A DNA stretch of 64,000 nt from Escherichia coli (GTDB lineage: Bacteria > Pseudomonadota > Gammaproteobacteria > Enterobacterales > Enterobacteriaceae): the NCBI RefSeq assembly GCF_003334315.1, contig NZ_QOWR01000023.1. The stretch is one strand, 5' to 3'. The translations under genes and the position numbers were made by a program. Each line of letters begins with the position of its first letter. The stretch's first letter is position 1. The notes under the pieces were generated by a model that had not been told where the DNA came from, ran no database searches, and worked only from the letters and a program-made list of their open reading frames with translations. Shown here one piece after another: positions 1 to 64,000 of the stretch.

Positions 1-149
1 GGTTGAGAAGCGGTGTAAGTGAACTGCAGTTGCCATGTTTTACGGCAGTGAGAGCAGAGATAGCGCTGATGTCCGGCAGTGCTTTTGCCGTTACGCACCA
101 CCCCGTCAGTAGCTGAACAGGAGGGACAGCTGATAGAAACAGAAGCCAC
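1..149 (-). CDS. insA: insA (IS1 transposition protein InsA), 5' part only, GTG start at 149 reading leftwards
   Basis: Minus-strand translation from GTG at 147-149 gives [23 protein letters not shown]..., the InsA N-terminus; ORF is cut by the window edge. Confidence 0.7.
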
Positions 150-204
150 TGGAGCACCTCAAAAACACCATCATACACTAAATCAGTAAGTTGGCAGCAT
201 CACC
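1..204 (-). mobile_element. IS1 left end (terminal inverted repeat plus 5' part of insA), truncated by the window edge; element continues to the left of coordinate 1
   Basis: Sequence 1-204 is the reverse complement of the canonical IS1 left end; the 23-bp terminal repeat GGTGATGCTGCCAACTTACTGAT (minus strand) ends at 204; one mismatch to the IS1 copy I remember. Confidence 0.85.
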
Positions 205-536
205 CGTTCATTTTCTGAGCCTGTAAAACATGTGGTGATATAGTCTGAGAGCATAAAAGTTGAGATTCTGTGTATCAAGTCCTGTCTTGGCACCGAATGA
301 ATATTGCTTACGAAGCCCCTTCATGCTTTCCTTGAGAACAATAATTTTATCTTTATGTATTTTTTATAATGATGTCAGATGATTGAAATGCTAAATTATA
401 TCTGAATCAACTTTTCCTTTGCTAAAGGTATAGAAATAACTGCAAGGCTGTATTTTGTAATTGCCAATTTAAAAATGTCAATTTGTTTTTAATTATGTTT
501 TTGTAATAAGTTTGAAGACACAAAAAAATAATATAA

Positions 537-570
537 TAACAAAAATCCTCCAGCCTTGTAGGCCAGAGGA
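537..570 (-). terminator. Putative rho-independent terminator downstream of the integrase gene
   Basis: Minus-strand hairpin CCTCTGGCC-tacaa-GGCTGGAGG (two G-U pairs) followed by ATTTTTGTT, 45 bp after the int stop. Confidence 0.4.
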
Positions 571-615
571 TAAAATACTTAATTGAGGAAAACATCAGGG
601 AAAAGTATTTCTGAC

Positions 616-1800
616 TTAACTTTCCCGGCTGGAGAGTGAATCAATGTAATCAGCGTACCATTGCATCATTTCACGGCGGCCATCGAGATACAGGGCATGA
701 TTATAGGTACCCCTGATGGAATTTTTATCCACATGAGCTAACTGCATTTCAATCCAGGCGGAGTTAAAGCCTTGTTCATGCAGAATTGTACTCATGGTGT
801 GTCTGAAACCATGCCCTGTGAGTCTTCCCTTATATCCAAGTAATTCAATTACTTGGTTAATGCTTTCCTTACTAATTGGTTTGCGGGGATCATTTCTACC
901 GATAAAGACTAGGGGATGATGTTTTGAGATTGGTTCAAGCTGCTTAAATAGCATAATAACCTGCTCAGAGAGCGGCACAATATGAGGTCGCTTCATCTTC
1001 ATTACTTCTGCCGGGATCTCCCACAATTTTGTCTCAAAATCGATATCTTCCCAGCGTGCAAAACGCAGTTCTTGTGTTCGTACGCCGGTTAACATAATGA
1101 TCTGAGTAGCTGTCTTAGTGATTATACTTCCGGTATAACCCGCCAGATCGTTGAGGAAGTGGGGAAGTTCATTAGCAGTAAGAAAGGGAAAATGTACTTT
1201 TTTCGGTGTAGCTAAAGCACTGGCAAGATCGGGGGCTGGGTTATAGTCTGCCCGGCCAGTAACAATTGCATAGCGGAACACCTCACCACAGCGCTGGCGT
1301 ACCTTGCGCATTTTCTCCAGAGCTCCACGTTTTTCCATTTTACGCAGTGCTTCCAGTAACTCCATTGGTTTGATTTCGGCAATAGGGCGCTTGCCAATGT
1401 AGGGAAAAATGTCTTTTTCAAAGGTATCAATGATTTCATCACGATAGCGTAATGACCACCGATCGGCTTTTGACTGGTGCCATTCGCGAGCAATAGCCTC
1501 GAACGTATTTTTCAGACTTATTTGCTGCGCGATTTTTTCTTCCTTTTTTGCCTCCCCTGGATCGCCTCCAGCAGCGAGGAGTTTCCTGGCTTCACTGCGT
1601 TTCTCGCGAGCATCGGCTAGCGTTACATCGGGGTATACGCCAATAGAAAGCATCTTTTCTTTACCAGCAAAGCGGTACTTCATGCGCCAGTATTTAGAAC
1701 CATTAGTGTTAATCAGTAGATACATACCGCCGCCATCAGCAAGCTTATAGGGTTTGTCTTTGGGTTTTGCGGTTTTCACTTTGATATCGGTTAATGCCAT
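616..1800 (-). CDS. int: P4-family tyrosine integrase (phage/island integrase), full length 394 aa
   Basis: ORF track 394 aa; N-terminus MALTDIKVKTAKPKDKPYKLADGGGMYL and C-terminal HGFRHT and LAHVDKNSIRGTYNHALY motifs (HxxR and catalytic Tyr) typical of P4-like integrases; sits directly next to the 3' end of a tRNA gene. Confidence 0.95.
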   Translation of the reverse strand: MALTDIKVKTAKPKDKPYKLADGGGMYLLINTNGSKYWRMKYRFAGKEKMLSIGVYPDVTLADAREKRSEARKLLAAGGDPGEAKKEEKIAQQISLKNTFEAIAREWHQSKADRWSLRYRDEIIDTFEKDIFPYIGKRPIAEIKPMELLEALRKMEKRGALEKMRKVRQRCGEVFRYAIVTGRADYNPAPDLASALATPKKVHFPFLTANELPHFLNDLAGYTGSIITKTATQIIMLTGVRTQELRFARWEDIDFETKLWEIPAEVMKMKRPHIVPLSEQVIMLFKQLEPISKHHPLVFIGRNDPRKPISKESINQVIELLGYKGRLTGHGFRHTMSTILHEQGFNSAWIEMQLAHVDKNSIRGTYNHALYLDGRREMMQWYADYIDSLSSRES

Positions 1801-2099
1801 GACATCCTCCGGCTTTTGATGAATTCATGTTCCTGAGGGGGATTTCTGCCAGTAACTAACCTGATACCCCCAATACACCCCTTGTATAACAAAGATGTTG
1901 TTAAAAGCCGTTGTTATGTATCACATTTTTCCTATTATGGGGGTGCTTGTATTTCAATAGGAAATAACACCCCCTAAAGTACCCCCAAAAGAAACTTGAT
2001 ACGGGGTGAAGTAGGTTGACCTCAGGATACAAATAAATACTGATATACAAGGGATTAGAAGAGATTTATTGACATTGGGAGAGTTCAGAAGAGGTAAAC

Positions 2100-2194
2100 T
2101 GGCGGAAGATCACAGGAGTCGAACCTGCCCGGGACCGCTGGCGGCCCCAACTGGATTTGAAGTCCAGCCGCCTCACCGGAGACGACGATCTTCC
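2100..2194 (-). tRNA. selC: tRNA-Sec (selenocysteine tRNA, selC), 95 nt including CCA
   Basis: Minus-strand sequence GGAAGATCGTCGTCTCCGGTGAGGCGGCTGGACTTCAAATCCAGTTGGGGCCGCCAGCGGTCCCGGGCAGGTTCGACTCCTGTGATCTTCCGCCA matches E. coli selC as I remember it; long extra arm and UCA anticodon. Confidence 0.97.
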
Positions 2195-2486
2195 GCGCCT
2201 CGATTGCTACATGGAGGCGGGGCGCATTATAGCTACTTCCTTGAGTTTCTACATCCCCCAGATCAGTTTTTTCCGCCTAATACACGCAGCGTATTATCAC
2301 GAAAGCATTATAGTTCATATAAAACCCATATTTTACAATGATATATGAGCGGAATTAACGCTACCACGATCACATAAAACAAGAATCATAAATTAATAAC
2401 CAGATATCGGAATATTCGCTCTCACAGGGATGGTTTACAAAATGCGTTATCGGTCTCAGCACCCCTATAGCATCAAGGAAAAGCAG

Positions 2487-3869
2487 ATGAAGAGTGAAGT
2501 GTTGTCCGTTAAAGAGAAAATTGGTTATGGCATGGGAGACGCCGCCAGCCACATTATTTTCGATAACGTAATGTTATATATGATGTTCTTTTATACCGAT
2601 ATTTTTGGCATTCCTGCCGGTTTTGTCGGAACCATGTTTTTGGTCGCTCGTGCACTGGATGCGATTTCCGATCCTTGCATGGGGTTGTTGGCCGATCGAA
2701 CGCGCTCTCGCTGGGGTAAATTTCGTCCGTGGGTACTGTTTGGCGCACTGCCATTCGGGATCGTCTGTGTACTGGCCTATAGCACTCCAGATCTCAGTAT
2801 GAACGGCAAAATGATCTATGCAGCAATTACTTACACCCTACTTACCTTACTTTATACCGTCGTCAATATCCCTTACTGCGCATTGGGTGGTGTAATCACC
2901 AATGACCCGACTCAGCGTATCTCGCTGCAATCCTGGCGTTTTGTGCTGGCGACCGCGGGAGGCATGCTTTCTACTGTTCTGATGATGCCACTGGTTAATT
3001 TAATTGGCGGTGATAATAAACCACTCGGTTTCCAGGGCGGTATCGCGGTCCTTTCCGTGGTGGCATTCATGATGCTGGCATTTTGTTTCTTCACCACTAA
3101 AGAACGCGTTGAAGCACCACCTACAACAACGTCTATGCGGGAAGATTTACGTGATATCTGGCAAAACGACCAGTGGCGGATTGTCGGTTTACTAACCATT
3201 TTCAATATCCTGGCGGTGTGCGTACGCGGTGGGGCGATGATGTATTACGTCACATGGATTTTGGGCACGCCGGAAGTGTTTGTCGCTTTTCTCACCACTT
3301 ATTGCGTGGGTAACCTGATTGGTTCCGCACTGGCAAAACCTCTGACCGACTGGAAATGTAAAGTCACTATCTTCTGGTGGACGAACGCCCTGCTGGCAGT
3401 GATTAGCCTCGCGATGTTCTTTGTTCCCATGCAGGCCAGCATCACTATGTTTGTCTTCATCTTCGTGATTGGTGTGTTGCATCAACTGGTGACACCTATC
3501 CAGTGGGTAATGATGTCCGATACCGTCGACTACGGCGAGTGGTGCAATGGTAAACGCCTGACCGGGATCAGTTTTGCTGGCACGCTGTTTGTGCTCAAAC
3601 TGGGGTTGGCCTTCGGCGGCGCTCTTATCGGCTGGATGCTGGCTTATGGCGGATATGATGCGGCAGAAAAAGCGCAGAACAGCGCCACGATTAGCATCAT
3701 TATTGCGCTATTCACGATTGTTCCGGCGATCTGTTATTTGCTGAGCGCGATTATCGCTAAACGCTACTACTCACTCACGACGCACAATCTGAAAACCGTT
3801 ATGGAACAGCTGGCTCAGGGTAAACGCCGTTGCCAGCAACAATTCACCTCTCAAGAAGTGCAGAACTAA
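2487..3869 (+). CDS. yicJ: GPH-family glycoside/xyloside:cation symporter YicJ
   Basis: ORF track (2430-3869); known N-terminus MKSEVLSVKEKIGYGMGD begins at ATG 2487; 12-TM-like hydrophobic profile; synteny with yicI. Confidence 0.9.
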   Translation: MKSEVLSVKEKIGYGMGDAASHIIFDNVMLYMMFFYTDIFGIPAGFVGTMFLVARALDAISDPCMGLLADRTRSRWGKFRPWVLFGALPFGIVCVLAYSTPDLSMNGKMIYAAITYTLLTLLYTVVNIPYCALGGVITNDPTQRISLQSWRFVLATAGGMLSTVLMMPLVNLIGGDNKPLGFQGGIAVLSVVAFMMLAFCFFTTKERVEAPPTTTSMREDLRDIWQNDQWRIVGLLTIFNILAVCVRGGAMMYYVTWILGTPEVFVAFLTTYCVGNLIGSALAKPLTDWKCKVTIFWWTNALLAVISLAMFFVPMQASITMFVFIFVIGVLHQLVTPIQWVMMSDTVDYGEWCNGKRLTGISFAGTLFVLKLGLAFGGALIGWMLAYGGYDAAEKAQNSATISIIIALFTIVPAICYLLSAIIAKRYYSLTTHNLKTVMEQLAQGKRRCQQQFTSQEVQN

Positions 3870-3878
3870 GGAACGGCA

Positions 3879-6197
3879 ATGAAAATTAGCGATGGAAACT
3901 GGTTGATTCAACCTGGCCTCAATTTGATTCACCCGCTTCAGGTGTTCGAGGTTGAACAGCAGGATAATGAAATGGTGGTCTATGCTGCCCCCCGTGATGT
4001 GCGTGAACGTACCTGGCAGCTTGATACGCCTTTATTTACGTTGCGCTTTTTCTCCCCACAGGAAGGTATTGTCGGTGTGCGGATTGAGCATTTTCAGGGG
4101 GCGCTGAATAACGGTCCTCATTATCCGCTCAATATTTTGCAGGACGTGAAGGTCACAATCGAAAACACAGAACGTTATGCTGAGTTTAAAAGTGGCAACT
4201 TAAGCGCGCGTGTCAGCAAAGGTGAGTTCTGGTCACTGGATTTTCTGCGCAACGGCGAACGTATTACCGGTAGTCAGGTGAAAAATAATGGCTACGTGCA
4301 GGACACGAATAATCAACGCAATTATATGTTTGAGCGGCTTGATCTTGGCGTTGGCGAAACAGTTTACGGTCTGGGAGAGCGCTTTACTGCCCTGGTGCGC
4401 AATGGCCAGACGGTAGAGACCTGGAACCGGGACGGCGGCACAAGTACTGAACAGGCGTATAAAAATATCCCGTTCTACATGACTAACCGTGGTTATGGGG
4501 TACTGGTCAATCATCCCCAGTGTGTCTCTTTTGAAGTGGGATCGGAGAAAGTCTCCAAAGTGCAGTTCAGCGTTGAGAGTGAATATCTCGAATACTTTGT
4601 TATCGACGGCCCGACGCCGAAAGCGGTACTTGATCGTTATACCCGCTTTACTGGTCGTCCGGCGCTGCCGCCCGCGTGGTCCTTCGGCCTGTGGCTAACC
4701 ACTTCATTTACCACCAACTACGACGAAGCGACGGTAAACAGCTTTATCGATGGTATGGCGGAACGCAATCTGCCGCTGCATGTTTTCCACTTTGACTGTT
4801 TCTGGATGAAAGCCTTCCAGTGGTGCGATTTTGAGTGGGACCCGCTGACTTTCCCTGACCCGGAAGGGATGATCCGCCGCCTGAAAGCGAAAGGACTGAA
4901 AATCTGCGTCTGGATTAACCCCTATATCGGTCAAAAATCCCCCGTCTTTAAAGAGTTACAAGAGAAAGGCTATTTACTCAAACGCCCGGACGGTTCGCTA
5001 TGGCAGTGGGATAAATGGCAGCCAGGTCTGGCGATTTATGACTTTACCAATCCGGATGCCTGCAAATGGTACGCCGACAAACTGAAAGGTCTGGTCGCGA
5101 TGGGCGTTGATTGCTTTAAGACCGACTTTGGCGAACGTATCCCAACTGATGTTCAGTGGTTTGACGGTTCCGATCCGCAGAAAATGCATAACCATTATGC
5201 GTACATCTACAACGAACTGGTGTGGAACGTGCTCAAGGACACCGTTGGTGAGGAAGAAGCTGTCTTGTTTGCCCGCTCGGCCTCCGTCGGTGCGCAGAAA
5301 TTCCCGGTACACTGGGGTGGCGATTGTTACGCTAACTACGAATCAATGGCGGAAAGCCTGCGCGGTGGTTTGTCTATTGGCCTTTCAGGTTTTGGCTTCT
5401 GGAGCCACGATATCGGCGGCTTTGAAAATACCGCTCCGGCGCACGTTTACAAACGCTGGTGCGCGTTTGGTTTGCTCTCCAGCCATAGCCGTTTACACGG
5501 TAGCAAATCTTATCGTGTGCCGTGGGCCTACGATGATGAGTCCTGTGATGTGGTGCGCTTCTTCACGCAACTGAAATGCCGCATGATGCCGTATCTGTAT
5601 CGTGAAGCTGCGCGTGCGAACGCGCGGGGTACGCCGATGATGCGGGCCATGATGATGGAGTTCCCGGACGATCCGGCTTGTGATTACCTTGACCGTCAAT
5701 ACATGTTAGGCGACAACGTGATGGTTGCGCCGGTGTTCACTGAAGCGGGCGATGTGCAGTTCTACCTGCCGGAAGGTCGCTGGACACACCTGTGGCACAA
5801 CGATGAACTCGACGGTAGTCGCTGGCATAAACAGCAGCACGGCTTCCTGAGTCTGCCCGTTTATGTGCGTGATAACACTCTACTGGCGCTGGGCAACAAC
5901 GATCAACGTCCCGATTACGTGTGGCACGAAGGCACGGCATTCCACCTCTTTAATCTGCAAGACGGGCATGAAGCCGTCTGTGAAGTACCCGCTGCTGACG
6001 GATCGGTGATCTTTACTTTAAAAGCAGCACGTACTGGCAACACGATTACTGTGACTGGTGCGGGCGAGGCGAAGAACTGGACACTGTGCCTGCGCAATGT
6101 TGTGAAAGTAAATGGTCTGCAAGACGGTTCGCAGGCTGAAAGTGAGCAGGGGCTGGTGGTGAAGCCTCAAGGGAATGCGCTGACAATTACGTTGTAA
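3879..6197 (+). CDS. yicI: alpha-xylosidase YicI (GH31 family)
   Basis: ORF track 772 aa, same length as K-12 YicI; GH31 motifs (WIDMNE-like region KTDFGERIP); 10 bp after yicJ. Confidence 0.92.
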
Positions 6198-6249
6198 TCT
6201 ATTGATGGAATGCCGGGTACGTCTGAGTCGTACCCGGCGAGATTGATGT

Positions 6250-7959
6250 TTACCGCACCGGCTCCGTCGATGTAACTTCACCGCTGGAAACGATGCCAGC
6301 ATTCATGGTTTGAGTCACTTGCTGCTTTGCGGCGTTCACGGCATGCAATTGCCCGCTAACCGTAGGTTTCAACGGGACATTGGCCTGAATATCGCCACTG
6401 GCGGTAAGCTGAATATTGCCGTCGCCAGTCAACGGTAATTCAGGCCATCCCCACTGTTGCAAAATATTCACCGGCACACCGCGTCCATTCAGGCTGATAT
6501 GTGTCTGACGTTGTGGCGTTTGTGAAACACTGGCGGTGGCTTCCAGAATGCCTTTTTCAGTAAATGCACTCAGTTCGCTGATATTCACCGTGCTGCTGTT
6601 GGCGGTCAGCGCCAGCGACGGGCGACGAACATCAACACGATTGAATGTCGCGGCGGCGGCATTCAGATTCGCCGAGCCACTCCAGACGCCCCATTTATGA
6701 TCGGTAACCAGCGTCAGGTTGGCACCGTAACCATCGAGCGCGGTGAGCTGCCACGGGAAGTCAGGGTCGATATCAATGATCAGATTGCGGCTGGCGCTAA
6801 ATCTCTTCAGTTGCAGGCTGTTTAACCAACCGGGTGTCGTTTCCATCCACAACTGTTGCCAGTTTTTCGGCAAGGTATATTCCAGCCCGGCAATTGCCGC
6901 ATCATCAAGGATCAACGTTTTCCCGTCACGCAGCCAGTTCCCTGACGTTCTGACCATACCCCCTTCCCAGCGGCTGGTGAACTGGCGCAGCGCTACGCCC
7001 TGCGGGGAAAATTCCGTGTTTATAATCGGGTCAAATAAATGCAGCGAACCATAAATGAACTCGCTAGCGTTCATCGACAGTTTGCCTTCCTGTGTCTGCC
7101 AGTCATCTTTACTGAAGGTCATGTTGCGCAAGCTGAGATCGAGGTCGGTCACCGCCCAGTCCGGACCTTGCAAACGAGCATCGATCACTTCCAGGCGACC
7201 AATCTGCAACGACGGGACAGAGCGTAATGGCGCAAAGAAGTCGGTTAGCGATTTTTCGCTTTGTAGACGTATATCCGCCATGCGCAGGTTTTCCACTTGC
7301 CAGCTGCCGTCGGCGTTACGCTGCGCGTTTCCGGTTAATGTCCCGCGGGCGATGTCGGCACCCAGGTTAGTCAGCGTAACGCGATCGTTATCAATACTGC
7401 CTTCAATCAGTACATTGGTGGCAGGAACATCATTGAGCGAAAGCGATCCGGCACTAAACTGAATCTGCGCCTTCGTACCCAGCACTTTACCGGCTTTTGG
7501 TGACCACGGAACTACGCCGCCATTTACCCGCTGCGCGCTCAGTTTCCATTCGCTATTCGGGCTATTAAACGCCATATCACGCAGTTGCAGACGATCGGCT
7601 TTGAACGGTAGCGGCGCGGTCTGGTCGGTGAGATTCAGCGTCCCGTTTTCCAGCAGGATGGTATCGACATGGCGTGGTTCGGTCAGTTGCCGACTGCTTA
7701 GCGCAATGTCGACACTTTTGGCCACCAGGGTCGCGGGCTGGCCATCACGACCAAACGTGACGTTCTCCAGCACGATATGAGATGGCGCGGAAAAACGGTG
7801 ATCCATCGCCCCGAAGGCCAGATGATAGTCGCTATTCTCGGAAACCCATGCGCTGATATGTTCTGCTCCCCAGCGGGTTTGCAGAAGAAAATAGAGGCCA
7901 GCGATCGCCACTAACAGAGCGATGAGAATGTAGAGAAGCAGCTTCCCAATAAATTTCAT
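6250..7959 (-). CDS. yicH: AsmA-family outer-membrane assembly protein YicH
   Basis: ORF track 577 aa; N-terminal signal/anchor MKFIGKLLLYILIALLVAIAGLYFLL; conserved position. Confidence 0.88.
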   Translation of the reverse strand: MKFIGKLLLYILIALLVAIAGLYFLLQTRWGAEHISAWVSENSDYHLAFGAMDHRFSAPSHIVLENVTFGRDGQPATLVAKSVDIALSSRQLTEPRHVDTILLENGTLNLTDQTAPLPFKADRLQLRDMAFNSPNSEWKLSAQRVNGGVVPWSPKAGKVLGTKAQIQFSAGSLSLNDVPATNVLIEGSIDNDRVTLTNLGADIARGTLTGNAQRNADGSWQVENLRMADIRLQSEKSLTDFFAPLRSVPSLQIGRLEVIDARLQGPDWAVTDLDLSLRNMTFSKDDWQTQEGKLSMNASEFIYGSLHLFDPIINTEFSPQGVALRQFTSRWEGGMVRTSGNWLRDGKTLILDDAAIAGLEYTLPKNWQQLWMETTPGWLNSLQLKRFSASRNLIIDIDPDFPWQLTALDGYGANLTLVTDHKWGVWSGSANLNAAAATFNRVDVRRPSLALTANSSTVNISELSAFTEKGILEATASVSQTPQRQTHISLNGRGVPVNILQQWGWPELPLTGDGNIQLTASGDIQANVPLKPTVSGQLHAVNAAKQQVTQTMNAGIVSSGEVTSTEPVR

Positions 7960-8079
7960 GGTCTTCCATCCCGTGAAATGCACATAAGGGAGTTATGCAC
8001 GATTTACGCGCAATCCTCAAGGCGGGAATGGTTAAAGAGGTGAGACTGCGGCGGTAATTATCTTACCGCCGCCAGTGAA

Positions 8080-9471
8080 TTACTGTTTTTCTGGTGGGAA
8101 AATCAGATTCAGCACGATGGCAGTAATACCGCCCGCGGCGATCCCGGAGGAGAGCAGGTTTTTCAGCCATTCAGGGGCAAACTGCAAAATCAGCGGCTGC
8201 TGAGACACGCCCAGACCAACCGCCAGCGACAGCGCGATAATCAGAATCGCCCGACGGTTCAGCGGCTCACGAGAAACGATACGCACACCGGAGGCGGCGA
8301 TGGTGCCAAACATTACAAGCGTTGCGCCGCCCAGAACCGGTTCTGGAATGTGTTGTACAAAACCGCTCACTGCCGGGAACAGACCCAGCACGATCAACAT
8401 CAGCGCGACGACAAAACCGACATAGCGGCTGGCAACACCAGTCAACTGGATCACTCCGTTGTTTTGCCCGAAGCAGGAGTTCGGGAAGGTGTTAAACACC
8501 GCCGAAACAAACGAGTTCAGGCCGTTTGCCAGCACGCCGCCTTTCAGGCGTTTCATGTACAGCGGACCGGACACTGGCTGTTCGGAAACGTCAGAGGTCG
8601 CCGTGATATCGCCAATGGTTTCCAGCGAAGTGATCATAAAGACCAGCATCAGCGGCAGCAGCAGACTCCATTCAATGCCAAGACCGTAATAGAGCGGCGT
8701 TGGCACCATAATCAGTTCTTGCGTCATAGGTTCGTTGCTTTCTGGCAACATGCCCATAAACCACGCCAGCGCATATCCGGCCGCCATCGCAATTACCAGT
8801 GAGGCCACGCGTAAGTAAGGGTTACGTTGACGGTTAAGCAGGATAATTAAGGCTAAGACCACGCCTGCCAGCAGCAGATTTTTCGGTGCGCCGAAGGTGT
8901 TATCGCTCATGGCTGCGTAACCGCCGCCAATGGACGTTAACCCAACCTGAATTAGCGACAGGCCGATAATCATCACCACAACGCCAGAAACCAGCGGCGT
9001 AATAATGCGGCGCGCCAGATGCAGAACGCGGGAGATCACCATCTCGGTGCAACTTGCCAGCATCAACGTGCCGAACAAAGCCGCCATCATGGTAGGAACA
9101 TCAGCACCACCGGTTTTCAGCGCGGTACCGCCCATAATCAGCGGGGCAACAAAGTTGAAGCTGGTGCCCTGAATAGACAACAGCCCGGAGCCAACCGGAC
9201 CCCAGGCCTTAATTTGAATAATCGATGCCACACCGGAGGCAAACAGCGACATACTAATAATGTGTTGCGTGTCTTGTGCCGGTAAACCCAGCGCCTGGCA
9301 GATTAATAGCGCTGGCGTGATCACCGCAACGAACATCGCCAGCAGATGCTGACAGGCGGCAAACAGGGTTTGAGGAAGCGGCGGACGATCTTCAAGACGG
9401 TAAATCAGTTCGCTGTTTTGAGTCTGCGCAACCGGTTGCGCATTTTCTGACTCGAGGGTGGAAACAGACAT
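8080..9471 (-). CDS. xanP: xanthine permease XanP (NCS2 family; formerly YicE)
   Basis: ORF track 466 aa; N-terminus [35 protein letters not shown]; polytopic membrane protein. Confidence 0.9.
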
Positions 9472-9750
9472 CGAAAACAATCCCGTGGTAGCAAAGCGGG
9501 CATTTTAGCTGACCGAAAGAGAAAAGCAAACGTTTGCCACATCCTCATCTAAATATTTAAATGAGATAAATGCACTTTTTTATATAACTTTTGGTATTTT
9601 TCTGCTTAAAATCCATGCCATTTGTTCATTAACAGCTGAGAATTTGACCCAGGAAAGCATAACTCGATACCCGTCATAGTTCATGAAGTTGCCACTGCGC
9701 GATGAAGTATGACGAGTATGAAAGAGTGATGCGGATACAAAGGAGTAACT

Positions 9751-10956
9751 ATGTTTCATCTCGATACTTTAGCAACGCTTGTTGCCGCAACGCTGACGTT
9801 GCTGCTCGGGCGTAAGTTGGTCCATTCCGTCTCCTTTTTGAAGAAATACACCATACCGGAACCTGTTGCGGGTGGTTTGTTGGTGGCGCTGGCGCTACTA
9901 GTACTGAAAAAAAGCATGGGCTGGGAAGTCAACTTTGATATGTCCCTGCGCGATCCGTTAATGCTGGCTTTCTTCGCCACCATTGGCCTGAACGCCAACA
10001 TTGCCAGTTTGCGTGCCGGTGGGCGTGTGGTTGGCATCTTCTTGATTGTGGTTGTTGGTCTGTTGGTGATGCAAAATGCCATTGGCATTGGTATGGCTAG
10101 CTTGTTAGGGCTTGATCCGCTGATGGGGCTGTTGGCCGGTTCTATTACGCTTTCCGGCGGTCACGGTACGGGCGCTGCGTGGAGTAAATTGTTCATTGAA
10201 CGTTATGGCTTCACCAATGCGACGGAAGTGGCGATGGCCTGTGCAACGTTCGGTCTGGTGCTGGGCGGCTTGATTGGCGGTCCGGTGGCGCGCTATCTGG
10301 TGAAACACTCCACCACGCCGAACGGTATTCCGGATGACCAGGAAGTCCCGACGGCGTTTGAAAAGCCGGATGTGGGACGCATGATCACCTCGTTGGTGCT
10401 GATTGAAACTATCGCGCTGATTGCTATCTGCCTGACGGTGGGGAAAATTGTTGCGCAACTTTTGGCTGGCACTGCTTTTGAACTGCCGACCTTCGTCTGT
10501 GTACTGTTTGTTGGCGTGATTCTGAGCAACGGTCTGTCAATAATGGGCTTTTACCGCGTCTTTGAGCGTGCGGTATCCGTGCTGGGTAACGTAAGCTTGT
10601 CGTTGTTCCTGGCGATGGCGTTGATGGGGCTGAAACTGTGGGAGCTGGCTTCGCTGGCGCTGCCGATGCTGGCGATTCTGGTGGTACAGACCATCTTCAT
10701 GGCGTTGTATGCCATCTTCGTTACCTGGCGCATGATGGGCAAAAACTACGATGCGGCAGTGCTGGCTGCGGGTCACTGTGGTTTTGGCCTCGGTGCAACG
10801 CCAACGGCAATCGCCAACATGCAGGCGATCACTGAACGCTTTGGCCCGTCGCACATGGCGTTTTTGGTGGTGCCGATGGTCGGTGCGTTCTTTATCGATA
10901 TCGTCAATGCGCTGGTAATTAAGTTGTATTTGATGTTGCCGATTTTTGCCGGTTAA
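9751..10956 (+). CDS. gltS: sodium/glutamate symporter GltS
   Basis: ORF track 401 aa; highly hydrophobic; conserved position between xanP and recG. Confidence 0.92.
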   Translation: MFHLDTLATLVAATLTLLLGRKLVHSVSFLKKYTIPEPVAGGLLVALALLVLKKSMGWEVNFDMSLRDPLMLAFFATIGLNANIASLRAGGRVVGIFLIVVVGLLVMQNAIGIGMASLLGLDPLMGLLAGSITLSGGHGTGAAWSKLFIERYGFTNATEVAMACATFGLVLGGLIGGPVARYLVKHSTTPNGIPDDQEVPTAFEKPDVGRMITSLVLIETIALIAICLTVGKIVAQLLAGTAFELPTFVCVLFVGVILSNGLSIMGFYRVFERAVSVLGNVSLSLFLAMALMGLKLWELASLALPMLAILVVQTIFMALYAIFVTWRMMGKNYDAAVLAAGHCGFGLGATPTAIANMQAITERFGPSHMAFLVVPMVGAFFIDIVNALVIKLYLMLPIFAG

Positions 10957-10999
10957 CCGATGAAGCGGCGGTAGAAGTGCCGCCGCAACAAAGACAAAT

Positions 11000-11081
11000 G
11001 CCTGATACGCTTCGCTTATCAAGCCTGCGTATTGATTCATAATTTATTGAATTTGTAGGGTGATGAATCGCATCCGGCAGG
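11000..11081. repeat. REP/BIME-like palindromic units between gltS and recG
   Basis: Two oppositely oriented REP-like motifs (GCCTGATACGCTTCGCTTATCAAGCC and GCCGGATGCGATTCATCACCCTACA on opposite strands). Confidence 0.55.
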
Positions 11082-11124
11082 AAGGTAGGGTAACCTGAAA
11101 TGGCGGTCTTCTCACTGCCGCCTT

Positions 11125-13206
11125 TTACGCATTCGAGTAACGTTCCGTCTCCGGCATCCAGCGTTCTATCAGGGCTTTTGCCTGTTGTGGGTAACGTTCG
11201 TGAATATGGCGTGCCAGGCGCTGAACTTCCGGGATCATCGCCTGATCGCGCAGTAAATCCGCCACTTTAAATTCAGCATTACCCGTCTGACGCGTGCCTA
11301 ACAATTCGCCAGGGCCGCGAATCTCCAGATCTTTTTGCGCAATCACAAAACCGTCGTTACTGTCGCGCAGCACTTGCAGGCGAATTTGCGCCGTTTTAGA
11401 AAGCGGCGTTTTGTAGAGCAGCACGCAGTGAGAAGCCACCGCGCCACGACCTACGCGCCCGCGCAGCTGGTGTAACTGCGCCAGACCCAGACGCTCCGGG
11501 TTTTCGATAATCATCAGACTGGCGTTAGGCACATCAACGCCGACTTCAATAACGGTTGTGGCAACCAGCAGGTGTAGCTCACCTTGTTTAAACGACGCCA
11601 TCACCGCCTGTTTCTCGGCAGGTTTCATCCGCCCGTGTACCAGGCCAACGTTCAACTCTGGTAGCGCCAGTTTCAACTCTTCCCAGGTAGCTTCCGCCGC
11701 CTGCGCTTCCAGCAATTCCGACTCTTCAATCAACGTACAAACCCAGTATGCCTGACGACCTTCAGTTATGCAGGCGTGGTGCACGCGGTCAATGATGTCG
11801 GTACGGCGGGTATCAGGAATAGCGACCGTAGTCACTGGCGTGCGGCCTGGCGGCAGCTCATCTATCACCGAGGTATCGAGATCGGCATACGCAGTCATTG
11901 CCAGCGTGCGGGGGATCGGCGTGGCGGTCATGATCAACTGATGCGGATGGAAGCCCTGCTGCTGGCCTTTCTCCCACAATGCCAGACGCTGATGCACGCC
12001 AAAACGATGCTGTTCGTCGATAATCACCAGCGCCAGGCCGTTAAACTGCACCTGTTCCTGGAAGATGGCGTGTGTACCGACAATCATCTGCACCTGACCG
12101 CTGGCGATGGCTTCCTGCTGTGCCAGCCGTGCTTTACCTTTCTGCTTACCGGCGAGCCAGCCCACTTCGATACCGAGCGGTGCAAACCAGTTGCGGAAGT
12201 TATTGGCGTGCTGCTCGGCGAGTAATTCGGTTGGTGCCATCAATGCTACCTGTTTGCCGTGGGCAATCGCACGCAACGCGGCGAGGGCGGCGACCAGCGT
12301 TTTACCGGAACCTACATCGCCCTGCACCAGACGCATCATCGGCACATCCAGCGCCATATCGCGCTCGATCTCCGCCACTACGCGTGCCTGTGCGCCCGTT
12401 GGCTTGAACGGTAAGGCGGCGAGGAGTTTATTTTTCAGCGTGTCATTGGCGCTCAGCGGCTGGGCATGAAAACGCTGTGCTCCGGCACGTAAGGCTAACA
12501 TGCTGAGGTTGTGCGCCAGCAGTTCTTCCAGAATCAGACGACGTTGCGCCGGATGCTGCCCGGTTTCCAGATCGCTAAGCTGTAGCGTCGGTGGCGGGCG
12601 GTGCAAAGTGCGCAACGCTTCCGGTAGCGTCATCATTCCTTGTGACAGTTCCGGCGGCAGGAGTTCTTCAATGGCGCAGGTGTCGAGCAGATCCAGCGCC
12701 TGGTCGGTTAATTTACGCAGCGTGGCCTGCTTTACGCCTTCCGTTGTTGGATAAACCGGCGTGAGCGTTTCCTGTAATTCTGGCGTGCTGAGATCGCCCT
12801 GCACGCGGTATTCCGGGTGGATCATCTCCGCACCATATTTACCGCGCTTTGCTTCGCCATAAGCCAGTACACGGCGGCCCGCCGCCAGGCTATTTTTCAT
12901 TGCCGCGCTGAAATTGAAAAAGCGCATGGTGAGGATGCCGGAACCGTCGCTGATCTGGCAGGTCATCATCCGCCGACCGCCGAAGGAGATATTGCAGTTC
13001 AGCACTTCGCCTTCCACCGTGGCATAAACGCCCGGCAGTAGTTCTCCGATGGGGTAGAGATGGGTGCGATCTTCGTAGCGCAGGGGAAGGTGTAAGAGTA
13101 GATCCTGCACGGTATGCAGGTTGATTTTCGCCAGTTTGTTACTAAGTGCTGCGCCAACGCCCGTTAGGGAACTGAGTGGGACAGCATCTAACAGGCGACC
13201 TTTCAT
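11125..13206 (-). CDS. recG: ATP-dependent DNA helicase RecG
   Basis: ORF track (704 aa with upstream extension); known N-terminus MKGRLLDAVPLSSLTGVG; helicase motifs GDVGSGKT and DEQHRFG. Confidence 0.95.
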   Translation of the reverse strand: MKGRLLDAVPLSSLTGVGAALSNKLAKINLHTVQDLLLHLPLRYEDRTHLYPIGELLPGVYATVEGEVLNCNISFGGRRMMTCQISDGSGILTMRFFNFSAAMKNSLAAGRRVLAYGEAKRGKYGAEMIHPEYRVQGDLSTPELQETLTPVYPTTEGVKQATLRKLTDQALDLLDTCAIEELLPPELSQGMMTLPEALRTLHRPPPTLQLSDLETGQHPAQRRLILEELLAHNLSMLALRAGAQRFHAQPLSANDTLKNKLLAALPFKPTGAQARVVAEIERDMALDVPMMRLVQGDVGSGKTLVAALAALRAIAHGKQVALMAPTELLAEQHANNFRNWFAPLGIEVGWLAGKQKGKARLAQQEAIASGQVQMIVGTHAIFQEQVQFNGLALVIIDEQHRFGVHQRLALWEKGQQQGFHPHQLIMTATPIPRTLAMTAYADLDTSVIDELPPGRTPVTTVAIPDTRRTDIIDRVHHACITEGRQAYWVCTLIEESELLEAQAAEATWEELKLALPELNVGLVHGRMKPAEKQAVMASFKQGELHLLVATTVIEVGVDVPNASLMIIENPERLGLAQLHQLRGRVGRGAVASHCVLLYKTPLSKTAQIRLQVLRDSNDGFVIAQKDLEIRGPGELLGTRQTGNAEFKVADLLRDQAMIPEVQRLARHIHERYPQQAKALIERWMPETERYSNA

Positions 13207-13211
13207 GGCAC

Positions 13212-13901
13212 TTACCCTGCAGCCTGCATAGTAGCCCACCAGTCGGCATCAGCTTCGATCTCGCCTTGCTGATTGACGTGGGGATAAGGCAGGCCTTTGC
13301 GTTTTGCGACTTTCGCCAGCACCGGATAGCCGCCTTCAAACAACAGGCGTTGTTGCTCTGCTTCCGGCAACATGCTGTTTTCACGCAGGTACATGCCTGC
13401 ATTTTGCCGCTGACGCTGGGCTTCGTAAAGAATGAGGGCTGAGGCAACGGAAACATTCAGCGACTGCACCATGCCGATCATCGGAATGATGATGTCCTGA
13501 TCCGCCAGGGCCAATGCTTCCTGCGTGATGCCCGTTTTCTCCTGTCCCATCAAAATGCAGGTCGGGCGAGTGTAATCAATTTCGCGGAAATCGACAGCGT
13601 TATCAGAAAGATGGGTTGCCAGAATCTGCATGCCCTGGCCTTTGAGATGAGCGACGGCATCGCCAATGGTGCGGTGTGTTTTCACCTGTACCCAGCTGTT
13701 ACTACCCGCCGCTGCCGAAGCCATGGTGCGCATGCGGCTACCAGGCCAGACGGCGTGAACTTCATGTACGCCAACGGCATCTGCGGTACGAATAATCGCA
13801 GAAACGTTATGAGGTTTGTGGACCTGCTCCATGCAGACGGTCAGATCAGGCTGCCGCCTGGCGAGCATTTCGCAGATGCGTGCATAACGTGTTGGGTTCA
13901 T
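13212..13901 (-). CDS. trmH: tRNA (Gm18) 2'-O-methyltransferase TrmH (SpoU)
   Basis: ORF track 229 aa; SpoU-family methyltransferase; last gene of the spoT operon before recG. Confidence 0.93.
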   Translation of the reverse strand: MNPTRYARICEMLARRQPDLTVCMEQVHKPHNVSAIIRTADAVGVHEVHAVWPGSRMRTMASAAAGSNSWVQVKTHRTIGDAVAHLKGQGMQILATHLSDNAVDFREIDYTRPTCILMGQEKTGITQEALALADQDIIIPMIGMVQSLNVSVASALILYEAQRQRQNAGMYLRENSMLPEAEQQRLLFEGGYPVLAKVAKRKGLPYPHVNQQGEIEADADWWATMQAAG

Positions 13902-13907
13902 AAAACA

Positions 13908-16016
13908 TTAATTTCGGTTTCGGGTGACTTTAATCACGTCTGGCATCACGCGGATTTTGCGCATGATATTCGCCAGATGCACACGGTCACGAGCGGTCAG
14001 ACGAATAAAGGCGCTGTAGACGCGACCATCTTTCTCTTCCGTATTCAAACTTTGAATATTCGAAGTCGTGGTGTTAATTGCCGCCGTCAGGTTTGCCAGC
14101 GCACCCTGATGATTGAACATCTCCACCTTGATTTCGGTGATGAACTCCTGCGCCGTCTCTTTATCCCATTCCACAGCCATAAACTTCTCTGGCTCTTTCT
14201 GGTAGCCACGGATATTACGGCAGGATTCATGGTGGATCACCAGACCTTTACCGGGGCTGACGTGGGCGATAATCGGGTCGCCAGGAATAGGGCGGCAGCA
14301 TTTCGCAAAGGTGATCAGCACGCCATCGGCACCTTTAATGGGCAGATGTCCGTGGCTTTGGGTTGCCGGTGGAATGGAGGCGTCCCCATGTTGCAGATTT
14401 TTCGCGACCACCACGCTCATTGCGTTACCAAGTCCGATTTCTGCCAGCAGATCGTCAAGCGTTGCCAGCTTCATGCGATCCAGCTCGCGCTGAATATTTT
14501 CCTGCGGGATTTCATTCAGCTTACGGCTACCACCCAAAGCATGGTTGAGCAGACGACGGCCCAGGCTTACAGAATCATCACGCTTGAGGTTTTTCAGCAA
14601 CTGACGAATTTTGGCGCGCGCTTTCGAGCTAACGACAAAGTTCAGCCAAGCGGCATTCGGGCGAGCGCCCGGAGCGGTAATGATTTCAACGGTTTGACCG
14701 CTGGTAAGCGGCTGCGACAGCGGGTAAGGCTGGCGGTCAACGCGTGCGCCCACGCAGGCATGACCGATATCGGTATGCACTGCATAAGCGAAGTCGACGG
14801 GCGTTGCACCGGCAGGCAGCTCGACAATGCGCCCTTCCGGTGTGAAAACGTAAATCTCATCCGGGAAGAGATCGGATTTAACGCTCTCGATAAATTCAAA
14901 CGAACTACCGGCGCTCTGTTGCAGCTCCAGCAGGCTTTGCATCCAGCGCTGGGCGCGGATTTGTGCGGTAGTACTGGTTTCGCCGTGCTCTTTATAAGCC
15001 CAGTGCGCGGCAACACCCATCTCCGCCATCTGGTCCATATCTTCGGTACGGATCTGGACCTCAACCGGCACACCGTGCGGGCCGATCATCGAGGTGTGCA
15101 AAGACTGATAGCCGTTCGCTTTTGGAATGGCGATATAGTCTTTCACGCGGCCCGGACGCGGCTTGTACAGGCTGTGCATCTGGCCCAGCACGCGATAACA
15201 GGTGTCAGAATCATTGACGATCACGCGGAAAGCGTAGATGTCCATGATCGAGTGAAAACGCTGCTCTTTGAGCACCATTTTGCAGTAAATCGAATAAAGA
15301 TGCTTCTCGCGACCACTGACGCGGCACGGTATTCCCGCTTCCTGCAAACGCCCTTCGATTTCAGAAAGAATCTTCTGGATCATCTCTTTACGGTTGCCGC
15401 GCGCGGCTTTCACCACTTCTTTGATTACGCGATAACGGTTGGGATACAGCGCCTCAAAACCCAGCTCTTCGAGTTCGGTTTTAATGTGGTGGATACCTAA
15501 ACGGTGCGCCAGCGGGCTATAAATTTCGAGAGTTTCACGGGCGATGCGGCGACGTTTGTCCGGGCGAAGTGAGCCCAGCGTGCGCATGTTGTGGGTACGG
15601 TCGGCAAGTTTGATGAGGATGACGCGGATATCCTGCACCATCGCCATAATCATCTTGCGAAAGTTTTCGGCCTGCGCCTCTTTCTTATCGCGGAACTTGA
15701 GTTTATCAAGTTTCGACACCCCCTCTACCAGCTCGGCGACGCTTTTACCAAAAAGCTGTTCCATATCCTGGTAGGTGGCGGGAGTATCTTCAATCACGTC
15801 ATGCAGCAGCGCCGCCATCAGCGTTTCATAGTCGAGTTTCATCTCGGCCAGAATGCAGGCAACCGCTACCGGGTGCGTGATATAGGGTTCACCGCTTGAA
15901 CGTGTTTGCCCCTCGTGAGCATCACGTGCAACGAGATACGCCTGCCGCAGACGCTTGATTTGGTCTTCCGGCAGGTAGGTTTGAATCAGTTGATTCAGGC
16001 TTTCAAACAGATACAA
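13908..16016 (-). CDS. spoT: bifunctional (p)ppGpp synthetase/hydrolase SpoT
   Basis: ORF track 702 aa; HD-domain motif AALLHDVIEDT; TGS/ACT C-terminal region; rpoZ immediately upstream. Confidence 0.97.
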   Translation of the reverse strand: MYLFESLNQLIQTYLPEDQIKRLRQAYLVARDAHEGQTRSSGEPYITHPVAVACILAEMKLDYETLMAALLHDVIEDTPATYQDMEQLFGKSVAELVEGVSKLDKLKFRDKKEAQAENFRKMIMAMVQDIRVILIKLADRTHNMRTLGSLRPDKRRRIARETLEIYSPLAHRLGIHHIKTELEELGFEALYPNRYRVIKEVVKAARGNRKEMIQKILSEIEGRLQEAGIPCRVSGREKHLYSIYCKMVLKEQRFHSIMDIYAFRVIVNDSDTCYRVLGQMHSLYKPRPGRVKDYIAIPKANGYQSLHTSMIGPHGVPVEVQIRTEDMDQMAEMGVAAHWAYKEHGETSTTAQIRAQRWMQSLLELQQSAGSSFEFIESVKSDLFPDEIYVFTPEGRIVELPAGATPVDFAYAVHTDIGHACVGARVDRQPYPLSQPLTSGQTVEIITAPGARPNAAWLNFVVSSKARAKIRQLLKNLKRDDSVSLGRRLLNHALGGSRKLNEIPQENIQRELDRMKLATLDDLLAEIGLGNAMSVVVAKNLQHGDASIPPATQSHGHLPIKGADGVLITFAKCCRPIPGDPIIAHVSPGKGLVIHHESCRNIRGYQKEPEKFMAVEWDKETAQEFITEIKVEMFNHQGALANLTAAINTTTSNIQSLNTEEKDGRVYSAFIRLTARDRVHLANIMRKIRVMPDVIKVTRNRN

Positions 16017-16034
16017 GGGCGACCCGCTTTGTGA

Positions 16035-16310
16035 TTAACGACGACCTTCAGCAATAGCGGTAACGGCTTGTAATTCAGCGGCTTCCTGCTCTTGCTGTTC
16101 CTGGCGTTCGCGAACGTCGAGGATCTGGTTGTTGATCAGACCTTCTTCGATTTCGCGCAGCGCGATTACAGTGGTTTTATCGTTTTCTTCCGGTACCAGC
16201 GGATCCTTTCCGCCTACCTGCATCTGACGAGCGCGACGCGCGGCGACCAGTACCAGGTCAAAACGGTTACCAATTTTCTCTACAGCGTCCTGAACAGTTA
16301 CGCGTGCCAT
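16035..16310 (-). CDS. rpoZ: RNA polymerase omega subunit
   Basis: ORF track 91 aa, [31 protein letters not shown]. Confidence 0.97.
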
Positions 16311-16364
16311 ACTTAAAAAGCTCCACAGGTGAAGAAATGACTGGGCATGATACTGAAATCAGGT

Positions 16365-19542
<3,178 letters not shown>

Positions 19543-19832
19543 GGTTCTCTCCCTAAAAATCTGTCTGGCAGGGTAGCGATTTGTGCGCATTGTCACGATT
19601 GAGATTTTTTAAGGTGAGGGGAAATTGATAACTTGTAGTTATGTGAAATCGCTATTTTCTGTAGCAGAGATGCATTCTTCTGACTTCTTGTCTGAGAAAA
19701 TGCATAAGAAAAAATAGGTTAAAACTGAGGGGGGAAAAGAAAGGTGCAATATTTAGCCATTGTGTTCACTGCACCTGGACCTTGGCTTACGCATCGGGTG
19801 TCTCAATCAACAAAAAGAGTTTTTAGTTTCTG

Positions 19833-20657
19833 CTATTTCTTCTCTGTAATTTTTACACTGTTTTCCAACTGCTTGATGCTGACCTGCGGGGTCGGCAACT
19901 CCTCAGGCATGGTTCCGCCAAGTTCCTGAATGGTTTGCCTCACCTTGCGACCCACGTCAAAGTGTGTGGTGTTTGCTTGCTGTTTTGAATTCACGCCATC
20001 CCGCTTGAGTTTTTCTTCTGTTTGGGTAGCTCGAAAGAGATTAGCCGCCAGTTCTGTTGAACCCATATGATCCAGGATCTTCTGACTCTTTTTCAGCCCC
20101 TTCAGTTGGTGGATGGCTTTCTGATCTAATCCACCATACAGCCCCCGGTAACCATGATTCTGAAATATGGCGAAATCGATAGCTGTCGCTCCCCCAGCTT
20201 GCTGCGCTGCCTCAACCAATTGTTTGTTATGTTCTTTCAATTCATTTCTCAGAAAAAGACGCTTTTCGTCTTCACGAAGTTGCCTGAAAGCTTCATCGTC
20301 AGCCAGCTCCTGCCGTCGGGTCTGGATAGCAAAATAAGTTTGCCCTGCCGCAATAACCGGTTTCGCAGGGTCGCCGTTTTGTACTACCAGGTAACAGGCA
20401 TAGCGGGAGAGATGAACATCTTCAAGTTCTCGTTGAGCCCCTGAACCTAATACAACCATTTTGGTGGTTTCAACGAAATGGTCAGATGCAGCTTGATTGC
20501 TGGCTTCGCACGCTTGAGTCGCGCGGGCCAGTACCTTTTGAAAATTGCGCCAGTCCCGATAATCCAGTAACGGTGCCAATTCTCTAGCTGACCAAAATTC
20601 TTGCCCTTCAGTGCCATAATGCCGTATTTCTTCAAAAGGTTGATGATGTTCGTTCAT
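19833..20657 (-). CDS. dinD: DNA-damage-inducible protein DinD
   Basis: ORF track 278 aa; MNEHHQPFEEIRHYG N-terminus; LexA box upstream. Confidence 0.9.
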   Translation of the reverse strand: MNEHHQPFEEIRHYGTEGQEFWSARELAPLLDYRDWRNFQKVLARATQACEASNQAASDHFVETTKMVVLGSGAQRELEDVHLSRYACYLVVQNGDPAKPVIAAGQTYFAIQTRRQELADDEAFRQLREDEKRLFLRNELKEHNKQLVEAAQQAGGATAIDFAIFQNHGYRGLYGGLDQKAIHQLKGLKKSQKILDHMGSTELAANLFRATQTEEKLKRDGVNSKQQANTTHFDVGRKVRQTIQELGGTMPEELPTPQVSIKQLENSVKITEKK

Positions 20658-20700
20658 TGCCCACTCCATGTGATATCGATTGCAAAGAAAGTAAATCTGT

Positions 20701-20720
20701 AACTGTATTTATATACAGTT
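20701..20720 (-). promoter_or_regulatory. LexA (SOS) box upstream of dinD
   Basis: AACTGTATTTATATACAGTT: perfect CTGT-N8-ACAG palindrome about 45 bp upstream of the dinD start. Confidence 0.75.
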
Positions 20721-20877
20721 GTGAGTATCTCACGTTCTCAGTGTGCTGGGCAAAAAAACATCGCAAAATCTGGAGCAGGCACGCAAAACAGAATTGAAGT
20801 TGCGGGGAAGAAAAATGCCGCTCTGTTTGAGTGGGCGGCATTTGTGAAGGCTGAAAAGTAAGAATTAGTGTTACGAG

Positions 20878-21741
20878 TTACTCAATATTCTGAATCTGCT
20901 CGCGCATCTGCTCAATCAACACTTTCAGCTCGATGGCGGAGTTTGTCACTTCGGCATTGATAGATTTCGACGCAAGAGTGTTCGACTCGCGGTTGAATTC
21001 CTGCATCATAAAGTCCAGACGACGACCAACGGCTTCTTTTTTCTTCAGAATGTTGTAGGTCTCTTTGACATGCGCTTCCAGGCGGTCCAGTTCTTCGGCA
21101 ACGTCAATTCGTTGTGCCAGCAGAACCAACTCCTGCTCCAGACGGTTGTTTTCCAACTGAACCTGAGCATCTTCCAGCTTCGCGACCAGACGCTCACGCT
21201 GCCATTGCAGGATTTCCGGCATATGGGCGCGGACTTTGACCACTTCGGCGGTGACGCCTTCCAGACGCTGCTCGATCAATGCTTTCAGTGCCTGACCTTC
21301 GGTTTCGCGCGCGACAATAAAGTCGTCCAGCGTACCATCCAGCGCCGCGAGAATTTCAGCGGCAATGGCGTCGAGATCCTGCTCCTGGGCTGCCATCACG
21401 CCCGGCCAGCGCAGAATATCAACCGGGTTGATTTCCCCTTCGTCACTCTGCATTTTTACCCAGTTCGCGGCAGTTACCAGCTGTTTAGCCAGTTTTTCAT
21501 TGAGGATCAGCTCACCTTGTGCGCTAACATCTGGCTCATAGCGCAGGGTACATTCCACTTTACCGCGCGTCAGGCGAGAACGAATACGCTCGCGAACGAC
21601 AGGTTCAAGGCTACGGAACTGCTCCGGCAGACGAAAGTAAGTTTCCAGATAACGCTGGTTTACCGAGCGCATTTCCCAGGTTGCGCTCCCCCATTCACCC
21701 TTGATTTCACGCCGGGCGTAGGCGGTCATACTGCGGATCAT
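20878..21741 (-). CDS. yicC: YicC-family protein (stress-induced; YicC endoribonuclease)
   Basis: ORF track 287 aa, same length as K-12 YicC; conserved position divergent from rph. Confidence 0.9.
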   Translation of the reverse strand: MIRSMTAYARREIKGEWGSATWEMRSVNQRYLETYFRLPEQFRSLEPVVRERIRSRLTRGKVECTLRYEPDVSAQGELILNEKLAKQLVTAANWVKMQSDEGEINPVDILRWPGVMAAQEQDLDAIAAEILAALDGTLDDFIVARETEGQALKALIEQRLEGVTAEVVKVRAHMPEILQWQRERLVAKLEDAQVQLENNRLEQELVLLAQRIDVAEELDRLEAHVKETYNILKKKEAVGRRLDFMMQEFNRESNTLASKSINAEVTNSAIELKVLIEQMREQIQNIE

Positions 21742-21867
21742 AGACGTTCCTGTTTATAAAAGGAGAGGTGGAAGGATTATAGCCATCGATGCCTTGTCAG
21801 GATAGGAATAACCGCCGGAAGTCCGTATAATGCGCAGCCACATTTGTTTCAAGCCGGAGATTTCAAT

Positions 21868-22584
21868 ATGCGTCCAGCAGGCCGTAGCAATAATCAGGTG
21901 CGTCCCGTTACCCTGACTCGTAACTATACAAAACATGCAGAAGGCTCGGTGCTGGTCGAATTTGGCGATACCAAAGTGTTGTGTACCGCCTCTATTGAAG
22001 AAGGCGTGCCGCGCTTCCTGAAAGGTCAGGGCCAGGGCTGGATCACCGCAGAGTACGGCATGCTGCCACGTTCTACCCACACCCGTAACGCTCGTGAAGC
22101 GGCGAAAGGTAAGCAGAGTGGACGCACAATGGAAATCCAGCGTCTGATCGCCCGTGCTCTTCGCGCGGCAGTAGATTTGAAAGCGCTGGGTGAGTTCACC
22201 ATTACGCTGGACTGCGACGTGCTTCAGGCTGATGGTGGCACGCGTACCGCGTCGATTACGGGTGCCTGCGTGGCGCTGGCAGATGCGCTACAGAAGCTGG
22301 TGGAAAACGGCAAGCTGAAAACCAACCCGATGAAAGGGATGGTAGCCGCAGTTTCTGTCGGTATTGTAAACGGTGAAGCAATTTGCGATCTGGAATACGT
22401 TGAAGACTCAGCCGCAGAGACCGACATGAACGTAGTGATGACCGAAGACGGGCGCATCATTGAAGTGCAGGGGACGGCAGAAGGCGAGCCGTTCACCCAT
22501 GAAGAGCTACTCACCTTGTTGGCGCTGGCCCGAGGGGGAATCGAATCCATTGTAGCGACGCAGAAGGCGGCGCTGGCAAACTGA
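21868..22584 (+). CDS. rph: ribonuclease PH, full length (no K-12-type frameshift)
   Basis: ORF track; [41 protein letters not shown]; reading frame runs uninterrupted to a stop 6 bp before the pyrE attenuator hairpin. Confidence 0.95.
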
Positions 22585-22589
22585 TTTTT

Positions 22590-22618
22590 AAGGCGACTGA
22601 TGAGTCGCCTTTTTTTTG
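22590..22618 (+). terminator. pyrE attenuator (rho-independent terminator between rph and pyrE)
   Basis: Hairpin AAGGCGACTGATGAGTCGCCTT followed by a run of T, directly after the rph stop. Confidence 0.85.
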
Positions 22619-22649
22619 TCTGTAGAAAAGTAAGATGAGGAGCGAAGGC

Positions 22650-23291
22650 ATGAAACCATATCAGCGCCAGTTTATTGAATTTGCGCTTAGCAAGCAGGTG
22701 TTAAAGTTTGGCGAGTTTACGCTGAAATCCGGGCGCAAAAGCCCCTATTTCTTCAACGCCGGGCTGTTTAATACCGGGCGCGATCTGGCACTGTTAGGCC
22801 GTTTTTACGCTGAAGCGTTGGTGGATTCCGGCATTGAGTTCGATCTGCTGTTTGGCCCTGCTTACAAAGGGATCCCGATTGCCACCACAACCGCCGTGGC
22901 GTTGGCGGAGCATCATGACTTGGACCTGCCGTACTGCTTTAACCGCAAAGAGGCAAAAGACCACGGTGAAGGCGGCAATCTGGTTGGTAGCGCGTTACAA
23001 GGACGCGTAATGCTGGTAGATGATGTGATCACCGCCGGAACGGCGATTCGCGAATCGATGGAGATTATTCAGGCTAATGGCGCGACGCTTGCTGGCGTAT
23101 TGATTTCGCTTGATCGTCAGGAACGGGGGCGCGGCGAGATTTCGGCGATTCAGGAAGTTGAGCGTGATTACAACTGCAAAGTGATCTCTATCATCACCCT
23201 GAAAGATCTGATTGCCTATCTGGAAGAGAAGCCGGAAATGGCGGAACATCTGGCGGCGGTTAAGGCCTATCGCGAAGAGTTTGGCGTTTAA
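22650..23291 (+). CDS. pyrE: orotate phosphoribosyltransferase
   Basis: ORF track; [36 protein letters not shown]. Confidence 0.96.
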
Positions 23292-23327
23292 AGAAACTCG
23301 CCGGATGAAAAGTCATCCGGCGTCATA

Positions 23328-23924
23328 TTACTGCAACTGCGCGGCAATTAGCGGCCAGCGGGCGTCAAAATCATCCGTCGGGCGGTATTTAAATTCGCTG
23401 CGGACAAAACGTGACAGCATACCTTCACAGAAGGCCAGGATCTGGCTTGCCAGCAGGGTTTCATCGGTGGTGTAACCTTCACCCTCACGCATTCTCTTTT
23501 CACGCAATACCTGACGCAGCTGCGCTTCAATACGCTCGAACAGCTGGTTGATACGCCCTTGCAGGCGATCCTGTTCAAACATCAGCGCATGACCAGTGAG
23601 GATGCGGGTCAGGCCAGGATTACGCTCACCAAAACCGAGAAGCAGCAACACAATCAGACGCAGGCGCGCTGTGGTGTCTTTCTCATCTTTCAGAATCAGG
23701 TTGATGCGAGTAATCAGGCTATCTTCGATAAACTCAATCAGGCTATCGAACATGCGGGTCTTACTGGGGAAGTGGCGATACAGTGCCGCTTCGGAAACGC
23801 CGACAGAGGCGGCCAGTTTTGCCGTCGTGATACGTTGGCTTCCATCGCTGGATTCCAGCATCAGCGCCAGAGACTGAAGTATTTCCTCGCGACGGTTCCT
23901 TTTCGCAGTTTGTTTTTCTGCCAT
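23328..23924 (-). CDS. slmA: nucleoid occlusion factor SlmA (TetR family)
   Basis: ORF track; [24 protein letters not shown] start at 23924; TetR-type HTH. Confidence 0.93.
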
Positions 23925-24030
23925 GTTACAAAATACCCCTGAAAATAAGCACTTGCCAGGCGGCACCCACGCTATGACCGCAAACGAAATGTTTGCGGCT
24001 ATGTTATGACGTTATTCGGATGCGTATGTG

Positions 24031-24489
24031 TTACTGACGACCAGAGTGACCAAAGCCGCCTTCACCGCGGTCGGTGGCGTCGAAATCTTCCACCAGATTA
24101 AATTCAGCCTGTACTACCGGAACAAAAATCATCTGGGCGATGCGTTCGCCAGGTTGAATGGTGAAGCTGTCCTGACCACGGTTCCAAACGGAAATCATCA
24201 ACTGGCCCTGATAGTCAGAATCGATCAATCCTACCAGGTTACCAAGCACGATACCGTGCTTATGTCCCAATCCGGAGCGCGGCAGCATCATTGCCGCCAG
24301 TGAAGGATCGGCAATATGAATCGCCAGCCCGGTCGGAACCAGCGTAGTGTCACCCGGAGCCAGTTCTACGGCGTCGTCGAGACAGGCACGCAGGTCAAGT
24401 CCGGCAGAGCCAGAGGTGGCATAAGTCGGGAGCGGAAATTCCTTCCCAACGCGCGGGTCCAGAATCTTAACGTCGATTTTTTTCATCAT
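24031..24489 (-). CDS. dut: dUTP pyrophosphatase
   Basis: ORF track 152 aa; [35 protein letters not shown]. Confidence 0.96.
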
Positions 24490-25687
24490 AACGGGTCACG
24501 ATCTCGTCGAGTAATAATTGGCCAAGGAGCTCTTTGCGCTCAAGCGGTAAGACTTTATCTCCGTCCTGCCAGAAAAGGTGTAATGCGTTGTTGTCGCTGT
24601 TAAATCCTTGAGTTGGCTGGGAAACATCGTTCGCGCAGATCAGATCAAGGTTTTTACGGATACGTTTTTGCCGGGCGTATTCTTCCACATTATTTGTTTC
24701 GGCGGCAAATCCAACGACGTAGGGTCGATGGTCTTTTAGTGCGGCAACGCCTGCGACGATATCGGGGTTTTTAACCATTTTTATTGTTAATTCATCACCC
24801 TGCGTGGCCTGCTTTTTGATTTTTTCTGGGGCCACGGTAGCTGCGCGATAATCCGCCACGGCGGCGCAACCGATAAAAATATTTTGCTGCTGTACAGAAG
24901 CATTCACGGCGGCTTCCATTTCCAGCGCGGTCATCACATCAACACGTTTAACAAACGGTGGCGTCGGTAGTGAAACCGGACCTGATACCAGCGTGACGTT
25001 CGCGCCACGACGGGCAGCGGCGGCGGCGATAGCAAAACCCATCTTGCCGGAGCTGTGATTAGAGATATAACGCACCGGATCGAGCGGTTCACGCGTCGGG
25101 CCGGTGGTAATCATAATGTTCAGATGTTTCAGGTCGTTGACGGGCGAAAAATGCGCTACCGCCATATCCACAATGGTTAATGGATCGAGCATTCGCCCTG
25201 GGCCGATATCACCACAAGCCTGACTGCCACTGTCTGGCCCCCAGATCAGCAAACCACGGGAAGCAAGCACCTCTAAATTATGCTGCGTGGCAGCGGCACG
25301 GTACATCTGCTGGTTCATGGCGGGGAGCACGGCTACAGGCGCAGGTGTAGCCAGACAAATCGTCGATACCAGGTCATTCGCCATTCCGGCAGCAACACGG
25401 GCAATCAAATCTGCCGTGGCAGGGGCGAGAATCACTAAATCAGCCCATTTACCCAGCTCAATATGGCCCATAGCGGCTTCGGCTGCCGGGTCCAGCAGAC
25501 TGTCGGAAACGGGATAACCAGAAACCGCCTGCAAGCTAAGTGGGGTGATAAAGGCTTTTGCCGCTTCGGTCATGGCTACGCGGACGTCGGCCCCGCGATC
25601 GCGCAAACGACGCACCAGTTCAGGGGTTTTATAGGCAGCAATACCGCCGCTAACGCCGAGAACGATTTTTTTACCGGCCAGGCTCAT
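24467..25687 (-). CDS. coaBC: bifunctional phosphopantothenoylcysteine decarboxylase / synthetase (Dfp)
   Basis: ORF track; known start [20 protein letters not shown] at ATG 25687; overlaps dut start region. Confidence 0.95.
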
Positions 25688-25852
25688 GATGATTTTTCCT
25701 GTTGGGTGACACCAGAAGTTGGCGATTTTATCACAATACTTTTGTTGTCGTGCCTTCACCTGAGATTCACTTTGCGAGGCTCTTTCCAGGATTGAAAACT
25801 GGCCGTCGATTTAACGGAACGACTATGACAGGATGCGAGCACCACAAAGGAG

Positions 25853-26527
25853 GTGAAGGTGAAAAACAATGCACAGCTGTTGATGCCGCGCGAAAAAATG
25901 CTGAAGTTTGGTATTAGCGCCTTAACGGATGTCGAGCTGCTGGCGCTATTTCTGCGTACCGGAACGCGCGGTAAAGATGTATTAACCCTGGCAAAAGAGA
26001 TGCTGGAGAATTTCGGCTCTCTTTATGGCTTGTTAACCTCTGAATATGAACAATTTAGTGGTGTTCATGGAATTGGCGTAGCGAAATTTGCCCAGTTAAA
26101 GGGGATTGCTGAACTGGCGCGACGTTACTACAACGTGCGGATGCGTGAAGAAAGCCCTTTACTCAGCCCGGAGATGACGCGGGAATTTTTACAAAGCCAG
26201 CTCACGGGTGAGGAGCGGGAGATCTTTATGGTGATCTTTCTCGACTCCCAACACCGGGTTATAACGCATAGCCGTCTTTTTTCCGGCACGCTAAACCATG
26301 TTGAAGTCCATCCTCGGGAAATTATCCGCGAAGCGATAAAAATAAACGCCTCGGCGCTGATCCTTGCACATAATCATCCTTCGGGTTGTGCTGAACCCAG
26401 TAAAGCGGATAAACTCATTACTGAACGGATAATAAAGAGTTGTCAGTTCATGGATTTACGCGTGCTCGACCATATCGTGATTGGGCGTGGAGAGTATGTT
26501 TCTTTTGCCGAACGCGGCTGGATTTAA
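25853..26527 (+). CDS. radC: RadC-like JAB-domain protein (YicR)
   Basis: ORF track 224 aa; JAMM-like motif HNHPSG; conserved position before rpmBG. Confidence 0.9.
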
Positions 26528-26722
26528 CCCGCTATGCGCGATCCTTCGGGATCTTTGTCTGTTCGGGACTTGAGCACATCGCTGAGTCAGCGTATACTAC
26601 GCCACCTTTGAGAATCTCGGGTTTGGCATTTGGGCCTGGCAATCGAGAGTTCACATAGAACTGCGATGACCGGGCTGTAAAGCCTGACGAGGCGCCAATA
26701 CCCCATACGAAGCTCGAGCTAA

Positions 26723-26980
<258 letters not shown>

Positions 26981-26997
26981 GTACTTAGAGGAAATAA

Positions 26998-27168
<171 letters not shown>

Positions 27169-27188
27169 TTCTCGCTTTGATGTAACGA

Positions 27189-27216
27189 AAAACCTCGCTC
27201 CGGCGGGGTTTTTTGT
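27189..27216 (+). terminator. rho-independent terminator after rpmBG
   Basis: Hairpin CCTCGC-TCCG-GCGGGG followed by TTTTTTGTT. Confidence 0.7.
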
Positions 27217-27265
27217 TATCTGCTTACCCCCATATTGATTGCATCTGTTCATTCCTGGAGATGCT

Positions 27266-28075
27266 ATGCCTGAATTACCCGAAGTTGAAACCAGCCGCCG
27301 CGGCATAGAACCGCATCTCGTTGGTGCAACCATTCTTCATGCAGTGGTGCGCAACGGACGCTTGCGCTGGCCGGTTTCAGAAGAGATCTACCGTTTAAGC
27401 GACCAACCAGTGCTTAGCGTGCAGCGGCGGGCTAAATATCTGCTGCTGGAGCTGCCTGAGGGCTGGATTATCATTCATTTAGGGATGTCTGGCAGCCTGC
27501 GCATCCTTCCAGAAGAACTTCCCCCTGAAAAGCATGACCATGTGGATTTGGTGATGAGCAACGGCAAAGTGCTGCGCTACACCGATCCGCGCCGCTTTGG
27601 TGCCTGGCTGTGGACCAAAGAGCTGGAAGGGCATAATGTGCTGACCCATCTTGGACCGGAGCCGCTTAGCGACGATTTCAATGGTGAGTATCTGCATCAG
27701 AAGTGCGCGAAGAAAAAAACGGCGATTAAACCGTGGCTGATGGATAACAAGCTGGTGGTAGGGGTAGGGAATATCTATGCCAGCGAATCACTGTTTGCGG
27801 CGGGGATCCATCCGGATCGGCTGGCGTCATCACTGTCGCTGGCAGAGTGTGAATTGTTAGCTCGGGTGATTAAAGCGGTGTTGCTGCGTTCGATTGAGCA
27901 GGGTGGTACAACGCTGAAAGATTTTCTGCAAAGTGATGGTAAACCGGGCTATTTCGCTCAGGAATTGCAGGTTTACGGGCGAAAAGGTGAGCCGTGTCGG
28001 GTGTGCGGTACGCCGATTGTGGCGACTAAACATGCGCAGCGGGCAACGTTTTATTGTCGGCAGTGCCAGAAGTAA
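27266..28075 (+). CDS. mutM: formamidopyrimidine-DNA glycosylase (Fpg/MutM)
   Basis: ORF track; [21 protein letters not shown]-terminus; C-terminal zinc finger [26 protein letters not shown]. Confidence 0.96.
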
Positions 28076-28113
28076 TTCATGCGCGCCGGATGGCATACCA
28101 TCCGGCATAAACG

Positions 28114-29878
<1,765 letters not shown>

Positions 29879-30204
29879 AGTAAATAGCTGACTTATGGAT
29901 GTGCTGGGGATTCTATGTATTTAGCTGTGGCTTTACCATTACTTTTCCCGTTTTTGACTTAAATAGCAATTTACCCGCCAATTCTTGCTGAACATCTATA
30001 CTTTTTTTGTATTTTTATGCGATTCATTGATTTCTGCTGTACGTGCAGGAAGGAATCGCAGAGCAACAGTGAAAGAATATGGTTGCTAATGATTTTATTT
30101 GATTGATTTCTTTATTGAAAATCAACAATGTGCTTAAAAATCATTCGGGTCGGATTGCCGCGAAAGAAGTGATACACTAGCGCGTCAATATCAGTGCGGT
30201 ATCA

Positions 30205-30245
30205 GTATTCAGGTAGCTGTTGAGCCTGGGGCGGTAGCGTGCTTT
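30205..30245 (+). promoter_or_regulatory. JUMPstart element with ops site (GGCGGTAGCGTG at about 30229-30240) in the waaQ operon leader; RfaH-dependent antitermination
   Basis: Exact ops consensus GGCGGTAGCGTG about 50 bp upstream of waaQ. Confidence 0.8.
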
Positions 30246-30290
30246 TTCTGCTTCACCTTAATCGGATAATCTCAACAAAAAGAGTTACTT

Positions 30291-31349
30291 GTGGATAAGC
30301 CATTTCGAAGAATTTTGCTCATTAAGATGCGTTTTCATGGGGATATGTTATTAACTACTCCCGTCATTAGTTCGCTGAAAAAAAATTACCCTGACGCAAA
30401 AATCGATGTGCTGCTTTATCAGGACACCATCCCGATCCTGTCTGAAAATCCAGAGATTAACGCGCTCTACGGCATAAAAAATAAAAAAGCAAAAGCCTCA
30501 GAAAAAATTGCCAACTTTTTTCATCTCATCAAGGTATTACGTGCCAATAAGTATGACCTTATCGTCAATCTCACCGATCAATGGATGGTTGCTATACTGG
30601 TTCGCTTATTAAATGCCCGTGTGAAAATTTCCCAGGATTATCATCATCGGCAGTCTGCTTTTTGGCGTAAAAGTTTCACCCATTTGGTGCCGTTGCAGGG
30701 TGGAAATGTGGTGGAAAGTAACTTATCCGTGCTGACCCCATTGGGAGTTGATTCGTTGGTGAAGCAGACAACCATGAGTTACCCGCCTGCAAGCTGGAAA
30801 CGTATGCGTCGCGAACTTGATCACGCTGGTGTTGGACAAAATTATGTGGTTATCCAACCTACGGCGCGGCAAATCTTCAAATGCTGGGACAACGCCAAGT
30901 TTTCCGCTGTGATTGATGCCTTACATGCTCGTGGTTATGAAGTTGTTCTGACGTCCGGCCCAGATAAAGACGATCTGGCCTGCGTCAATGAAATTGCGCA
31001 GGGATGCCAGACGCCACCAGTAACGGCGCTGGCTGGAAAGGTGACCTTCCCGGAACTTGGTGCGTTAATCGATCATGCGCAGCTGTTTATTGGCGTTGAT
31101 TCCGCACCGGCGCATATTGCCGCTGCAGTTAATACGCCGCTGATATCGCTGTTTGGTGCGACAGACCATATTTTCTGGCGTCCCTGGTCAAATAACATGA
31201 TTCAATTCTGGGCGGGAGATTACCGGGAAATGCCAACGCGCGATCAGCGTGACCGAAATGAGATGTATCTTTCGGTTATTCCGGCGGCAGATGTCATTGC
31301 TGCTGTCGATAAATTACTGCCCTCCTCCACGACAGGTACGTCGTTATGA
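30291..31349 (+). CDS. waaQ: LPS heptosyltransferase III WaaQ (GT9); the true start is probably the ATG at 30327 (MRFHGDMLL)
   Basis: ORF track; GT9 heptosyltransferase; first gene after the JUMPstart; stop overlaps the waaG start (ATGA). Confidence 0.9.
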   Translation: MDKPFRRILLIKMRFHGDMLLTTPVISSLKKNYPDAKIDVLLYQDTIPILSENPEINALYGIKNKKAKASEKIANFFHLIKVLRANKYDLIVNLTDQWMVAILVRLLNARVKISQDYHHRQSAFWRKSFTHLVPLQGGNVVESNLSVLTPLGVDSLVKQTTMSYPPASWKRMRRELDHAGVGQNYVVIQPTARQIFKCWDNAKFSAVIDALHARGYEVVLTSGPDKDDLACVNEIAQGCQTPPVTALAGKVTFPELGALIDHAQLFIGVDSAPAHIAAAVNTPLISLFGATDHIFWRPWSNNMIQFWAGDYREMPTRDQRDRNEMYLSVIPAADVIAAVDKLLPSSTTGTSL

Positions 31350-32470
31350 TCGTTGCTTTTTGTTTATATAAATATTTTCCCTTTGGCGGTTTGCAGCGTG
31401 ATTTTATGCGTATTGCTCAGACAGTCGCCGCCCGAGGTCATCATGTTCGGGTTTATACCCAGTCGTGGGAAGGCGAATGCCCTGATGTATTTGAACTGAT
31501 CAAAGTGCCGGTTAAATCGCATACCAATCACGGGCGCAATGCGGAGTATTTTGCCTGGGTGCAAAAACATTTACGCGAACATCCCGTCGATAAAGTCGTT
31601 GGATTCAACAAAATGCCGGGGCTGGACGTTTATTATGCCGCTGATGTTTGTTATGCCGAGAAAGTAGCGCAGGAAAAAGGCTTTTTCTATCGCCTGACGT
31701 CACGTTATCGCCATTATGCCGCCTTTGAGCGGGCAACCTTCGAACAGGGCAAGCCGACACAGCTGCTGATGCTGACAGATAAGCAAATCGCCGATTTCCA
31801 GAAACATTATCAGACTGAAGCGGAGCGTTTTCATATTCTGCCACCGGGGATTTATCCTGATCGTAAATATAGCCAGCAGCCAGCCAATAGCCGTGAAATC
31901 TTCCGTAAGAAGAATGGAATAACCGAACAACAATATTTATTGTTGCAGGTCGGTTCAGACTTCACGCGTAAAGGTGTCGATCGTTCCATTGAAGCACTTG
32001 CTTCGTTACCGGATTCGCTGCGCCACAACACATTGCTATATGTTGTTGGGCAGGATAAACCGCGAAAATTTGAGGCACTGGCAGAAAAACGCGGCGTGCG
32101 CAGTAATGTTCACTTCTTCTCGGGGCGCAACGATGTCTCGGAATTAATGGCGGCGGCGGATTTATTACTGCATCCTGCCTACCAGGAAGCGGCGGGAATT
32201 GTGCTGCTGGAAGCGATTACTGCAGGATTACCGGTACTAACAACTGCCGTTTGTGGCTATGCGCATTATATTGTCGACGCTAATTGCGGCGAGGCTATTG
32301 CTGAGCCATTCCGCCAGGAAACATTGAATGAGATTTTACGCAAAGCGTTAACGCAATCTTCATTGCGCCAGGCTTGGGCGGAAAATGCGCGACATTATGC
32401 TGATACACAAGATTTACACAGTCTGCCAGAGAAAGCGGCGGATATCATAACGGGTGGTCTGGATGGTTGA
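31346..32470 (+). CDS. waaG: LPS core glucosyltransferase I WaaG (GT4)
   Basis: ORF track 374 aa, same length as K-12 WaaG. Confidence 0.93.
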
Positions 32471-33260
32471 ACTTAAAGAGCCGTTTGCCACGTTATGGCG
32501 CGGCAAAGATCCTTTTGAGGAAGTTAAAACCTTGCAGGGTGAGGTATTTCGTGAACTGGAAACTCGCCGTACTCTGCGCTTTGAAATGGCGGGCAAAAGC
32601 TATTTTCTCAAATGGCATCGCGGCACGACCCTGAAAGAGGTAATCAAAAATTTACTCTCATTGCGGATGCCAGTATTAGGCGCTGACCGCGAATGGAATG
32701 CGATTCATCGACTGCGGGATGTCGGCGTTGATACTATGTATGGGGTGGCATTCGGCGAAAAAGGCATGAATCCGCTGACCAGAACCTCGTTTATTATTAC
32801 CGAAGATCTGACACCAACCATAAGTCTGGAAGATTACTGTGCTGACTGGGCGACCAACCCACCAGATGTTCGCGTAAAGCGTATGCTTATTAAGCGTGTC
32901 GCGACGATGGTGCGCGATATGCATGCTGCGGGCATTAATCACCGTGACTGTTATATCTGTCATTTCCTGCTGCACTTGCCTTTTTCCGGTAAGGAAGAGG
33001 AGTTAAAAATTTCGGTAATTGACCTGCACCGGGCGCAGCTTCGCACGCGCGTTCCACGTCGTTGGCGCGATAAAGATCTTATTGGACTTTATTTTTCTTC
33101 GATGAATATTGGCCTGACTCAGCGGGATATCTGGCGGTTTATGAAGGTGTATTTTGCCGCTCCGCTTAAAGACATTCTCAAGCAGGAACAAGGACTGCTG
33201 TTGCAAGCAGAAGCAAAAGCCACAAAAATCAGGGAAAGAACGATTCGAAAATCGTTGTAA
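32463..33260 (+). CDS. waaP: LPS core heptose(I) kinase WaaP
   Basis: ORF track; [21 protein letters not shown]; kinase motif [10 protein letters not shown]. Confidence 0.93.
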
Positions 33261-33302
33261 CCCGTAACTTATTTTTGCCAAAATTTTGGATACAGAATAA
33301 AT

Positions 33303-34310
33303 ATGTCTCAACTCAATGATAGTGACATCATCCTTTTTGAGTATAATTTTCATTATCAAAATATAAGATCTAAAAATACTCTTGATATAGCATTTGGTAT
33401 TGACAGAAATTTTCTTTTTGGATGTGGTGTAGCCATCGCATCTATTCTATTAAACAATAGAGAAATCTCTTGTGAATTTCATGTTTTCACAGATTATATC
33501 AGTGATAAAGACAAATTATATTTTTCTGATTTAGCAAAACAATATAATTCAAGAATTAATATTTATGTTATCAATTGTGATAAGCTGAAGTCATTACCAA
33601 GCACGAAAAACTGGACTTACGCAACATATTTTCGATTTATAATTGCAGATTATTTCTATCATAAACATGAAAAAATACTATATCTTGATGCAGATATTGC
33701 TTGCAAGGGTAGTATTAAAGAACTCTTAGATTATCAATTTTCTACTAATGAAATTGCCGCAGTTGTAGCTGAAAGAGATGTTGAATGGTGGCAAAATCGA
33801 GCCTCGGTATTAACTACACCACAGTTAGCTTCTGGATATTTCAATGCTGGTTTTTTACTGATAAATATTGATGAGTGGAATCTAAATAACATTTCGTCAA
33901 AAGCTATTGAAATGTTGCGTGACCCAGATTGGGTAAGTAAAATCACCCACCTTGATCAAGATGTACTGAATGTATTATTGAATGGTAAAGTGAAGTTTAT
34001 TTCGGAGAAATATAATACCCGATATAGTATTAACTATGAATTAAAAGACAAAGTTGATAATCCAGTCAATGATGACACCGTGTTTATACACTATGTGGGA
34101 CCTACAAAACCCTGGCATGAGTGGGCTGACTATCCGGTGTCACGTAGTTTTTTGATCGCCAAAGCAGCTTCTCCGTGGAGTAAAGAAGATTTACTTAAAC
34201 CTGTAAATAGCAATCAGTATCGGTATTGTGCAAAACATAAATTTAAACAAAAGCATTATATGGCAGGCATTTTTAATTATTTAAAGTATTATAAAGAAAA
34301 ATGCTTCTAA
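33303..34310 (+). CDS. waaI: outer-core GT8 glycosyltransferase, R3-type WaaI (UDP-galactose:(glucosyl)LPS alpha-1,3-galactosyltransferase)
   Basis: ORF track 335 aa; GT8 DxD motif LYLDADIA; AT-rich; position after waaP as in the R3 locus. Confidence 0.75.
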   Translation: MSQLNDSDIILFEYNFHYQNIRSKNTLDIAFGIDRNFLFGCGVAIASILLNNREISCEFHVFTDYISDKDKLYFSDLAKQYNSRINIYVINCDKLKSLPSTKNWTYATYFRFIIADYFYHKHEKILYLDADIACKGSIKELLDYQFSTNEIAAVVAERDVEWWQNRASVLTTPQLASGYFNAGFLLINIDEWNLNNISSKAIEMLRDPDWVSKITHLDQDVLNVLLNGKVKFISEKYNTRYSINYELKDKVDNPVNDDTVFIHYVGPTKPWHEWADYPVSRSFLIAKAASPWSKEDLLKPVNSNQYRYCAKHKFKQKHYMAGIFNYLKYYKEKCF

Positions 34311-34335
34311 AGATTTAAGGTTAAAATAATTCATT

Positions 34336-35043
34336 ATGATATATAATAAAACGATAAATGGGTTGAAAGTTTTCATAAAAGATAATGATCCCTTTTATGA
34401 GCAAGTTCTAAATGACTTTTTAACTTGCAGGGTTAAAACATTAAAAGTTTTTCGTTCTATTGATGATACTAAAGTCATTCTTATTGACACTGCTCGTGGA
34501 CCTCTTGTACTTAAAGTTTATGCGCCAAAGCATAAAATGACCGAACGTTTCTTAAAATCTTGCATAAAAAAAGATTATTATGAAAATTTAATTTATCAAA
34601 CCGATCGGGTACGTGGTGAAGGCATCCAATCAATTAATGACTATTTTTTGCTAGCTGAACGTAAAACATTAAATTTCGCTCATTATTATATTATGCTCAT
34701 TGAGTATATTGAAGGTGTCGGGTTAAATGAGTATTTGGAAATTTCTGAAGATCTGAAGGATCAATTATCAGAATCGATAAAAGAGTTGCATCAGCATGGA
34801 ATGGTGTCTGGCGATCCTCATAAAGGAAATTTTATAGTATCCGAAAAAGGTTTAAGACTAATTGACCTTTCAGGTAAAAAAACAACCGCTGTTTTAAAAG
34901 CAAAAGATCGCATTGATCTTGAACGGCACTATAATATAAAAAATGAATTGAAAGACTTTGGCTATACATATCTTATATTCAAAAAGAAAATTAAAAAAGT
35001 AATCAGGGATGTAAAAGTCAAACTAGGATTGAAGAGCAAATAA
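34336..35043 (+). CDS. waaY: LPS core heptose(II) kinase WaaY
   Basis: ORF track 235 aa; Kdo/WaaP-family kinase fold (GDPHKGNF); AT-rich. Confidence 0.8.
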   Translation: MIYNKTINGLKVFIKDNDPFYEQVLNDFLTCRVKTLKVFRSIDDTKVILIDTARGPLVLKVYAPKHKMTERFLKSCIKKDYYENLIYQTDRVRGEGIQSINDYFLLAERKTLNFAHYYIMLIEYIEGVGLNEYLEISEDLKDQLSESIKELHQHGMVSGDPHKGNFIVSEKGLRLIDLSGKKTTAVLKAKDRIDLERHYNIKNELKDFGYTYLIFKKKIKKVIRDVKVKLGLKSK

Positions 35044-35067
35044 TGATTATGATGAAGGGTAATTAAA

Positions 35068-36081
35068 TTGGATTTTAAACATCTTACTCAATTTAAAGAT
35101 ATAATTGAACTGGACAAGCGCCCCGTTAAACTTGATGAACGGGAAACGTTTAATGTCTCATGGGGTATTGATGAGAACTACCAGGTTGGGGCTGCGATTT
35201 CAATTGCTTCAATTCTTGAAAATAATAAACAAAACAAATTTACCTTTCACATAATCGCTGATTACTTAGACAAAGAGTATATTGAATTATTATCACAATT
35301 AGCAACGAAGTATCAAACAGTAATTAAATTATATCATATTGATTCTGAGCCATTGAAGGCGCTACCTCAATCAAATATCTGGCCAGTATCTATTTATTAT
35401 CGTTTGCTTTCATTTGATTATTTTTCTGCGCGATTGGATTCATTATTATATCTTGATGCTGATATCGTCTGTAAGGGTTCATTGAACGAGTTAATAGCAT
35501 TAGAGTTTAAAGATGAATATGGGGCAGTGGTAATTGATGTAGATGCTATGCAAAGTAAAAGCGCTGAGCGTTTGTGTAATGAGGATTTTAACGGTAGCTA
35601 TTTTAACTCTGGTGTAATGTATATTAATTTACGGGAATGGTTAAAACAAAGACTAACGGAAAAATTCTTTGATCTATTATCAGATGAGTCAATTATAAAA
35701 AAATTAAAGTACCCGGATCAAGATATTTTAAACTTAATGTTTCTACATCATGCTAAAATATTACCGAGAAAATATAATTGTATTTATACTATAAAGTCAG
35801 AATTTGAAGAAAAAAATAGTGAATATTACACCCGGTTTATTAATGATGACACTGTCTTCATACATTATACTGGTATAACTAAGCCATGGCATGATTGGGC
35901 GAACTACGCCTCTGCAGATTATTTTCGTAATATTTATAATATATCACCATGGAGAAATATACCTTATAAAAAAGCTGTTAAAAAACATGAGTACAAAGAA
36001 AAATATAAACACTTGCTTTACCAGAAAAAATTTCTCGATGGTGTTTTTACAGCAATTAAATATAATGTTATGAAAGGTTAA
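35068..36081 (+). CDS. waaJ: outer-core GT8 glycosyltransferase, R3-type WaaJ (alpha-1,2-glucosyltransferase); TTG start
   Basis: ORF track 337 aa; GT8 motif LLYLDADIVCKG; paralogous to the preceding GT8 gene. Confidence 0.72.
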   Translation: MDFKHLTQFKDIIELDKRPVKLDERETFNVSWGIDENYQVGAAISIASILENNKQNKFTFHIIADYLDKEYIELLSQLATKYQTVIKLYHIDSEPLKALPQSNIWPVSIYYRLLSFDYFSARLDSLLYLDADIVCKGSLNELIALEFKDEYGAVVIDVDAMQSKSAERLCNEDFNGSYFNSGVMYINLREWLKQRLTEKFFDLLSDESIIKKLKYPDQDILNLMFLHHAKILPRKYNCIYTIKSEFEEKNSEYYTRFINDDTVFIHYTGITKPWHDWANYASADYFRNIYNISPWRNIPYKKAVKKHEYKEKYKHLLYQKKFLDGVFTAIKYNVMKG

Positions 36082-36089
36082 TATACGAG

Positions 36090-37232
36090 ATGGTTGATAA
36101 AATAATATTTACGGTTACTCCTATTTTTTCAATTCCTCCTCGCGGAGCGGCTGCTGTTGAAACGTGGATGTATCAGGTTGCTCAGCGTACCAATTTTCCA
36201 AATCGTATTGTTTGTATCAAAAATCCAGGATACTCAAATTACACCTTTGTTAATGATAATTGTAGTATTCATAGGGTTGGATTCAGTCGCATATATAAGC
36301 GGTTATTTCAAAAATGGACAAGACTTGATCCTCTTCCATATTCACAGAGAATATTGAATATTGCACATGATTTTCCTATAACGAAAGAAAGTGTTATTGT
36401 AGTTCATAATAGCATGAAGCTATACACTCAAATTCGTAAGCGAGCTCCTCAGGCAAGAGTGGTTATACATATGCATAATGCATTTGAACCAAAATTGCTT
36501 GAGCAAAATGTTAAAATGATAGTGCCTAGTTTATACTTGAAAAAGTATTACCAATCTTATTTAGCAAATGCAGATATTGAGATTGTACCAAATGGAATTG
36601 ATTTAGAAACCTATCAATCTAATTTTCAGCCGATCACTAGAAGCGAACTTAATATCTCCCCTGAAGAGAAAATTATTTTTTATGCTGGGCGTATCGTCCC
36701 TGACAAAGGCATATTGCTGTTGATGCAATCATTCGAAAAATTGGCCGCTGCTCACAAAAATTTAAAATTAGTTGTGATTGGTGATTATACAGAAATGAGT
36801 AAAAGTGACAAAGGTACATATCAACGCAATGTCAGGGAAATTGCAAAACGTTTGAAGGATCGTTGCATTATGTTAGGAAGCATACCGCCTGAAAAGATGC
36901 ATTGTTATTACCCACTGGCAGATTTAGTCGTCATTCCTTCCCAGTTCCAGGAACCATTTTGCATGGTGGCAATTGAAGCTATGGGTGCTGGTAAGCCTGT
37001 TTTAGTGAGTACGCGTGGGGGGATGACGGAATTTGTCAAAGAAAATACAACGGGATTCCATTTAAAAGAACCTATGACTGCAGACTCCATAAGCAGCGAT
37101 ATTTTAAAAACGTTAGCGAATCCTGAATTAACAGCAGTTGCAAAGCAAGGTCAGGACTTTGTGTTTGATCACTACAGTTGGGATGGCGTAACTCAAAGAT
37201 TCGAAGAGGTTATTCATAATTGGTTTGAATAA
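36090..37232 (+). CDS. waaD: GT4 glycosyltransferase, R3-type WaaD (terminal outer-core hexosyltransferase)
   Basis: ORF track 380 aa; GT4 EX7E motif EPFCMVAIEAMGAGKP; last gene of the waaQ operon, convergent with waaL. Confidence 0.7.
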   Translation: MVDKIIFTVTPIFSIPPRGAAAVETWMYQVAQRTNFPNRIVCIKNPGYSNYTFVNDNCSIHRVGFSRIYKRLFQKWTRLDPLPYSQRILNIAHDFPITKESVIVVHNSMKLYTQIRKRAPQARVVIHMHNAFEPKLLEQNVKMIVPSLYLKKYYQSYLANADIEIVPNGIDLETYQSNFQPITRSELNISPEEKIIFYAGRIVPDKGILLLMQSFEKLAAAHKNLKLVVIGDYTEMSKSDKGTYQRNVREIAKRLKDRCIMLGSIPPEKMHCYYPLADLVVIPSQFQEPFCMVAIEAMGAGKPVLVSTRGGMTEFVKENTTGFHLKEPMTADSISSDILKTLANPELTAVAKQGQDFVFDHYSWDGVTQRFEEVIHNWFE

Positions 37233-37234
37233 AT

Positions 37235-37264
37235 AAAAAGGCCGCATTATGCAGCCTTTTTTAT
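37235..37264. terminator. bidirectional rho-independent terminator between convergent waaD and waaL
   Basis: AAAAAGGCCGCATTATGCAGCCTTTTTT: imperfect hairpin flanked by A-run and T-run. Confidence 0.6.
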
Positions 37265-37267
37265 TTT

Positions 37268-38476
37268 TTACTTGTTTTTCATCGCTAATAATAAGCCGGC
37301 GTAAACGCCTAATAAATTTGGTTCAATTTGTTCTACGTTTCCACGGATAACAAAATAACCTATAAAAGATAGTAAGATTATATAATATGCATTATATGGT
37401 GAGCGATATTTATTCTTGACGCCATTTTTTATACACTCTTTCAATATTGCACAGTATAGCATCATAAGACTTACCAGCCCTAATAAACCAGTGCCAAACC
37501 AGATGAATAGCGCAAAATTATGTGGCCCTATTGATTGTCTAAAGGTCCATTCTGGATAATCAATGACACGTTTATTATAGACATCTTTATATGCAACGTT
37601 ACCGTAACCATAACCAATAACAGGATTTTCTAATATTAGATCGAGTGCGCTGCCTTGAGTACCATTTGCATAGCGATAAGAACTATTAGTTTGTTGAAGT
37701 TTATACGTTAGCTTTGCGGTCATCTCCTTATGTGTGAAAATAACCGACAATGCAATGATGGCAACCATTACTCCTACTAATAGTAACTTCCATTGTTTAA
37801 ACATCAGAATCCATATTAATCCAATGACTAACACGGAAAGCCAGGCCCCTCTGGATAAAGTTCCTAATATCAGAAAAATAAAAATAACGCTTAGAACCAC
37901 AAAAGAAATGCGGTATTTTGCTGATTTGATAAGCCAGAGATTTAACAATGCAGGGAATAAAAAGACCATCGAGTCAGAAATGCTACGGTGTCTATAATCT
38001 GCGAATGGCATTATCCCTTGTTGATAGTCCTTATAATAGGTAATCAATTCAGAAAAACAGCGTAAGCCCAACGCACTAATAAATGAGAAGAAAACGATTT
38101 TTTCGACATCTTCTCTTTTCTCGTCTCTCAATATGATCGGTATTGCTATTGTGCATAGTAAAGTATTCTCAATAATAGCTTTGAAAATTTCCTTCATGCT
38201 AGCACCTGCATCAGGGGATTGAAGAAGTGACAGCAATGCAGCAATAGTTAATATGGCAACACTACCAAAAAGAAATGTTTTAAATAGTGAGAGATAGTGT
38301 TTTGGCCGTTTGCAGAGATAGACGATTGTCGTTATTGTCATAAGAATAACAATAAGATGTTTATACCTTGTAATCCCACCCAAAAAATAGGTGGTAATGA
38401 ATAAGAATACGAGAGCTCTGTTCCAGTACGCTATCCAGTTTTTTTTCTCGAGAGAGAAAAATAATGTTGAGGTCAT
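37268..38476 (-). CDS. waaL: O-antigen ligase WaaL
   Basis: ORF track 402 aa; polytopic membrane protein, very AT-rich; convergent with the waaQ operon, upstream of waaC. Confidence 0.85.
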   Translation of the reverse strand: MTSTLFFSLEKKNWIAYWNRALVFLFITTYFLGGITRYKHLIVILMTITTIVYLCKRPKHYLSLFKTFLFGSVAILTIAALLSLLQSPDAGASMKEIFKAIIENTLLCTIAIPIILRDEKREDVEKIVFFSFISALGLRCFSELITYYKDYQQGIMPFADYRHRSISDSMVFLFPALLNLWLIKSAKYRISFVVLSVIFIFLILGTLSRGAWLSVLVIGLIWILMFKQWKLLLVGVMVAIIALSVIFTHKEMTAKLTYKLQQTNSSYRYANGTQGSALDLILENPVIGYGYGNVAYKDVYNKRVIDYPEWTFRQSIGPHNFALFIWFGTGLLGLVSLMMLYCAILKECIKNGVKNKYRSPYNAYYIILLSFIGYFVIRGNVEQIEPNLLGVYAGLLLAMKNK

Positions 38477-39465
38477 CTTATCTCCGATGTCAACTTATTG
38501 GTTATTATTTCAAGATTTAAATTTTGAAAAACGGTTTGAGCTGGCAAATCTGCAAGAGACATACTTGTAGAACGACACTCTACTTGATTCTTCCCATACC
38601 CACCAATTAATCCCGGATCGGTTGGTCCATAAACCGTGATATTGGGTCTATCCAGTGCCGCCGTTAAATGGCTTAACCCCGTATCCACCGACACTACAAA
38701 TTTAGCCCCGGCCAGCACGCGGGCAACGCCTTCCAGACTCATCTTCGGCAATACTTCAACATAAGCAAATCCTTCCGCCAGTCGTTTCGCCCGTTCTTCC
38801 TCATGCGGCGCGCCCCACGGAAGTTTAATCCGTATTCCTGAATCAGCCAGTAAACCAATCAATTCTCGCCAGTGTTCTTCCGGCCAGTGTTTATCATCAC
38901 GGGTCGTCGCATGAAGAAATACGGCATATTCGCCAGCATCTGTAGGCAGGTTCGTCAGAAAATGCTGTGCGATAGCATAATCGCCCTGGGTTTGCGGTTT
39001 GCTATAGCCCAAACTTTTGGCAAACAGTTCGCGGGTGCGTTCTACGGCGTGCTGCTGTTTTGCAATATGATGCTTACAATTGTAAAACAGGCTGGCTAAA
39101 GGTTCGCGAGCGGTTTGCCAGTCCAATCCATGCTTTACGCCATGCGCCAGACGTGTCACCAGTGCCGCGCTTTTTACCAGCCCCTGAGCGTCGATAACTG
39201 CGTCATAGTTCTCTGCTTGTAGCGCTTCACGAAACGCTTTGCGTTCAGCTTTTATGGGGGCCGAGAACCAGGCTTTACGCCAGCGACGTATTGCCACAGG
39301 AATAACTCGCTCAACGGCAGCGTGCCAGGAAGGAATCTGTGCGAACCCTTCTTCCACCACCCAGTCAAACTTAATCCCTGGGATTGCCTGCTGGGCATCA
39401 GTGAGTGCGGGCAACGTATGGAGAACATCGCCCATCGACGATGTTTTAACGATCAAAACCCGCAT
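38473..39465 (-). CDS. waaC: LPS heptosyltransferase I WaaC
   Basis: ORF track 330 aa; MRVLIVKTSSMGDVLHTLPALTDA; 4-bp overlap with waaL. Confidence 0.92.
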   Translation of the reverse strand: MRVLIVKTSSMGDVLHTLPALTDAQQAIPGIKFDWVVEEGFAQIPSWHAAVERVIPVAIRRWRKAWFSAPIKAERKAFREALQAENYDAVIDAQGLVKSAALVTRLAHGVKHGLDWQTAREPLASLFYNCKHHIAKQQHAVERTRELFAKSLGYSKPQTQGDYAIAQHFLTNLPTDAGEYAVFLHATTRDDKHWPEEHWRELIGLLADSGIRIKLPWGAPHEEERAKRLAEGFAYVEVLPKMSLEGVARVLAGAKFVVSVDTGLSHLTAALDRPNITVYGPTDPGLIGGYGKNQVECRSTSMSLADLPAQTVFQNLNLEIITNKLTSEIR

Positions 39466-39468
39466 CCG

Positions 39469-40515
39469 TCAGGCTTCCTCTTGTAACAATAGCGCGTTGA
39501 GTTCTTCCAGTACGCGCTGGGGAGTAATGTCGATCAAGCTCTGGTGATAACCCTCCGCAGCGTCACCTTTACGCACTTTGTGATAGCCGGTAATCAGACG
39601 GATCACGCGCGCTTTATGGGATAGCGGCGGTGTGAAGTCCGGGCTACTTGGACCATACAGGGCAACCAGCGGACGATTGAGCGCCGCCGCAACGTGCATC
39701 AGGCCAGAATCGTTAGTGACAATGGCTTTACAGGCTGCAATCAGGATAACCGCTTGATCAAGCTGTGTTTCCCCCGCCAGGTTCCGACACCATGCCTGCT
39801 GCTCGGTATTCAAAGCGGCAAGAATCTCATTGCCCGCTTCATGATCTTTCGCAGAGCCAAACAGAACCACCTGATAACCTTCATCAATCAGCTGCTTTGC
39901 CAGTTCCGCATAGTGGTAGTGTGGCCAGCGTTTTGCCGGACCAAACTCCGCACCCGGGCAAAAGCCAATCATCGGACGTTCTGATGAAAGCGAAAATTGA
40001 TTACAGGTATATGATTTTTCACCTTCGCTCACCTGCAACTGCGGCCATAACAATGGCTGCGGCAGATCTTGTGCTGTGCGCATAATGCCTTTGTCATAGG
40101 CCAGCGCTATATAGCGTTCCACCATTAGCGGCCAGGCTTCTTTATCGAGCACGCGTACATCGTTGAGTAAACCGTAGCGCATCTCGCCGCGCCAGCCGGT
40201 GCGATGAGGAATACCCGCGAAGAAAGGCACTAATGCGGATTTGAAGGAGTTAGGTAAGACGTAGGCGCGGTCGTAGCGCTTTTCACGCAGGCTATGACCC
40301 AGTTTGCGGCGTTCGCCGATTTCCAGCGCTCCGTGACCGAGAGGCATAGGGATAGCTTCGTTAACTTCCGGCATCCGCGATAATAATGGACGGCACCATG
40401 CCGGTGCCATCACATCGATTATCGCCTGGGGATAGCGCGCCTGGAGCGTGCGATAGAGACTTTGCGACATCATCATGTCGCCAACCCAAGACGGGCCGAT
40501 CACCAGTATTTTCAT
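39469..40515 (-). CDS. waaF: LPS heptosyltransferase II WaaF
   Basis: ORF track 348 aa; MKILVIGPSWVGDMMMSQSLYRTL. Confidence 0.94.
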   Translation of the reverse strand: MKILVIGPSWVGDMMMSQSLYRTLQARYPQAIIDVMAPAWCRPLLSRMPEVNEAIPMPLGHGALEIGERRKLGHSLREKRYDRAYVLPNSFKSALVPFFAGIPHRTGWRGEMRYGLLNDVRVLDKEAWPLMVERYIALAYDKGIMRTAQDLPQPLLWPQLQVSEGEKSYTCNQFSLSSERPMIGFCPGAEFGPAKRWPHYHYAELAKQLIDEGYQVVLFGSAKDHEAGNEILAALNTEQQAWCRNLAGETQLDQAVILIAACKAIVTNDSGLMHVAAALNRPLVALYGPSSPDFTPPLSHKARVIRLITGYHKVRKGDAAEGYHQSLIDITPQRVLEELNALLLQEEA

Positions 40516-40524
40516 GCAGAGCTC

Positions 40525-41457
40525 TTATGCGTCGCGATTCAGCCAGGCCATGTATTCCGTTACACCTTCAGCAACGGTTTTGAACGGTTTGTCGTAACCC
40601 GCCGCGCGCAGATTTGTCAGATCTGCCTGAGTGAACGCCTGATAGCGGCCTTTCAGTTTATCCGGGAACGGAATGTATTCGATCTGGCCTTTCTTGTGAT
40701 AAGCCAGCGTAGCATCTGCTACTGCCTGGAAGGATTCTGCACGACCGGTGCCGAGGTTGAAGATACCGGAAACGCCATTTTCCAGGAACCACAGGTTTAC
40801 ATCTGCCACGTCGCCCACATAGACGAAGTCACGTTTGAAGTTCTCGCTACCTTCGAACAGCTTCGGTGATTCACCGTTATTAAGCTGGGTGTTGAGATGG
40901 AAAGCGACGCTCGCCATGCTGCCTTTATGGCCTTCACGCGGTCCATAAACGTTGAAATAGCGGAAGCCAACAATCTGCGAGTTAGCTTCAGGCAGGATTT
41001 GGCGAACATATTCATCAAACAGGAATTTTGAGTAACCGTAGACGTTCAACGGTTTTTCGTACTCGCGGGATTCAATAAAGTCGGAGGTGCGTCCGCCGTA
41101 GGTGGCTGCGGAAGAGGCATACAGGAACGGGATTTTGCGCTCCAGGCAGTAGTGCAGCAGCTCCTTGGAGTATTGATAGTTGTTATCCATCATATACTTG
41201 CCGTCCCACTCGGTGGTGGAAGAGCACGCGCCTTCGTGGAAAATCGCTTCGACATCGCCGAACTCTTCGCCAGCCATAATCTGGATCAGGAAGTCTTCCT
41301 TATCCATATAGTCTGCGATATTCAGATCCACCAGGTTCACAAACTTGGTGCCGTCTTTCAGGTTGTCCACCACCAGAATATCGGTGATGCCTTTATCATT
41401 CAGGGCTTTAACGATGTTGCTGCCGATAAAGCCCGCGCCGCCGGTAACGATGATCAT
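40525..41457 (-). CDS. hldD: ADP-L-glycero-D-manno-heptose 6-epimerase HldD (RfaD)
   Basis: ORF track 310 aa; [23 protein letters not shown] Rossmann N-terminus. Confidence 0.96.
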
Positions 41458-41760
41458 AACTGTAACCTTCGAATTATGGAGTCAGAGACAATCTCAGACA
41501 CGAATGTCTGTAATCATACCATCACATCCGAATCCCTTCAGCCCTTTACATAGAGGTGCAAGGATGCTAATTGCAACAAACTAGTTTGGGTTTTAGCTAG
41601 TCCTTCATGGCGGATGTTGGTTTTGCATGTGAATAGTGCTTTAGTATCAATATTCCGATGTATGATAAATAACGGAAGCATTTGAATGGATAATATACAG
41701 TATACATTCTATTAATATTTATGATATAATTCTTTTTTTATATTAATGGTCTTATTAGTA

Positions 41761-42618
41761 ATGAAATCATCCACCACAATTATCACTGCATATTTTGACA
41801 TTGGTAGAGGGGATTGGACTGCTAATAAAGGGTTCCGTGAAAAACTAGCTCGTTCAGTTGATGTTTATTTTAGTTACTTTGAGCGTCTGGCCGCACTTGA
41901 AAATGAGATGATTATTTTCACTTCTCCCGATTTGAAACCAAGGGTTGAAGCGATTCGCAACGGAAAACCAACAACGGTTATCGTTATCGATATAAAAAAG
42001 AAATTTAGATATATCAGAAGTCGTATCGAAAAAATTCAAAAAGATGAGTCGTTTACAAATAGACTTGAGCCTCGACAATTAAAAAACCCAGAGTACTGGT
42101 CACCAGAGTATGTTTTGGTATGTAACCTTAAGGCCTATTTTGTAAATAAAGCTATCAACATGGGTTTAGTGAAAACGCCTCTTGTTGCGTGGATAGATTT
42201 TGGCTATTGCCGTAAGCCAAATGTAACTCGAGGATTGAAAATTTGGGATTTCCCATTTGATGAAAATAAGATGCATCTTTTCACTATAAAAAAAGGGCTT
42301 ACTGTTACATCTCAACAACAGGCTTTTGATTTCATGATTGGCAATCATGTATATATTATTGGGGGCGCAATTGTTGGTTCACAGCATAAATGGAAAGAAT
42401 TCTATAAATTAGTTCTGGAAAGTCAAAAAATAACACTAAACAATAACATTGTGGACGATGACCAGGGCATTTTTGTCATGTGCTATTACAAACGCCCCGA
42501 TCTCTTCAACCTAAACTATCTGGGGAGAGGAAAATGGTTCGATTTGTTTCGCTGCTTCAGGAGTAACACTTTAGGGGCAAAAATGCAGGCGCTGAGAATT
42601 TTCCTTTCAAGAAAATAG
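41761..42618 (+). CDS. htrL: HtrL (YibB) protein, LPS-associated
   Basis: ORF track; MKSSTTIITAYFDIGRGDW start at ATG 41761; AT-rich; divergent from hldD. Confidence 0.85.
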   Translation: MKSSTTIITAYFDIGRGDWTANKGFREKLARSVDVYFSYFERLAALENEMIIFTSPDLKPRVEAIRNGKPTTVIVIDIKKKFRYIRSRIEKIQKDESFTNRLEPRQLKNPEYWSPEYVLVCNLKAYFVNKAINMGLVKTPLVAWIDFGYCRKPNVTRGLKIWDFPFDENKMHLFTIKKGLTVTSQQQAFDFMIGNHVYIIGGAIVGSQHKWKEFYKLVLESQKITLNNNIVDDDQGIFVMCYYKRPDLFNLNYLGRGKWFDLFRCFRSNTLGAKMQALRIFLSRK

Positions 42619-42663
42619 GTTTCCCTCCATTAGTGGGTAGCGTTTTGATACCAACTGAGATAG

Positions 42664-42696
42664 GAAAAATGATGCTTTGGCATCATTTTTTCTTTT
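42664..42696 (+). terminator. rho-independent terminator after htrL
   Basis: Perfect 7-bp stem ATGATGC-tttg-GCATCAT followed by TTTTTTCTTTTT. Confidence 0.75.
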
Positions 42697-42892
42697 TATA
42701 TCAATGCAGTAAAATCAATCATCATTATGCCCAGCCAAAACTGTACAGTTTTTCTACTATCTGTAGGTGTTGAGAGACATCAAGTTACACGTTATTTATC
42801 CTGAATTTTGCAGAAGTGTTAACGCGTTATCTCGTCGCGACCTATAAGTTTGGGTAATATGTGCTGGAATTTGCCCTGTCTGGAGAATCGCA

Positions 42893-44089
42893 ATGCGTGG
42901 AGAATTTTATCAGCAGTTAACCAACGATCTGGAAACCGCACGGGCGGAAGGGTTGTTTAAAGAAGAGCGCATTATTACGTCTGCGCAGCAAGCAGATATC
43001 ACTGTGGCTGATGGAAGCCACGTCATTAACTTTTGTGCCAACAACTATCTCGGGCTGGCGAATCATCCTGATCTGATTGCGGCGGCAAAGGCGGGAATGG
43101 ATTCTCACGGTTTCGGCATGGCTTCGGTGCGTTTTATTTGCGGCACTCAGGACAGCCATAAAGAGCTTGAACAAAAACTGGCGGCCTTCCTGGGGATGGA
43201 AGATGCGATTCTCTACTCTTCCTGCTTTGATGCTAACGGTGGCCTGTTTGAAACGCTTCTGGGTGCGGAAGACGCCATTATCTCCGACGCACTGAACCAC
43301 GCGTCTATTATTGATGGTGTGCGTCTGTGCAAAGCTAAACGCTATCGCTATGCCAACAACGATATGCAGGAGCTGGAAGCACGTCTGAAAGAAGCGCGTG
43401 AAGCCGGTGCGCGTCATGTGCTGATTGCCACCGATGGTGTGTTCTCAATGGACGGCGTGATTGCCAACCTGAAGGGCGTTTGCGATCTGGCAGATAAATA
43501 TGATGCCCTGGTGATGGTAGACGACTCCCACGCGGTCGGTTTTGTCGGTGAAAATGGTCGTGGTTCCCATGAATACTGCGATGTGATGGGCCGGGTCGAT
43601 ATTATCACCGGTACGCTTGGTAAAGCGCTGGGCGGGGCTTCTGGTGGTTATACTGCGGCGCGCAAAGAAGTGGTTGAGTGGCTGCGCCAGCGTTCTCGTC
43701 CGTATCTGTTCTCCAACTCGCTGGCACCGGCCATTGTTGCCGCATCCATCAAAGTACTGGAGATGGTCGAAGCGGGCAGCGAACTGCGTGACCGTCTGTG
43801 GGCGAACGCGCGTCAGTTCCGTGAGCAAATGTCGGCGGCGGGCTTTACCCTGGCGGGAGCCGATCACGCCATTATTCCGGTCATGCTTGGTGATGCGGTA
43901 GTGGCGCAGAAATTTGCCCGTGAGCTGCAAAAAGAGGGCATTTACGTTACCGGTTTCTTCTATCCGGTCGTTCCGAAAGGTCAGGCGCGTATTCGTACCC
44001 AGATGTCTGCGGCGCATACCCCTGAGCAAATTACGCGTGCAGTAGAAGCATTTACGCGTATTGGTAAACAACTGGGCGTTATCGCCTGA
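42893..44089 (+). CDS. kbl: 2-amino-3-ketobutyrate CoA ligase (glycine C-acetyltransferase)
   Basis: ORF track 398 aa; [28 protein letters not shown]. Confidence 0.96.
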
Positions 44090-44098
44090 GGATGTGAG

Positions 44099-45124
44099 AT
44101 GAAAGCGTTATCCAAACTGAAAGCGGAAGAGGGCATCTGGATGACCGACGTTCCTGTACCGGAACTCGGGCATAACGATCTGCTGATTAAAATCCGTAAA
44201 ACAGCCATCTGCGGGACTGACGTTCACATCTATAACTGGGATGAGTGGTCGCAAAAAACCATCCCGGTGCCGATGGTCGTGGGCCATGAATATGTCGGTG
44301 AAGTGGTAGGTATTGGTCAGGAAGTGAAAGGCTTCAAGATCGGCGATCGCGTTTCTGGCGAAGGCCATATCACCTGTGGTCATTGCCGCAACTGTCGTGG
44401 TGGTCGTACCCATTTGTGCCGCAACACGATAGGCGTTGGTGTTAATCGCCCGGGCTGCTTTGCCGAATATCTGGTGATCCCGGCATTCAACGCCTTCAAA
44501 ATCCCCGACAATATTTCCGATGACTTAGCCGCAATTTTTGATCCCTTCGGTAACGCCGTGCATACCGCGCTGTCGTTTGATCTGGTGGGCGAAGATGTGC
44601 TGGTTTCTGGTGCAGGCCCGATTGGTATTATGGCAGCGGCGGTGGCGAAACACGTTGGTGCACGCAATGTGGTGATCACTGATGTTAACGAATACCGCCT
44701 TGAGCTGGCGCGCAAAATGGGTATCACCCGTGCGGTTAACGTCGCGAAAGAAAACCTTAATGATGTGATGGCTGAACTGGGCATGACCGAAGGCTTTGAT
44801 GTCGGTCTGGAAATGTCCGGCGCGCCGCCAGCGTTTCGTACCATGCTCGATACCATGAACCACGGCGGTCGTATTGCGATGCTGGGTATTCCACCGTCTG
44901 ACATGTCTATCGACTGGACCAAAGTGATCTTTAAAGGCTTGTTCATTAAAGGCATTTACGGTCGTGAGATGTTTGAAACCTGGTACAAGATGGCGGCGCT
45001 GATTCAGTCTGGCCTCGATCTCTCGCCGATCATTACCCATCGTTTCTCTATCGATGATTTCCAGAAGGGCTTTGACGCCATGCGTTCGGGCCAGTCCGGG
45101 AAAGTTATTCTGAGCTGGGATTAA
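44099..45124 (+). CDS. tdh: L-threonine 3-dehydrogenase
   Basis: ORF track 341 aa; [32 protein letters not shown]; zinc-ADH motifs. Confidence 0.96.
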
Positions 45125-45127
45125 CAC

Positions 45128-45156
45128 GAAAAAGGGCTGGTATTCCAGCCCTTTTG
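45128..45156 (+). terminator. rho-independent terminator after tdh
   Basis: Hairpin GGGCTGG-tatt-CCAGCCC followed by TTTTG. Confidence 0.75.
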
Positions 45157-45362
45157 CCTGAGGATAATCCGTTAAATATGTAAAATCCTGTCAGTGTAAT
45201 AAAGATATCGTAATTGCGCTGATCTCTTATATAGCTGCTCTCATTATCTCTCTACCCTGAAGTGACTCTCTCACCTGTAAAAATAATATCTCACAGGCTT
45301 AATAGTTTCTTAATACAAAGCCTGTAAAACGTCAGGATAACTTCAGAGGTCGTCGGTAATTT

Positions 45363-46397
45363 ATGATGAACAGCACCAATAAACTTAGTGTTATTATTCC
45401 GTTATATAATGCGGGCGATGATTTCCGCACTTGTATGGAATCTTTAATTACGCAAACCTGGACTGCTCTGGAAATCATTATTATTAACGATGGTTCAACG
45501 GATAATTCTGTTGAAATAGCAAAGCATTACGCAGAAAACTATCCGCACGTTCGTTTGTTGCATCAGGCGAATGCTGGCGCATCGGTGGCGCGTAATCGTG
45601 GGATCGAGGTGGCAACGGGCAAATATGTCGCTTTTGTCGATGCTGACGATGAAGTCTATCCCACCATGTACGAAACGCTGATGACCATGGCGTTAGAGGA
45701 CGACCTCGATGTAGCGCAGTGCAACGCTGACTGGTGTTTTCGTGAAACGGGAGAAACCTGGCAATCCATCCCCAGCGATCGCCTTCGCTCAACCGGCGTA
45801 TTAACCGGCCCGGACTGGCTGCGGATGGGGCTTTCTTCGCGCCGTTGGACTCACGTTGTCTGGATGGGGGTTTATCGCCGCGATGTTATTGTTAAAAATA
45901 ACATTAAATTTATTGCCGGATTACATCATCAGGATATTGTCTGGACAACAGAATTCATGTTTAACGCTTTGCGTGCGCGATATACCGAGCAATCGTTATA
46001 TAAATATTATCTGCATAATACGTCAGTGAGTCGGTTGCATAGACAAGGGAATAAAAACCTTAATTATCAACGTCACTATATTAAGATTACCCGCCTGCTG
46101 GAGAAATTAAATCGAAATTATGCCGACAAAATTACGATTTATCCGGAATTTCATCAGCAAATAACTTACGAAGCATTGCGTGTTTGCCATGCGGTGCGCA
46201 AAGAGCCGGATATTCTTACCCGCCAACGGATGATTGCCGAGATATTTACTTCCGGTATGTATAAGCGCCTGATTACCAATGTGCGCAGCGTGAAGGTGGG
46301 TTACCAGGCGTTACTGTGGTCTTTCCGCTTATGGCAATGGCGCGACAAAACGCGGTCGCACCATCGCATTACGCGTAGCGCCTTTAATTTGCACTAG
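45363..46397 (+). CDS. waaH: GT2-family glycosyltransferase YibD (WaaH)
   Basis: ORF track 344 aa; GT2 N-terminus LSVIIPLYNAGDDF and DAD motif (VDADDEV). Confidence 0.88.
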   Translation: MMNSTNKLSVIIPLYNAGDDFRTCMESLITQTWTALEIIIINDGSTDNSVEIAKHYAENYPHVRLLHQANAGASVARNRGIEVATGKYVAFVDADDEVYPTMYETLMTMALEDDLDVAQCNADWCFRETGETWQSIPSDRLRSTGVLTGPDWLRMGLSSRRWTHVVWMGVYRRDVIVKNNIKFIAGLHHQDIVWTTEFMFNALRARYTEQSLYKYYLHNTSVSRLHRQGNKNLNYQRHYIKITRLLEKLNRNYADKITIYPEFHQQITYEALRVCHAVRKEPDILTRQRMIAEIFTSGMYKRLITNVRSVKVGYQALLWSFRLWQWRDKTRSHHRITRSAFNLH

Positions 46398-47343
46398 CGT
46401 TAAGTTTTGCCGCTTCGGGCTGCTTGCCCCAGCCTTGCCACTGATGCTGGAAGTAAACGATCAGCGTGCTCTGGCTGATGCTTTCGCTTAATACTTCAAA
46501 GAAGCGATTAGCATAAACAGGTTCTATCGGTTTCTTCGGTTTGCACAGCTTCACGCCACGGAACGGATTACGCGGTGCATCAGGCACAGCGTTTTTCGGC
46601 GGTGTAGAAGTATCAACCTGCGGTTCATTCAGCAAGCTGCTGGCTTTCACCAGCGTAATGTCTGGCGGCAGGTTATAAACCATCTGTTGCAACACGCGTA
46701 CCGTTGCAGGGTGAGGATGCCCAATGGCAATGGTCGAACCGTTGCGACGCGCCAGGTCAATTGCGCGATTAAATTGCACACGGATGTCCGCTTCATTTTG
46801 CGAATCGTCGAGGAATACCTTCCGTTTGATCACCTTCACGCCAGTGCCTTGCGCGGCGCGCATCGCCTGGGTATTACCGATGGTTACGCTGTCGAGGAAG
46901 TAAAGATTGTAACGCTCCAGCGCCTGCATCACTTTCTGCATACCAAACAGGTTAGAGGTCATCTTGCTGCCCATGTGGTTGTTGATCCCCACGGCATAGG
47001 GCACGTTATTGACCGCACTACGAATAATGCGCTCAATTTCGTCGCTGCTCATCTCCGGGCGTAGCGTATTTTTCTCCAGCGGCTGTTTACTCAACGGTGC
47101 CATCGGGAGATGAATCAACACTTCGTGCCCGCTGTTATGCGCTTTGGTCGCCATCTCTCTGGCGTGCGGTGAATCGGGTAATACAGCGACGGAGATAGCG
47201 GAAGGCATCGCCAGCACCTGGTTTTCGTTGTGCGGGCGATACCCAAAATCATCAATGACGATGGCAAGTTTGCCAGCAAGTACGGGGGAGGAGAGCGCCA
47301 ACAGAGCGGCAAATGCAAGAACGTTACGACGAAATGGAAACAA
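46384..47343 (-). CDS. yibQ: divergent polysaccharide deacetylase family protein YibQ
   Basis: ORF track 319 aa; signal peptide MFPFRRNVLAFAALLALSSPVLA; downstream of envC. Confidence 0.85.
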   Translation of the reverse strand: MFPFRRNVLAFAALLALSSPVLAGKLAIVIDDFGYRPHNENQVLAMPSAISVAVLPDSPHAREMATKAHNSGHEVLIHLPMAPLSKQPLEKNTLRPEMSSDEIERIIRSAVNNVPYAVGINNHMGSKMTSNLFGMQKVMQALERYNLYFLDSVTIGNTQAMRAAQGTGVKVIKRKVFLDDSQNEADIRVQFNRAIDLARRNGSTIAIGHPHPATVRVLQQMVYNLPPDITLVKASSLLNEPQVDTSTPPKNAVPDAPRNPFRGVKLCKPKKPIEPVYANRFFEVLSESISQSTLIVYFQHQWQGWGKQPEAAKLNASAN

Positions 47344-47346
47344 AAC

Positions 47347-48606
47347 TTATCTTCCCAACCACGGCTGTGGATTGACCGCCTGACCCTGGCGGCGAATTTC
47401 GAAATAGAGTGAAGGCCGACCCTGACCGCCACTGCTGCCCACCAGTGCAATCGGCTGGCCCGCGCGAACCTGCGAACCAACGCTCACCAGTGCGCTCTGA
47501 TTATAGCCGTAAAGACTCATGTCGCCTTTACCATGCTCAACCACCACCACCAGACCGTAGCCTTGCAGCCAGTCAGCCAGAATCACCCGACCGTCGGCAA
47601 TCGCTTTAACTTCAGTACCTTCAGAAGCACCGATAACCATACCTTTCCAGCGTAATTCACCCTGTAGCTGTTCGCCATAGCGATGCAGCGTCGGCCCGCG
47701 AACCGGCCAGAATGCCTGACCACGCGGCGCGCCCAGACCACCGGTACGGGACATCAGCGATTTTTCGCTTTCGGTCGGTTTGTAGGTGGTGCCTTTGCGC
47801 GTCGCTTCTTTCTGGCGGTCGCGAACCGCCTGGGCCTCACGTGCTTCTCGTTCTGCACGCGCTTTCGCCGCGGCTTCCGCACGGGCAATGCTGTTACGCA
47901 GACGGGATTCGTTGGCGCGCAGCTCGCTCAACTGTTGCTGACCTTGCTGGATGGAAGACTCCAGCCCTGCCAGCGTCTTTTTACGCTCGTTCAGCGCCTG
48001 AGTCAGTTTCGCCTGTTGGGCGCGCTGCTCATATAACAGCGTTTGTTGCTCGCTCTGTTTCTCTTCCAGTTCAGCACGCTGCATGGCGACTTCTTCACGC
48101 GTTTGCTTCAACTGGGCAATGGTTTCTTGTCGCGCCTGGTTGAGATAGCCGAAATAAGCCTGTAAACGCTGTCCACGCTGGCTTTCTTCACCGCTGAGAA
48201 TCAGCTGAATACCGGTATGCTCGCCCTGACGGAATGCGGCATCCAGTTGTGCGGCGAGGCTGCGCTCCTGGGCGGCTTTTTGCTGCTCCAGTTTGGCAAT
48301 CGACGCGTTCATCTCATCAATCTGTTTATTGAGTTGATTGAGCGTGTTTTGCGTTTCGCGCAGCTTACGGGTGGCTTCAGAGATCGCTTCTTCCTGCTTT
48401 TTCAATTGTGCGAGCAGGCTTGCGCGTTGTTGTTGCTTTTGGCGTACCGCGCGCTCTTTTGCGGCGATGTCAGCCTGAATAGATTTGAGTTGGTCACGCT
48501 CATCCGCGTGGGCGGAAAAGGCGCACAACAATACGCCAGCGCTAAGAACGCTGGCGTAGATGATGGGCCTGATTGCAAACCTGCGCGGTTTCACGGCCCG
48601 TGTCAT
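47347..48606 (-). CDS. envC: murein hydrolase activator EnvC (LytM/M23 domain, coiled coil)
   Basis: ORF track; N-terminus MTRAVKPRRFAIRP; long coiled-coil region, C-terminal M23 domain. Confidence 0.92.
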   Translation of the reverse strand: MTRAVKPRRFAIRPIIYASVLSAGVLLCAFSAHADERDQLKSIQADIAAKERAVRQKQQQRASLLAQLKKQEEAISEATRKLRETQNTLNQLNKQIDEMNASIAKLEQQKAAQERSLAAQLDAAFRQGEHTGIQLILSGEESQRGQRLQAYFGYLNQARQETIAQLKQTREEVAMQRAELEEKQSEQQTLLYEQRAQQAKLTQALNERKKTLAGLESSIQQGQQQLSELRANESRLRNSIARAEAAAKARAEREAREAQAVRDRQKEATRKGTTYKPTESEKSLMSRTGGLGAPRGQAFWPVRGPTLHRYGEQLQGELRWKGMVIGASEGTEVKAIADGRVILADWLQGYGLVVVVEHGKGDMSLYGYNQSALVSVGSQVRAGQPIALVGSSGGQGRPSLYFEIRRQGQAVNPQPWLGR

Positions 48607-48639
48607 GGTATTAATCGCCTTTCCCCTCATGGGGAGGGA

Positions 48640-50184
48640 TTATTCCACGATGAACAGCGGCTTACCAGTCATCTCTTGCGGGATTTCCATACCCATCAGC
48701 GACAACATGGTCGGCGCGATGTCAGAAAGTTTGCCGCCTTCAACCGCTTTCACGTTCTTATCACCAACGTAAATCAGCGGAACTGGCAGGTTGGTGTGTG
48801 CCGTGTGTGCCTGACCCGTTGCCGGATCGCGCATCTGCTCAGCGTTACCGTGGTCAGCGGTGATCAGCAGTTGTCCACCCACGGACTCAACCGCTTTCGC
48901 GACTTCTTCCACGCAGTGATCCAGCGCTTCAACTGCTTTAACCGCCGCTTCCATCACCCCGGTGTGACCTACCATGTCGCCGTTCGGATAGTTACAGATA
49001 ATGGTGTCGTATTTGCCGCTCTTGATTGCCGCAACCAGTTTTTCGGTCAGCTCTGCGGAGCTCATTTCCGGTTGCAGATCGTAGGTAGCCACTTTCGGTG
49101 AGTTGATCAGAATGCGATCTTCGCCTTTGAACGACTCTTCTACGCCACCGTTGAAGAAGAAAGTAACGTGGGCATATTTTTCGGTTTCGGAAATACGCAA
49201 CTGAGTTTTGTCGTTTTTCGCCATCCACTCGCCGAAGGTGTTAACCAGGGAAGCGGGTGGGTAAGCAACCGCAGTTTTGATGTCAGCGGCGTATTCGGTC
49301 AGCATCACGAAATCGACGTTAACCACTTTCTTACGCGCGAAGCCGTCGAAATCTGCGTTTACGAATGCACGAGTGATTTCGCGCGCGCGGTCAGCACGGA
49401 AGTTCATGAAAATCAGCGCATCGCCGTCTTCCATTGCCGCATCTGGCTGACCTTCTGCACGAATAACGGTCGCTTTCACGAACTCGTCGTTTTCGTCGCG
49501 AGCATAAGCTGCCTGCAAACCAGCAACGGCAGTATCGGCCTGGAACTCACCCTGCGCCAGAGTCAGCAGGTCATAGGCTTTTTCAACGCGATCCCAACGG
49601 TTATCGCGGTCCATCGCGTAGTAACGACCAATGATGGACGCTACGCGGCCTTTACCCAGCGCAGCAAATTTCTCTTCAAATTTTTTCAGCGAGGATTCAG
49701 CACTGCGCGGCGGGGTGTCGCGACCGTCAAGGAATGCGTGCAGGTAGATTTTTTCTGCGCCGCGTTCAGCTGCCAGTTCTACCATCGCCATGATGTGATC
49801 TTCGTGGCTGTGTACGCCGCCTGCGGAGAGCAGACCCATAATGTGTACCGCTTTGCCTGCGTTTTTCGCTTTATCTACCGCGCCAGTCAGCACCGGATTA
49901 GCAAAGAAAGCGCGATCTTTGATTTCAACGTCCAGACGAGTCAGGTCCTGATACACGATGCGGCCGGCACCCAGGTTAACGTGGCCTACTTCGGAGTTAC
50001 CCATCTGACGGTCAGGCAGACCGACTTCCAGACCGGAAGCGTCGATTAGGGTATGCGGACGATTGGCCCACAGTGCATCCATTACCGGGGTTTTAGCACT
50101 AAAAATGGCGTTATCCTGCTGTTCTTCGCGATAGCCATAGCCATCCAGAATCACCAGTACCATAGGTTTTTTAGAAACCAACAT
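48640..50184 (-). CDS. gpmM: 2,3-bisphosphoglycerate-independent phosphoglycerate mutase
   Basis: ORF track (562 aa with a long upstream extension); known start [20 protein letters not shown] at 50184. Confidence 0.95.
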
Positions 50185-50428
50185 TGCGACAACCTCATAC
50201 TCAAGAGTCAAAATTTGCGTAATTTTACTACAGCTGAATCGATAAAATAGCCTCTGAAGATCAAAATATACGACCGCTCGCGGCAAGCCGATGCCAGATT
50301 TACGCTTTTTTTTCGTCGCGCCCCGCAAAATTGCATTCCAGTTAACGCGCTGGCTGTATTTGCCGCACCGCGCAGGTATACTCCTTTCCTGGTTTTTTTA
50401 ATCACTACGTCGGGAGTTGTTACCCCCC

Positions 50429-50860
50429 ATGCAAGAAATTATGCAATTTGTTGGCCGTCATCCCATACTGAGTATCGCCTGGATCGCGTTACTGGTGGCG
50501 GTTCTTGTGACTACGTTTAAGAGCCTGACCTCGAAAGTGAAGGTGATTACTCGTGGTGAAGCTACGCGTCTGATCAACAAAGAAGACGCTGTGGTTGTGG
50601 ATTTACGTCAGCGTGATGACTTCCGTAAAGGCCATATCGCAGGTTCTATTAATCTGTTGCCGAGCGAAATCAAAGCCAACAATGTTGGTGAGCTTGAGAA
50701 GCACAAAGACAAACCGGTTATCGTGGTAGACGGTTCTGGCATGCAGTGCCAGGAGCCTGCAAACGCACTGACGAAAGCTGGTTTTGCGCAAGTATTCGTG
50801 CTGAAAGAAGGCGTCGCTGGCTGGGCTGGCGAAAACTTGCCTTTGGTGCGCGGCAAATAA
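50429..50860 (+). CDS. yibN: rhodanese-domain inner-membrane protein YibN
   Basis: ORF track; [23 protein letters not shown]; rhodanese region. Confidence 0.9.
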
Positions 50861-51001
50861 TTTACCTGTCGTCTTTCATGATGCAGGCCGTTAGCTGCAA
50901 TTAGGCCCCCAGCGACTTATTGTTATAAGCTTCTGGGGACACTCCATTTTGCTGCCGCCCTGCAACATGAAATTTCAGGGTAAAAAAACAGGAGCTAATT
51001 T

Positions 51002-51253
51002 ATGGCCAATGTTGAAATCTATACCAAAGAAACCTGCCCGTATTGCCATCGTGCAAAAGCACTGCTGAGCAGCAAGGGCGTGAGTTTCCAGGAGCTGCCG
51101 ATCGATGGCAACGCCGCCAAGCGTGAAGAGATGATCAAACGCAGCGGTCGCACCACGGTTCCCCAGATTTTTATTGACGCACAGCACATTGGCGGCTGTG
51201 ATGACTTGTATGCATTGGATGCACGTGGTGGACTGGATCCCCTGCTGAAATAA
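51002..51253 (+). CDS. grxC: glutaredoxin 3
   Basis: ORF track 83 aa; CPYC active site ([22 protein letters not shown]). Confidence 0.96.
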
Positions 51254-51315
51254 CGTGTGAACGTTGGCATTACATTGCGCAGTATTTAAGGACAACACTT
51301 AAGGGTTTTCTACAC

Positions 51316-51783
51316 ATGTCAGAACAAAACAACACTGAAATGACTTTCCAGATCCAACGTATTTATACCAAGGATATCTCTTTCGAAGCGCCGAACGCGC
51401 CGCACGTTTTCCAGAAAGATTGGCAACCAGAAGTTAAACTTGATCTGGATACGGCATCTTCCCAACTGGCAGATGACGTATACGAAGTGGTACTGCGTGT
51501 TACCGTAACGGCCTCTTTGGGCGAAGAAACCGCGTTCCTGTGTGAAGTTCAGCAGGGCGGTATTTTCTCCATCGCGGGTATCGAAGGCACCCAGATGGCG
51601 CATTGCCTGGGAGCATACTGCCCGAACATTCTGTTCCCGTATGCTCGTGAGTGCATCACCAGCATGGTATCCCGCGGTACATTCCCGCAACTGAACCTTG
51701 CGCCGGTTAACTTCGATGCGCTGTTCATGAACTATTTGCAGCAGCAGGCTGGCGAAGGTACTGAAGAACATCAGGATGCCTGA
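51316..51783 (+). CDS. secB: protein-export chaperone SecB
   Basis: ORF track 155 aa; [29 protein letters not shown]. Confidence 0.97.
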
Positions 51784-52802
51784 TGAACCAACGTAATGCT
51801 TCAATGACTGTGATCGGTGCCGGCTCGTACGGCACCGCTCTTGCCATCACCCTGGCAAGAAATGGCCACGAGGTTGTCCTCTGGGGCCATGACCCTGAAC
51901 ATATCGCAACGCTTGAACGCGACCGCTGTAACGCCGCGTTTCTCCCCGATGTGCCTTTTCCCGATACGCTCCATCTTGAAAGCGATCTCGCCACTGCGCT
52001 GGCAGCCAGCCGTAATATTCTCGTCGTCGTACCCAGCCATGTCTTTGGTGAAGTGCTGCGCCAGATTAAACCACTGATGCGTCCTGATGCGCGTCTGGTG
52101 TGGGCGACCAAAGGGCTGGAAGCGGAAACCGGACGTCTGTTACAGGACGTGGCGCGTGAGGCCTTAGGCGATCAAATTCCGCTGGCGGTTATCTCTGGCC
52201 CAACGTTTGCGAAAGAACTGGCGGCAGGTTTACCGACAGCTATTTCGCTGGCCTCGACCGATCAGACCTTTGCCGATGATCTCCAGCAGCTGCTGCACTG
52301 CGGCAAAAGTTTCCGCGTTTACAGCAATCCGGATTTCATTGGCGTGCAGCTTGGCGGCGCGGTGAAAAACGTTATTGCCATTGGTGCGGGGATGTCCGAC
52401 GGTATCGGTTTTGGTGCGAATGCGCGTACGGCGCTGATCACCCGTGGGCTGGCTGAAATGTCGCGTCTTGGTGCGGCGCTGGGTGCCGACCCTGCCACCT
52501 TTATGGGCATGGCGGGGCTTGGCGATCTGGTGCTTACCTGTACCGACAACCAGTCGCGTAACCGCCGTTTTGGCATGATGCTCGGTCAGGGCATGGATGT
52601 ACAAAGCGCGCAGGAGAAGATTGGTCAGGTGGTGGAAGGCTACCGCAATACGAAAGAAGTCCGCGAACTGGCGCATCGCTTCGGCGTTGAAATGCCAATA
52701 ACCGAGGAAATTTATCAAGTATTATATTGCGGAAAAAACGCGCGCGAGGCAGCATTGACTTTACTAGGTCGTGCACGCAAGGACGAGCGCAGCAGCCACT
52801 AA
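51783..52802 (+). CDS. gpsA: NAD(P)H-dependent glycerol-3-phosphate dehydrogenase
   Basis: ORF track 339 aa; Rossmann motif [12 protein letters not shown]; overlaps the secB stop. Confidence 0.96.
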
Positions 52803-52881
52803 CCCCAGGGAACCTTTGTTACCGCTATGACCCGGCCCGCGCAGAACGGGCCGGTCATTATCTCATCGTGTGGAGTAAGCA

Positions 52882-53703
52882 ATGTCGTGTGAAGAACTGG
52901 AAATTGTCTGGAACAATATTAAAGCCGAAGCCAGAACGCTGGCGGACTGTGAGCCAATGCTGGCCAGTTTTTACCACGCGACGCTACTCAAGCACGAAAA
53001 CCTTGGCAGTGCACTGAGCTACATGCTGGCGAACAAGCTGTCATCGCCAATTATGCCTGCTATTGCTATCCGTGAAGTGGTGGAAGAAGCCTACGCCGCT
53101 GACCCGGAAATGATCGCCTCTGCGGCCTGTGATATTCAGGCGGTGCGTACCCGCGACCCGGCAGTCGATAAATACTCAACCCCGTTGTTATACCTGAAGG
53201 GTTTTCATGCCTTGCAGGCCTATCGCATCGGTCACTGGTTGTGGAATCAGGGGCGTCGCGCACTGGCAATCTTTCTGCAAAACCAGGTTTCTGTGACGTT
53301 CCAGGTCGATATTCACCCGGCAGCAAAAATTGGTCGCGGTATCATGCTTGACCACGCGACAGGCATCGTCGTTGGTGAAACGGCGGTGATTGAAAACGAC
53401 GTATCGATTCTGCAATCTGTGACGCTTGGCGGTACGGGTAAATCTGGTGGTGACCGTCACCCGAAAATTCGTGAAGGTGTGATGATTGGCGCGGGCGCGA
53501 AAATCCTCGGCAATATTGAAGTTGGGCGCGGCGCGAAGATTGGCGCAGGTTCCGTGGTGCTGCAACCGGTGCCGCCGCATACCACCGCCGCTGGCGTTCC
53601 GGCTCGTATTGTCGGTAAACCAGACAGCGATAAGCCATCAATGGATATGGACCAGCATTTCAACGGTATTAACCATACATTTGAGTATGGGGATGGGATC
53701 TAA
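52882..53703 (+). CDS. cysE: serine O-acetyltransferase
   Basis: ORF track 273 aa; MSCEELEIVWNNIKAEARTLADCEPMLASF; hexapeptide repeats. Confidence 0.96.
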   Translation: MSCEELEIVWNNIKAEARTLADCEPMLASFYHATLLKHENLGSALSYMLANKLSSPIMPAIAIREVVEEAYAADPEMIASAACDIQAVRTRDPAVDKYSTPLLYLKGFHALQAYRIGHWLWNQGRRALAIFLQNQVSVTFQVDIHPAAKIGRGIMLDHATGIVVGETAVIENDVSILQSVTLGGTGKSGGDRHPKIREGVMIGAGAKILGNIEVGRGAKIGAGSVVLQPVPPHTTAAGVPARIVGKPDSDKPSMDMDQHFNGINHTFEYGDGI

Positions 53704-53717
53704 TGTCCTGTGATCGT

Positions 53718-53750
53718 GCCGGATGCGATGTAATCATCTATCCGGCCTAC
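53718..53750. repeat. REP element after cysE
   Basis: GCCGGATGCGATGTAATCATCTATCCGGCCTAC, canonical REP-type palindrome. Confidence 0.7.
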
Positions 53751-53755
53751 AGTAA

Positions 53756-54229
53756 CTAATCTCTCAATACCGCTCCCGGATACCCCAACTGCCGCCAGGC
53801 TTCATACACCACTACCGACACCGCATTGGACAGATTCATGCTGCGGCTGTCCGGCACCATCGGAATGCGAATTTTTTGTTCAGCGGGCAGGGCATCAAGA
53901 ATGCTCGCTGGCAGGCCGCGTGTTTCCGGGCCGAACATCAGATAATCGCCATCCTGATAGCTTACGGCGCTGTGAGCAGGTGTACCTTTCGTGGTGAGGG
54001 CGAACAGGCGCTGGGGATTTTCTGCTTCGAGGAACGCGCGATAGTCATGATGACGCGTAACGGCGGTAAACTCGTGATAGTCCAGCCCCGCGCGGCGCAG
54101 GCGCTTATCGTCCCAGGCAAATCCCATCGGTTCGATGATATGCAGACGAAAGCCGGTATTAGCGCAAAGACGGATGATGTTGCCAGTATTTGGCGGAATT
54201 TCTGGTTCGTAAAGTACGATGTTTAGCAT
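53756..54229 (-). CDS. trmL: tRNA (cytidine/uridine-2'-O)-methyltransferase TrmL (YibK)
   Basis: ORF track 157 aa; SpoU-TrmH fold ([26 protein letters not shown]). Confidence 0.94.
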
Positions 54230-54235
54230 ACTGCC

Positions 54236-54420
54236 CCCTTAGTGCGGGGGCAGGATAGCAGAAAATTGGTGAGCAGTGCGGCCTTTTCCCCTCACCCCGG
54301 CCCTCTCCCCGGAGGGGCGAGGGAGAAAAAAAGAGTGCGGTGTCGTTTCAGAGTGAGGGAGTACATACAGCGCCGAACGGTCCCCTCTCCCTGAGGGAGA
54401 GGGTTAGGGTGAGGGGGCGC
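54236..54420. repeat. GC-rich interspersed palindromic repeat cluster (motif CCCTCACCC-N3-CCCTCTCC and its inverse) between trmL and lldD
   Basis: Inverted copies GGGGCAGGATAGC..CCCCTCACCCCGGCCCTCTCCCCGGAGGGGCGAGGG and CCCCTCTCCCTGAGGGAGAGGGTTAGGGTGAGGGGG; the same motif recurs at 61040-61100. Confidence 0.55.
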
Positions 54421-54426
54421 AAACGA

Positions 54427-55617
54427 CTATGCCGCATTCCCTTTCGCCATGGGAGCCAGTGCCGCAGGCAACTCTTTACCCAGCCCCTGCACCAGCGAAT
54501 CTTGCGTAATTTCGCTGATCGATTTCGCGCCAGTCAGCGTCATCGCCACTTTCATCTCTTTTTCGATCAGATTTAGCAGGTTAGCTACACCCGCCTGGCC
54601 CGCTGTTGCCAGCGCATACAAGAAAGCACGACCCAGCAGTACGGTGTCGGCACCGAGCGCAATCATACGCACGACATCAAGCCCGTTACGAATTCCGCTA
54701 TCCGCCAGAATGGCTATATCACCTTTCACCGCATCTGCAATAGCAGGCAGTGCACGGGCGGAAGAGAGTACACCGTCCAGCTGGCGGCCACCGTGGTTAG
54801 AAACCACAATTCCATCAGCACCAAAACGTACTGCATCGCGCGCATCTTCCGGATCGAGGATCCCTTTGATCACCATCGGGCCATCCCAGAAATCGCGGAT
54901 CCATTCAAGGTCTTTCCATGAGATGGACGGATCGAAGTTATTCCCCAGCCAGCCGATGTAATCTTCCAGTCCGGTCGGTTTGCCGAGATAAGCTGAGATA
55001 TTACCTAAATCATGTGGACGACCGTTCAGGCCCACATCCCACGCCCATTGCGGATGTGTCACCGCTTGCAAGTAGCGGCGCATTGCCGCGTTCGGGCCGC
55101 TCATACCTGAATGCGCATCACGGTAGCGTGCGCCCGGTGTCGGCATATCCACGGTGAAAACCAGCGTCGAACAACCCGCTGCTTTTGCTCGCTCCAGCGC
55201 GTTACGCATAAAGCCGCGATCGCGCAGTACATAAAGCTGGAACCACATTGGGCGCTTGATGGCTGGCGCGACTTCTTCAATCGGGCAAACGGAAACCGTC
55301 GAGAGAGTAAACGGAATACCATGCGCGTCCGCCGCTTTGGCTGCCTGAACTTCGCCACGACGCGCATACATGCCACACAAACCCACCGGAGCCAGTGCCA
55401 CCGGCATCGACAATTTCTCATTAAACAGCGTCGTTTCCAGGCTTAAGTCGGACATGTTTTTCAGAATACGCTGGCGCAGCGCCACTTCTGACAAATCTTC
55501 CACGTTGCGGCGCAGCGTGTATTCAGAATATGCACCACCATCCATATAGTGGAACAGGAACGGCGGCAGAATGCGTTGCGCTGCGGCGCGATAATCGCTG
55601 GCTGCGGAAATAATCAT
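54427..55617 (-). CDS. lldD: L-lactate dehydrogenase (FMN-dependent)
   Basis: ORF track 396 aa; [30 protein letters not shown]. Confidence 0.96.
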
Positions 55618-56390
55618 GCGTTTTTCTCCCTCGAATGCTCATTATGCTCACCGGGCAGGCGGGTAATCCGTGCGTGGCGAGCCTGATCTTCATCGAATCG
55701 TTTCATGGTGGTGTGAACAAAACTAAGGTGCGCCATCATTGCTTTACGCGCCCCGTCAGCATCACCGGCAAAAATGGCGTCAATGACAGCCTGATGTTGT
55801 TCGGTCAGTTGTGAAAAAACCGGTGGCACCAGATACATCCGCTGACGGCTATGCTTCACTGAGGATTGCAGGACATCGAAGAAACCGCGCATGGTTTGCA
55901 GCAGCACGATGTTATGTGAGGCTTCGGCAATCGCCAGATGAAAACGAACGTCCGCTTGTGAGGCGATATCCGGGTCTTCACTTAGCGTTGCTTCAAAGCA
56001 AAGCTGAATCTTTTCTTTGTCGCCAGGTGTGGCGCGCATTGCCGCATGCCATGCGGTGCTGGCTTCAATGGCGTAGCGGGCTTCCAGAATATCGAAACTG
56101 TAATCCGGATCATCGGCCATCAGTGTTTTTAGCGGCTGGACGATGTTTTGCTCCGACCATGTGTCATGACGCCAGCGAATAAACGTCCCGCCGCCGCGTC
56201 GACTGAGCAGCACGCCTTCACTCACCAGTTTTGCCAGCGCCTCGCGCAGTGAATTACGTGATACGCCGAGTTGCATCGCCAGTTGGCGCTCAGCGGGCAA
56301 CTTCATGCCCGCTTCCAGGTTTTTTTCATCAATCAGCGCCCGCACACGATCGGCAACCTCGTCTGACAGGCGTCTGGGTAAAACAATCAT
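55614..56390 (-). CDS. lldR: L-lactate operon regulator LldR (GntR/FadR family)
   Basis: ORF track; [23 protein letters not shown]; 4-bp overlap with lldD. Confidence 0.94.
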
Positions 56391-58045
56391 TAAGGAATCA
56401 TCCACGTTAAGACATAAGCCTGAAGCGTGGTGATCACGCCCACTATACAGGTGAAGATCAGGCTGTGTTTGACAGTAAAGCGGAACAAATCAGACTCTTT
56501 GCCCACCAGGCCTACCGCCGCACAGGCGATAGCGATAGATTGCGGGGAGATCATCTTACCGGTGACGCCACCGGTGGTATTGGCGGCAACCAGCAACAGA
56601 TCAGAGACGCCAATTTGTTGTGCTGCGGTGGCTTGCAGCGCGGCGAACAGGGCGTTAGATGAGGTATCCGACCCGGTCAGGAATACCCCCAGCCAGCCGA
56701 GGAACGGCGAGAAGAAGGTGAATGCATGACCGGTGTGCGCCAGTGCCAGCGCCAGTGTTGATGACAGTCCGGAATAGTTCGAAATAAAGGCGAATGCCAG
56801 CACCATACCGATGGAGTAGATGGGCAGAGCCAGTTCTTTCAGCGTGCTGCCGAAGGTGCTGATAGCGTCAGACGGTTTCATCTTCAGCCAGACAATCGAG
56901 AGCAGTGCAGCAAACAGAATGGCGGTGCCGGTGGCAGAGAACCAGTCAAACTTAAACACGGCGGCATAGGCTGTAGCCTCGCTGACCACTGGCGGCATAC
57001 GGGCAACCAGTTTATCGAGGTACGGCACCGGAATATTGATCACCCACTCATACAGCGCGCCACCCGATGCGAACAGGGCTTTAAACGGCGGGATACTCCA
57101 CAGTGTTACGGTAGCTGTCAGGAACAGGAACGGTGTCCAGGCACGTAACACCTGACCCGCAGTGTAACCGGTGTGGGCCAGCGTCATATCAACCTGTGAC
57201 GCCCCCAAATCACCAAAACGGAATACACGCACTGGCTGCCAGCGTTTGAGGAACAGCGTCAGGCAGAGCAGTGATACCAGCGAAGAGATAATGTCCGGCA
57301 GCTCCGGCCCAATGAAGTTAGAGCTAAGGTACTGAGCGATGGCAAACGAGCCGCCCGCAACCACGACCGCAGGCCACGTCTCTTTGATACCGCGCCAGCC
57401 GTCCATAATCGCCATGATCCAGAACAGCACGATAATGGTCATAAACGGTAGCTGCCGCCCCACCATCTGACCAATCTCAAAGCTGTCGATACCTGTTACC
57501 TGTCCGGCAACCAGGATTGGAATGCCCATCGCACCAAATGCCACTGGCGCGGTGTTAACAATCAGGCACAGCCCGGCGGCGTACAGCGGTTTAAAACCCA
57601 GGCCGACCAGCAATGCGGCGGTAATTGCTACCGGTGCGCCAAAGCCTGCGGCTCCTTCAAGGAACGCGCCGAAACAGAAACCGACGATCAGCATTTGCAG
57701 ACGCTGGTCAGGGGTTATCGAAAGAATAGACGAGCGAATGATGTCAAACTGCCCGGTTTTCACCGAGATCTTATAGACGAACACCGCTGCAATAATGATC
57801 CACGCGATGGGCCACAACCCGTAGAAGAAACCATAAACCACCGAGGCCAGCGCGTTAGCGACCGGCATTTTATAGAACAGCAAAGCCACGGCAAGGGCGA
57901 TTGCCACCGTCCACGAGGCGGCGACGTATCCTTTCAGTTTGAGCTTAATCAGCGCAAAGAAGAAAAACAGGATGGGAAGCGATGCTATCAGACTGGAAAG
58001 CCAGATATTCCCGGCGGGATCGTAGTTTTGTTGCCAGAGATTCAT
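56390..58045 (-). CDS. lldP: L-lactate permease
   Basis: ORF track; [29 protein letters not shown]. Confidence 0.95.
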
Positions 58046-58334
58046 TGCAGGTCTCCTGGAGTCCACGCACATCGTGTAATGAGTCTGTTGCTCATCTCCT
58101 TGTCACACGTTGTGTAAAAGTGGCACTGCCAATTGTGTTGTGTAGGGATAATGACAATGAATGGTTAACTAAATGTTATGTATTGGCAACATTGATGTGA
58201 GTTTTAATTGGGAAATTGTGAACCAGAGGTCAGATAAGCGAAGAATTGGTAGGGCCAATTCTTGTGGGGGGAGATGTCTGGTAAAGAAAAGGGCAATCCT
58301 CATCAGAGAATTGCCCTTAGGTTGTTGATCCAGA

Positions 58335-58385
58335 GCGCCTTATCTTGCCGGATGCGGCGTGAACACCTTACTCGGCCTATAGGAA
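58335..58385. repeat. REP element upstream of lldP / downstream of yibL
   Basis: GCCGGATGCGGCGTGAACACCTTACTCGGCCTATAGG. Confidence 0.65.
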
Positions 58386-58416
58386 TGTGCAGAATCACCC
58401 TGTAGATACTGTGTTC

Positions 58417-58779
58417 TTAAAACGCGGTCTTTGAAAACCCAGTCATCTCCTGCAGGCCCATTTCGCGGCCCAGTGCGGTCATTGGGTGCACAACGACCAG
58501 TCCGCGAACACTTTTCTTCAGCTTGCCCATATCAGCCTGCTCTTTTTTGGTAATTGCGCGCTGGAATGGCATCTTCATCAGCTTCTGTGCTTCTTTACTC
58601 AGTTTTTGGCTATGAACTTCACGCAGGCGAGCAATTTCTGCTTCCAGCGTGGCTTTCTCTTTTTCCAGCTCGGCATATTTGTCTGCGGCTTCAACCAGCG
58701 AAAGATCGGCCTGCTGGTGGCGGATGGCGTCCAGGCGATCGCTGAGACGTTTGATTTCGTTTTTTTCGACTTCTTTCAT
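58417..58779 (-). CDS. yibL: ribosome-associated protein YibL
   Basis: ORF track 120 aa; [31 protein letters not shown]. Confidence 0.88.
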
Positions 58780-59063
58780 GTGATGGCTTCTGATAAAGAT
58801 AAATTTATAGCCCCTAGTATGCGCGACCAGGTGCTTTGTTCACAACTAATGACATTGTAATAGTTCTGTAACGTAATCATTAACATGCTCAAAAACTACG
58901 CAATTCGTTGATTAATTAAGAAATCTATAGAAAAAAGATAATAAACAGCAGCGGATGATTATTGAGGATTCAGCACGTTTTCCTTAATGTCATCTTTACC
59001 GGGAACCTAAACTAAAATTGGCGGCCGCGCATTCCCGGCGCGGGGTAATACGGAGATATCATC

Positions 59064-59273
59064 ATGGGCAAATTAGGTGAAAACGTTCCGCTTCTTATCG
59101 ATAAAGCCGTAGATTTCATGGCATCAAGCCAGGCGTTCCGGGAGTATCTGAAAAAACTTCCTCCCCGTAACGCGATTCCGTCCGGAATACCCGATGAAAG
59201 CGTGCCGTTATATCTACAACGTCTGGAGTATTATCGTCGGCTTTATCGGCCGAAGCAGGTAGAGGGGCAGTAA
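59064..59273 (+). CDS. yibT: small protein YibT (69 aa)
   Basis: ORF track 69 aa [34 protein letters not shown]; conserved position between yibL and mtlR. Confidence 0.6.
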
Positions 59274-59284
59274 GCAGACGTTGC

Positions 59285-59872
59285 TTACTTTTGAAAGGCT
59301 TTTTTTAAGCTGATTTTGGAAATCAGCTCAGTCAGTGAAAGGACCATTGTTGATCGCACAGCCTGTTGATAGCGCTGAATTTGCATTGCATACAAACTGG
59401 AGTCTGCTGGTTCAAACTGTGGCGGCGGTGGTAACGCCGCCACGCAGTGCAGTTCACCAAAGGGTCCAAGGATTTCGTCGTCGGTAAAGGCGTACTCGTT
59501 GCCGTCGTGATTTAGCTCTTCACGCAATGCCATCAGCAGTTCCGCATCTTCGTATTCCTGGCGGTTAATGACGCCCAACCCGTAAATGAGTTTTAAACGC
59601 ACAGAAAGATCGCCCAGCGGACCATCGCCGTCGAGTAACGGTTCTACAGCATACTTCACCGCGTAATCGTCTTTGCGGAATACCTGAAGCACCAGAAGAT
59701 TTACCGCCTCGGTCAGGAGCTCGACGGCGGTGATCAGAAAGCTTCGCACGGTTTTGCCAGCATTCAGACGCTCAAGCACACGGTTTTCAAAGGCCTGGGT
59801 TTGTTCCATTGTTGCCTGCATATCTGACAATCTGTTATTCGGGCGCAGGGTGTCCTGCGCCTGGTCCACCAT
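59285..59872 (-). CDS. mtlR: mannitol operon repressor MtlR
   Basis: ORF track 195 aa; immediately downstream of mtlD. Confidence 0.92.
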   Translation of the reverse strand: MVDQAQDTLRPNNRLSDMQATMEQTQAFENRVLERLNAGKTVRSFLITAVELLTEAVNLLVLQVFRKDDYAVKYAVEPLLDGDGPLGDLSVRLKLIYGLGVINRQEYEDAELLMALREELNHDGNEYAFTDDEILGPFGELHCVAALPPPPQFEPADSSLYAMQIQRYQQAVRSTMVLSLTELISKISLKKAFQK

Positions 59873-61020
59873 TATTGCATTGCTTTATAAGCGGTTACCG
59901 CCTCGGATACAACCTCGCTGTTGGCATCAAGACCGGAAATCTGTGCCAGCGCCGCCTGCGGACCTTTGTCAGCGATCAGTGCTGCCAGTTCCTGAGCCTG
60001 CGGATCATCTTCACTGCGGAAGTGCATTGCAGCGGCAATACCTTCAATCAGGTTTTTATGTGGCAGACCATATTCCAGCGTACCGAGCAGTGGCTTGATC
60101 AGACGGTCGCCAGCACTCAGTTTACGCAGTGGCTGACGGCCTACGCGCTCTACATCATCTTTCAGATACGGGTTCTCAAAACGGCCGAGAATTTTCTGGA
60201 TGTACGCCGCATGCTTGTCAGCGTCAAAGCCGTAGCGCTTGATCAATACTGCACCACTTTCTTCCATCGCACCTTTTACCACCGCGCGGATTTTCTCGTC
60301 GAGAATCGCGTCACGAATGGTCTGATGACCGGCCAGTTTTCCGAGGTACGCGGTTATAGCATGACCCGTGTTCAGGGTGAAGAGTTTACGTTCGACAAAT
60401 GCCATCAGGTTGTCGGTTAACTCCATGCCTGGGATGTTCGGCAGTGCGCCTTTGAACTGCGTTTTATCGACAATCCATTCGCTGAAGGTTTCTACCGTCA
60501 CTTCCAGCGGATCGTTAGTTGCCGAAGCCGAAGGCGGTACGATGCGGTCAACGGCGGAATCGACAAAGCCAACGTGTTCTTCTACCCACGCTTTGGCGTC
60601 TTCCGGCAGGGCGTTCATCACATGGCCTTTCAGCTGCGTGGTACCGCGTACCATGTTTTCACAGGCGATGATGTTCAGCGGGGATTCATTACCTTGTTCT
60701 TTACGTTTCACCAGCCCTTTGGCGATTGCCGGAGCAATACGTTCCAGCACAACCGGGCCAACGGCGGTAGTGACTAAATCAACCTGAGCAATCAGATCAA
60801 CGACATCATCACCAATGCTGCTGACAGCATTGACGCCGGAAACGGTATCTACCTGCTCGGTTTCACCAACCACATGTACCTGATAGCTATGACGGGCATT
60901 CAGGGCATCAAGTACCACCTGATTGACATCGGCAAACGTCAGTTGGATACCCGCGTCTGCCAGCAGTTTACCGATAAAGCCACGACCGATATTACCTGCG
61001 CCAAAATGTAATGCTTTCAT
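59872..61020 (-). CDS. mtlD: mannitol-1-phosphate 5-dehydrogenase
   Basis: ORF track (488 aa with a long upstream extension); known start [20 protein letters not shown] at 61020. Confidence 0.95.
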
Positions 61021-61039
61021 AGTATTAACCTTCATCAAT

Positions 61040-61215
61040 GTTTTTACCCGAGAGGGCTGGGGTGAGGCTTTTCCCTCACCCAAACCCTCTCCGTGAGGAG
61101 AGGGGCAGCGCCGGATGCGGCGTAAGCGCCTTATCCGGCCTACAAGAACGTGCAAATTCAACAAATTGTGATGCATCCTGTAGGCCTGATAAGCGTAGCG
61201 CATCAGGCAATTAAC
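61040..61215. repeat. intergenic repeat cluster between mtlA and mtlD: GC-rich CCCTCACCC/CCCTCTCC-type unit plus a REP pair
   Basis: GGGTGAGGCTTTTCCCTCACCCAAACCCTCTCCGTGAGGAGAGGGG followed by GCGCCGGATGCGGCGTAAGCGCCTTATCCGGCCTACA and the inverted copy TGTAGGCCTGATAAGCGTAGCGCATCAGGC. Confidence 0.7.
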
Positions 61216-61249
61216 CCCACCTTCTCCATGTGGAGAGGGTGGGATTGGA

Positions 61250-63163
61250 TTACTTACGACCTGCCAGCAGTTCCAGCACTTCATCCACGCTGGTGGTGTG
61301 TGCCAGACGCTCGATGACGGACTCATCATCCAGTGCATTGGTCAGGCTGGTGATAACCTGAATGTGCTCGTTGTTACGGGCAGCAATACCAATCACCAGA
61401 CGGGCAATGTCATCTTCTTCTTCACCGAAGCGCACGCCTTCCGGGTACTGGCAGAACACGACGCCCGTTTTCAGTACGCGATCTTTCGCTTCAACCGTAC
61501 CGTGTGGCACCGCGATAGACTCACCCAGATAAGTCGGGGTCAGTTTTTCACGATCCAGCATCGCCTGAACGTATTCCGGCTCAACGTAACCGCCTTTCAC
61601 CAGCTGCTCGCCAGCAAAACGAATCGCTTCTTCTTTGGTTGCCGCTTTGCGACCGAGGAAGATGTTCTCCGCGCCTAGCTTGAACAGGTTAGCACTGGAA
61701 TCGTCAAAGCTGTCTTTCAGGCTGTCTTTTACTTTCTCTTCGTTTGCCGTGTGGCGTTGGGCAGCAACCAGACGTTCGGTCAGGCTGGTGTACAGGCCGC
61801 TGTCGAGGAAGTTGGTCAGCGAAATATGCTGTGCCTGCGGAACCTGGCGCATAGCGCGTTCGGTCAGGTCACGGTGAGTGATGACGAGGTCCACATCTGG
61901 CGGCAGGTTGTTGATCGCGCTGTTAGTAACAGAAATCTGCGACAGACCTGCATCCTGAATTTTCTTACGCAGAACGCCTGCGCCCATCGCACTGGAACCC
62001 ATACCGGCGTCACAGGCAACGATGATTTTACGTACGTGGCTCAGGTCGTTAGTCACATCGCCAGCAGACAGCGGAGATGCGCCTTTAGACTCAGCTTTCA
62101 TGTCCTGCATACGACGAGTTGCTGCTTCAATATCATCTTCTTCTTTCACTTTGCTGGTTTTCAGCAAAATAGCAGAGACAACGAAGGAGACAGCCATCGC
62201 CGCACACACACCCGCGATGTTAGCGAAGTAAGCACCTTTTGGTGTCATCGCCAGTACAGCAAGGATAGAACCCGGAGATGCCGGAGAAACCAGACCACCG
62301 CCCAGGATAGTCAGCGTGAACACGCCAGTCATACCGCCGAGGATGACTGCGAGGATCAGACGCGGATTCATCAGCACATACGGGAAGTAGATTTCGTGGA
62401 TACCCCCCAGGAAGTGGATGATTGCCGCACCGCCCGCAGACTGTTTAGCGCTACCACGACCAAAGAACATGTACGCCAGCAGCACGCCCATACCTGGACC
62501 TGGGTTAGCTTCAATCAGGAAGAAGATTGATTTACCCAGTTCATGGGACTGCTGAATACCCAGCGGCGAGAAGATACCGTGGTTAATGGCGTTGTTGAGG
62601 AACAGGATTTTCGCCGGTTCAACAAAGATAGACGCCAGCGGCAGCATGTCATGGACAACCATGAAGTTAACGCCCGCAGCCAGCATTTTGGACAGGGCTT
62701 CAACAATCGGGCCAATGCCGAGGAATGCCAGAATAGCGAGGATCATCCCGATGATGCCTGCGGAGAAGTTATTCACCAGCATCTCAAAACCGGATTTGAT
62801 CTTACCGTCTACCCAGCGGTCGAAGTGCTTAATGCACCAGCCGCCCAGCGGACCTGCAATCATAGAACCGAGGAACATCGGCATGTCTGCGCCGACGATA
62901 ACGCCCATGGTGGTGATGGCACCGACTACGCCGCCACGTTCGCCGCCTACCAGCTTACCACCGGTATAACCGATCAGCAGCGGCAGGAGATAAGTGATCA
63001 TCGGCCCGACCAGCTTCGCCAGCGTCTCGTTCGGTAACCACCCTGTTGGAATAAATAACGCGGTGATGATACCCCACGCGATAAACGCGCCGATATTTGG
63101 CATCACCATGTTGCTGAGGAAACGACCAAAGCTTTGCACTTTGATCTTAATATCGGATGACAT
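61250..63163 (-). CDS. mtlA: PTS mannitol-specific EIICBA component
   Basis: ORF track 637 aa; [32 protein letters not shown]. Confidence 0.96.
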
Positions 63164-63299
63164 AAAAACACCCCTTCTTATGTTTGCTGTCGCGCAGGCT
63201 GGAAGCCCGAGGTTTTTTGTTAATGTGGCGGCAGAGGTAGCCGGACCTTGTAGATACTGCGAAATCTGGCACTGAATCGGTTAACTGTCCAGTCGACGG

Positions 63300-63530
63300 C
63301 CTTTTGTGTGATATCAATCACATAAATATAGGGGGTAGAGAGGTAATTGACGTGACGTTCATCACAAAACGCTTGTGTAAAAAAGCAACAAGGCGGCGAT
63401 TTTCGCTAAAAATGGCATTTAAATGTGAGTAGTGTCACATTTTTGTTTTGATGGTTTGTTGAATCTTTGTGATCTGAATCACAAGATATTTTCTTACGGC
63501 GTTCACCTGATGTGATCTACAGCATGTTAT
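63300..63530 (-). promoter_or_regulatory. mtlA promoter/operator region with a cluster of CRP-type TGTGA-N6-TCACA palindromes
   Basis: TGTGATATCAATCACA (63307-63322), TGTGAGTAGTGTCACA (63424-63439), TGTGATCTGAATCACA (63468-63483), and the inverted-order TCACAAAACGCTTGTG plus a half-site TGTGATCTACAG. Confidence 0.7.
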
Positions 63531-63699
63531 GCCTTCGTCATACAATCGTTATGTAACTAAGCAACTCATCACCTCTAAAAATTATTCTTTGGTGTTATGG
63601 CGAGAATCGCGAACCCGGATTATTGTCAAAATATCAGCCTGACTCCCTTCTGGCTGCCAGCCCAAAAACAACACTGATAAACGTGAATCCGAGGCAGAT

Positions 63700-64000
63700 A
63701 TGTTTCTAAACTATTTCGCGTTGGGAGTGCTGATCTTCGTCTTTCTGGTGATTTTTTATGGAATCATCGCGATACATGACATCCCTTATCTGATTGCCAA
63801 AAAGCGCAACCATCCCCATGCCGACGCTATTCATACGGCGGGCTGGGTGAGCCTGTTTACTCTGCATGTTATCTGGCCGTTTCTGTGGATCTGGGCGACG
63901 CTCTATCAACCGGAGCGTGGCTGGGGTATGCAGTCACATGTTGCGTCGCAGGAGAAAGCGACTGACCCGGAAATCGCCTCACTTTCTGACCGAATTTCCC
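63700..64000 (+). CDS. yibI: inner-membrane protein YibI, 5' part (runs off the window end)
   Basis: ATG at 63700; translation MFLNYFALGVLIFVFLVIFYGIIAIHDIPYLIAKKRNHPHADAIHTAGWVSLF... has no stop before the window end, so it is missing from the ORF track. Confidence 0.8.
   Translation, partial: MFLNYFALGVLIFVFLVIFYGIIAIHDIPYLIAKKRNHPHADAIHTAGWVSLFTLHVIWPFLWIWATLYQPERGWGMQSHVASQEKATDPEIASLSDRIS

Follow-up and report, generated by a model that had tools for sequence, protein, structure and literature searches.

Between trmL (53756-54229, minus strand) and lldD (54427-55617, minus strand) of Escherichia coli lies a spacer of 197 bp that carries GC-rich inverted repeats, and a related sequence stands in the mtlA–mtlD spacer (61022-61250, between mtlD and mtlA) of the same window, the window being the whole 64-kb stretch of DNA analysed here. 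What are these repeats, and do they matter to the genes beside them or only to the DNA that carries them? The original prediction held that they belong to a small interspersed repeat family that could fold into long RNA hairpins. In this report, we show that the lldD–trmL inverted repeats and their degenerate mtlA–mtlD relative are copies of the BoxC family, also described as PIT or TMECO ('triplex motif'), and we put at about 90% the probability that they are BoxC copies to be read as intergenic repeats, neutral or selfish, that chiefly make the DNA around them structurally unstable. These repeats are already known and named, and both lldD–trmL copies were catalogued in 2015.

The repeats belong to the BoxC family

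The window sequence is that of E. coli K-12, 100% identical to MG1655-type genomes, and is the reverse complement of NC_000913.3, window position x corresponding to MG1655 coordinate 3835444 − x. The gene context claimed for the repeats (trmL/lldD and mtlD/mtlA) is correct according to the annotation, and the flanking genes are co-oriented at both sites. Comparison with the annotation placed both lldD–trmL copies and the mtl copy between annotated genes, in non-coding DNA, which agrees with the claim that no coding feature explains them; the RefSeq annotation of NC_000913.3 marks no repeat feature in the region.

The two-part motif that had first drawn attention, CCCTCACCC-N3-CCCTCTCC, has three exact matches, 54289-54308 (+), 54396-54415 (−) and 61073-61092 (+), and a fourth that departs from it by two mismatches (61049-61068, −). 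The first two of these matches are the two inverted copies claimed between trmL and lldD, and they lie within inverted arms (54288-54309 and 54395-54416) of 22 nt that are 86% complementary; the range first given for the cluster, 54236-54420, covers both repeats but also includes an unrelated conserved hairpin at 54228-54256. The possibility that these are GC-rich words clustered by chance and unrelated to one another has nothing in its favour except the low complexity of the motif, and it is refuted by the shuffles and by the MG1655 genome: four motif matches were present in the window versus none in 100 dinucleotide-preserving shuffles, the stricter published 27-base pattern had two window matches versus none in 200 shuffles, and MG1655 has 23 near-identical copies.

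BoxC was named in the 1990s and re-described in 2000 as potential triplex elements, its literature including Bergler 1992, Bachellier in the 1990s, and Hoyne & Maher 2000 and 2002. The first description reportedly concerned a copy beside envM, now called fabI, and one MG1655 BoxC copy adjoins fabI. Holder et al. (2015, NAR 43:10126; PMC4666352) identified TMECO, a G/C-rich 'triplex motif' of the pattern 5'-CCCTCNCCC-N3-6-GGGNGAGGG-N3-GGGNGAGGG-3', as the same element as BoxC and PIT; the passages of that paper that cite Hoyne and Maher credit them with describing the BoxC element as PIT (potential intrastrand triplex) elements (PMC4666352). A literature search aimed at the first account of BoxC and at papers later than 2015 returned Holder et al. 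2015 only (PMC4666352).

Table 1 of that paper contains 23 TMECO copies in MG1655, among them no. 17 (CCCTCTCCCTGAGGGAGAGGGTTAGGGTGAGGGG, 3,781,061-3,781,028, type A) and no. 18 (CCCTCGCCCCTCCGGGGAGAGGGCCGGGGTGAGGGG, 3,781,121-3,781,156, type B, one mismatch), and its Table S2 gives lldD and trmL as the genes flanking #17 and #18, with the pair 3' of lldPRD and #17 at 11 nt from lldD (PMC4666352). Window positions 54383-54416 (+) and 54288-54323 (−) are identical to #17 and #18, respectively, in both sequence and coordinates. Both copies conform to the published core pattern, and their second loops are TTA in #17, as in type A, and CCG in #18, as in type B; thus, the rule that a pair joins type A with type B holds at lldD–trmL. 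MG1655 has five such inverted TMECO pairs, each of one type A and one type B copy and with 17+18 among them, and the family is described as always intergenic, without strand bias and not associated with transposons, phages or plasmids (PMC4666352). A permissive Rfam search over 53000-62500 gave no family match on the repeats.

The observation is therefore real, and its reading as an interspersed repeat family is confirmed. The original prediction had itself named, as a result that would count against it, the mapping of the motif to an already named family; the motif does map to one, BoxC/PIT/TMECO (PMC4666352), so that this clause applies and the family interpretation is correct but without novelty.

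Anatomy of the units in the window

A BoxC unit comprises about 56 bp of non-coding DNA with a core of 34-37 nt, in which three blocks can be read: first a C-tract (CCCTCNCCC), then the G-tract complementary to it (GGGAGAGGG) and last another G-tract (GGGTGAGGG). The two-part motif had thus caught a genuine part of the repeat, but the full unit consists of three blocks (C-tract, G-tract, G-tract), and the GGAGGGG/CCCCTCC 'core', although present, is merely the loop-proximal portion of the hairpin of unit #18.

BoxC/TMECO #17 (54383-54416, +; type A, loop TTA) reads CCCTCTCCC-TGA-GGGAGAGGG-TTA-GGGTGAGGG(G), matches both the catalogue and the strict pattern, and with its conserved flanks extends over about 54365-54427. 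It has 9/9 Watson-Crick pairs and 9/9 allowed third-strand triads, and its DNA hairpin is computed at −9.3 kcal/mol. BoxC/TMECO #18 (54288-54323, −; type B 'mm', loop CCG), which with conserved flanks covers about 54275-54336, has one G·A mismatch in the proximal hairpin and hence 9/10 Watson-Crick pairs, with 10/10 triads; its nhmmer E-value of 2.7e-17 against the type B profile is a circular score because that profile contains #18. The two copies are arranged head-to-head, their 5' flanks (GCGCCGAACGGTC in #17, type A; GCAC...TTTTTCT in #18, type B) facing inward across a 59-nt spacer (54324-54382) that includes both flanks and a partial GTGAGGGAG segment. In their three-block core, TTA/CCG loops, inverted A+B pairing, intergenic site and conserved flanks, #17 and #18 resemble the other catalogued BoxC copies, but they form the sole head-to-head pair, with a 59-nt spacer, whereas each of the remaining four in MG1655 is tail-to-tail, with 16-27 nt between its copies.

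At mtlA–mtlD, the claimed recurrence of the motif stands as an exact match (61073-61092), although what recurs is one copy with 8-nt stems plus a truncated inverted partner. The former (61073-61105, −) is type-A-like and reads CCCTCTCC-TCAC-GGAGAGGG-TTT-GGGTGAGG, with 8/8 Watson-Crick pairs and 8/8 allowed third-strand triads. It is absent from Table 1 and Table S2 (PMC4666352) and, owing to its 8-nt stems, fails the strict published pattern, from which its TTT loop also departs; nevertheless, profiles built from MG1655 copies that exclude it match 61067-61105 (−) with nhmmer E-values of 7.7e-6 (type A) and 2.4e-5 (type B), and it is best called a degenerate BoxC member. The partner (61050-61067, +) is type-B-like, reads GAGAGGG-CTG-GGGTGAGG, has lost its C-tract and corresponds to the two-mismatch motif match; its nhmmer E-value against the type B profile is 0.027. 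Together they form inverted repeat I1 (18 nt, 89% complementary), tail-to-tail with a 6-nt spacer and with loops TTT (A-like) and CTG (B-like, as in #8). Searching the 64-kb window with the BoxC profiles gave nothing beyond the lldD–trmL pair and the mtl pair.

A REP pair had also been predicted beside the mtl copy, and one does abut it at about 61107-61210: this BIME consists of inverted repeats I3 and I5 with GCCGGATGCGGCG/CTTATCCGGCCTAC and represents a family separate from BoxC, and a sub-threshold Rfam match to the REP-derived naRNA4 lies at 61084-61140. Just 3' of mtlA is a BoxC-like hairpin (61213-61246, −) with the core CCTTCTCCA-TG-TGGAGAGGG; it is a direct repeat (D1) that is 86% identical to 61084-61104, and its DNA fold is computed at −9.7 kcal/mol (z −3.0).

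BoxC in E. coli and in other lineages

The strict pattern re-found 23/23 MG1655 copies in 18 regions, all of which were fetched. Alignment of these 23 copies gave the flank consensus GnGCnCGnaCgGTC + core + GAAcag for type A and TTTTCY + core + ..GCGCAC for type B; #17 and #18 each bear the flanks proper to their type, and their nhmmer alignments span 62-63 nt. Since conserved flanks thus lie outside the 34-37-nt core, the repeated unit is roughly 56 bp, and the original descriptions of the 1990s reportedly gave a size of 56 bp as well. The 56-bp figure used here comes from our own alignment.

A 36-nt consensus had matches in 5426/5426 complete E. coli genomes; the median genome had 19 places and the range was 1-32. 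Nearly all of the 92,765 places were chromosomal, 365 being plasmid-borne. Both this genome-wide count and the 23 strict MG1655 copies bear out the proposal of a small interspersed repeat family. The region of the cryptic prophage CP4-6 contains two of the 23 copies of MG1655 (NC_000913.3 282101-282136 and 289246-289279), which is slightly at odds with the published lack of association with mobile elements (PMC4666352).

A strict-pattern scan of one genome per species gave at least 120 stretches, a number that shows breadth and is no taxonomic census. Among the matches listed, several copies of the strict core, flanked by conserved sequence peculiar to the lineage, were found in each of two Pseudomonas species, a Polaromonas MAG, a Methylomagnum MAG, a Verrucomicrobiales MAG, the unclassified MAG GL140_5 (>25 copies in two subfamilies) and others. 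A Scytonema genome, a Bacteroidaceae MAG and a Methanomicrobiaceae MAG, again among the matches listed, have a single strict-core copy each, and for the MAGs in general contamination is possible. Pseudomonas sp. dw_612 combines type A and type B copies in head-to-head composite units of about 200 bp, and the type A 5' flank CTCGGTCAGTC is common to this species and E. coli. A possible homology between the spacers of these composites and the E. coli head-to-head spacer was rejected, since local alignment scored approximately as shuffled sequence did (z at most 1.4). The breadth of the family is largely known already because TMECO has been reported in 3610 copies in 262 proteobacterial genomes, and Hoyne et al. 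are cited there for the occurrence of this sequence in E. coli, Synechocystis and H. influenzae (PMC4666352).

Allelic variation at the two spacers

The lldD–trmL locus was found in 5421 genomes, and allele shares were estimated from an evenly spaced sample of the ranking. The K-12 allele (197 bp, ~22%) has the intact pair. In the O157 allele (185 bp, ~28%), a 12-bp deletion between the direct repeats CCCTCACCCCGG and CCCTCTCCCCGG has removed the third block of #18; the B/BL21 allele (153 bp, ~15%) has a 35-bp perfect palindrome in place of the inner hairpin halves and the spacer; the 118UI allele (72 bp, ~7%) retains a remnant; and the B2 allele (47 bp, ~25%), found in Nissle and ST131, is without repeats. 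The 59-nt segment between the copies is missing from other E. coli alleles or replaced in them. Coverage of at least 80% was obtained in 3522/5421 genomes for a 401-nt query and in 2715/5421 for a 251-nt query, in agreement with the share estimates.

The palindrome of B and T7 Express, CTGTCTCTTGATCAGGAGATCTGATCAAGAGACAG (L003 205-239), replaces the inner halves of both BoxC copies together with the 59-nt spacer, and 33 of its bases recur unchanged in other E. coli genomes, in sequence covered by 'IS4/Tn5 family transposase' features. The palindrome may therefore be a trace of an IS50-like element, either its footprint or a solo end.

Alignment of the 197-bp and 47-bp alleles showed 21 nt replaced by 171 nt between divergent flanks, and bases beside the spacer, the final codons of lldD among them, are not the same in filled and 47-bp alleles. 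Neither a target-site duplication nor a clean insertion boundary was found in this comparison, which likewise did not show the MITE signature of terminal inverted repeats plus a target-site duplication, and insertion of a mobile element with target duplication was rejected. Given the flank differences and the lack of a duplication, the polymorphism looks like allele replacement plus internal deletions and not like clean transposition; as judged from the alignments, the difference between filled and 47-bp alleles would reflect replacement by recombination rather than a simple in-place deletion.

These comparisons bear on a mobile, REPIN- or MITE-like reading, whereby a doublet of types A and B would be moved in trans by an enzyme whose recognition needs conserve the core across phyla. 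Such a process would fit the range of 1-32 copies among E. coli genomes, the invariable pairing of type A with type B and, among the matches listed, the multi-copy strict core within lineage-specific flanks in Pseudomonas, Polaromonas, the Verrucomicrobiales MAG and others, as well as the composites of about 200 bp in Pseudomonas sp. dw_612 and the CTCGGTCAGTC flank that they have in common with E. coli; it is opposed by the absence of a target-site duplication or a clean boundary, by the dissimilar spacers in the two species (z at most 1.4), and by the published lack of association with transposons, phages or plasmids (PMC4666352), with only 365/92,765 places on plasmids. A transposase was also sought between inverted copies, in the one wide interval examined (843 bp; L118 2800-3645), and was rejected there: the interval consists of tandem degenerate repeats with spurious 62-aa ORFs only and holds no transposase-like ORF, which again counts against mobility. 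We therefore regard mobilization of this kind as decidedly unlikely.

At the mtl spacer, the BoxC remnant is invariant in the five allele classes, and the number of REP pairs among strains is 0, 1, 2 or 4. In the allele of strain N3, everything between the two GGAGAGGG hairpins (61097-61104 and 61233-61240) is deleted, with the hairpin at 61213-61246 as an endpoint. TMECO surroundings have been reported to be more variable than controls, often through small intergenic deletions that leave a hairpin (PMC4666352), and the variation at lldD–trmL and mtl matches this published link of TMECO with local instability.

Folding and regulatory signals

The 211-nt lldD–trmL transcript is predicted to fold with the two BoxC units paired into one long, stable hairpin (−94.3 kcal/mol, z −4.2), as had been suggested for the repeats, and RNA folding of the mtl spacer gave −111.6 kcal/mol (z −8.3), here with the REPs as part of a series of hairpins. 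By analogy with REP/BIME elements, the inverted pair at the 3' end of lldPRD and on the 5' side of trmL might therefore act at the RNA level, shielding the lldD message against 3' exonucleases or modulating read-through into trmL. Both folds, the co-orientation of the flanking genes at each site and the position of the pair 3' of lldPRD (Table S2, PMC4666352) speak for such a role. However, no hairpin followed by a T-run, the signature of an intrinsic terminator, is present on the transcribed strand of either spacer, and scans of that strand gave no promoter-like or terminator-like site in either. The published tests of PIT elements, so far as the paper summarizes them, were negative for terminator activity, promoter activity and an effect on RNA polymerase (PMC4666352), and the absence of a strand bias in the family (PMC4666352) also argues against a role at the RNA level. 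Moreover, about one-quarter of the sampled E. coli genomes have the 47-bp repeat-free spacer and about another half have a disrupted one; with repeat-free and disrupted spacers so common, the structure is evidently dispensable. An RNA-level function is thus unlikely.

A separate 8-bp GC hairpin (54228-54256; transcribed strand, CTGCCCCC / GGGGGCAG) stops 1 nt short of the trmL ATG, so that the probable Shine-Dalgarno sequence falls within it; 7/7 lldD–trmL allele classes, the 47-bp spacer included, carry it unchanged, and it could be a translational control element for trmL. Elsewhere, the yibL–lldP spacer has a sub-threshold Rfam match to STnc380 at 58219-58327 (+; 36.4 bits against a gathering score of 60), and sub-threshold REP-type naRNA4 matches lie at 58337-58377 (−) and 53712-53747 (−), one of which falls in the cysE–trmL interval.

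As single-stranded DNA, each unit is predicted to form the expected hairpin between C-tract and G-tract. In the predicted minimum-energy DNA fold of #18, the C-tract takes the distal G-tract as its partner, a pairing that involves a G·T wobble, so that the common 'mm' form would have two alternative hairpins. The G concerned is a recurrent one within the C-tract (CCCTCGCCC), which is treated as a 'mismatch' in the literature and wobbles with a T of the distal tract; the same G variant recurs in distant phyla among the matches listed. The modelled folds suggest that this variant represents alternative hairpins, not decay.

Discussion

The model attached to this family is that, when the G-rich strand becomes single-stranded, the first two blocks would form a hairpin and the third block would lie in its groove, giving a purine-motif intrastrand triplex. 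CD and NMR have demonstrated triplex formation in vitro for type A, B, A mm and B mm oligonucleotides, and an ordinary duplex was obtained once the complementary strand was added; in vivo, DMS footprinting gave no sign of a triplex (PMC4666352). As a base-count check, the triad bookkeeping for the copies in the window (9/9 for #17, 10/10 for #18 and 8/8 for the mtl copy) is compatible with the model, against which it must be said that it does not account for the common 'mm' G·T wobble with the distal tract. The two G-tracts could also be read as GGG-AGA-GGG-TTA-GGG-TGA-GGG, a canonical four-tract G-quadruplex motif, and this pattern is directly readable in both lldD–trmL copies; the possibility was acknowledged by Holder et al., whose CD spectra are compatible with it (PMC4666352). 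Yet 1H-NMR gave 18 sharp imino signals instead of the 3-4 expected of a quadruplex, the oligonucleotide gave an ordinary duplex with its complementary strand (PMC4666352), and a quadruplex would leave the conserved C-tract without a role, all of which makes the quadruplex scarcely credible as an explanation.

With a head-to-head pair of types A and B between lldD and trmL and a decayed tail-to-tail pair beside REPs between mtlA and mtlD, the BoxC copies are most likely functionally neutral or selfish, and we infer that what they chiefly cause is local indel instability. Hairpin or triplex formation, in conjunction with short direct repeats, may promote slippage and deletion, and this would account for the series of indel alleles at lldD–trmL. 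According to Holder et al., PIT elements blocked DNA polymerase in vitro, and tests for promoter and terminator activity, for an effect on RNA polymerase and for any other in vivo effect were negative (PMC4666352). The link from structure to instability is a correlation only, in the literature and in our data, and the mtl spacer speaks against it, in that the REP array varies while the BoxC remnant stays invariant. The negative DMS footprint in vivo and the recombination-like difference between filled and 47-bp lldD–trmL alleles count against this reading as well.

The multi-copy core in distant phyla hints at something more specific than neutral drift. By analogy with REPINs, BoxC could be an element that is mobilized in trans or recognized by a protein, with the A+B doublet as its functional unit. 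If true, this would cover the 33-36-nt core that recurs with its G 'mismatch' in multiple copies in distant phyla within lineage-specific flanks, the constant A+B pairing, the 1-32 copies within one species, and the lldD–trmL head-to-head pair that mirrors the composites of Pseudomonas sp. dw_612; nevertheless, we strongly doubt it, and neutral or selfish repeats that destabilize their surroundings remain our preferred reading.

The practical value of this identification lies in annotation, for the MG1655 RefSeq record is unmarked here and scans therefore keep rediscovering BoxC. Three points are added by our analysis to what was known: one BoxC site followed across 5,421 genomes is a five-state allelic series; the mtlA–mtlD spacer carries an uncatalogued, fixed, degenerate BoxC pair; and the common 'mismatch' variant can, in the predicted fold, pair with the distal G-tract instead.

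Among other known systems, a likeness exists to REP/BIME elements and to REPIN doublets, which are mobilized by RAYT transposases. Like BoxC, these are short GC-rich palindromes present between genes in multiple copies; they form inverted doublets made of two subtypes, lie where indel variation is concentrated and are transcribed within operons. They differ in that the BoxC sequence is unrelated and has three blocks rather than a simple palindrome, and in that BoxC has about 20 copies whereas REP has several hundred. We know of no RAYT-type gene associated with BoxC, and none was found. The REP signature, an imperfect palindrome of ~35 bp with GCCGGATGCGGCG...CTTATCCGGCCTAC, is absent from the BoxC repeats, and no naRNA4 match was obtained in 54230-54426 at E-values up to 1; the neighbouring 61107-61210 does agree with the REP consensus, and the true REP pair that adjoins the mtl copy is clearly distinct from the BoxC remnant. 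A second likeness is to H-DNA and polypurine·polypyrimidine tracts, with which BoxC shares purine-motif triads (G*G·C, A*A·T and T*A·T) and reported genetic instability; however, H-DNA arises from a mirror repeat in supercoiled duplex, whereas BoxC needs a single strand with three consecutive blocks of 8-10 nt each.

Follow-up and report, generated by a model that had tools for sequence, protein, structure and literature searches.

Near the end of the 64,000-nucleotide stretch of E. coli DNA analysed here (the window), the spacer between mtlA and its divergent neighbour yibI contains a close-packed group of inverted repeats that resemble binding sites for cAMP-CRP. This raises the question of what the repeats are, which of the two genes they serve, and what is meant by the distances between them. 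The genes concerned are as follows.

61250–63163, minus strand: mtlA, mannitol PTS enzyme IICBA, the regulated gene (open reading frame, and annotation in matching E. coli genomes).
59872–61020, minus strand: mtlD, mannitol-1-phosphate 5-dehydrogenase (tblastn, 99.7% identity to K-12 MtlD).
59285–59872, minus strand: mtlR, repressor without a DNA-binding domain (tblastn, 100% identity to K-12 MtlR, 195 aa; function from PMC13421365).
63700–64000, plus strand: yibI (DUF3302), the divergent neighbour, clipped by the window end and not part of the system (annotation; ATG at 63700).

Because mtlA is on the minus strand with its ATG at 63163, upstream here means higher coordinates, and the CRP sites described below are located 151–355 bp upstream of that ATG. 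The mtlA-yibI intergenic region (63164–63699, 536 bp) is base for base that of K-12 MG1655 (100% identity by alignment). A query spanning 63100–63760 was matched in 5405 of 5426 complete E. coli genomes, several of them at 100% identity; the strains matching at 100% include several that are not K-12, one of them O157:H7, and the operator is invariant between those strains and K-12. Published data on the K-12 mtl operator therefore apply directly to this DNA. Likewise, since the encoded MtlR is identical to that of K-12, its residues R167 and L178 are present.

An Rfam search of 60900–64000 (E ≤ 1) gave no match within the mtlA-yibI intergenic region, and a leader RNA or sRNA as the source of the palindromes was rejected on that ground. 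The sole match of that search falls elsewhere in the operon, on a REP-type palindromic element in the mtlA-mtlD intergenic region (61073–61140), and is a sub-threshold one to the Rfam REP/naRNA4 model (38 bits, gathering score 59.5); this element swells a spurious 488-aa open reading frame that stretches mtlD upstream.

The exact pattern TGTGA-N6-TCACA occurs three times in the 64 kb, at 63307–63322, 63424–63439 and 63468–63483. All three matches belong to the cluster and fall within 180 bp of each other, compared to an expectation of 0.08 for the whole window, and none of 100 shuffles got to three. When one mismatch is allowed the sole extra match is CGTGACGTTCATCACA at 63351–63366, although the resulting total of four in the window is not itself significant (1.9 expected; at least four in 10 of 100 shuffles). 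The window was also scored with a symmetric 22-bp CRP matrix, built from 17 classical footprinted sites and approximate in its absolute bit scores, which gives back the consensus AAATGTGATCTAGATCACATTT; the exact-pattern search is independent of this matrix. Five sites were recognized, named here from the promoter-distal to the promoter-proximal end as in the published operator.

63304–63325, no strand, centre 63314.5 (-58.5 from the transcription start): CRP5, TTGTGTGATATCAATCACATAA, promoter-proximal and possibly class-I-like; exact core, 17.5 bits.
63348–63369, no strand, centre 63358.5 (-102.5): CRP4, TGACGTGACGTTCATCACAAAA; one core mismatch, 14.0 bits.
63421–63442, no strand, centre 63431.5 (-175.5): CRP3, AAATGTGAGTAGTGTCACATTT, the best-scoring site in the window; exact core, 19.4 bits.
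63465–63486, no strand, centre 63475.5 (-219.5): CRP2, CTTTGTGATCTGAATCACAAGA; exact core, 12.6 bits.
63508–63529, no strand, centre 63518.5 (-262.5): CRP1, TGATGTGATCTACAGCATGTTA, degenerate; TGTGAtctacaGCATG matches at 7/10 core positions, 11.1 bits.

The 17 training sites span 4.4–17.0 bits (median 14.3), and none of the five scores (11.1–19.4 bits) falls below that range; five of the six top matrix scores of the window fall in this cluster. Five sites of at least 11 bits thus lie within 230 bp, compared with a largest cluster of two in 200 first-order Markov simulations of 64 kb. The intergenic region is richer in AT than the window as a whole (42% versus 50% GC), and 2000 simulations at its composition averaged 0.08 sites per 536 bp and never exceeded two.

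An earlier reading of this DNA, made from the sequence only, had pointed to a dense CRP-like array in the mtlA control region and proposed a CRP matrix scan as a check; the high scores bear it out, albeit from an approximate matrix. Its description of the sites as three near-perfect and two degenerate is right in the total of five, and the cores are more precisely three perfect, one with a single mismatch (9/10 positions) and one degenerate. It further described TGTGAGTAGTGTCACA as a perfect inverted repeat. This is true of the 8+8 arms of CRP3, AAATGTGA and TCACATTT, which are 8 nt long and 100% complementary with all 16 arm positions fitting the 22-bp CRP consensus, and not of the 16-mer, whose central GTAGTG is not self-complementary.

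A sixth CRP-like element, TGTGTaaaaaaGCAAC, centred at 63381.5, was left uncounted as it scores below 9 bits; it coincides with a conserved T-tract block discussed below. Outside the cluster, the third best matrix score of the window (14.2 bits) belongs to an isolated match, ATTTGTGCGCATTGTCACGATT, at 19579–19600, on the 5' end of yicG towards the yicG-dinD spacer. Inside yicG, at 19420–19441, is a weaker match (10.3 bits).

The mtl operator of E. coli is described as having sites CRP1-CRP5 at -262.5, -219.5, -175.5, -102.5 and -58.5, with distances of 43, 44, 73 and 44 bp (Lee et al., NAR 2026, 54:gkag751, PMC13421365, following Ramseier & Saier 1995, Microbiology 141:1901). The centres found in the window, taken from high to low coordinates (63518.5, 63475.5, 63431.5, 63358.5 and 63314.5), give 43, 44, 73 and 44 bp, exactly as published. 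The array is thus the known E. coli mtlADR operator itself and not merely similar to it, and as such is already known. The sequence-only reading had held that the mtl promoter has multiple CRP sites and suggested a comparison with the mapped ones; both the statement and the comparison hold, the inter-site distances being those of the five published sites. Site identity, scores, statistics, spacing and conservation are taken here from our own analysis; that CRP binds, that MtlR bridges and which sites are required is taken from the literature.

That literature is extensive. On the K-12 mtl operator, which has the same sequence as the window, CRP binds in a cAMP-dependent manner by EMSA, and CRP is needed for mtl expression and for growth on mannitol (PMC13421365). 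Among the CRP-bound clones from genomic SELEX, the yibI-mtlA spacer ranked second in abundance (Shimada et al.), and ChIP-exo shows Cra and CRP signal at mtlA (PMC5888115). When CRP2, CRP4 or CRP5 is replaced in the chromosome, both mtl expression and growth on mannitol are lost; replacement of CRP3 causes a mild decrease, and replacement of CRP1 has no effect; EMSA and mutant data agree that CRP1 is poorly occupied and dispensable (PMC13421365). We have very little doubt that the five sites form the cAMP-CRP operator-promoter of mtlADR and that they both activate the operon and anchor MtlR. Nothing in the sequence of the window contradicts this explanation.

The anchoring function is where the spacing enters. 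MtlR supershifts CRP-DNA complexes only when two occupied CRP sites are 43–46 bp apart, and MtlR binding is gained when either the malK sites or CRP3-4 are moved to a distance of 44 bp (both by EMSA, PMC13421365). In the window this distance separates CRP4 from CRP5 (44 bp), CRP2 from CRP3 (44 bp) and CRP1 from CRP2 (43 bp), and the cognate MtlR is encoded in the same operon. By their sequence and spacing CRP4/5 and CRP2/3 would be the MtlR-docking pairs, 44 bp each, the ternary complex being known from published EMSAs. The MtlR substitutions R167E and L178A abolish both binding and repression, and the arrangement given for MtlR, CRP and DNA is an AlphaFold3 model, not an experimental structure (PMC13421365). 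An earlier study from the same laboratory detected no MtlR-CRP interaction without DNA. The sequence-only reading had taken the spacing of one site as a sign of cooperative or repressive use; the suggestion holds, in that 43–46 bp recruits MtlR (PMC13421365), although the spacing matters between neighbouring sites and is not the property of a single one.

The mechanism drawn from the literature agrees with this anatomy and runs as follows. At high cAMP, CRP dimers would occupy CRP2, CRP3, CRP4 and CRP5, with the weak CRP1 mostly empty, and bound CRP would activate a poor sigma-70 promoter, TGGACA-N17-CAGATT. CRP5, at -58.5, would act in class I fashion, whilst the role of the sites farther upstream would be architectural and dependent on helical phase. 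One MtlR dimer is envisaged to span a pair of DNA-bound CRP dimers whose centres are 44 bp apart (CRP4/5 and CRP2/3), and such bridging would block the contacts between CRP and RNA polymerase, so that the activating sites would double as the anchor of the repressor. Further repression may come from the putative Cra box between the promoter hexamers. Mannitol transport would dephosphorylate EII-Mtl (MtlA), whose IIB domain would then hold MtlR at the membrane and bring about derepression; in the presence of glucose, dephospho-HPr would compete for MtlR and restore repression. The last two steps follow the reports that dephosphorylated EII-Mtl sequesters MtlR at the membrane with mannitol and that dephospho-HPr competes on glucose (PMC13421365).

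The elements of the core promoter and the Cra box we infer from their sequence and position. Back-calculation from the published positions of the CRP sites puts the transcription start at about 63256 on the minus strand, with a 93-nt leader to the mtlA ATG at 63163, and the elements are placed accordingly.

63286–63291, minus strand: probable -35 hexamer TGGACA, read from the sequence and placed via the presumed transcription start; kept in Enterobacteriaceae.
63263–63268, minus strand: probable -10 hexamer CAGATT, 3/6 to consensus, with a 17-bp spacer; from sequence and conservation.
63271–63284, plus strand: putative Cra (FruR) box ACTGAATCGGTTAA, at -15 to -28 between the -35 and -10 hexamers; exact match to RSTGAAWCSNTHHW.

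A simple sigma-70 consensus scan did not pick up the mtlA promoter TGGACA/CAGATT, as is expected for a weak, activator-dependent promoter. Together with a terminator scan it gave only two candidates, both rejected as chance: an ATGACA/TATGTT promoter match over the mtlA start, which is on the wrong strand, and a terminator-like hairpin at 63285–63299, which is simply the -35 region. In class I CRP promoters the site is centred near -61.5 (or -71.5, -82.5 or -92.5). By the published S1-mapped start, CRP5 at -58.5 is 3 bp off the canonical -61.5; the hexamers are weak, and the start comes from old S1 mapping. Lee et al. put the mtl promoter in class III (PMC13421365).

The sequence RSTGAAWCSNTHHW matched by the putative Cra box is the Cra consensus reportedly given by Ramseier et al. 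1995. Exact matches to it number two in the 64 kb, against 0.53 expected, and the box at 63271–63284 is kept within Enterobacteriaceae. Cra repression of mtl has been reported (PMC13421365; PMC5888115), in line with this assignment. The other exact match in the window, GCTGAATCGATAAA at 50233–50246 on the plus strand, falls between the divergent genes gpmM and yibN, some 45 bp ahead of the likely gpmM start, and probably serves as the Cra site of that gene.

We then turn to the distribution of the array in other species. Species-representative genomes were scanned with the first 200 residues of MtlA, yielding 80 loci of which 79 were usable. These are mostly from Enterobacterales (Escherichia, Citrobacter, Salmonella, Klebsiella, Enterobacter, Cedecea, Hafnia, Serratia, Rahnella, Pectobacterium, Providencia, Edwardsiella and others), with one from Tolumonas. 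The 650 bp upstream of mtlA in each of the 79 were scanned with the matrix at a cut-off of 9 bits. The CRP2-3-4-5 arrangement, with all four sites at 9 bits or more, was found in 75 species; in the remaining four a GTGA-N6-TCAC core is positioned exactly 44 bp from CRP4, scoring 3–7 bits. Conservation at other enterobacterial mtlA promoters, on which the sequence-only reading had staked its case, is thus evident, with the sites kept upstream of mtlA in 79 other species.

CRP2 and CRP3 are 44 bp apart in 74/75 species, and so are CRP4 and CRP5 (also 74/75). The CRP3-CRP4 distance is 73 bp in 67 loci and 72–74 bp in 74/75, with Edwardsiella having 63 bp. CRP1 reaches 9 bits in only 30/75 species, 42–43 bp from CRP2 and with low column conservation, which matches its reported weak occupancy and dispensability. 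In an ungapped stack of 68 sequences the CRP core columns carry 1.4–2.0 bits and most spacer columns about 0 bits; CRP5 can be anywhere between 128 and 185 bp from the ATG. Since the spacers have diverged and the CRP5-ATG distance is variable, the constant spacing reflects a constraint on length and not a lack of divergence. The finding of 44/73/44 bp in about 75 species, from at least 40 genera, widens the operator comparison of PMC13421365 from four species to a broad Enterobacterales sample.

The core promoter differs by family: Enterobacteriaceae have TGGACA/CAGATT with the Cra box, and the others have a GTGnTAGAGT motif without it. The Cra box was seen in Escherichia, Salmonella, Klebsiella and Enterobacter. 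Outside Enterobacteriaceae the core promoter reads GGTACGCG ... GCGTGnTAGAGTC, resembling an extended -10, just downstream of CRP5, and the CRP array is unchanged (loci L027, L028, L046, L047, L061, L064, L069 and L072–L078).

These comparisons bear on whether the array, or at least its distal sites CRP1 and CRP2, might mainly control the divergent yibIH and not mtlA. CRP sites in divergent spacers often serve both promoters, as noted by Shimada et al., in whose list the SELEX peak has both yibI and mtlA as its neighbours. CRP1 is dispensable for mtl, is found 181 bp ahead of the yibI ATG, and reaches 9 bits in 15/27 loci with yibI versus 15/52 without, a difference that is confounded by phylogeny. 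However, a YibI homologue is found upstream of mtlA in only 27/79 species, and the CRP2-5 array is kept with its spacing in all 79; because it persists whatever the upstream gene, the array belongs to mtlA. Moreover, mutation of CRP2, CRP4 or CRP5 abolishes mtl expression (PMC13421365), and the consensus scan showed no sigma-70-like promoter facing yibI. We consider main control of yibIH very improbable, although CRP1 or CRP2 may have a secondary effect on yibI.

It is also conceivable that the repeats are operators bound directly by MtlR or by another protein of the Crp/Fnr family, and not by CRP. The repeats were historically candidate mtl operators, and multicopy promoter DNA titrates an MtlR-dependent repressor activity, as found in an earlier study from the same laboratory as PMC13421365. 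Against this, MtlR has no DNA-binding domain and gives no DNA shift alone, and CRP binding to the repeats depends on cAMP and is required for the MtlR supershift (PMC13421365). The half-sites are GTGA/TCAC, of the CRP type, unlike those of FNR. FNR half-sites are of the type TTGAT-N4-ATCAA. The likelihood of direct operators is therefore slight in the extreme. Chance matches without function, such as the short palindromes common in AT-rich intergenic DNA, could account for the unremarkable one-mismatch count, but hardly for three exact cores within 180 bp where simulated clusters never exceed two sites, for sites and spacing conserved in 79 species when the spacer sequence is not, or for the published binding and mutant data (PMC13421365), and their probability is negligible.

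With the five sites accepted as the CRP operator-promoter of mtlADR and as the anchor of MtlR, some features of the alignment are left over. The 73-bp gap between CRP3 and CRP4, about seven helical turns, is near-invariant though its sequence has diverged, and two blocks within the spacers are conserved.

63455–63460, minus strand: AACAAA block, in the middle of the CRP2-CRP3 spacer and 18.5 bp promoter-proximal of the CRP2 centre; 1.4–1.9 bits per column in 68 species.
63375–63390, minus strand: TGT-N2-T6/7-ACAC block, TGTTGCTTTTTTACAC, within the 73-bp gap from CRP3 to CRP4; shared by Enterobacteriaceae and Serratia.

The conservation of the AACAAA block equals that of the CRP core columns, and the block is retained in Serratia, Pectobacterium and Hafnia. 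It could be an alpha-CTD or UP-like contact, or a bend element; an offset of 19 bp is seen in class I CRP-alphaCTD-DNA complexes. The TGTTGCTTTTTTACAC block has a G-N13-C frame about an A-tract and is loosely Fis-like; as a CRP site it scores below 9 bits. The constraint on the 73-bp gap is unaccounted for by the MtlR-docking model, which concerns only pairs 43–46 bp apart, and together the gap and the two blocks are a small addition, absent from the discussion in PMC13421365.

We offer one speculative suggestion, which we think is rather unlikely to be right as it stands: that the operator has a component beyond its five CRP sites and the docking geometry, and that the 73-bp gap and the two blocks are contacts of a further component in a single phased, looped nucleoprotein complex. 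This component could be the alpha-CTD of RNA polymerase docked beside CRP2, Fis, or an intrinsic bend. For activation from the far-upstream sites CRP2-4, Lee et al. suggest looping or anti-silencing (PMC13421365). A phased, looped complex, if true, would account for the need for the far-upstream CRP2 in activation, which PMC13421365 leaves open.

Among known systems, the K-12 mtlADR operator is the same locus, with an identical 536-bp intergenic region, identical spacing of 43/44/73/44 bp and no operator differences. The CytR-CRP complexes at deoP2, cdd, udp and other promoters share with mtl a repressor placed between or on two tandem DNA-bound CRP dimers as an anti-activator, with the CRP sites serving both activation and repression. 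However, CytR recognizes an operator of its own through a LacI-type DNA-binding domain, and its CRP sites are about 52–53 bp apart, whereas MtlR is without a DNA-binding domain and reads only the 43–46 bp geometry. The malK/malE region, with its class III CRP arrays, resembles mtl in that a weak promoter is preceded by several tandem CRP sites, which build a higher-order nucleoprotein structure; it differs in that the malK sites, with their 34-bp spacing, recruit MtlR only once they have been re-spaced to 44 bp, and in that activation needs MalT. Mlc and dephospho-EIICB-Glc (PtsG) parallel the induction of mtl, in that a repressor is captured at the membrane by the dephosphorylated IIB of its cognate PTS transporter with resulting derepression, although Mlc, unlike MtlR, binds DNA directly via its own operator and uses no CRP scaffold. 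Set beside these systems, the mtl operator is one in which a single transcription factor is both the activator and the anchor for a DNA-blind repressor, and specificity lies solely in the distance between sites.
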